Of a stretch of 32,000 nt of DNA, positions 1 to 32,000 are shown one piece after another; positions within the stretch are counted from its first letter, which is position 1, and the number at the start of each line of letters is the position of its first letter. The notes below the pieces were generated by a model. The model was not told the origin of the DNA. It made no database searches and was given only the letters and a program-made list of their open reading frames with translations. The stretch lies in contig NC_021219.1 in NCBI RefSeq assembly GCF_000392435.1, positions 930,001 to 962,000 on the forward strand, in the 5' to 3' direction. The position numbers and the translations under genes were made by a program. This DNA comes from Candidatus Saccharimonas aalborgensis. GTDB taxonomy: Bacteria > Patescibacteriota > Saccharimonadia > Saccharimonadales > Saccharimonadaceae.

Positions 1-457
1 CTGCAAACAATAACCAGACGGCGACAAATGTGTGCATGATTCCTGGAGTGCCGTCTTGTACCAAAAAGAGAAACTGTGTCGAGGTAACAGCGATGATCGT
101 CCCAAACACGGCGACATTTCGGCGGAACCAGGTGCTTAGCAGTAAAAAGAGGCCCAATACCGTTCCAACACCGAGGATCAGCGAGGGCAGTTTGATCGTA
201 AAGGTCGACACACCAAAGATATTGAAGATGACGCGTTGCAATACATGATATGGAAGATCGATAACCATCGACGGAGACAGAGACTTGATAGAGAGCGAGC
301 CGCTCTGAACACTCGAGGTAAGTTCGGCTTCACGCAGTTCACCAGGTACATAAAAGCTTGCGATGAACAGTACAACTCCGACGCAGACGATCAAGAAACC
401 GTAGCTGACAATATATCGCCAGCGGTAAATCAAAAAATCGGTGACGCGAACTCGCAT
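1..457 (-). CDS. Integral membrane protein, N-terminal part only (C-terminus lies beyond the left window edge). GT-C (ArnT/PMT-like) glycosyltransferase suspected.
   Basis: Absent from the ORF track because it runs off the window. My translation from the ATG at 457 reads MRVRVTDFLIYRWRYIVSYGFLIVCVGVVLFIASFYVPGEL...IKLPSLILGVGTVLGLFLLLSTWFRRNVAVFGTIIAVTSTQFLF... with no stop down to position 2. It has several hydrophobic helices. A TATACT box lies about 10 nt upstream of the ATG. Confidence 0.6.
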   Translation of the reverse strand, partial: MRVRVTDFLIYRWRYIVSYGFLIVCVGVVLFIASFYVPGELREAELTSSVQSGSLSIKSLSPSMVIDLPYHVLQRVIFNIFGVSTFTIKLPSLILGVGTVLGLFLLLSTWFRRNVAVFGTIIAVTSTQFLFLVQDGTPGIMHTFVAVWLLFA

Positions 458-501
458 AGATATCACCAGTATATCACGAATACCAAATGGGCTTAAGCGG
501 C

Positions 502-1851
502 TTAGTCCCGACGTTTGTCGAGTGACATAAAGCGTAGCCGCTCAGGGTGGAAGTAGAGCTGGATCTTACCGACAGGTCCGTTTCGATGTTTGGCGATAAT
601 CAGATCGGTGATATTTTGGACGTCGACATTGTCCGGCTCATAATACCCAGGACGATAAATAAATGACACGATGTCGGCATCTTGCTCGATAGAACCAGAC
701 TCGCGCAGGTCGCTAAGCTGCGGAATGGGCGGATTGCGACTTTCGACCGAACGGCTCAACTGGCTAATTGCAATGAGCGGGACATTGAGCTCACGAGCAA
801 TGAGCTTGAGCCCACGGCTGATTTCGCTCACCTCTTGAACACGGTTACCAGCATAGTTGCCATTTGTCTGCATCAACTGCAAATAGTCGACGATGATGAG
901 CCCGAGGGGCTGATCGTGCGCGGCGCGGCGAGCTTTGGTGCGCATCTCGAGCACCGAAAGTCCGGGCGTATCATCGATAAAAATCGGTGCTTCCGCCATC
1001 TCCCCCATCGCTTCGCTGATTTTGCTAAAATCTTCGTCGCTCAGGTTGCCGGTACGAATATTCCAGCTATCAACCCCACTAGCGTCGGCGAGCATACGGT
1101 CGATGAGCTGCTCTTTACTCATCTCGAGACTAAAGAAAAGTACCGGAAGCTTTGCAATGGTCGCCACATTATAGGCAAGATTGGTGACCAATGTCGTTTT
1201 TCCCATAGCTGGTCGAGCGGCAATAATAACGAGATCACTGCGTTGCAACCCGGCTGTCATGTTGTCGAGATCACGATAGCCGGTGCGAATGCCGCGAAGC
1301 TGACCTTTGTTGCGGTGAAGCTCTTCGATACGGTCAAAACTTTCGGTCAAAATACTCTCGATACTCACCAGGTCTTGCTTGAGTGATTGATCGCTGACGC
1401 TAAATAACTCAGCTTCGGCTTTTTCGAGCAGTTCCTCAGTGGTTGTCTCTTCATCATAGCCAAGTTCGGAAATATCGGCACTGGCTTTTATGAGGCGTCG
1501 ACGGACGGCTTTTTGGGCGACGAGTTCGGCGTAGGCGGCGGCGTGTGCAGCAGTTGGGACGTAGTTTGTGAGTTCAGAAAGATAGGCAGAGCCGCCAACT
1601 GCTTCGAGCTGGTCTTTTTTGCGTAGTTCCTCGGTGAGTGTCAGTAGGTCAACGGGTTTGTGCCGTTCATAGAGTCGCATCATCGCGCCAAAAATGGTGG
1701 CGTGACGCTTGTCATAGAAATCCTTTGGGGTAACGTGCTCAGAAATATCGGCCAGAACTTCTTCATCAATCAAGACTGCGCCAATCAAACTCATCTCCGC
1801 ATCGAGATTTTGCGGGGGGACTTTTCCAGCACTGACCTCTTTTTTAGCCAT
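502..1851 (-). CDS. dnaB: Replicative DNA helicase DnaB
   Basis: 449-aa ORF. N-terminal PPQNLDAEMSLIGAVLID. Walker A ARPAMGKTT. IIVDYLQLM and SQLSR motifs typical of DnaB. Confidence 0.95.
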   Translation of the reverse strand: MAKKEVSAGKVPPQNLDAEMSLIGAVLIDEEVLADISEHVTPKDFYDKRHATIFGAMMRLYERHKPVDLLTLTEELRKKDQLEAVGGSAYLSELTNYVPTAAHAAAYAELVAQKAVRRRLIKASADISELGYDEETTTEELLEKAEAELFSVSDQSLKQDLVSIESILTESFDRIEELHRNKGQLRGIRTGYRDLDNMTAGLQRSDLVIIAARPAMGKTTLVTNLAYNVATIAKLPVLFFSLEMSKEQLIDRMLADASGVDSWNIRTGNLSDEDFSKISEAMGEMAEAPIFIDDTPGLSVLEMRTKARRAAHDQPLGLIIVDYLQLMQTNGNYAGNRVQEVSEISRGLKLIARELNVPLIAISQLSRSVESRNPPIPQLSDLRESGSIEQDADIVSFIYRPGYYEPDNVDVQNITDLIIAKHRNGPVGKIQLYFHPERLRFMSLDKRRD

Positions 1852-3238
1852 CGACTGATACCTCTTCTCCTCCCCCCATCATAGCAACAATAGCTGCGGT
1901 CTGGCCATCTTTGGGGGGTTTTGCGTTGGGGCTAATGACAATGTCGTGATCAGAAAGCTTCATTTGTTCGAGGATTTCCGCAAAAACCGGCAGTGATTTT
2001 TCGAGTTGTTTTTTGTTGAATTCGCGGCCCGCGTAGAGAGTGAATGTATTTGCCGAGAGATCATACCCAGCCTTGCCGAGAAGGCTATATGCTCCCGGAG
2101 CCTTGTCTTTTACTCGCTCGAGGAATGAATCCCACTGAAACGACGACGAAACGGCTGGTGGTTCTCGCTCCGCAGGCGGCTTTTGGGACTCTTTTTGGGC
2201 TGGTTGAGCTGTATCAACAGGAGGCAACTTCCCTAACGTTGATGAGTGTGATGGTGTCGGTAATGTCGTAACTTTGGGACTGCTTTTCGGGGGTTGGCTG
2301 CTCATATCAGCTGTTAGCGCGGTAAGGAGTTTTATGTACGGCCAGGCACTTCGTCGCACTTCCAACAGACGATCTAGTAGAGGAAGGAGTGACGGCTGAT
2401 CGATAATATGCTGGCGGAGGGCAGCGATGAGCTGATCTGCCAAGATAACTGCGGGTGTACCGTAGGCCTCAGTGTGATCAACAAGCGCGACGATTTTCCC
2501 GAGGTCATCCTCCGCGTAGGCGTTGAGTAACTGGGTCACGATATCACTGTCGGCCAGGCCCAGCACCCGCTCGACAATCTCGCGGCTAATGCTTTCATCA
2601 CTTGCGTGGCGTAGTTGGTCGAGCAAACTGACACTATTGCGAAAACTACCGTCACTCCGCTCAGCAATAAGGCTCAGGGCATCGTCATCGATAGCAATAC
2701 CCTCGGCGTCCGCAATCGTCCGCAGGTGCTTTGCATTGTCAGCAGGAATCGCCGCCCGAAAGTTGAAGCGCTGGACACGACTCAGTATGGTGGCCGGCAG
2801 TTTGTCAACATCGGTCGTTGCCAAGATAAAAACGACATGCTCAGGGGGTTCCTCGAGCGTCTTGAGCAGGGCGTTAAATGCCGATTTACTGAGCATATGA
2901 ACTTCGTCAATGATATAAATCTTTTTTTCGGCACTACTCGGGGCTATTTGGACTCGCTCACGTAGGTCGCGGATATCCTCGACACTGTTGTTGCTGGCGG
3001 CATCAATTTCGACAATATCGAGGTGTGAAGATTCGTCGCTATAGGGCAATTTGTTGATTTCGTGTGCGAGAATACGCGCGATTGAGGTCTTGCCAACTCC
3101 CTTTGGTCCGGTGAGCAGGTAGGCGTGTGCGATGCGGTTTGCATCAATAGCCCGCTTCAAAATAGCGGTAATGTGTGATTGCCCGATGATTTCATCGAGC
3201 GATCGTGAACGGTATTTACGATATAACGCCTGCCCCAT
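1844..3238 (-). CDS. dnaX: DNA polymerase III subunit gamma/tau
   Basis: ALYRKYRSRSLDEIIGQ, Walker A GPKGVGKTS, IIDEVHML and SRVQRF motifs, followed by a P/S-rich linker. The ATG at 3238 (MGQALYRKYR) is preferred over the TTG at 3268 used by the ORF track. The stop overlaps the dnaB start by 8 nt. Confidence 0.9.
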   Translation of the reverse strand: MGQALYRKYRSRSLDEIIGQSHITAILKRAIDANRIAHAYLLTGPKGVGKTSIARILAHEINKLPYSDESSHLDIVEIDAASNNSVEDIRDLRERVQIAPSSAEKKIYIIDEVHMLSKSAFNALLKTLEEPPEHVVFILATTDVDKLPATILSRVQRFNFRAAIPADNAKHLRTIADAEGIAIDDDALSLIAERSDGSFRNSVSLLDQLRHASDESISREIVERVLGLADSDIVTQLLNAYAEDDLGKIVALVDHTEAYGTPAVILADQLIAALRQHIIDQPSLLPLLDRLLEVRRSAWPYIKLLTALTADMSSQPPKSSPKVTTLPTPSHSSTLGKLPPVDTAQPAQKESQKPPAEREPPAVSSSFQWDSFLERVKDKAPGAYSLLGKAGYDLSANTFTLYAGREFNKKQLEKSLPVFAEILEQMKLSDHDIVISPNAKPPKDGQTAAIVAMMGGGEEVSVDG

Positions 3239-3289
3239 TAAGTCTATTTTAGCGTGAATTGTCACCAAATGCTGTTGTAGTTTTCTACC

Positions 3290-3925
3290 CTACGTGATTT
3301 CCGATAGATAATGGCTTCGACAGAGAGCCGAATAGGTGGCTTCAATCCCGTCGATGGCTTTTTGTGGGCCCTCGGTCGTCACGATGCCGTTTACCAACCG
3401 CGCGTTGACCACGGCAACTTGCCCACAGCCGCCGCGCTCACAGGCAGAGGCGATCTGTATTTTGCGATCAGCCCATTTCAACAGTGCGGCACTGCCAGGA
3501 AACAGCTCGCCGCGGAAATCGTTGAGAAGACCATAGGCCTCGATCGTGGCAATATCGGCATCAACGACCCCTGTTGCCAATTGCTTCACTTGCTCTGGTG
3601 AGAGAAACTGAGCCTCATCGACATAGATCAGCCAGGGGTGTTCCCAGACAGCGCTGGCCCCCAGGCGATTTGCGATTTCGCGTCGCAAAAATTCACCCGC
3701 GTCACCTTTCTCGGGGATTAGGAGTGCCGGTGCTTCCATGCCACCAGCGATGCGGGATTGGATACGAGTTCCGGCTTTACTATCTCCCTCTGGTTTCGCA
3801 ATGATGGTATTCCAGCCGCTATCACGTTTGCGATATTCATCGAGTAGTATCTCGGCAGTTTTGCCCCCTGCCATGGTGCTAAAGTGAAAGTTTAATTCAT
3901 GATGTCGACGTGGTCGTCCCGGCAT
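3290..3925 (-). CDS. tdk: Thymidine kinase
   Basis: 211 aa. P-loop STMAGGKTAEIL, VDEAQF box, and C-terminal C-x2-C ... ALCRSHY zinc/lasso region typical of type II thymidine kinases. SD GGGAGAGGTG lies upstream. Confidence 0.85.
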   Translation of the reverse strand: MPGRPRRHHELNFHFSTMAGGKTAEILLDEYRKRDSGWNTIIAKPEGDSKAGTRIQSRIAGGMEAPALLIPEKGDAGEFLRREIANRLGASAVWEHPWLIYVDEAQFLSPEQVKQLATGVVDADIATIEAYGLLNDFRGELFPGSAALLKWADRKIQIASACERGGCGQVAVVNARLVNGIVTTEGPQKAIDGIEATYSALCRSHYLSEIT

Positions 3926-4003
3926 AACACCTCTCCCTACTCTCTTTGTCTATAACTTATTTTAGTATAGCGTACCCGCATGCTTCGCTTCGGCGTAGAT
4001 TTT

Positions 4004-4082
4004 ACAATACGAAAAAGGCCACCGAAATGGCTCAGGCTGAGATGCTCATACTAAGCTATCTCGGCGAACCTTTTTCGGTGGC
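4004..4082 (-). terminator. 79-nt long-hairpin intrinsic terminator module, copy 1 (repeat family with 4462-4540)
   Basis: Read on the minus strand: GCCACCGAAA ... TTTCGGTGGC (10-bp outer stem, with further internal pairing GGTTC/GAGCC and GAGATAGC/GCATCTC), followed by CTTTTTCG. It begins 1 nt after the stop of the 4084-4308 gene. 78 of 79 nt are identical to copy 2. Confidence 0.65.
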
Positions 4083-4083
4083 T

Positions 4084-4308
4084 CTAGAAGAACGTCCAGG
4101 AGGCCATGGCCTCCAGCCACTGCCAGCGGGTGGAGAAGATGAATCCCCACAGGGTGGTGATGAGGAAGGCGTCGGCAATCGCCGTAACGGCGAAGCCGAA
4201 CACCCCCAGATCACCCCCCTCGGCTGCTCCGCCACCCGCGAAGCAGATGATGAGTGCCATGAGAACGATCCAGAACAGCGGGTGGTTGATCAAAATCAGG
4301 ACGAGCAT
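4084..4308 (-). CDS. Small hydrophobic membrane protein (74 aa, two predicted TM helices)
   Basis: MLVLILINHPLFWIVLMALIICFAGGG...FGFAVTAIADAFLITTLWGFIF. Strong SD TAAGGAGAGG lies 5 nt upstream of the ATG at 4308. The longer ORF-track start at 4398 lacks an SD. Confidence 0.6.
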   Translation of the reverse strand: MLVLILINHPLFWIVLMALIICFAGGGAAEGGDLGVFGFAVTAIADAFLITTLWGFIFSTRWQWLEAMASWTFF

Positions 4309-4461
4309 GTGCCTCTCCTTACGACGACGGGTCAAGCAAGGACGATCATTGTCATTATAGCATAAGCTATAATTTTTGTCAAGTACTATACCTTCCACAT
4401 GGGTTACTATTACCTGTGGAGATTCTTTTGGAGATCTAATGTAAAATTCAGCGTATATCTC

Positions 4462-4540
4462 ACAATACGAAAAAGGCCACCGAAATGGCTCAGGCTGAGA
4501 TGCTCATACTGAGCTATCTCGGCGAACCTTTTTCGGTGGC
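4462..4540 (-). terminator. 79-nt long-hairpin intrinsic terminator module, copy 2
   Basis: Same sequence as 4004-4082 with one difference (g4511 versus a4053). That difference restores a GCTCAG/CTGAGC pairing. It lies 18 nt downstream of the stop of the 4558-4719 gene. Confidence 0.65.
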
Positions 4541-4557
4541 ACGTCAGAGTATGACGA

Positions 4558-4719
4558 CTATCGCCGACTGCGGTCTTTTAGCGATGCTGTGATTGTCGCC
4601 ACAGCTCCCGCGCATCCTATGCCAATGATGATTGGCGCAGGGTTACCGGTAATCAAGCTAACCGCTAGCAAAACAGCTAGGGCTAGGATACCGATTACGG
4701 TCAAGACGCTCATTCTCAT
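4558..4719 (-). CDS. Small hydrophobic membrane protein (53 aa)
   Basis: MRMSVLTVIGILALAVLLAVSLITGNPAPIIIGIGCAGAVATITASLKDRSRR. SD AGGGAGG lies 9 nt upstream of the ATG at 4719. The ORF-track start at 4752 is a TTG that falls within the SD region. Confidence 0.55.
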   Translation of the reverse strand: MRMSVLTVIGILALAVLLAVSLITGNPAPIIIGIGCAGAVATITASLKDRSRR

Positions 4720-4812
4720 GCCGACAGACCTCCCTTCAAAAAAAGTCCTCAATGTGACGTGAATATCATATACAATAGCTATATGTTTGTCAATTTCTGA
4801 TAAATATAGTAG

Positions 4813-5328
4813 CTACAGTGCCGCTTCAACCGCCGCCCAGGTTGCGTCGGGATTATCCTCGGGGATGATGATAGTTACTTGGTCGCCGATATTGATGCGG
4901 AAGTACGTCACGCTAGCGAGCAAGATACGGTATTCTCTGGCTTGAGCCTCGACATAGTAGGCGCCATCGTGTTGTGTGAGGGTGCCGATGATTTGTTTAC
5001 GAGGGATCGGGCCGATTTGTTTGTAGATAAAACCGCCATCGTCTGCGATGGTAAGTTTTAGGATGTCACCTTCAACGAGCTTTGATTTGCTTGCGTAGTT
5101 TGCTGGTACGGGGTAGCTCTTGCCGTCGGGACCGATCATAACCTGTCCATCAAAGACACCTTCAACTACTTTACCACTCACTTCCTCGCGGCTGTTGGTT
5201 GGTGTGACGACACTACCGTCATCACCGATGATGCTGATGAGGAGCTCTTTGGCGGCGGCAAGGTTTGTTTCCGCCTCTGTAATAAGCGACTTTAGTCGCT
5301 TGACTTGTTTTTCTGGTAACTCAGACAT
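4813..5328 (-). CDS. Hypothetical protein (171 aa). N-terminal helix followed by a beta-rich region.
   Basis: Clean ORF with its own consensus promoter upstream. I recognise no motif. Confidence 0.7.
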   Translation of the reverse strand: MSELPEKQVKRLKSLITEAETNLAAAKELLISIIGDDGSVVTPTNSREEVSGKVVEGVFDGQVMIGPDGKSYPVPANYASKSKLVEGDILKLTIADDGGFIYKQIGPIPRKQIIGTLTQHDGAYYVEAQAREYRILLASVTYFRINIGDQVTIIIPEDNPDATWAAVEAAL

Positions 5329-5372
5329 ATTAGTTCTCGCAATCCTTGTCTGTTTTGGGTAGTAATACCCTC

Positions 5373-5403
5373 ATTATATACTGCGCGGAGCGCGTAGTGT
5401 CAA
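5373..5403 (-). promoter_or_regulatory. Sigma-70-type promoter for the 4813-5328 gene
   Basis: Minus strand reads TTGACA - 17 nt - TATATAAT. The gene's ATG is about 45 nt downstream. Confidence 0.55.
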
Positions 5404-5517
5404 GACTTTTTCTTTCCACAGGCTACTGAGAGGTCGTGTAGATTTCGTTGTAATAAACACCATACATGATGTATTACAAATAAGTGAATGCTGCTTCTAC
5501 CGGTGTATCTATACACA

Positions 5518-5544
5518 AACTACCCCGCATAGTGCAGGGTAGTT
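5518..5544 (-). terminator. Hairpin downstream of rplL
   Basis: AACTACCCTGC / GCGGGGTAGTT 11-bp stem (one G-U pair) with a 5-nt loop, about 35 nt after the rplL stop. The U-tail is weak (TGTGTAT). Confidence 0.45.
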
Positions 5545-5578
5545 GAGAACAAAACAATGATGGTCGAATACGTGTGAC

Positions 5579-5962
5579 TTAGGCGAGCTCGACAGTAGCG
5601 CCGGCTTCTTCAAGGGCTTTTTTAGCCGTCTCAGCTTCGTCTTTGCTTGCTTTTTCTTTGATGGGGCTTGGTGCGTTGTCGACAAGTGCTTTTGCCTCGC
5701 CAAGTCCAAGACCAGTGATTTCTTTGACTGCCTTGATGACAGCAACTTTTTGAGCACCAGCATCCTTGAGGGTGACGGTGAATTCAGTTTTTTCGTCAGC
5801 AGCGGCACCTGCATCACTACCGGCAACTGGGCCAGCGGCAACGGCAACTGCAGCAGCAGCTGGCTCAATGCCATAGTCGTCTTTGAGGATATTTTTGAGT
5901 TCGTTTACTTCGAGGACCGTGAGCTTTGTCAGCTCCTCGGCCAATTTCTTTACATCTGCCAT
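5579..5962 (-). CDS. rplL: 50S ribosomal protein L7/L12
   Basis: 127 aa. Ala-rich hinge [12 protein letters not shown]-terminal domain [24 protein letters not shown]...EAGATVEL. Confidence 0.97.
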
Positions 5963-6013
5963 AACAGAGTTCTCCTTATCGTTTTATTCTGGTAATTCGT
6001 TTGGTAAGTGAAT

Positions 6014-6538
6014 CTACGCGGTCGCTTTTGCCTCAATACCATCGAGAAGCGCATGGAGGTTGCCTGAAAGCGCGTTGGTAACATCGTGTACCGGAGAAAG
6101 TAGCTGAGCTACGACTTCGGCAATCAACTGATGTTTGCTTGGTAGGCTTGCAAGTGCAGTGACATCGGCGCTGCCCTGGGCAATACCCTCGCCACTGAAA
6201 CCGGCGACTAATTCAAGAGCCGGATGAGTTTTTGCAAACTCGTGCAATACCTTTGCGGGCATGACTTCGTCGTCAGTGCTAAATGCATAGAGCAGTTGAC
6301 CAACAAGCGCACTGGTGTCAGCGTTCTTGTAGATGTCCTGTGAGCCCATTGCGACACGGACGAGGCGGTTTTTGACAACCTTGATGGTAACGCCTGCTTC
6401 GCGAGCAGCACGCCGCAAGTCTTGGAGGTCTGCGACGCTGATGCTTTGGTACTTGGCAACAGCTGTCCCCTTCGCATTTGCGAAAAGCTGACTCATTTCA
6501 CTTACCAAAGCTTGTTTCTTGTCTTTAGAAATTGCCAT
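6014..6538 (-). CDS. rplJ: 50S ribosomal protein L10
   Basis: MAISKDKKQALVSEM... VADLQDLRRAAREAGVTIKVVKNRL. The ATG at 6538 is preferred over the ORF-track start at 6571. It lies directly upstream of rplL. Confidence 0.93.
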   Translation of the reverse strand: MAISKDKKQALVSEMSQLFANAKGTAVAKYQSISVADLQDLRRAAREAGVTIKVVKNRLVRVAMGSQDIYKNADTSALVGQLLYAFSTDDEVMPAKVLHEFAKTHPALELVAGFSGEGIAQGSADVTALASLPSKHQLIAEVVAQLLSPVHDVTNALSGNLHALLDGIEAKATA

Positions 6539-6655
6539 GTGAGTGGTCAATCCTTTCAGAAGTAAGATCATCTCCGATGATTGTTATTGAGCAATCACGA
6601 CGAGATCATACGTATTAGCTTTGATATTTTTCGACCATATTGTTAAGTTACGATA

Positions 6656-6781
6656 ACCTAAATCTCATCAATTCCCCACTCCAGACAACCGGCCCGCCGC
6701 TAACTAAATCAGCCTTCGCTCTTGGCGGGCCTTGGCCCATCAGGGCCAACTGTCTGTCGGGGGAAGTGTTGAGATTTAGGT
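6656..6781 (+). repeat. Structured inverted-repeat element, copy A (MITE-like or structured RNA)
   Basis: Perfect 12-bp terminal arms ACCTAAATCTCA / TGAGATTTAGGT. Inner pairings: CAGACA/TGTCTG, GGCCCGCC/GGCGGGCC, and TTGGCCC-ATCA-GGGCCAA. The core is near-identical to 6951-7076 and 18503-18627. Confidence 0.8.
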
Positions 6782-6950
6782 ACGACATTCAGGTAATGAA
6801 CTAAAAAAGCTTTGGTTCATCACCAAAGACTTGCGGAAAAAGATGAATTTCCCCTCGGTAGCGAATTAAGCAATTTCTTGCAGCCACTGTCTTTAGGTAA
6901 TGTCTAATTTCTAGTATAGCATGGACGGAGCTACTTTTCAAGTTGCAAAA

Positions 6951-7076
6951 ACCCCGAGTCTCATCACCTCCCCACTCCAGACAACCGGCCCGCCGCTAAC
7001 TACATTAGCCTTCGCCTTGGCGGGCCTTGGCCCATCAGGGCCAACTGTCTGTCGGAGGAGGGGTTGAGAGTCGGGT
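6951..7076 (+). repeat. Structured inverted-repeat element, copy B
   Basis: Same core as copy A. The terminal arms differ in sequence but remain complementary (CCCGAGTCTCA / TGAGAGTCGGG, 10 of 11 pairs). Confidence 0.8.
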
Positions 7077-7104
7077 GAAATATATGCTATACTACCACTT
7101 AGAA

Positions 7105-8037
7105 ATGAGTGCAAGTCGACCAAGCTCCCCAGAGGAGCCACTCCCTCGTTTTTTTCCGAATTCTGCTCCGGAGACGGTAAAAGATGTCATGCGCTCCCCC
7201 TTGGTGCTCGATAAACCACCCTTTAAATATCACCACTTATCGCCGACACCACTTGATCCTCATCTCCTCCAGATCAAAGGCGGACCTCGCTATAACGAAC
7301 ATGCATTGACGTATATGGTTGATGCACCGCGTCAGGTGAGTATGAGTCGATTTGCTTCAGATGAGCAGATAACCTCATGGATAGCCTATCGTCTTGCAAC
7401 GGTGCCAAAAGGAAACATTGATAGCCTGGGTTCCGATGTCGTAGATACGACGTGGTTATCGGTTCTCTCGGAGATTATGGCTCAACATGAGCTCAAACAG
7501 CATCGTAATGATGCAGCGGTGCGGCTGCTTTTTGATGATACGACCCCTATTACTCAAGATGAAGCCGAAGAACTGATGCAGATCAGGGCGGGTATTGCCA
7601 CGCCAGAAGTAATCCTCAGGTTTTTTGCTCAGCATCCCGAACTTGGCGGCGTGGAACTGATGAAAGCAACCCGTGCCTTGCAACCGGAACAAATACGGCA
7701 GGCAAGAGATGAGTTTTTGGGTATGCTGGCCACATCATCGGAGACACTCGACATTGAGTTTCTCGACGAGCCTCCCTATCGTCGTATCCAGATTGAAGAC
7801 CCGAGAATTATCGTGCTCAAGACTCGGCTGGCGACTGTGGCATACAACGGCACGCTGATGGAAGTTGTGATGCGCGATAGCGGCGTGATTCTTGATCAAG
7901 CTCAAGACGACCTTACTACCTCCTACATAACAGGCCGAGACGAGGAGGGGCATCCTCTCGTGTGTGTCGCGCCCATCGCCATCACTGCTTACGCAAGGAT
8001 AGCGGCGGTACAGGTTCAGGATGAAGCGAGTAGTTGA
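7105..8037 (+). CDS. Hypothetical protein (about 310 aa)
   Basis: Long ORF. The ORF-track start at 7027 lies inside repeat copy B, so the ATG at 7105 (MSASRPSSPEEP) or at 7084 is more likely. No motif recognised. The 3' end overlaps convergent tmk by 22 nt. Confidence 0.6.
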   Translation: MSASRPSSPEEPLPRFFPNSAPETVKDVMRSPLVLDKPPFKYHHLSPTPLDPHLLQIKGGPRYNEHALTYMVDAPRQVSMSRFASDEQITSWIAYRLATVPKGNIDSLGSDVVDTTWLSVLSEIMAQHELKQHRNDAAVRLLFDDTTPITQDEAEELMQIRAGIATPEVILRFFAQHPELGGVELMKATRALQPEQIRQARDEFLGMLATSSETLDIEFLDEPPYRRIQIEDPRIIVLKTRLATVAYNGTLMEVVMRDSGVILDQAQDDLTTSYITGRDEEGHPLVCVAPIAITAYARIAAVQVQDEASS

Positions 8038-8660
8038 GATTTTTCTAAACGACCGACGATATCGCTGTGAATAGCCTCGATGGAACGGCTAGCGTCGAGT
8101 AGAGGAATCTCAAACTCTTTGGCGATTTGTCGATACCCTCCTTGGACACGTGTCTGAAAATCCGTTGTTTTTGACTCAAAGGTATCTGGTTTTGCGAGTT
8201 TGCCCCGGCTTGCGATACGTTTTTGACGTGCGGCAATGTCATCAAATGCTAACACAACACTGAAATCGGGCGACATATACTGCTTATCGGTGAACGTTGC
8301 AGTGATAGCCGAAATAATTGACAGATCCATGCCCTCTCCGTAGCCCTGAAATGCCAACGTTGACCAGTAGTTACGGGTGCAAATTACCCATGTGCCGCGT
8401 TTGAGCGCGGGTCGGATGACCGCATGCCATAGCTCGTGGCGATTTGCAGTGAAGAGCAAAGTATTTGTCATAGGAGTTCGCGGCAACGTTGCATCTAAGA
8501 TCACACCCCGAATGGCTTCGGCAACGGGTGAGCCGCCTGGTTCCTTGATATGAATTGTATCTATGCCGCGTGAATGGAGATAGGTGGCAAGTAGATCGGC
8601 CTGCGTCGTTTTACCAGTGCCATCTTGACCTTCGATCACAATGTAACGTCCTGCTTTCAC
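8016..8660 (-). CDS. tmk: Thymidylate kinase (dTMP kinase)
   Basis: IVIEGQDGTGKTTQ P-loop, EPGG motif and a LID-like region. The GTG start overlaps the dcd stop by 1 nt. Confidence 0.9.
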   Translation of the reverse strand: MKAGRYIVIEGQDGTGKTTQADLLATYLHSRGIDTIHIKEPGGSPVAEAIRGVILDATLPRTPMTNTLLFTANRHELWHAVIRPALKRGTWVICTRNYWSTLAFQGYGEGMDLSIISAITATFTDKQYMSPDFSVVLAFDDIAARQKRIASRGKLAKPDTFESKTTDFQTRVQGGYRQIAKEFEIPLLDASRSIEAIHSDIVGRLEKSQLLASS

Positions 8661-9379
8661 TAGTTCACTCCCTTTGGCAGCCCCTTGATGGGAGTGGGCA
8701 TGACACGTGAATCTTTGTAAGCGCGAGGCAGCATATCCTCGGGTTTCCAGTTTGCAATCAGCTCGTCTAGATTGTCGGTGGATTGATATTTCCCACTCAT
8801 CCCCTTTCGCCCATCGGCATAACTTCCAGCGACGGGGCCAGTTTTGATGAACACCAACTGACCCATTCGCTCACCGACCGGTAGCACGACGGCCTCATGT
8901 TTGTTGAGATTGTAGATTTCGAGGGTAATGCGATTGATGTAGCCAGGGTCTACCCAGCCAGCATCAAAACAGACGGCCACGCCGTTTCTTCCCCAGGTAC
9001 TACGGCTACGCACTTCGCAGGCACCACCATGTGCGCGGATGCCGACAAACTCGTGGGTATGTGCAAGGATGCGTTCGCCAGGGCGCAACACGATAATGGG
9101 GTGGTCGAGGGGGATATTTTTGAGCGGTGTATAGCCATACTGCTTGCACCATTCACCGTGTGGCATGGCTTCGAGTGGACCCTTGAAATAGCGAGCAACA
9201 TCATCTTTGTCGAAGGGATTGTAGACTGAAACGCTCTCATCTACTTCTTGTTTGTAAAAATAATGCCCCAAGGTAAAATCAAGGCTGGCCTCACTGACGT
9301 GGTTTTTGTCAAATGGCACGCAGACAATTGTCCCGTCATTGATTGCCTCAAAAATCTCTGTGTTGCTATACACACTCAT
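8660..9379 (-). CDS. dcd: dCTP deaminase family protein (dUTPase superfamily) with a C-terminal extension
   Basis: N-terminal IFEAINDGTIVCVPFDKNHVSEASLDFTLG, then SRSTWGRNGV, DAGWVDPGYINRITLEIYN and GQLVF. The ATG at 9379 has SD AGGGGAG 7 nt upstream. The ORF-track start at 9385 is too close to the SD. Confidence 0.8.
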   Translation of the reverse strand: MSVYSNTEIFEAINDGTIVCVPFDKNHVSEASLDFTLGHYFYKQEVDESVSVYNPFDKDDVARYFKGPLEAMPHGEWCKQYGYTPLKNIPLDHPIIVLRPGERILAHTHEFVGIRAHGGACEVRSRSTWGRNGVAVCFDAGWVDPGYINRITLEIYNLNKHEAVVLPVGERMGQLVFIKTGPVAGSYADGRKGMSGKYQSTDNLDELIANWKPEDMLPRAYKDSRVMPTPIKGLPKGVN

Positions 9380-9420
9380 ACACATACTCCCCTGTCTTTT
9401 ATCTTATTGTAACATGTGTT

Positions 9421-10203
9421 TTAAGGACGACGATCGAGTGGACTGGTGATGGGGTGTGGAACTTCAGCTCCCTCACGAATGCGCTTGATAATGGTGCTCG
9501 TTTTCCAATTATCACCAGTTTGGGGGTTGAGAACGTAGGGATCGATCCCATCGGCGATTAGTACTGGGTTGAGACCGCGATCTCGCGCTTCTTGGACAAC
9601 TGCGGGTTGTTCGTCAAAGACGACCAGTGTATCGAGCAGCCCGTGACGTGCCAAAAACTCTGCGAGGATAAGGGATGATTCGAGGCAGGTTTCTTGATGA
9701 ACCGGATCACCCTCAACGGTGACTAGGTCGATTACAGGAAGAAGTCCAATAGTGCTATCAAAGCTATAGCCTGCGACTCGGTTGGCGCGTGTTTCCCATG
9801 GATAAATCGGACGCGGTACGCCTCCTTTTGTTTCGACACCACCCTTTTTTGCTGCAACTTTGTAGTCAGCGTCGACGGTGACTACAAGTGAAAGTGCGGG
9901 CTGGGCAACTGCAACTGCCAACGTCTCGGCAGTAATAGGATAGTTATGACTATGCAAAAAAGCCCGTGCACCGAGCAGGCGCACATGTCGTAAATACCAT
10001 TCATGATTATCGTGCGGGACATCAAAAGCACCATCAACCAGTGTAATATGGCTATGACGTATCTCGCGAAGGTGTCGAAATGAGGCAAGCACTATTGCAT
10101 CCGTATACTCGGGTTCTGGGTAGAGCAGACGCTCGGGCGCACGCAGGGTCGGCCCAAATACTTCAAATACATCTGGATTTCTATCACCTAACTCATGCGC
10201 CAT
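9421..10203 (-). CDS. Cytidylyltransferase-superfamily (HxGH) nucleotidyltransferase-like protein, paralog 1 (RfaE domain II/TagD-like)
   Basis: 260 aa. DGAFDVPHDNHEWYLRH has Asn in place of the motif Gly. RPIYPWETRANRVAGY resembles the RPI...ER segment of RfaE-II/TagD. About half of the residues match the adjacent paralog. Confidence 0.6.
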   Translation of the reverse strand: MAHELGDRNPDVFEVFGPTLRAPERLLYPEPEYTDAIVLASFRHLREIRHSHITLVDGAFDVPHDNHEWYLRHVRLLGARAFLHSHNYPITAETLAVAVAQPALSLVVTVDADYKVAAKKGGVETKGGVPRPIYPWETRANRVAGYSFDSTIGLLPVIDLVTVEGDPVHQETCLESSLILAEFLARHGLLDTLVVFDEQPAVVQEARDRGLNPVLIADGIDPYVLNPQTGDNWKTSTIIKRIREGAEVPHPITSPLDRRP

Positions 10204-10258
10204 AGCAGTCTCCTCCAGTCACTCTGTCGATAGTGCTATGGTACAGATGATTGATCGT

Positions 10259-11041
10259 TTAATCAAGGGGGCTGGTGATGGGATGTGGTACGGGTTCACC
10301 TTGAGCACGACGAATAAGATCACTACTGCTCCAGGGCCTATCGGTTTGTGGATTGAGCCCAAATGGTATGTCGTCGGGGTTGATGATGATGGGGTTGAGT
10401 CCTGCTTCGGTGGCTTGGGTCAGAGCGGCCGAATGTTCTTTATTGATGACAACATTGTCGAGGAGGTCTCTCTCAGCGAGAAATATAGCGAGAGACACAA
10501 ATGACTCGAGCGCAGTGCCTCGGTGAACGTGGTCGCCCTCTACCGTTACTAGGTCAGTGGTGGGCACATAAAGCCCTGATGCTGGCGCAGTTTCAAACGT
10601 ATAGCCAGCTACCCGATCCGCACGTGCCTGCCATGGATAAATGGGGCGCTGAACACCTCCTTTTTCGGCAAATCCACTCTTTACATGGGCGACTTTATGA
10701 TCTGCGTCGACGGTGATTGCAGTGATAACGTCAGGAGAAATAAGCATATTGCGCACCATATCGGGAGTTGGCTCAATGCTTCGTGCTATGAGTGATGCAG
10801 CGGCGCCAAGGGCTCGCGTATGGCGAACCATCCATTCGTGGCCGTCGTGTGGTACGTCAAAAGCTCCATCCGCAAGGGTGATATTGGTATGATCACTGCG
10901 TCGACGGAGTGAAGAAAAAACAGCCGTAACAGCTTGGTCGGTCTCTTCTGGTCTTGGATAGAGTAAACGATCTGGCGAACGAAGGGTTGCGCCAAATACC
11001 TGAAATACGTCCTGCTTGTCAGGGGTACCACCAAATGCCAT
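10259..11041 (-). CDS. Cytidylyltransferase-superfamily (HxGH) nucleotidyltransferase-like protein, paralog 2
   Basis: 260 aa. DGAFDVPHDGHEWMVRH is a canonical H-x-G-H motif. RPIYPWQARADRVAGY is present. It shares the C-terminal VPHPITSPLD with paralog 1. Confidence 0.65.
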   Translation of the reverse strand: MAFGGTPDKQDVFQVFGATLRSPDRLLYPRPEETDQAVTAVFSSLRRRSDHTNITLADGAFDVPHDGHEWMVRHTRALGAAASLIARSIEPTPDMVRNMLISPDVITAITVDADHKVAHVKSGFAEKGGVQRPIYPWQARADRVAGYTFETAPASGLYVPTTDLVTVEGDHVHRGTALESFVSLAIFLAERDLLDNVVINKEHSAALTQATEAGLNPIIINPDDIPFGLNPQTDRPWSSSDLIRRAQGEPVPHPITSPLD

Positions 11042-11049
11042 AACTACTC

Positions 11050-11514
11050 CTATCGGCTCATCAATATGTGAGGTTTACGTAGGTATAATACCATATCTAT
11101 CCGCTTTTTGTCAAGTTTTAACAGATGAGTATGGAGATGAGGCACGGATTTTGTAATATTGTCCGGCGAGCGAGTATATAGCGAGTACCCATCTGATTCA
11201 TAGGCGCATACGAGATCGATGTATTCGGCACGTTCGTCACGGTTCATCTCGTCCATCGAGAGCAGATGGCGCTTGGGTACAATCATGTATTGTTCTTGTA
11301 CTTTGCACCCCTCCCAGATGTCGTAGCCAAATTGATTATGTGTGAGGCGAAAATGCTCAAATTCTCTGACTACCTGGGGACTTTCTGAGTTGAATCCGCA
11401 AAATGCACAGGAGTTGGATTTGACGGTTTTTTTGTATGCCTGGTAAACGGCCTCGTTTTTTGGTTTGCGCGTCATGGGACCGGCCTGGAGAAATCGTCGT
11501 TTCATTGGCTCCAT
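11050..11514 (-). CDS. HIT (histidine triad) family protein, paralog 1
   Basis: CAFCGF start motif, IVPKRH, and histidine triad VPHLHTHLL. It is the first gene of a tightly spaced minus-strand operon that runs through tmk. Confidence 0.75.
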   Translation of the reverse strand: MEPMKRRFLQAGPMTRKPKNEAVYQAYKKTVKSNSCAFCGFNSESPQVVREFEHFRLTHNQFGYDIWEGCKVQEQYMIVPKRHLLSMDEMNRDERAEYIDLVCAYESDGYSLYTRSPDNITKSVPHLHTHLLKLDKKRIDMVLYLRKPHILMSR

Positions 11515-11545
11515 TGTAGCACTTTTGGTACACTAAAGAGCGACT

Positions 11546-12034
11546 ATGAAAGAACTCATTGTGGCCTACGATCAAAAACGCGGCATTGGTGCCGACGGTG
11601 ATTTGTTGTGGCAGCGTGACTTGCCAGGAGATTTAGCCCATTTCAAACAAATGACGATGGGAAGCTCGCTTGTCATGGGTCGTACTACGTATGAGTCAAT
11701 CGGCCGACCACTGCCTGGAAGAGAGATGATCGTCGTGACACATCGTCCTCTCGATGACGAAGGAATTATTGCGGTTCATAGCCTTGCCGAGGCATATACG
11801 AGGGCTTCTAGGGAGCGAACAGTGGTGATAGGTGGAGGTCAAATCTATGAGCAAGCGCTTCGAGAAGGCAGTATTGAGCGTATCCACGCCACCGAGGTCA
11901 CGGCAACGTTTCCCGGGGCGACGGTGTTTTTCCCAGTACTTGACGCAATGTGGCATGAAACGACTCGCGAGCATCACGGGTCGAACGAACATGACCGCTA
12001 TAGCTACGATTTTGTTACCTACGAGCGACGCTAA
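11546..12034 (+). CDS. folA: Dihydrofolate reductase
   Basis: 162 aa. IVAYDQKRGIGADGDLLW, LVMGRTTYESIGRPLPGR and VIGGGQIYEQAL motifs. Confidence 0.92.
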   Translation: MKELIVAYDQKRGIGADGDLLWQRDLPGDLAHFKQMTMGSSLVMGRTTYESIGRPLPGREMIVVTHRPLDDEGIIAVHSLAEAYTRASRERTVVIGGGQIYEQALREGSIERIHATEVTATFPGATVFFPVLDAMWHETTREHHGSNEHDRYSYDFVTYERR

Positions 12035-13005
12035 ATCGCTACTTGGCCCTTGATTGCAGGATGGTGCTTGTAACCGATAATGGTGAAGTCGTCGGCTTCA
12101 AAATCACTGATATCAGTAACGCGTGGGTTTATTTCTAACCGAGGGGGTTCATAGAGCTCGCCCTCCCTGGCCAGCTGCGCTCGCACCTGCTCCTCATGGT
12201 TTTTGTAGATGTGGGCACTGCCGAAGGTGTGATAGAAATAGCGTGGGGTGCGGCCAGTAACATGCGCCATGGCCGAGAGTAGCATCGCATACTGCACCAT
12301 GTTAAATGGTACGCCCAGAAACCAATCAGCGCTCCTCTGGTATAACTTCATATCCAAATATTTTTTACCCGTCGTTGGGTCGGTTTTATTTGATGCGTTA
12401 AATTGAAATAGCGTATGGCACGGCGGCAATCCGGCTTTGTTCATTTCTTCGAGATTGCCGACATTCCAAGCACTGACGATCAGGCGACGTCCCATACTAC
12501 GGTCGTTGGTGCGCAGTGCTTCTTGCACCTGACGCAATTGGTCGATCGGCTGCCCGTGATAGCCTTCCCAGGCGCGCCACTGATGGCCATAGACCGGCCC
12601 TAGATCGCCATACTTATCAGCAAATGTTTTGTCGGTTAGTATTCGCTTCAAATAGGTGTCTTTCTCTTGTTTCCACTCGTCTGAGCCTTGCTCCGGTACC
12701 TCGATGCCTTCACTGCGTAGATACGACACAAACGGCCACTCGTCCCAGATGTGATTGTCCTGCTCCGCGAGATAGCGGAGGTTGGTATCGCCGCGTAGCA
12801 TCCAAGCTAGTTCACTGCGCACGAGTCGGTGCGCGACAAGCTTTGATGTCAGCAGGGGGAATTCCTCGCGTAAATCGACCCGCATCTGCGGTTCACCGAA
12901 GAGGTCGATGGTGCCGACCCCTGTACGATCATCAGTTGGCTCTCCTTCGTCCAAAATTTTTTTTGCCCAGTGAAGATATTGCAGTTCGGCTCGTGGTTTT
13001 TTCAT
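12031..13005 (-). CDS. thyA: Thymidylate synthase (ThyA, long form)
   Basis: 324 aa. FPLLTSK, RLIVSAWN, LPPCHTLFQF, YQRSADWFLGVPFNMVQYA (Asn retained, implying dUMP specificity) and FGSAHIYKNH. The insert pattern resembles long Lactobacillus-type ThyA. The 3' end overlaps the folA stop by 4 nt. Confidence 0.93.
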   Translation of the reverse strand: MKKPRAELQYLHWAKKILDEGEPTDDRTGVGTIDLFGEPQMRVDLREEFPLLTSKLVAHRLVRSELAWMLRGDTNLRYLAEQDNHIWDEWPFVSYLRSEGIEVPEQGSDEWKQEKDTYLKRILTDKTFADKYGDLGPVYGHQWRAWEGYHGQPIDQLRQVQEALRTNDRSMGRRLIVSAWNVGNLEEMNKAGLPPCHTLFQFNASNKTDPTTGKKYLDMKLYQRSADWFLGVPFNMVQYAMLLSAMAHVTGRTPRYFYHTFGSAHIYKNHEEQVRAQLAREGELYEPPRLEINPRVTDISDFEADDFTIIGYKHHPAIKGQVAI

Positions 13006-13077
13006 TTCTCTCCCCTATTTTTATTCATTATAACAATTGTGAGATGGTCAATCCAGGGCGGCAGGAGCAAAAATTAC

Positions 13078-13105
13078 TTGAAGAACCCCACTATTATTGT
13101 ATAAT
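13078..13105 (+). promoter_or_regulatory. Sigma-70-type promoter for the 13185 gene
   Basis: TTGAAG - 16 nt - TATAAT, with TG immediately upstream of the -10 box. It sits in an AT-rich spacer ahead of a GC-rich ORF. Confidence 0.5.
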
Positions 13106-13184
13106 AGTTTATGTACAAGAGTACGTCAGGTACCCAGAACGGGTGGTAGCCATCACTCGTTATACAATCTGAGGAGGAATTGAG

Positions 13185-13706
13185 GTGGATAGATCACTCC
13201 CCCGCGCCTTCGTGGTCCTCGGCGACGTTGGCCGTGTCCATGGAGATGCGCTCATCACCGCGGTGATGGCGCCTGAACCCTGGAACGGTCTCACGGATGA
13301 GGTCATCTACCGCACGCGCGGTCAAGACTTCCATCGCATCTTGCGACAGCATCTGCGCACGAGCCGATTTGCCGACACCGTGGTGGTCTCGGTCAGACGG
13401 CAAGCTGGATGGTCATGGTCGACGATCGTGTTTGTCGTCGACCAGCGAGACGACCACTCGGGTATGTCGCTCCAGCTCCGCCGCGGACTCGTCACGGCGA
13501 GTGACCATGGTCTGACGCGCGTGGTGGTCCCCGTGATGGGAGCCAACTACTGCGACATGTCGGACTCCTCTCTGGTAGAAGCGCTCGGCGACATCGCCGG
13601 TCCCACCGTCAGAGAGTGCAACGATGCCCGTTCGCGGCTCCGTGAGATCGTCGTCGTGACAGACGACACACGGGTTGCGTTGGAACTTGGGCAATTGTTG
13701 CGCTAA
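13185..13706 (+). CDS. GC-rich hypothetical protein, macro-domain-like (tentative)
   Basis: GTG start 7 nt after GAGGAGG. The order of segments mirrors macro domains: VVLGDVGRVHGDALITAV ... TIVFVVD ... HGLTRVVVPVMGANY ... EIVVVTDD. The glycine-rich loop is not conserved. G+C is clearly above that of its neighbours. Confidence 0.5.
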   Translation: MDRSLPRAFVVLGDVGRVHGDALITAVMAPEPWNGLTDEVIYRTRGQDFHRILRQHLRTSRFADTVVVSVRRQAGWSWSTIVFVVDQRDDHSGMSLQLRRGLVTASDHGLTRVVVPVMGANYCDMSDSSLVEALGDIAGPTVRECNDARSRLREIVVVTDDTRVALELGQLLR

Positions 13707-13725
13707 TCCTTCATACCTATCTAGT

Positions 13726-13786
13726 CCCCGCACCCCCATGTCGAAGGCACTCCGCCTCCGTGAGGTGTGCGGGGTGTTTTCGTTTT
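13726..13786 (+). terminator. Possible terminator after the 13185-13706 gene
   Basis: CCCCGCAC ... GTGCGGGG stem with a long loop of about 33 nt, followed by TGTTTTCGTTTT. Confidence 0.35.
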
Positions 13787-13793
13787 ACTACGC

Positions 13794-14246
13794 TTATTTG
13801 AACCAAAGAACGTGAGGGAGATAGTTGTAGTACAGTGTCTTGATCTTTTTGTTGTCAATCCGAATGAAATGACTATGTTGGTGAGGGACGGACTTGGCGG
13901 CCGAGTTGGCGGGACGCGCATAGACAGCATAGCCTTCGTCTTCCATGCCACTAATGATCTGGACGTACTCAGTGCTTTCTTGAGGAGTTAGTTCGCTGAG
14001 TGATTCAATGTGGCGTTTTGGAGAAAGTAGCAAGTGTTCAGTAACGCGGCATCCATCCCAGAGCGCATACGGAAAGATGTTTTCGACGAGCCAGAAATGA
14101 TCATATTCGCGTCGGGTTTGGGATGACTTGAGTGAAAAATGACAGAAATCACAATGATCGCCGCGTACACCGCGATGACTTACGTAATGACGTTCCATTT
14201 TGCGCGTACGTACGAGTGGTCCGGACTGTAGTTTTGGTCGTACCAT
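13794..14246 (-). CDS. HIT (histidine triad) family protein, paralog 2
   Basis: CDFCHF, LSPKRH and histidine triad VPHQHSHFI. It shares the FPYALWDGCRV / GYDIWEGCKV segment with paralog 1. Confidence 0.75.
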   Translation of the reverse strand: MVRPKLQSGPLVRTRKMERHYVSHRGVRGDHCDFCHFSLKSSQTRREYDHFWLVENIFPYALWDGCRVTEHLLLSPKRHIESLSELTPQESTEYVQIISGMEDEGYAVYARPANSAAKSVPHQHSHFIRIDNKKIKTLYYNYLPHVLWFK

Positions 14247-14272
14247 GAGTCTATAATAGCAAAAAACGTTCC

Positions 14273-15175
14273 TTATCGACTCGTGAGGCGGACTGCCGTA
14301 TAGACGCCGCGGGCTGCGGTATTAGACACTGTATGCCAGCCAGGGAGACGGCTCATATATGAACCCAGGAGAGCATCTCTGCCGAGCGGAATGACTGCGC
14401 GGCGCTCACGAGGATCTTGGGCGATATCATAAATAGCTTCAGCAATAGTTTTTACAGGGGTCCCAAAGTGTGTTCGCCACCACTCATTGACTGCTTGTAC
14501 GGCACGTGCGGTATCGGGATCACTTCCATCGATCCATTCACCGCCATCGATGTCGGTTTGGGTATTACCCGGCTGAACGTCAATAAGACGTATTGAGGGC
14601 GGTAGTTTTGTACGCTGGATTGCCATCGCTTCAGAGAAACGAGCTTTTGCGAGCATATACTCTTTGCGGTACGGGTCGGGAAAATCGGCTTTAGAGGATG
14701 AAATTCCGATGACACACCCACCATTTTCTTGTGCTGACAGTGCGCCAACAGCCTGCGAGACAAAGTGAATGGCGGCTTGCCCATTAACTTCGCGCAGGCG
14801 CTTGACTTGCTGCCTTGCGGTTTCAGTCGGGTAGTCCCGGACATGACGATGATAGTCGGTACCAGCAACAATATGACCGGCGGCGTGAACGACCGCATCG
14901 AGTGGTTGCGGGGCTGCTATTACCTCGCCAAATAGCTCTTTTACCCCGTCTGTATCGCAAATGTCGAGCTGAACCGGCCAAAAGTTCCGCCCCTGTCGTT
15001 CGGGAAACTGTTCCACAATATCGGGGTGATTGTCGACACCGATCACAGCAGTGTTGTATGACTGGAGGAAACGATCTGCGACCGCATGACCGATGCCGCG
15101 ACGTGCACCCGAAATAACGACAAGGTTCCTGTATGACGGATCGATATGCGATATAAGCTCTGAGTTTGCCCCCAT
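14273..15175 (-). CDS. Short-chain dehydrogenase/reductase (SDR) family oxidoreductase
   Basis: VISGARRGIG dinucleotide-binding motif, ISSS followed by the Y-x3-K motif YMLAK. 300 aa. Confidence 0.75.
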   Translation of the reverse strand: MGANSELISHIDPSYRNLVVISGARRGIGHAVADRFLQSYNTAVIGVDNHPDIVEQFPERQGRNFWPVQLDICDTDGVKELFGEVIAAPQPLDAVVHAAGHIVAGTDYHRHVRDYPTETARQQVKRLREVNGQAAIHFVSQAVGALSAQENGGCVIGISSSKADFPDPYRKEYMLAKARFSEAMAIQRTKLPPSIRLIDVQPGNTQTDIDGGEWIDGSDPDTARAVQAVNEWWRTHFGTPVKTIAEAIYDIAQDPRERRAVIPLGRDALLGSYMSRLPGWHTVSNTAARGVYTAVRLTSR

Positions 15176-15195
15176 ACGGACGCACCTATCTATCG

Positions 15196-16194
15196 TTAGT
15201 TTACTTGATTTTCGACTTTGATGCCTGGCCCCATAGTAGTGGCGATGGCAGTTGATTTCACATAGATACCCTTGAGGCTCGATGGTTTTTGGCTCTGTAA
15301 GCTGCCAAAGAACGCTCGGGCGTTTTCCTCGAGTTTGTTGGCGCCAAATGATACCTTGCCAATACTGAGGTGGATTGTTGCTTGTTTGTCGACACGGTAT
15401 TCTACTTTTCCGGCCTTTGCTTCGGTCACTGCCTTTGCAACATCAGCGGCAACCGTGCCGCTCTTTGGATTTGGCATGAGGCCTTTTGGCCCGAGGAGAC
15501 GGGCGTATTTGCCCAGTCGTGGCATATAGGCAGGGGTAGATACGAGAGTATCAAAGGCTATTTCACCCTTATCGAGCTGCTTGAGGAATGTTTCGTCACC
15601 GACGATATCAGCGCCAGCTTTTTTGGCAGCGTCGTGTTCGGCTTCGGGAGCAAACACAGCCACACGCACTGTTTTACCGGTGCCATTTGGCAACGTCACG
15701 GTTGCGCGGATGTTTTGATCGGCCTGGCGAGGATCGACACCGAGGCGGACGTGCACTTCGACGCTGGCATCAAACTTACTTGGGTTGGTCTTGGTGGCAA
15801 GCTCCAATGCTTCGGCTAGGGTGTAAACCTTTGCAACTTCGACGAGTTTGGCGACTGCTTGAAACTTTTTGCCACGGCGTTCGATCAGTGGTCGAACCTT
15901 TGGCGCAGGACCTTTCTTTTCGTGAGCAACTGCATCACCCTGGGCGCTGGTGTCGTGTGCTTCTTTGCGCGCTTCTTTTACGGCTTTTTCTTCAGCCTCT
16001 TCGAGCGCCTTTTCGCTGCGCTTACCAGCTTTGGCAACGTCAGCTTTGCGTTCAGCAACTACTTCTTTATCTGCGGCTGGCTTCTTTGTCTTTGCGTCTG
16101 CGATTAGACTCTCGAGATCAGCGATAGTCGCCTTTGCGGGCACCTCGATCTTTAGTTTTGCTGCTTCTTCAATAAGTTCGGCTTTTTTTGCCAT
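15196..16194 (-). CDS. rplA: 50S ribosomal protein L1 with an N-terminal extension of about 100 aa
   Basis: The core is classic L1: FDASVEVHVRLGVDPRQADQNIRATVTLPNGTGK...LGPKGLMPNPKSGTV...IATTMGPGI. The ATG at 16194 (MAKKAELIEE) has SD AGGAGAT. The ORF-track start at 16242 is less likely. Confidence 0.92.
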   Translation of the reverse strand: MAKKAELIEEAAKLKIEVPAKATIADLESLIADAKTKKPAADKEVVAERKADVAKAGKRSEKALEEAEEKAVKEARKEAHDTSAQGDAVAHEKKGPAPKVRPLIERRGKKFQAVAKLVEVAKVYTLAEALELATKTNPSKFDASVEVHVRLGVDPRQADQNIRATVTLPNGTGKTVRVAVFAPEAEHDAAKKAGADIVGDETFLKQLDKGEIAFDTLVSTPAYMPRLGKYARLLGPKGLMPNPKSGTVAADVAKAVTEAKAGKVEYRVDKQATIHLSIGKVSFGANKLEENARAFFGSLQSQKPSSLKGIYVKSTAIATTMGPGIKVENQVN

Positions 16195-16265
16195 ATCAGT
16201 ATCTCCTGCGGTAGTAGCGGTGATTCGATCACCTCCCGACATTACAGTTGTATGATGCTAGTATA

Positions 16266-17162
16266 TCACATTGCTGAGTGATTGTCAGTACCGACCGCAG
16301 CTCTCGCCCGTTCGTGTTTGAGCAACTGCTCGAGGCAATGTACGCCAGTGGTGACTACTTGTATATGCTCATCTATTTCGGCACTATGTGGTGCTCGGCT
16401 ACGGTTGTAGTGAGTGAAGAAGTGAGGTGCGATCATCGTTTTGCCGGCGGTAAAGGCGTGTTGTTCAACCTCAGTTGCTGCGGCTCTAGTTAACTCGTTG
16501 TAGGCACGCTTATCCATCCATTCGAGCTTTTTCATATCGTCGATAGCACTCAATAGCGATGATCGGCGTAAAAATTCTACCCCTATCTCTCTTGCCCGAC
16601 TAAGCTGTTGTTCGGTAGTCGGGGACATTTCTGGGTCGGCCATGAGTATGTCACCGAGTGACCTCTCGTCGATGCCCTTGGGGTGTCCCTCTGGGTGAGC
16701 CAGGCGTAGATTCCAACCGTAGTAGGCGTAAGGAAACATCTCGGGCACTTCCTGCTCATCAAGTTTTCCACGTAATACCTCTGCTTGTGAGGCTGCGTCT
16801 ATCAGCTCTAAATCATCTGGTGTTTCATAGACACTACGGACAAAAACTTCATCATCAGGAGCTGGTCCATAGTGAACGGGTGCTCCTGAGGAGACGTAGT
16901 AGTTTTGAATATCGTAGTTTGCAAAGTCAAATGTTCGCGGTAGCACGACTGAGTATGCGGCGGCGTTTTTGAACCCCTCGCCCCGTGGCATATATACTGT
17001 GTCGCCCTGCTGGTATTGAGTAAGGATTGCGCCCTTAGGCCCCACTGTTGCCGAGGCTAGCTCAAGCCTAACCCATTGAGGACTCGTTGGCTTCACGTCG
17101 ACCCACGCCACGCGTTTGCCGGCATCATCTTCACTATATCTCCTTAAAACTCGTTCAGCCAT
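16266..17162 (-). CDS. Hypothetical protein (298 aa)
   Basis: Clean ORF with SD AAGGAG 10 nt upstream of the ATG. No motif recognised. Confidence 0.7.
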   Translation of the reverse strand: MAERVLRRYSEDDAGKRVAWVDVKPTSPQWVRLELASATVGPKGAILTQYQQGDTVYMPRGEGFKNAAAYSVVLPRTFDFANYDIQNYYVSSGAPVHYGPAPDDEVFVRSVYETPDDLELIDAASQAEVLRGKLDEQEVPEMFPYAYYGWNLRLAHPEGHPKGIDERSLGDILMADPEMSPTTEQQLSRAREIGVEFLRRSSLLSAIDDMKKLEWMDKRAYNELTRAAATEVEQHAFTAGKTMIAPHFFTHYNRSRAPHSAEIDEHIQVVTTGVHCLEQLLKHERARAAVGTDNHSAM

Positions 17163-17240
17163 ATCGGCAATACTCCTTGCTCTTGCGTATCTAATTGATT
17201 GTTATTGTACCATGATGCACGCGAAAGTCAATAAACAACA

Positions 17241-17269
17241 TTGACAAATATGCTTAAAAATGCTATTAT
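17241..17269 (+). promoter_or_regulatory. Sigma-70-type promoter for the 17324 gene
   Basis: TTGACA - 17 nt - TATTAT in an AT-rich spacer. The ATG is about 55 nt downstream. Confidence 0.55.
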
Positions 17270-17323
17270 GATAATAACGTCTACAGTCCTAGATGCACCT
17301 CTCTATCACGGAAGGAAAACCTG

Positions 17324-18031
17324 ATGAACACGTCTCGTCGCGTTGTTGGCCGCTACGCGGCCCTGGGACTCGTCCTGGGCCTCGTCGTGCTTGGCGTTTT
17401 TTGGGTGTTGTTCCAGCCCCTCCGCGGGGCTAGCACCCAGAAGCCACCGCTCGGCTCGGCCACGGTCACCCAGACTGTGGCCCCGACCAGCGAGACCACC
17501 ATTCCGGTGACGTCCTCGACTGCCCCAGTGAGTACCTCGCCGACCACCGTCACCGCGACGACGTCGCAGACGACGGTTGCCCCGACGACATCCGCCGCCG
17601 TACGGACCACCAGCACCGCTCCGGTGGTGTCGCGGGTGTTTAACCGTTACACCATCAACTTCCCCGCTGGTACGACGATGGTCGGTAGCCAGACCGGCAA
17701 GTGGGGTGAGGTCCGTACGACCTACCACACCCCGGCCGGCGAGCAGATCATGACCATCGCCTTTTCCGCCGACTTCCGTTGGCGGGACTACAGCGAGGAG
17801 CTGACGGCCAAGTGCCCGAGTGCCACCGAGGGCCCGCAGACCCCCATCAACTGGGGTGGGTCCTACAAGGGTGGCTACACCGCCTGGGACCGCTCCAAGT
17901 GCGACCAGGGACCGTTGGTGACGTTCACCACCTTCTCGGAGGTGGAGAACGTGGCGGTGGTGCAGTTCAGGGTGGCCAAGCCGGCCCCCTGGCTGGTCAG
18001 GGCCATCGAGAAGGCCGACTGGAAGGAGTAA
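17324..18031 (+). CDS. GC-rich membrane-anchored or secreted protein. N-terminal TM helix, Thr/Ser/Pro-rich linker, globular C-terminal domain.
   Basis: MNTSRRVVGRYAALGLVLGLVVLGVFWVLF, then TVAPTSETTIPVTSSTAPVSTSPTTVTATTSQTTVAPTTS, then a Cys-containing domain. SD GGAAGGAAAA is present. A 60-nt sample at 17461-17520 is 40/60 G+C. Confidence 0.7.
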   Translation: MNTSRRVVGRYAALGLVLGLVVLGVFWVLFQPLRGASTQKPPLGSATVTQTVAPTSETTIPVTSSTAPVSTSPTTVTATTSQTTVAPTTSAAVRTTSTAPVVSRVFNRYTINFPAGTTMVGSQTGKWGEVRTTYHTPAGEQIMTIAFSADFRWRDYSEELTAKCPSATEGPQTPINWGGSYKGGYTAWDRSKCDQGPLVTFTTFSEVENVAVVQFRVAKPAPWLVRAIEKADWKE

Positions 18032-18070
18032 CGTCCTTCCCGGGACGCGCATCATCACTTCCTTCCACTC

Positions 18071-18108
18071 ACCCCTCGTCCGTACACTCGGACGAGGGGT
18101 CTTCTCGT
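18071..18108 (+). terminator. GC-rich hairpin terminator after the 17324-18031 gene
   Basis: ACCCCTCGTCCG - TACACT - CGGACGAGGGGT, a perfect 12-bp stem. The tail CTTCTCGT has only a weak U tract. Confidence 0.55.
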
Positions 18109-18229
18109 ATGATGGGGTATATAAAATCACTATAACGAAGAAACCCGTCGAGAGACGGAGCGAGCCGATGGTTCGGCGGGCTTCTTCGTCCTTCGACGGG
18201 TAGGGGTCAGTGGTGAAGTGAGCTGTTGC

Positions 18230-18424
18230 TCACCTCGCGGCGTTGTCGTCCGCGAGGCCTTCGGCGTTACCCCACGTCTGCTCCAGCAGACGGATGTTGC
18301 GCAAGATTGCGGTCTCTCTCTGGCGAGAGAAGCGGGAGTAGCGCTGACGCAGCAGGATGGCGGTGCCAGCCGCCACGGCGGCGCCCATGCTGACACCGAC
18401 GATGACCTTGGTGTGCTTGCTCAT
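18230..18424 (-). CDS. GC-rich small protein (64 aa) with one hydrophobic helix
   Basis: MSKHTKVIVGVSMGAAVAAGTAILLRQRY.... SD GAGGAA is present, and the promoter TTTACA-17-TACAAT lies upstream. Confidence 0.5.
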   Translation of the reverse strand: MSKHTKVIVGVSMGAAVAAGTAILLRQRYSRFSRQRETAILRNIRLLEQTWGNAEGLADDNAAR

Positions 18425-18467
18425 GAAGTGTTCCTCATCTCTCTGCTCGGAAAAACTGACAAAATAT

Positions 18468-18496
18468 ATTGTAGAACAAAAGAATTATATTGTAAA
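18468..18496 (-). promoter_or_regulatory. Sigma-70-type promoter for the 18230-18424 gene
   Basis: Minus strand reads TTTACA - 17 nt - TACAAT. Confidence 0.45.
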
Positions 18497-18502
18497 TACT
18501 AC

Positions 18503-18627
18503 ACCCGACTCTCACCCCCTCCCCACTCCAGACAACCGGCCCGCCGCAAACTGATTAGCCTTCGCCTTGGCGGGCCTTGGCCCATCAGGGCCAACTGTCT
18601 GTCGGGGGAGGGTTTTGAGATTTAGGT
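18503..18627 (+). repeat. Structured inverted-repeat element, copy C
   Basis: Same core as copies A and B. The left arm ACCCGACTCTCA equals the reverse complement of the right arm of copy B. The right arm TGAGATTTAGGT equals the right arm of copy A. Confidence 0.8.
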
Positions 18628-18632
18628 TCATA

Positions 18633-18669
18633 CGAAAAACGCCTCCGAAATCTATCGGGGGCTTTTTCG
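18633..18669 (-). terminator. Bidirectional intrinsic terminator downstream of the 18686-18922 gene
   Basis: CGAAAAAC GCCTCCGA AATCTA TCGGGGGC TTTTTCG. The 5' flank ATACGAAAAACGCCTCCGAAAT matches the 79-nt module ATACGAAAAAGGCCACCGAAAT at 20 of 22 positions. Confidence 0.7.
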
Positions 18670-18685
18670 TCCTCACTATCTCGAG

Positions 18686-18922
18686 CTAGCACACGCTGAG
18701 AAGCGTCCAACCACTTCCCTGAGCTCGCAGACAAAAGTTTTGGCTGCCGTCACTCATGGTGACTGTACTCCAGATACGTTCACCGCGACGGATGGTGGTG
18801 CGGATACCTCTATCGATAAAACAATAGGTGCGACCTCGCCATTCCATGCGCGTCGGGTAGGTGCTCATACCGGGCCCAAACCCTACAGCGGTGATAGAAA
18901 CAGGACTGTTAATTGATTTCAT
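18686..18922 (-). CDS. Small hypothetical protein (78 aa)
   Basis: SD AGGAGAG lies 7 nt upstream of the ATG. Sequence ...YPTRMEWRGRTYCFIDRG...GSGWTLLSVC. Its own terminator follows. Confidence 0.55.
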   Translation of the reverse strand: MKSINSPVSITAVGFGPGMSTYPTRMEWRGRTYCFIDRGIRTTIRRGERIWSTVTMSDGSQNFCLRAQGSGWTLLSVC

Positions 18923-19207
18923 AGCATACTCTCCTATGGATTAGTGTTTGATAAGTGGTGGAGTATGAACGACAAGGCCTTTTGTCCGCCCCACTTTGTA
19001 GCGGTACAATCGTTTGCCTGAAGTCGTGAGTTTGTGGAGGTTCACCCGCGTGGATGAGCCTGGTGCGATAGACGGTTTGGCTGTGGAAACGCTCTTAGCT
19101 AAGAACGAGTACGACCATAACCTATATATAGTATAGCGCGGCGATTAGGTGCGTCGTCAACACTAGTAATTTATGGGTTTTGTGGTGAAAACAGATCGTG
19201 AAAATAC

Positions 19208-20062
19208 TTAGGAATAATCGCCGCCCGTGATGTCGTAATATGCCTCGAGTGTTTTGAGGTTTTTGGCTTTCATATCAAGAGCAACGGTGCGGCCAACATA
19301 TCGCCAATGCCACGGTTCGGGTGAATAGCCAGTGATTGGGGTCATGCCCTGTTGATACCGTTCAATGAACCCATACTCAGCAGCGTGAGCTTGCAGCCAG
19401 GTATACGCTGGGGTGCTGGCAAAACACTCCAGCGCGCAATTTCCCGCCTTGACATCTATCGCCAGCCCCGTTTGGTGCTCGCTATAGCCAGGGCGCGCGC
19501 GTGTACTATCGGCCAAGGCCGTAGTTCCGGTGATATTAACACCTTCATTGTAGGTCGCTATCTGGTTGTCATAGGAACGAAACGCACTGGTAAGCGAGAT
19601 AGTTGCGCCAGTTGACCTGATAGTAGAAAGAAGTGACGTAAGTTGCCCAGCCATCTCTTGGCGAACGAAGAACCCTTCGACAAGTGTAAGGTTTTGTGGT
19701 GTCCAGGACTGTGGCTCTATACAGTGCTTTTTGTTTACTACCACTGTGAGCGTCGCTGGTGATGAGATATCACAGGGAGTTTCGGTCGGCACCGGATCAT
19801 GTGCGACGAACTGTTGGAGTTGGGTTGCCGCTTGTCTCTCACGCGATTGGGCTTTGTCAAGTTTTTGCTGCAAGAGCGTCCGTATATTTGCATCGATGAG
19901 CGCAAAGTCTCGCTGCTGAGCTGCATGTCGCTGTGTATCTTGGGCTCGCTGCCACAGATCGATACAAAAAAGTCCACCGAGCAGAAGTGCGGTGAACAGT
20001 ACGAGCGCTATGGGCAGTCGAGGGATACGTTGAGAGGCAGCAGATTTCTTCTTTGTTGGCAT
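19208..20062 (-). CDS. D-alanyl-D-alanine carboxypeptidase, VanY / peptidase M15B family, membrane anchored
   Basis: LTSAFRSYDNQ, ARPGYSEHQTGLAIDV and EPWHWRYVG motifs, with an N-terminal TM helix. The ATG at 20062 (MPTKKKS) is preferred over the ORF-track start at 20140. Confidence 0.85.
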   Translation of the reverse strand: MPTKKKSAASQRIPRLPIALVLFTALLLGGLFCIDLWQRAQDTQRHAAQQRDFALIDANIRTLLQQKLDKAQSRERQAATQLQQFVAHDPVPTETPCDISSPATLTVVVNKKHCIEPQSWTPQNLTLVEGFFVRQEMAGQLTSLLSTIRSTGATISLTSAFRSYDNQIATYNEGVNITGTTALADSTRARPGYSEHQTGLAIDVKAGNCALECFASTPAYTWLQAHAAEYGFIERYQQGMTPITGYSPEPWHWRYVGRTVALDMKAKNLKTLEAYYDITGGDYS

Positions 20063-20095
20063 TGTTCTTAGTATACCGCTTTTGGTGGGCGGTGT

Positions 20096-20132
20096 GCGCA
20101 GGAAGGGAGTTAAAGTACCTCCCCTCCTGCGC
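20096..20132 (-). terminator. Tail-less GC hairpin after the 20151-20570 gene
   Basis: Minus strand reads GCGCAGGAGGGGAG - 9-nt loop - CTCCCTTCCTGCGC, a 14-bp stem with one G-U pair. No U tract follows. Confidence 0.4.
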
Positions 20133-20150
20133 GAAAACAACCACGCGGGA

Positions 20151-20570
20151 CTACATCATTTTCAGCCGGGTTTCCATGATGCCGATCGCCTTTCGGACCG
20201 CCTGGATGTAGTCCAGGTAGGCCTGAATGGACAGGGTGACGCTCCGAAGAGCAGTGACTGCGTCCATCTCATCGTGAGCACGCAGACACAGCTCGGTGCT
20301 CATCACGGTGAGCTGTGCGACGATCTCGTCGACGATGGCACTTCCTGCCGCAGGGAGGGTGCCGACCTTGATGCGGTAGGCACAGGCTCGCAGCAGATCA
20401 CGCACTCGCGTCATCTCTGCATGCAGATTGGTGAAGTAGTTGATGATGGGCGCGTCACGCTGCGTATCGCGCGCCTGGGCGATGCGGTCAAGCGTCGGTG
20501 ACATGGAGTGGGCTGCAGTAGTCAGTGCTTGTCGCTGCTTTTCGTTGATCATGACCTGCACGGACATCAT
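20151..20570 (-). CDS. GC-rich helical hypothetical protein (139 aa)
   Basis: SD AAAGGGGA is present. The sequence looks all-helical. It has its own AT-rich promoter-like spacer (TTGCTT-17-TATAGT). Confidence 0.6.
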   Translation of the reverse strand: MMSVQVMINEKQRQALTTAAHSMSPTLDRIAQARDTQRDAPIINYFTNLHAEMTRVRDLLRACAYRIKVGTLPAAGSAIVDEIVAQLTVMSTELCLRAHDEMDAVTALRSVTLSIQAYLDYIQAVRKAIGIMETRLKMM

Positions 20571-20678
20571 CCCCTTTCAGGACGAGTCGATGGGGTGGTT
20601 GCTCCGTCTCAGGAAGAGACGGCTAAAGATACTATAGAATATAACAAAATGTAAAGCAAATATTTCTGATTATGATGC

Positions 20679-20721
20679 GTGGTCGGCGCAGTTCCCCACT
20701 TGGGAGAACTACACCGACCAC
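20679..20721 (-). terminator. Long tail-less hairpin after the 20731-21060 gene
   Basis: GTGGTCGGTGTAGTTCTCCC - AAGT - GGGGAACTGCGCCGACCAC on the minus strand. The stem is about 19 bp including G-U pairs. It lies 10 nt after the stop codon. Confidence 0.4.
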
Positions 20722-20730
20722 ATGCTCGTC

Positions 20731-21060
20731 TCAGCCGGCGTCGGCCGTATTCGAGACAACGAGCGGCTCGTTGACGCTCTCGATGAACGTCGTAACTCGC
20801 GCTGCGACCCTGGACAGGAGCGTCTGGCGCTCCTCTGGGGTTGCGTGCGTCGCCTGCTCGACCGCCGATAGGACCTCTGCTTCGAGGTCATCCACGCTCT
20901 GCCGAACAGTCGCGGTCACCTCCAGGAAGGCAGCGAAGACGTTGCTGAGGCGCTCCTGCGCCGAATCGGCTTGGCTCTTCGCGGTACCGAGGTGGTTGAC
21001 CGCGAGGGCCACCTCTCCTGCTGCTGCCTGCACGGACTTGCGTGAGGGCATGGTTGTCAA
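20731..21060 (-). CDS. GC-rich helical hypothetical protein (about 106-109 aa)
   Basis: The start is either the TTG at 21060 (5 nt after GAAGGGAG) or the ATG at 21051. The sequence is Ala/Glu/Val-rich and helical. There is no Trp, so it is not a canonical WXG100 protein. Confidence 0.55.
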   Translation of the reverse strand: MTTMPSRKSVQAAAGEVALAVNHLGTAKSQADSAQERLSNVFAAFLEVTATVRQSVDDLEAEVLSAVEQATHATPEERQTLLSRVAARVTTFIESVNEPLVVSNTADAG

Positions 21061-21148
21061 GGGGACTCCCTTCGTTTGGTGCTACGGACCGTTCCGTAGC
21101 GAGCATCAGTAACTATATCAGATTAGAAGTACTACGTCAAACAATAAT

Positions 21149-21225
21149 TGGTCGGGGTGACTGGATTTGAACCGGCGACCTCACCGTCCCGAACGGTGCG
21201 CGCTACCAAACTGCGCCACACCCCG
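21149..21225 (-). tRNA. tRNA-Pro (anticodon CGG), CCA encoded
   Basis: Reverse complement is CGGGGTG TG GCGC AGTTTGGTA GCGC G CACCG TTCGGGA CGGTG AGGTC GCCGG TTCAAAT CCAGT CACCCCG ACCA. This is a full cloverleaf. The T stem contains one C-A mismatch. Confidence 0.9.
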
Positions 21226-21374
21226 ATATGTTCACTATACGCTAGATGATCGTGAGAAATCTAGAGTTCTCACTAATCGCCGGCTTCAGATATAGCATTT
21301 TATGAAAAATATGGTATAATTTGTCCAGCTCTTCTACAATTTATTCCTTCTCTCACGGATTGAGGTGAAATCTC

Positions 21375-22214
21375 ATGAACAAGACGCAGAAGCCAAAGCT
21401 CAGCGGCTTCCGCAAGAAGGCGGCCGAGGGGTTCCTGCTCGGCGCCGTCGTGATCTCCCTCTTCCCGTGGGCGATTACGCGCTGGGTAGTGATCCCGGCT
21501 GTCTGGCTCCTTCTCGTGCTGGAGCTGGCCAACGTCTCATCTTGGCACAACAAGCTCTGGGACAGGCTACCATGGCGGGCGCGGCTCCTGATGGATCGAC
21601 CCCAGTGTCCCGGTGCATCAAACCGGATCCTGCCGCTGTTTGTCGTCATGACGACGGGGCTGGCGGTATCGATACTGTGGCTCTACTCTTCATGGCAATT
21701 CCTTCTCGTGTTGTTGATCAACGCCGTCTTTACCGATGTGTGGGCCCAGGTGGGTGGCATGTTGGCCAAGAAGCGTGCCATTCGTCAGGGTCGCGCTGCT
21801 CCGAAGCAATTCTCTCCTGACTCGCCCAACAAGACATGGGTAGGTGTGGTGAGTGGACTTGTCGGTGGCGCGCTCAGCGGGTTCGTTGCCGCGTGGGTGC
21901 TGGTGACATTCTGCGGGCTGGGAATCTCGTGGTTCGCTTACCCGCTCATGCTGGGAGGCCCGATCGTGGTGGTCCTGGGCGACCTCTTTGAGAGCCGCCT
22001 CAAGCGCGAGGTAGAAATCAAGGACCTGAGTCGGTTCTTTGGCTCCCACGGTGGGGCCTGTGACCGGCTTGATGGTCTGGCATCCTACCTCGCGACGGTG
22101 GCATTGACCATTTACGCGCTGATTTACTGGCCGTGGTGGACCTGGCTGCTCGTTGCTGCCTGGGATGCAATCGTCATTTGTGAGCTCATGCGCCCACGTC
22201 GGCGCACGACCTGA
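21375..22214 (+). CDS. cdsA: Phosphatidate cytidylyltransferase (CDP-diglyceride synthase) family protein, GC-rich
   Basis: SPNKTWVGVVSGLVGG and GDLFESRLKREVEIKDLSRFFGSHGGACDRLD signature, with multiple TM helices. SD GAGGTGA is present, and the extended -10 TGGTATAAT lies at 21312-21320. Confidence 0.8.
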   Translation: MNKTQKPKLSGFRKKAAEGFLLGAVVISLFPWAITRWVVIPAVWLLLVLELANVSSWHNKLWDRLPWRARLLMDRPQCPGASNRILPLFVVMTTGLAVSILWLYSSWQFLLVLLINAVFTDVWAQVGGMLAKKRAIRQGRAAPKQFSPDSPNKTWVGVVSGLVGGALSGFVAAWVLVTFCGLGISWFAYPLMLGGPIVVVLGDLFESRLKREVEIKDLSRFFGSHGGACDRLDGLASYLATVALTIYALIYWPWWTWLLVAAWDAIVICELMRPRRRTT

Positions 22215-22234
22215 GGAGGAAACAAGAAAGAGCA

Positions 22235-22268
22235 ACTCGGGTGTCCCAGCACCCGAGTCTTTCTTTAT
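22235..22268 (+). terminator. Intrinsic terminator after cdsA-like gene
   Basis: ACTCGGGTG - TCCCAG - CACCCGAGT followed by CTTTCTTTATCT. Confidence 0.65.
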
Positions 22269-22358
22269 CTGGGTCTCAAAGTCTCTTTTGATTGACAAAA
22301 TACAAATAAAAGTATACTATACCTATACCTAACCCCGAGTAGAATAAGAGGACTCCTT

Positions 22359-22886
22359 ATGGGACGTTTCGAGGCTCCGAATGGGCACGACTTCTGGCTC
22401 GTCCAGGAAATCTGCTTCAATCCAGACAACCCAGGGTCATGGAACTTCATGTACACACTGTCGGCCACCCCGATGGCCGCCACGGAGTTCCAGGGTGGCC
22501 GACTCGAGCAAGAGCTGGCCAGCCTGCGCATTGAGCACCCCGGTGAGTTTATTACCATGGGGGCTGTTATCAGCGTTGCTGATGTCAGCCGGACCGTGTT
22601 CTTTGTCTGCCCTATTCAGCCCCTGAGAGGGCTCGTGGACGACTTTGACCACTGGTTCCGTGATCCGACGGAGGTCATCCACCGGACCAAGGTCCCGACC
22701 CGGTTCGGACACGCGTTCCTCGATAGGCAGCACCTCCACGGTGTCAACGCAGTCGACAGCGGATCGTACAATGGCCGCGTCGTCGCCTGGTGGTCGCTCG
22801 AGGACCACACGTTCTGGACTCTCGATCCCAGAATCGCGCGGCAGATCTGCTCGTGGCTTAACAGAGAGGAATCCACCAAGGGGTAA
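22359..22886 (+). CDS. GC-rich hypothetical protein (175 aa)
   Basis: ORF with GC-rich codon usage and an AT-rich upstream spacer. No motif recognised. Confidence 0.6.
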   Translation: MGRFEAPNGHDFWLVQEICFNPDNPGSWNFMYTLSATPMAATEFQGGRLEQELASLRIEHPGEFITMGAVISVADVSRTVFFVCPIQPLRGLVDDFDHWFRDPTEVIHRTKVPTRFGHAFLDRQHLHGVNAVDSGSYNGRVVAWWSLEDHTFWTLDPRIARQICSWLNREESTKG

Positions 22887-22913
22887 GCAAACCCCGCACT
22901 GCATTCACAAGCT

Positions 22914-22952
22914 CATGATGAGACCCCGGATGCGCTGCGGGGTCTCATCATG
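22914..22952 (+). terminator. Perfect 15-bp tail-less hairpin after the 22359-22886 gene
   Basis: CATGATGAGACCCCG ... CGGGGTCTCATCATG. No U tract follows. Confidence 0.45.
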
Positions 22953-22964
22953 CCTAATATCAGA

Positions 22965-23000
22965 ACTACCTCTCTGGTATAGAGAGGTAGTCCTTTTTTT
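22965..23000 (+). terminator. Canonical intrinsic terminator, possibly bidirectional (rplK ends at 23014)
   Basis: ACTACCTCTCT - GGTAT - AGAGAGGTAGT followed by CCTTTTTTT. Confidence 0.75.
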
Positions 23001-23013
23001 GAAAACGAACTGA

Positions 23014-23439
23014 TTAGTCGGTGACTTCGACGCCCATACTGCGGGCGGTACCAGCGATGACCTTGACCGCACCATCCATGTCGATGGCATTGAGCTGTTT
23101 CATCTTGGTTTCAGCGATTTCCTCGAGTTGTTTACGAGAGATTTTGCCGACTTTCTCGGTGTGCGGTTTGCCGCTGCCTTTTTTGATGCCGATCTTTTCG
23201 CGAATCATGTCGTCAACGGGTTGACCGAGACTTTTCCACGCAAAGGTGCGATCTTCGAACACCTGAATGTGAACGATGACGTCCTTGCCCATCATATCTT
23301 TGGTTGCTTCGTTGAATGGATTGATAAAATCCATCATGTTGAGGCCCCACTGACCGAGCGTGCTTCCGACTGGAGGACCAGCGGTGGCGCGACCTGCGGG
23401 GATGCGGAGCTTCAAGTTACCGATAACTTGTTTTGCCAT
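23014..23439 (-). CDS. rplK: 50S ribosomal protein L11
   Basis: 141 aa. IKLRIPAGRATAGPPVGSTLGQWGLNMMDF...KGSGKPHTEKVGKISRKQLEEIAETK. Confidence 0.97.
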   Translation of the reverse strand: MAKQVIGNLKLRIPAGRATAGPPVGSTLGQWGLNMMDFINPFNEATKDMMGKDVIVHIQVFEDRTFAWKSLGQPVDDMIREKIGIKKGSGKPHTEKVGKISRKQLEEIAETKMKQLNAIDMDGAVKVIAGTARSMGVEVTD

Positions 23440-23522
23440 AGTTTGATTAACTTTCCTTGATTACTAAATATAATGTGAAGCAAATATTTAGTGCGTAACA
23501 GATGAATTATACCTGATCGGGG

Positions 23523-24599
23523 TTATTTTTGCAAGCGTGACTGAGCAATGGCTCGTTCGGCGGTTTGTCCCAATACGAGGCAACTGCGATCACGCGGAAG
23601 TGCTTCGAGCGCTTTGTCCATCGGCCAAAATGAGGGACTGCTCTGCCCGAGGGTGGTGTTTTCGAAGCAGCCAAGTTCAGCAGCAATCCGAACAGGTCCC
23701 GCGATGCCATGTGTTTTTGCCGCTAGCTGGTCGTAGCGTGCGATGAGACGCTGGAGGAGAGGTACAACGACGCTACCGCCATACTGCCCTATCGCCGATA
23801 GATCATTGCGATCAATTTCGGGGTATGGCAACTCGATGCGAAACTTTTGGCCATCACCATTGCCGAGTTCCATACTTTGTCCACCGACACGCGCGACTTC
23901 TTCGTCAAAGACGGCGCGAATTTGATCGAGAAAATCGCGCAATAGCGGATAATCTTTTGCCGCTGCTTCGGTGGAATGGCTCATATCCCACATCAATATG
24001 TAGGCATTTGGTGTGGTGGGTACGTCTAGCAAGAGCTTGTCGGCGAGCGAGTAGTAACCCTGCCCGAGGGTATCGAGTCGCGTAGTGGATGCCTGAATTG
24101 CTTGGTGGTACTGCTGCCACAACTGGCGAAGCTGTAGCTCGCTCGGAAGCTTGCCATGCTCAGGCGAAAAAGCAAATTGAAAGACAGCCTCACCCTCACG
24201 TTCTAGCGCGAGTGGCATGCCAAAAACGATATGTTGTTCTGGGTTCATGAGACTCGGCGCAAACTCAGATCGACCAGTACGAAATGTCTCACCGACCCGA
24301 GAGGCGACGAGGTCGACGCGTCGACCGTTGATATTGGTTCGCTGGAAGTCAAGTCGTGTATCATCGATCGCGGGTGCATTGATGGCGGTAATCGTCGCAG
24401 CTGAGTCACTATACCAGCGGTCACGCATAAATAGCACAACACCGTCAAATGCAGCGCATTGCCCGAGAGAGCGCACCACAGGATCAACGGCAGTGTAGAT
24501 ATCGCCGATCGCCTGGACGAGATCGGGTCGCTCTGCCCGTAAGTACTGTTCGTGACGGTTCGCCCGCTCCGGATTATTGGTGTCTGCTGACCAAATCAT
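23523..24599 (-). CDS. GAF-like N-terminal domain plus divergent class III nucleotidyl-cyclase-homology domain protein
   Basis: The C-terminal half matches the cyclase homology domain pattern: AYILMWDMSHSTEAA...LRDFLDQIRAVFDEEVARVGGQSMELGNGDGQKFRI...VRIAAELG. Both metal-binding Asp positions are present. The Asn/Arg of the usual VN-A-R segment are replaced (WPMDKALEAL). Confidence 0.5.
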   Translation of the reverse strand: MIWSADTNNPERANRHEQYLRAERPDLVQAIGDIYTAVDPVVRSLGQCAAFDGVVLFMRDRWYSDSAATITAINAPAIDDTRLDFQRTNINGRRVDLVASRVGETFRTGRSEFAPSLMNPEQHIVFGMPLALEREGEAVFQFAFSPEHGKLPSELQLRQLWQQYHQAIQASTTRLDTLGQGYYSLADKLLLDVPTTPNAYILMWDMSHSTEAAAKDYPLLRDFLDQIRAVFDEEVARVGGQSMELGNGDGQKFRIELPYPEIDRNDLSAIGQYGGSVVVPLLQRLIARYDQLAAKTHGIAGPVRIAAELGCFENTTLGQSSPSFWPMDKALEALPRDRSCLVLGQTAERAIAQSRLQK

Positions 24600-24636
24600 A
24601 ATACAAACTATATCCTAAAAAAGGATATTTTGCAAG

Positions 24637-25410
24637 CTAGCGGCGTTTAACGCGGTCAGCAATAATTGACCCTGCCGCTATCCCGACCGCAATAGTAATG
24701 GCTTGTCCAGCTGCTTTCCCGAGACCGATCAAGGCATCTTTTGCTCGCTCACGTCGTAGTTCAGCAGCTATCTCACCCTCTGCGTCCTCTAGATCTGGAG
24801 CACAATCAAAAATCTGTTCAAAAAGTTCATTGAGTTCAGCCATTTGGCCTTCAACAAGCACGTCAACAATTGCTGAGGCACTCCTCGGCGTCGATTCATG
24901 CAGATAGGTGTCGAGCAAATCTTCGACAAATGATTCGATTTTTTCTTTTGTGATCAACTCGGTCGAGTCGTATTTGTCCGAAAGCGCCGCAAAATACTCA
25001 TTGATATCCGAGAGATTACTGTAGAGAATTGTTGTGAGCTCCTGGAGCAAGGTTTCGGTACCCTCAGATTGCAATACGACTTCAGCAATTAGTTTCGAAA
25101 GGGCGATGTGGTATTGCTTTTTCATAGCAATGGCACGTCTTTCGAGTTCATCGATGTGCTGCATATCCGGATAGGCAAATCGGTCACACACTACTTCGCA
25201 AATGGTAGCCCTCGCCTCATCAAGTTCTGCCAAATACTGCGCATACCGAGACACTTCCTCATCAGTGATAGGAAGGTCTATCGGATCCTCAAGACCAGCG
25301 ATAGCTTCATGGATTCCCGCAAGCGGACCCGACGTAATATTGACCGGCTCTTTACGAGTTATCGGCTCCTCTGGTTTATCGGCTGGAGGGGGCATTTCTG
25401 CAACCGTCAT
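24637..25410 (-). CDS. Acidic helical protein with a C-terminal transmembrane anchor (257 aa)
   Basis: The ATG at 25410 lies 8 nt after AAGGAG. C-terminal ALIGLGKAAGQAITIAVGIAAGSIIADRVKRR. It lies 37 nt upstream of the cyclase-like gene on the same strand. Confidence 0.6.
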   Translation of the reverse strand: MTVAEMPPPADKPEEPITRKEPVNITSGPLAGIHEAIAGLEDPIDLPITDEEVSRYAQYLAELDEARATICEVVCDRFAYPDMQHIDELERRAIAMKKQYHIALSKLIAEVVLQSEGTETLLQELTTILYSNLSDINEYFAALSDKYDSTELITKEKIESFVEDLLDTYLHESTPRSASAIVDVLVEGQMAELNELFEQIFDCAPDLEDAEGEIAAELRRERAKDALIGLGKAAGQAITIAVGIAAGSIIADRVKRR

Positions 25411-25466
25411 GGTGGAACTCCTTTTGCTCCACGATACCATAAATAGGCTTATTTATCCACAGCCAC

Positions 25467-25495
25467 TTGACAAAATGGCAAAAGTGTGCTAGCAT
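25467..25495 (+). promoter_or_regulatory. Near-consensus sigma-70 promoter with extended -10
   Basis: TTGACA - 17 nt (ending TGC) - TAGCAT. The next plus-strand CDS starts about 540 nt downstream. Confidence 0.5.
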
Positions 25496-26036
25496 GGATC
25501 CAGCGTTACATCTTGCAAATCAACACGTGTAGTTTAATTTGAGCAATCAGGCGACCCCCGCCCCTGTTTCTTGGCTTTCAGTCAAGACGTTCATTGACGT
25601 ATGCCGATAATAAAAAGTCAAAGGCACGAATGAATCGTCACTGGCAGACTCTTGGTGGGTTTTCCTGATACTCATATAGCTACGCGAGATGAACGCAACA
25701 TCACACCAAAAAGTTGACTCACCGCATGTCAGCTTGCACCTCAACAAAACTGCAAGGTGTAATGACAATAACGTTAATGGAAAGGATTTAAGTCGGATGT
25801 TAATTATTACATTTATGTCAGCGGGCAAGTAAGTCATCATTTGTGAGGTAATCTCAATCTCGCAAATGTACTTCGCCTGCTATCACTATAGAGGCCTATC
25901 ACGTTTTCGAAATTGATAGTAGCTCCAAAACCCCCGTGGTTCCCTGCCCTTTGAGCGCTGGCGTTTTTTTGGCAGCCGAATTTGGCAGGCAATCACCCTG
26001 ACAATGAACAAAACAACAAAACAGATAGGAGGAGGT

Positions 26037-27827
26037 ATGCTTATCGCAGACCTAAAAGCGATTTTGGCGGAAATGCGTCAAGATCCGACCGTTGCTCCTG
26101 AACTACCCGTGGTAGCACGTGCGATTCGACGTACGTTTGCCTGGGAGGTTCTCAGCGAGCTGCTCCAAGTCCTTCAGTCCGTACCAGTGATGTTTTTTAC
26201 GAATGAACTGGTTCGCCCGGGACCGGAGAGCCCTCGAAACATCGCGCTTGTCGCACTCAGTTTCGCTGTTCTTTATAAAGTAAATCAGCTTGTCGCCAAT
26301 CGTATGGGCCTGCATCGTAATGATGTGTTTTGGGGCTCATGGCGCGTTTGGTGGGGCTATGGCAATCGTCGACTGCTCCGCCAGAGTACCGACTGGCACA
26401 CAGCTCACAGTACTGGTGAGAAAGATTCGTTGATCGGCAAAAATATTGGACGGTTCCAAGAACTGTTTGATGAAGCGCTGTTCAATACGATCCCAGTACT
26501 GCTGCGTATCAGTCTGACGACGGCGTTTATGTTTGTGCTTGGCTGGCAATTTGGTCTCGTGGCTATCGTGACGATGGTGCTTTATGGCTATGTCCTGACA
26601 CGGACAGAGCGAACCATGCACCCTCACCGCGAAGAGTTTCAGACACGCATGAAGCAAGTCGAGGACAATGGCAGTGAATTGACGCGCAACTGGCGGACAA
26701 TTCGAACGCTTGGTCTCGAGGAACACTTCAGTGATCGCAACGAAGTACTGCTGCGCGACTTTTGGCACGATGAGTACCCTCGTCACCAGACCTGGGCTCG
26801 TTGTATCTCGCGTCAGGACGATATCTTGATAGTGAGTCGAGCGTCACTCTACCTTGTGCTGGGCCTTGTTGCTCTACGTTCAGGCAGCAGTGAAGCCATC
26901 GGTTCGCTGATCCTGGCAACGACATGGATGGAGCGTGCCTATAGCAATTACTGGCGTCTGAGTGACTTCCAGCGATTGCTTGGACGCGGACAAGAGGCAC
27001 TCAGAGAGCTAGTCGCGTTTTTGGCGCTCAAGCCGAGTGTCACCAACACTGATCAGCCACGCTGGCCGCGCCGTGTACGCGGAACCGTCAGTTTCCGAAA
27101 TGTGTGGTTTGCCTATCCAGGTGATTCGAGAGAATCGACTATCTCACAGTTCGATCTGCGCGTTCCTGCACACACCTCGCTGGCTTTTGTTGGCGAGAGT
27201 GGCAGTGGCAAATCGACGCTGATGCGTTTGCTCGCACGTGAGTACGACCCCTGTGTCGGCAGCATTACCGTCGATGGTATCGACCTACGTGATATCGACT
27301 ATCGGCGCTATCGTCATGAGTTGATTGCTGTCGTGAGCCAGACGATCGAGCTATTTGATCGCACCATCGCAGACAATATTCGTATTGCTCGGCCTGATGC
27401 GACGATGGACGAAGTCATCGAGTCGGCGAAGGCTGCCGGTGCGCATGAGTTCATCATGGCGACAGATCACGGATACGACAGTCGGATCGGTGAAGATGGT
27501 TTGACACTTTCGGGTGGTCAACGCCAGCGACTCGCGATTGCACGCGCGTTGCTGATGAAGCCAGCGATCTTGATTTTGGACGAAGCAACCTCGGCGCTCG
27601 ATGCAATGAGTCAGGCAGAAGTCCAGGCCACTATCGACGGGCTGATACAGCAACGAGTGTGCACGGTGTTCATCATCGCCCATCGTCTTAGCACTATTCG
27701 CGATGCCGATCGCATCGTGGTGATGGACAAGGGGCAGATGGCTGCCAGTGGGATTCACAAAGAGTTACTCTCGCACAGCGCCATCTATCGTCGGATGAAT
27801 GGTCTCGAGAACGGTTCTCACTCCTAA
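26037..27827 (+). CDS. ABC transporter, fused permease and ATP-binding protein (type I exporter, MsbA-like)
   Basis: N-terminal 6-TM-type domain. Walker A GESGSGKST, signature LSGGQRQR, Walker B ILILDEATSALD and H-loop IAHRLS. The ATG at 26037 follows AGGAGGAGG. The ORF-track start at 26004 has no SD. Confidence 0.9.
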   Translation: MLIADLKAILAEMRQDPTVAPELPVVARAIRRTFAWEVLSELLQVLQSVPVMFFTNELVRPGPESPRNIALVALSFAVLYKVNQLVANRMGLHRNDVFWGSWRVWWGYGNRRLLRQSTDWHTAHSTGEKDSLIGKNIGRFQELFDEALFNTIPVLLRISLTTAFMFVLGWQFGLVAIVTMVLYGYVLTRTERTMHPHREEFQTRMKQVEDNGSELTRNWRTIRTLGLEEHFSDRNEVLLRDFWHDEYPRHQTWARCISRQDDILIVSRASLYLVLGLVALRSGSSEAIGSLILATTWMERAYSNYWRLSDFQRLLGRGQEALRELVAFLALKPSVTNTDQPRWPRRVRGTVSFRNVWFAYPGDSRESTISQFDLRVPAHTSLAFVGESGSGKSTLMRLLAREYDPCVGSITVDGIDLRDIDYRRYRHELIAVVSQTIELFDRTIADNIRIARPDATMDEVIESAKAAGAHEFIMATDHGYDSRIGEDGLTLSGGQRQRLAIARALLMKPAILILDEATSALDAMSQAEVQATIDGLIQQRVCTVFIIAHRLSTIRDADRIVVMDKGQMAASGIHKELLSHSAIYRRMNGLENGSHS

Positions 27828-27876
27828 AGTCTAGTGTGGTTCGTGTCAGATAATCGAAGAGAGGAGCCTGCAAGAT

Positions 27877-27904
27877 GCCTCCGTGGACTGAGTTTCACGG
27901 AGGC
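27877..27904 (+). terminator. Possible terminator after the ABC exporter
   Basis: GCCTCCGTG - loop - CACGGAGGC 9-bp stem followed by TATTGCTTGG. Confidence 0.4.
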
Positions 27905-27938
27905 TATTGCTTGGGTAAATAAAGTGGTAACGATATGA

Positions 27939-27969
27939 AGTACACCGCCTTACAATCAGGCGGTGTACT
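27939..27969. terminator. Hairpin between the convergent ABC exporter and nusG genes
   Basis: AGTACACCGCC - 9-nt loop - GGCGGTGTACT, a perfect 11-bp stem. U tracts are weak on both strands. Confidence 0.45.
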
Positions 27970-27987
27970 GATATCTTGATACTTGTG

Positions 27988-28536
27988 TTAGACTTTTTTG
28001 ACCTGGAGTGCATCGAGCTCGACGGGCGTGTCGCGGCCAAACATGCTGACCATGACCTTGAGCTTACCCTTGGCGGTGTCGATTTCACTTACCGCGCCAT
28101 CAAAGCCCTTGAATGGTCCATCGGTGATGTTGACCACTTCTCCCGGCTGGAAGTCGATCTGATGCTTGGGGTCTTCGACACCCATACGTTTTTTGATCTT
28201 TGAGATCTCTGCGTCTGAAACAGGCGTTGGCTCAGTACCACTACCGACAAACCCAGTCACGCCAGGTGTATTACGGACAATGTACCATGTCTCATCGGTT
28301 AGTTTCATCTCGACGAGTACATAGCCTTGGAATATCTTGGCCTCAACGACTTTTCGTTTGCCGTTTTTGATCTGAATCTGCTTTTCCTTTGGCACCATAG
28401 CGTCAAAGATCTTGTCTGCCATATCGACAGCCTGAATACGCTGTTTGATTGCATCGGCGACTTTTTCTTCGTAGCCGCTATAGGTGTGGATTGCGTACCA
28501 TTGACGAGTACCATCATATCGATTCTTGTGTGCCAT
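27988..28536 (-). CDS. nusG: Transcription termination/antitermination factor NusG
   Basis: WYAIHTYSGYEEKV (NGN domain), and the KOW motif FQPGEVVNITDGPFKGFDGAVSEID. Confidence 0.95.
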   Translation of the reverse strand: MAHKNRYDGTRQWYAIHTYSGYEEKVADAIKQRIQAVDMADKIFDAMVPKEKQIQIKNGKRKVVEAKIFQGYVLVEMKLTDETWYIVRNTPGVTGFVGSGTEPTPVSDAEISKIKKRMGVEDPKHQIDFQPGEVVNITDGPFKGFDGAVSEIDTAKGKLKVMVSMFGRDTPVELDALQVKKV

Positions 28537-28537
28537 G

Positions 28538-28879
28538 TTATTTCCTCAAAATAATGTTAAACAAATATTGAAAACCTGCGTCGAGTAGCAAAATAACGAC
28601 GACAAAAAACGCAGTAAAGAGCAGCAGCGCGCCCGTCATGGCCCAGGTGGTGCGCCGGTCTGGCCAGCGAACTTGACGGAGCTCATACCATGAACCCTTT
28701 AGGTACCGCCAGATAGCGAAAAATGGATTGCGAGTACGTCGTACTAGCTTGTCGCCATCGTCACTCACTACCTTCCGTGTCCTTTTGGGCGCTACTGGTT
28801 TTTTTGATTTTTTTGAACCACTATCATTTGCTGTAATGCGCGTGATCTTGGGTGTTGATGATTTTGCTGGTGTCGCCAC
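28538..28879 (-). CDS. secE: Preprotein translocase subunit SecE with a Lys-rich N-terminal tail
   Basis: YLKGSWYELRQVRWPDRRTTWAMTGALLLFTAFFVVVILLLD is the typical SecE core. The start is uncertain: GTG at 28879 (purine-rich SD-like stretch upstream) or TTG at 28933 as in the ORF track. The stop lies 1 nt before the nusG start. Confidence 0.8.
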   Translation of the reverse strand: MATPAKSSTPKITRITANDSGSKKSKKPVAPKRTRKVVSDDGDKLVRRTRNPFFAIWRYLKGSWYELRQVRWPDRRTTWAMTGALLLFTAFFVVVILLLDAGFQYLFNIILRK

Positions 28880-29010
28880 GATAGATTTCCTGCTCTCCCA
28901 ATTAAATAAGTCTGCTTTCTGGCAGACTGTCAAGAGTAGTATATGTCACCTCGAGAACTTTGTCAATAATAAACAGATGGTTCTTATGGTTGCATGTCCT
29001 GGATTTTGTG

Positions 29011-29826
29011 ATGTACACTAGCCGCATGACAAAGAAAACCCACGAGACACTAGCAAATGGAATTGATTTTGAGCAGCGCGACAAGGCGATTGCTCGGTTG
29101 CGTGCATTTTTACGTCTTGAGACCGACGAACTCCTTCAGCGTCCGTTGACCGACGACGAGAAAGTAATGCTCGAGAAATGCAACGTGTGGCGCACAATGG
29201 TAGAAACAAAAGATACGCCGAATCGCCGTCTCGCGCTGGCAATGCTTGGGCTTGAAGAGGCCGTACGCGTTCTTTATGAGCAGGCGGGGTGCGATGTAAC
29301 TCGGGAGAGTGTAGTGATCAATAGGGATGGCGAAGAAGTACCATATCATTTTTCTGCATCACAAGCTGGCTCTGATTTTGGGATGGTTCTCGGCTGTCGA
29401 TTTACCCAGCCGAAGCAGCTTGATGCGTACGGTAGGCCACACGACAGTATGCTGCACGTATTGCTCCCTACTGACGGATACCTTTACGAAACGCTTGCTC
29501 ATGGCGACCCCCATGAGCCGCAGTTTTTTGCTTCGGAGCCAGACATTTACTCTGCGGAGTGGTCAGAAGATGAAAGAGAGAGGTTACCAAATGGTGGTGT
29601 TACCTATCGAGAGATCAATGGAACTCGTTCATTATACGATGAGAGCGGCACGTATATACCAGATCCAGCAGACCGGCGCCGTGACGTGTATCATCGTGAT
29701 CGAGTACATTATCGACCACTCTACACAGAAGATGCCCCAGGTATCGAACGGTATATGCGTATCACCCAGACCCTTATAGCCCAGTATCTTGAGGCCATTG
29801 AGATAAGTAAACGGTCATCGTCCTAG
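29011..29826 (+). CDS. Hypothetical protein (about 270 aa)
   Basis: Long ORF. The ATG at 29011 or 29026 is more plausible than the ORF-track start at 28960. No motif recognised. Confidence 0.6.
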   Translation: MYTSRMTKKTHETLANGIDFEQRDKAIARLRAFLRLETDELLQRPLTDDEKVMLEKCNVWRTMVETKDTPNRRLALAMLGLEEAVRVLYEQAGCDVTRESVVINRDGEEVPYHFSASQAGSDFGMVLGCRFTQPKQLDAYGRPHDSMLHVLLPTDGYLYETLAHGDPHEPQFFASEPDIYSAEWSEDERERLPNGGVTYREINGTRSLYDESGTYIPDPADRRRDVYHRDRVHYRPLYTEDAPGIERYMRITQTLIAQYLEAIEISKRSSS

Positions 29827-31436
29827 CGACGTGACATGCTAAACCCAAATGTCGACCCATGGTTGAGTCGTGAGGTCATCTCTATAGTAACCCCAAGTTT
29901 CTTGGCTAGTTTTCTCGCGACGTACAAACCGAGACCGGTACCACCCGTCTCCCTAGTACGGTAATCTTCACTTCGCCAGAACTTCTCGAACACATGCTTT
30001 TGGTCTGATTTGCTCATGCCAATGCCAGTGTCCTGGACGGAAAACTTGAGTGTAGTATCGGCTGCCTTGACCGATACAAGCACACTGCCCTCTTTGGTGT
30101 ATTTGATTGCATTGGTAACAAAGTTTTGCAACAGCTCCTTGAGGTAGAGACGGCTGGCTACCACTTCACCAAGGCCAGGATCAAGGTCAAGATTAAACTT
30201 GAGGCCTTTTGTCTCGGCTTGAGGCGCGTATTCATTGTAGAGATCGTGGATGAGATCGCTCACATTGATAGACTCAGGTGCATCCGCGACACCACGTTCG
30301 GCACGGCTGAGGGTACTGAGGTCATTGACCATTTTTGCGAGAAAGAGTACCTGATCGTGGGCGATAGTGACATTGGTTGCGAGCGTGGCTTTTGGAATGT
30401 CCTCCCTGGTCATCATGAGCTGAACATTGCTCAGAGTACCCTCAGCAATGGTGATGGGCGTACGTAGCTCATGGCTCACTACCGAGATAAACTCGTCTCG
30501 CTCTTCCTCGAGACTTTTTTGTTTTGTTATGTCGCGCAGAATAACAATATAGCCGTCGGTTTCATCGTCACTATCAGTTCCTCTGATAGGCGAGAAAATA
30601 ACTGATAGATGGAGTGTTTCCTCTGATATGGTGGCACTGAGGTCATCTCTGGATATGACTCCGCGTGCAGATCGAAATGCACTCGAAAACTTGAAGCGTT
30701 TGTTGTCCTTGTCGAGCAAGCGGATTACATCATCAATATGCTTGCCGTTAAGACTTGTATTAGTGTCGAGTAAATTGAGTGTCGCGGCGTTGAATACCTG
30801 GATAACACCGTGATTGTCGGTGCTCAATATACCATCGGCAAGGTTATTGACGAGGGTCATGATACGATCACGTTGGTGAGATTCCTCGGATTGACTACGC
30901 GCTAATTCGTCTCGGTCTACACGTTGGATCGACATAATTGTCGCTGCAACGTAGCCGACCAGAAGTGTACCGAGAAAGTACATGATATCACGCGCTATGT
31001 ACTCGGCCTGGTCCATAGTCAGTAAAATATCGGCGAGCATGGTGGCAAAAAGCGCCAGGATGCTCAGGTTGAGCCCATCTCTGCCCCAAAAGGTAAATGA
31101 TGCAAGGAGAAGTACTACCCAGGTTGCCATAAATGGCATATCAAGTCCTGAGACAAACAGGATATAGGCAACTGAGAGCGCATGGTACAGCACAAGCCGC
31201 ACGGCAGTATCAAGCCGTGTTTTTGCTGGGACGAGAAACTGGTACACACTCAATATAGCCCAGCCAACAGAGATATACGCAAATGCTGTGAGATTAAACG
31301 GATGCTCGTTTTTGACGGCGCCCATCATGAGAAGCAGCCCATAAAACATCAAAATAACAGGCACCAGAAACCCAGCAAATCGGATCAGTTGCTCGGTACG
31401 CGCGTTGACATTTGGCAGGCCACCCTCGCTCATCAT
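29823..31436 (-). CDS. Sensor histidine kinase (multi-TM N-terminus, PAS-like region, HisKA and HATPase_c domains)
   Basis: H-box FISVVSHELRTPIT, N-box LLQNFVTNAIKYT, DTGIGM and GGTGLGLYV. It has five to six hydrophobic helices at the N-terminus. Confidence 0.9.
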   Translation of the reverse strand: MMSEGGLPNVNARTEQLIRFAGFLVPVILMFYGLLLMMGAVKNEHPFNLTAFAYISVGWAILSVYQFLVPAKTRLDTAVRLVLYHALSVAYILFVSGLDMPFMATWVVLLLASFTFWGRDGLNLSILALFATMLADILLTMDQAEYIARDIMYFLGTLLVGYVAATIMSIQRVDRDELARSQSEESHQRDRIMTLVNNLADGILSTDNHGVIQVFNAATLNLLDTNTSLNGKHIDDVIRLLDKDNKRFKFSSAFRSARGVISRDDLSATISEETLHLSVIFSPIRGTDSDDETDGYIVILRDITKQKSLEEERDEFISVVSHELRTPITIAEGTLSNVQLMMTREDIPKATLATNVTIAHDQVLFLAKMVNDLSTLSRAERGVADAPESINVSDLIHDLYNEYAPQAETKGLKFNLDLDPGLGEVVASRLYLKELLQNFVTNAIKYTKEGSVLVSVKAADTTLKFSVQDTGIGMSKSDQKHVFEKFWRSEDYRTRETGGTGLGLYVARKLAKKLGVTIEMTSRLNHGSTFGFSMSRR

Positions 31437-31472
31437 TCTCTAGTATATCCATAAGCGAGACAAATGAAAAGC

Positions 31473-32000
31473 TTATACTGAGGGCGTTTCGCGGGCAATC
31501 TGTCGTCGATGCAATTTGTAGTGCGGATCGTACTGGCCGACAAGCTGCCAAAATGCCTTTGAGTGGTTCATGTGTCTCGTATGGCAGAGTTCGTGGATGA
31601 TGACATAGTCGATGAGCTCGTCTTTTAGTTTCATCAGGCCGATATTGAGGCTTATTGTGCCCGTCGAGCTACAGCTTCCCCACCGAGTACCTGCATGTGA
31701 GAAGCGAATCCGCTCATAGCTGAGCCCAAGCTGTTCCCCGAGGGTTGACAAGCGATTATTTAGATATGATTTTGCTTCTTTGCGCAACACTATTATGACT
31801 GAGTCGCGAATTAACTGCTGAACGGCTCTCGATTCGAGTGTATGACCAGGGGGTAAATAGACGAGCAGCTTCTTGCGCTCGATTTTTACCTTCGGGTGAT
31901 CAACCATCCCTGTTTTGATAACAGCGATAGTGTGAGTTTTTCCAATAATCGTGCCATCTTGGTAGGTTATTTTTTTTGGTTGCTTAGCTAGAAGTTCGCG
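31473..32000 (-). CDS. YgjP/DUF45-type (M48-like) metal-dependent hydrolase. The N-terminus lies beyond the right window edge.
   Basis: IIHELCHTRHMNHSKAFW zinc-binding motif. The reading frame stays open upstream of the Met at 31907 all the way to position 32000 (...RELLAKQPKKITYQDGTIIGKTHTIAVIKTG-MVDH...). Confidence 0.75.
   Translation of the reverse strand, partial: RELLAKQPKKITYQDGTIIGKTHTIAVIKTGMVDHPKVKIERKKLLVYLPPGHTLESRAVQQLIRDSVIIVLRKEAKSYLNNRLSTLGEQLGLSYERIRFSHAGTRWGSCSSTGTISLNIGLMKLKDELIDYVIIHELCHTRHMNHSKAFWQLVGQYDPHYKLHRRQIARETPSV

Follow-up and report, generated by a model that had tools for sequence, protein, structure and literature searches.

Three copies of a strongly palindromic sequence occur in the 32,000-nt stretch of the Candidatus Saccharimonas aalborgensis genome analysed here (hereafter the window), and two of them bracket the leader of the ribosomal protein L10 gene, rplJ. 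The locus raises the question of whether such copies are transposable elements or a structured RNA, a choice that the original prediction, made from the sequence alone, had left open. As set out below, we consider it probable that the copies are non-coding, MITE-like foldback transposable elements of ~125 bp, similar in kind to ERIC and Correia elements and specific to S. aalborgensis.

All three copies claimed for the plus strand (copies A, B and C; Table 1) were confirmed by reading of the sequence and with a repeat finder. In a three-way alignment the near-invariant, G+C-rich core that had been described (CCCCACTCCAGACAACCGGCCCGCCGC ... CTTGGCGGGCCTTGGCCCATCAGGGCCAACTGTCTGTCGG) is common to the three copies, the tip of the long arm differs among them as reported, and their flanks are unrelated. 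The element is 123-127 bp long and has no coding capacity, being crossed only by spurious ORFs. The branched fold drawn for it in the original prediction was recovered for each copy. Its parts are the outer arms, two stems (CCCC/GGGG and the closing stem CAGACA/TGTCTG), a long arm (GGCCCGCC/GGCGGGCC) and a hairpin, TTGGCCC-ATCA-GGGCCAA. The hairpin sequence is invariant and forms a perfect palindrome, a type of site to which dimeric proteins bind. Folding energies of copies A to C range from -65 to -74 kcal/mol (-65 to -70 on the plus strand and about -74 on the minus strand). For both strands the z-scores lie between -5 and -9, and none of 200 shuffled sequences was as stable. The ends follow a 12-nt inverted consensus, A-Y-C-Y-R-A-R-TCTCA ... 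TGAGA-Y-T-Y-R-G-R-T. The outer arms had been said to differ between copies yet stay complementary, and this is true of copy A, in which the terminal inverted repeats match at 12/12 positions (ACCTAAATCTCA / TGAGATTTAGGT). Copy C is a counter-example, as its arms are chimeric, with a B-like left arm (ACCCGACTCTCA) and an A-like right arm (TGAGATTTAGGT) that are poorly complementary.

Table 1. Positions of the repeat copies and of neighboring features in the window.
Feature	Position	Strand	Details
Copy A (site S1)	6656..6781	+	126 bp; covariance model 151 bits
Copy A left target-site duplication	6650..6655		ACGATA; ACGACA in strains L008 and L021
Copy A right target-site duplication	6782..6787		ACGACA
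Copy B (site S2)	6951..7076	+	Repeat finder, alignment, covariance model
Copy C (site S3)	18503..18627	+	Repeat finder, alignment, covariance model
S4 remnant	22267..22283	+	ATCTGGGTCTCA + AAGTC; left arm and last bases of right arm
rplJ (ribosomal protein L10)	6014..6538	-	PF00466, E = 1.8e-23
Ribosomal protein L10 leader	6794..6915	-	RF00557, 50.4 bits (gathering score 44)
rplJ promoter-like site	6913..6941	-	TTGAAA-17-TATACT with TG; between copy B and leader
-35 hexamer in copy B right arm	7064..7069	+	TTGAGA
-10 hexamer paired with copy B TTGAGA	7088..7093	+	TATACT
Start of gene next to copy B	7105		
Promoter-like site near copy C	18496..18468	-	Belongs to small gene
Small gene near copy C	18230..18424		
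Terminator-like hairpin near copy C	18641..18662		
tRNA-Pro	21149..21225		Rfam

The position of copies A and B upstream of rplJ is as originally reported. Copy A is located in the rplJ 5' UTR, downstream of the terminator hairpin of the L10 leader and before the ribosome-binding site, in an orientation antisense to the rplJ transcript. Copy B occupies a divergent promoter region containing two promoter-like sites: that of rplJ is 9 bp from the left end of the copy, and on the other side the right arm itself contributes the -35 hexamer of a plus-strand promoter-like site. Copy C is found inside a strain-variable segment, between a terminator-like hairpin and the promoter-like site of a small gene. 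The absence of a transposase from the window was confirmed, the gene table of the orthologous locus being likewise without one, and no recombinase, integrase or Y1/HUH transposase is encoded in the window.

These positions bear on the reading of the copies as a structured non-coding RNA family, in which each copy would be an sRNA or cis-regulatory RNA gene and the RNA fold would be under selection. The very stable folds and the location of copy A in a ribosomal protein leader region are consistent with such a family. Orientation is similarly suggestive, in that six of seven copies in tandem contexts share one orientation, antisense to the plus form relative to the transcript; however, this bias is not significant (two-sided p about 0.13), and at convergent sites both strands of the element are exposed. 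Internal signals resembling a promoter or a terminator were not found in the element. The original prediction had recognized no known RNA family, and a search of Rfam 15 agreed with it, returning only the L10 leader and a tRNA both at the gathering score and at E<=10.

The original prediction had proposed a search for further copies, including a covariance-model scan. An invariant 23-mer of the core matched only 1 of 185,579 species representatives, a Ca. Saccharimonas aalborgensis MAG with 10 copies, and a 22-mer matched 15 further metagenome contigs. By nhmmer and flank matching, all of these matches were assigned to 14 distinct sites (S1-S14), which come from three or more strains whose flanking DNA is 94-97% identical to the window; this count of sites is a minimum drawn from pattern-selected loci. 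All S. aalborgensis strains sampled have copy B. The repeat explains why assemblies of this species break at element sites, many contigs terminating within it. A covariance model, R1, was built from 26 distinct copies and used to search related sequence (about 400 kb out of ~580 kb in all). It found no copy in the window beyond A, B and C, and none in ~150 kb from three further Saccharimonas species, which show 81-85% identity in their L10 and Tgt proteins. The 22-mer had no match in viral contigs, and blastn of copy A against plasmids and phages gave none. Given the silence of R1 in the three sister species and the single match among the species representatives, the family is restricted to Ca. 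S. aalborgensis as far as the data reach.

Comparison of orthologous loci for presence or absence of the element had also been proposed, and it provided direct evidence of mobility at copy A. Strains for this comparison were found through contigs encoding L10 proteins of S. aalborgensis. Contrary to the original statement that target-site duplications could not be seen, copy A is flanked by a 6-bp duplication, which is perfect in other strains (ACGACA/ACGACA). In the rplJ sense, the filled site of the window and of strain L008 reads ATGTCGT[ACCTAAATC...GATTTAGGT]T(A/G)TCGT(A/C)ACTTAA. Strains L024, L025 and L026 lack copy A and keep copy B (...ATGTCGTAACTTAA..., rplJ sense), and the empty site, read on the minus strand (ATGTCGTAACTT), contains a single TGTCGT. 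The sister species L034 and L038 are also empty at this position and near-identical there (ATGTCGGACATTAA and ATGTCGAAACTTAA). Copy A is therefore a true insertion that includes its 12-nt inverted ends and is flanked by a 6-bp TGTCGT duplication. These observations also weigh against the RNA reading, as the duplication and the empty sites indicate arrival by insertion, the sister species have the same leader and genes without the element, and the rplJ leader and gene are intact in the strains that lack copy A.

At copy A, emptiness in two sister species argues against the empty site being a product of deletion only. Among S. aalborgensis strains, those lacking copy A are closer to the window (97% identity) than are L008 and L022, which carry it (only 94%), so its absence in the former is most simply explained if copy A was later excised precisely between the 6-bp repeats, with recombination between strains as a possible alternative.

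Presence and absence also vary at S4, where strains L006, L014 and L009 carry a full 125-bp copy at exactly the position at which the window has 17 bp. Two other interpretations of this short sequence were considered. It could be taken as an empty site, but it is better read as an internal deletion, and it had suggested that the arms derive from the target with only the core being mobile, which was rejected as arm sequence is missing from the clean empty site of copy A. The sequence in the window is thus probably the internal-deletion remnant of a fourth copy.

To compare the flanks of the remaining sites, element ends were fixed by the covariance model before the adjoining 6 bp were compared in register. 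The flanks match at 6/6 positions at S1, at 5/6 at S7 (AGAGTA/AGATTA) and S9 (CAAGTA/TAAGTA, after a one-base boundary correction), and at 4/6 at S2, S3 and S10; matches at the remaining sites are at or near chance. Only one target duplication is perfect and most are decayed or absent. This counts against the MITE-like reading, and it is also the pattern expected of one young insertion and many old ones. No empty counterpart of S5 could be identified in sister species since the flanks could not be aligned, and S8 was discarded as a clean insertion site because its position coincides with a strain-specific breakpoint. Both S3 and S8 adjoin segments that vary between strains.

The gene context of the 14 sites was taken from a simple ORF map. 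The copies are dispersed in both orientations beside housekeeping genes, which by Pfam include tgt, the vut_1 transporter, malic enzyme, atpD, dus and a class A PBP. Tandem genes flank seven of the sites and divergent genes two (S2 and S8), and the other five (S5, S7, S9, S12 and S13) are situated between the stop codons of convergent genes. At each of these convergent sites one side or both have a gap of 0-10 nt between element and gene, and at S7 and S9 the gap is 0-4 nt on both sides. In one sister species, tgt and vut_1, and malic enzyme and its neighbor, overlap by 4 nt and have no element. Reconstruction of S7 and S9 shows that the element landed inside the overlapping stop codons of convergent genes. 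At both sites, the 6-bp duplication together with the terminal A/T of the element rebuilt a stop codon for each gene, which explains the zero-length gaps without invoking a function. The FHA-like neighbor of S9 matched only S. aalborgensis in a homologue search, and tgt served as the query in its place.

The closeness of copies to gene ends, with 8 of the 14 sites beginning within 10 nt of the upstream stop codon, is one of several observations that could favor domestication, in which an element of mobile origin would have a three-way-junction core that is now kept by host selection. Possible uses of such a core are as a bidirectional terminator or insulator hairpin, as REP-like protection of mRNA 3' ends, or as a platform for a DNA- or RNA-binding protein. 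The invariant palindrome, being of the dimeric-protein type, and the persistence of the family at orthologous sites in a streamlined genome of roughly 1 Mb are in keeping with this proposal. Against it, copy A resides in the 5' UTR of the essential rplJ-rplL operon and so cannot be an efficient terminator in that orientation, and most copies are not followed by a T-run. Natural strains can do without copies A and S4, and in sister species the same convergent pairs have overlapping stops and no element. The position of copy A, the natural loss of A and S4 and the element-free sister species argue against a strong or general function.

The distribution of sequence change within the element bears on both the domestication and the RNA readings. 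Between sites, identity is 57% in the arms, 95.7% in the core and 86% in the variable tip; between strains at the same site, the corresponding values are 90%, 96.5% and 88%. The arms thus behave as DNA that is inherited vertically and evolves site by site. For core and tip, similarity between orthologues does not exceed that between paralogues, and paired variants (GCCG/TGGC versus GTCG/TGAC, CAGACA/TGTCTG versus CGAACA/TGTTCG) recur at unrelated sites and differ between orthologous copies, with half-converted intermediates also seen. Because the core is as alike between sites as between strains, these alignments indicate that gene conversion homogenizes the middle of the repeat, with the edges probably drifting since they are too close to the homology boundary for conversion. 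The chimeric arms of copy C and the location of S3 and S8 at the edges of variable segments would fit inter-copy recombination. The ends of the element being its least conserved part and the core its most conserved is the reverse of what is typical of a young MITE family, and the core could be under selection.

Covariation, a further check suggested at the outset, was assessed on the 26-copy alignment with a hand-drawn structure. Paired cells make up 91.6% of the total compared to 88.5% in 500 shuffles, 13 pairs are changed on both sides (7.8 +/- 1.6 in shuffles, a value of 13 being reached by 1/500), and the covariation score is 0.134 (0.088 in shuffles, 0/500 reaching the observed score). 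Complementarity is thus maintained beyond chance. The double changes do exceed the shuffled expectation, but any DNA palindrome under concerted evolution gives the same signal. Compensatory changes can arise from hairpin selection or, in an extruded palindrome, from repair that uses the opposite arm as template. Across the 26 copies, 72% of the outer helix is Watson-Crick paired, and its mismatches include 29 G:T, which can wobble only on the plus strand, and 26 A:C, which can wobble only on the minus strand. This balance indicates that the pairing is not strand-specific and that neither strand is favored as RNA. The significant double changes are what a selected RNA fold would produce; however, with the balanced mismatches, the mixed orientation of the copies, the lack of an Rfam match and the dispensability of copy A, a strand-specific RNA function is not supported, and we regard a structured RNA family as very unlikely.

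Domestication would account for both the contrast between the conserved core and the diverged arms and the retention of pairing beyond chance, yet gene conversion alone explains a homogenized center with drifting edges. We therefore treat host selection on the core as an unlikely alternative, and its specific form, in which the core acts as an insulating hairpin for formerly overlapping convergent genes or as a platform for a host protein, as about equally unlikely.

Taken together, the data support the MITE half of the choice left open by the original prediction, through filled and empty sites, at least 14 sites, lack of coding capacity and polymorphism, and leave the RNA half unsupported. 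The copies are small (below the ~600 bp of MITEs) and non-coding, have terminal inverted repeats, and are multiple, dispersed and polymorphic, with presence/absence differences among strains at S1 and S4. A 6-bp target-site duplication is evident by comparison with the empty sites of three strains and two sister species.

The element brings its own 12-nt inverted ends and was inserted with a staggered-cut duplication of 6 bp of target. In the mechanism that we propose for this MITE-like family, mobilization would have occurred in trans, the DDE-type transposase responsible now being distant from the copies or lost. Once a copy is in place, its center would be kept near-identical by gene conversion as the ends drift site by site, and complementarity of the two halves may be kept by hairpin-templated repair, hairpin selection or both. 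Copies can be lost either precisely, as for copy A in some strains, or imprecisely, as for the remnant at S4. As the genome is packed, the surviving copies would be those at tolerated places, between promoters and terminators, in 5' UTRs and at formerly overlapping convergent stops. Effects on the host would be side effects, such as a very stable mRNA hairpin when the element is transcribed or, at copy B, an outward TTGAGA serving as a -35 box.

A source of the transposase was sought among the related sequences. No autonomous element with matching ends was found, which counts against the MITE-like reading, and in 380 kb (about 60% of the final set) a scan with a degenerate arm pattern returned only chance-level singletons and the S4 remnant, with no arm-like sequences flanking a larger segment. 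The only transposase seen was an rve-type gene in L050, from another species, which was rejected as the parent IS because its ends are unrelated. A 1.56-kb strain-specific segment next to rplL has no obvious transposase among its ORFs.

For annotation, these results explain the structured repeat beside the rplJ leader, which should not be labeled a regulatory RNA. They also indicate that a CPR genome of roughly 1 Mb carries and maintains a foldback repeat family, although genomes of this kind are usually described as poor in mobile DNA. The convergent sites illustrate how an element can enter a genome without gaps, by striking overlapping stops that the duplication then rebuilds on both sides. 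Strain-level presence and absence of copies offers typing markers for S. aalborgensis populations in wastewater plants. Should the core prove to be domesticated, a mobile repeat would have been recruited as general-purpose intergenic punctuation in a streamlined genome. The family appears to be undescribed, though of a well-known kind, and a description of such elements in Saccharibacteria or the CPR was not found in the literature searched.

Among known systems, the integron attC site is similar in several respects, being an imperfect palindrome of similar size (about 125 bp in the VCR attC sites of Vibrio) in which structure is more conserved than outer sequence and which often follows a stop codon. 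A related reading would make the copies attC-like or other structure-specific recombination sites, of the integron or REP/RAYT type, on which a tyrosine or HUH recombinase would act when the DNA is single-stranded and folded. This would explain a conserved structure with variable sequence, and placement directly after stops as seen for many copies; the ends ACCTAAA...TTTAGGT loosely resemble RYYYAAC...GTTRRRY, and the position of S3 and S8 at variable segments is in line with it. However, the right ends (...TTTAGGT, ...GTCGGGT and ...TTCAGGT) do not preserve the GTT expected of an R' box, so that no conserved GTTRRRY exists. Dispersal in both orientations beside housekeeping genes contrasts with same-orientation cassette arrays, neither an integrase nor a Y1/HUH transposase is encoded in the window, and the 6-bp insertion duplication is not made by such recombinases, which largely refutes the reading. 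REP/BIME sequences with RAYT are palindromes of 20-40 bp, often in doublets, with a Y1 transposase and no target duplication. The Saccharimonas element, a 125-bp unit with a 6-bp duplication and no Y1 transposase in the window, is ~3 times the length of a REP and has no REP-like doublet organization. The attC and REP readings were accordingly rejected on the target duplication and the lack of arrays and of a recombinase, and we give them almost no probability.

The MITE-like reading finds closer parallels, of which ERIC/IRU and Correia elements are the closest. IS-derived MITEs such as RUP of Streptococcus pneumoniae and Nezha of cyanobacteria share small size, inverted ends, a target duplication, multiple copies, presence/absence polymorphism and lack of an ORF. 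The Saccharimonas element differs from these in that ~580 kb of related sequence, 380 kb of it scanned for the arm pattern and about 400 kb searched with R1, revealed no parent IS sharing its ends, and in that its homogenized core suggests upkeep by gene conversion and not recent bursts. ERIC/IRU elements are enterobacterial imperfect palindromes of about 127 bp with no known dedicated transposase. They have approximately the same length as the Saccharimonas element, are imperfect palindromes over their whole length with a conserved center, are non-coding, and occupy intergenic, mostly transcribed sites with presence or absence at orthologous positions. They belong to another phylum and have no sequence similarity to the Saccharimonas element, which is confined to a single species of CPR Saccharibacteria, has a documented 6-bp duplication and folds into a three-way junction in contrast to the single long hairpin of ERIC.

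Correia/NEMIS elements of Neisseria are MITEs of 100-155 bp, with long (26 bp), well-conserved ends, that duplicate TA. The Saccharimonas element duplicates 6 bp in place of these 2 bp, has 12-nt ends that are its most variable part, and is present in tens of copies compared to hundreds for Correia. Both have terminal inverted repeats, insert near genes and form co-transcribed hairpins. Correia elements carry outward promoter hexamers that can form hybrid promoters, to which the TTGAGA of copy B may be compared, and in both families insertions can supply or rebuild gene ends.

The secE-nusG-rplK-rplA-rplJ-rplL cluster, which is normally contiguous, is interrupted in the window by blocks of unrelated genes of 4–9 kb, among them genes for an ABC transporter and a VanY-type peptidase as well as cdsA-like, thyA, folA, dcd and tmk genes. 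The separation of rplA from rplJ is also present in the sister species. Two adjacent genes for 260-aa paralogues form a tandem pair (repeat D2) with 71% nucleotide identity across 129 nt; when checked in the orthologous locus, neither had a match in Pfam.

Features in the window and in other Saccharimonas loci
Feature	Locus	Position	Strand
secE	window	28538-28933	
nusG	window	27988-28536	
rplK	window	23014-23439	
rplA	window	15196-16242	
rplJ	window	6014-6538	
rplL	window	5579-5962	
Tandem 260-aa paralogue genes	window	9421-10203 and 10259-11041	minus
94-nt repeat, two copies	window	3989-4082 and 4447-4540 (within 3926-4813)	
Terminator-like hairpin, ACTCGGGTG-TCCCAG-CACCCGAGT then CTTTCTTT	window	22237-22266	
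Contigs ending inside the 125-bp element	L025, L027, L029-L033		
4-nt stop-codon overlaps of convergent genes	L048	11254-11257 and 20710-20713	
rve-domain transposase gene, 294 aa	L050 (CP064995, another Saccharimonas species)	4385-5389	

In three other S. aalborgensis strains (L008, L021 and L022), an additional 1.56 kb separates rplL from the 171-aa gene (L008 4567-6127), a segment missing from the window at 5460-5510. It encodes an 82-aa membrane-like ORF and a 331-aa protein that, from a SAGNHARG motif spotted by eye, looks PLP-dependent. On comparison of about 17800-20086 with 2317-4588 of the strain locus L014, collinearity of the window with the other strains ended at 20086, and no counterpart of the segment bearing copy C of the 125-bp element was found in the other strains' loci. 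A VanY peptidase gene (19208-20140) is also part of this segment, as are several small ORFs. A further insertion site of the element, S8 (L003 6482-6605), lies 7 nt from a strain-specific breakpoint beside the RNase HII gene. Copies of the element may mark recombination breakpoints.

In S. aalborgensis, many short contigs from metagenomes and from Logan terminate within one of the two element copies upstream of rplJ (A or B); therefore, the element breaks short-read assemblies. At S4, a probable internal-deletion remnant of the element, the terminator-like hairpin lies directly upstream and the next promoter-like site past the remnant is a TTGACA at 22293, indicating that the S4 copy had inserted between the two.

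In L048, from a sister Saccharimonas species, the convergent pairs tgt/vut_1 and malic enzyme/T2SSE ATPase gene each share a 4-nt overlap at the stop codons, and thus some convergent pairs in these genomes lack any intergenic spacer or terminator. The rve transposase gene of L050 is bracketed by inverted repeats of about 17–39 bp (ATTTCAATAGCTACGTA... / ...TACGTAGCTATTGACAT), which fits an intact IS. The ends of this IS are unrelated to the 125-bp element.

A second repeat, 94 nt long, is present in two copies that are 95% identical at a spacing of 458 nt. Both copies form long hairpins (GCCACCGAAA...TTTCGGTGGC), and each is located immediately downstream of a minus-strand ORF that is small and hydrophobic (4084-4398 for one copy, about 4541-4720 for the other); Pfam gave no match for either ORF. 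Since 4086-4814 is missing in L008, L021 and L022, and strain L024 is of intermediate length here with one 68-aa gene, the copy number of this module is strain-variable. Its arrangement of repeat and small hydrophobic ORF recalls, by analogy, small-toxin cassettes.
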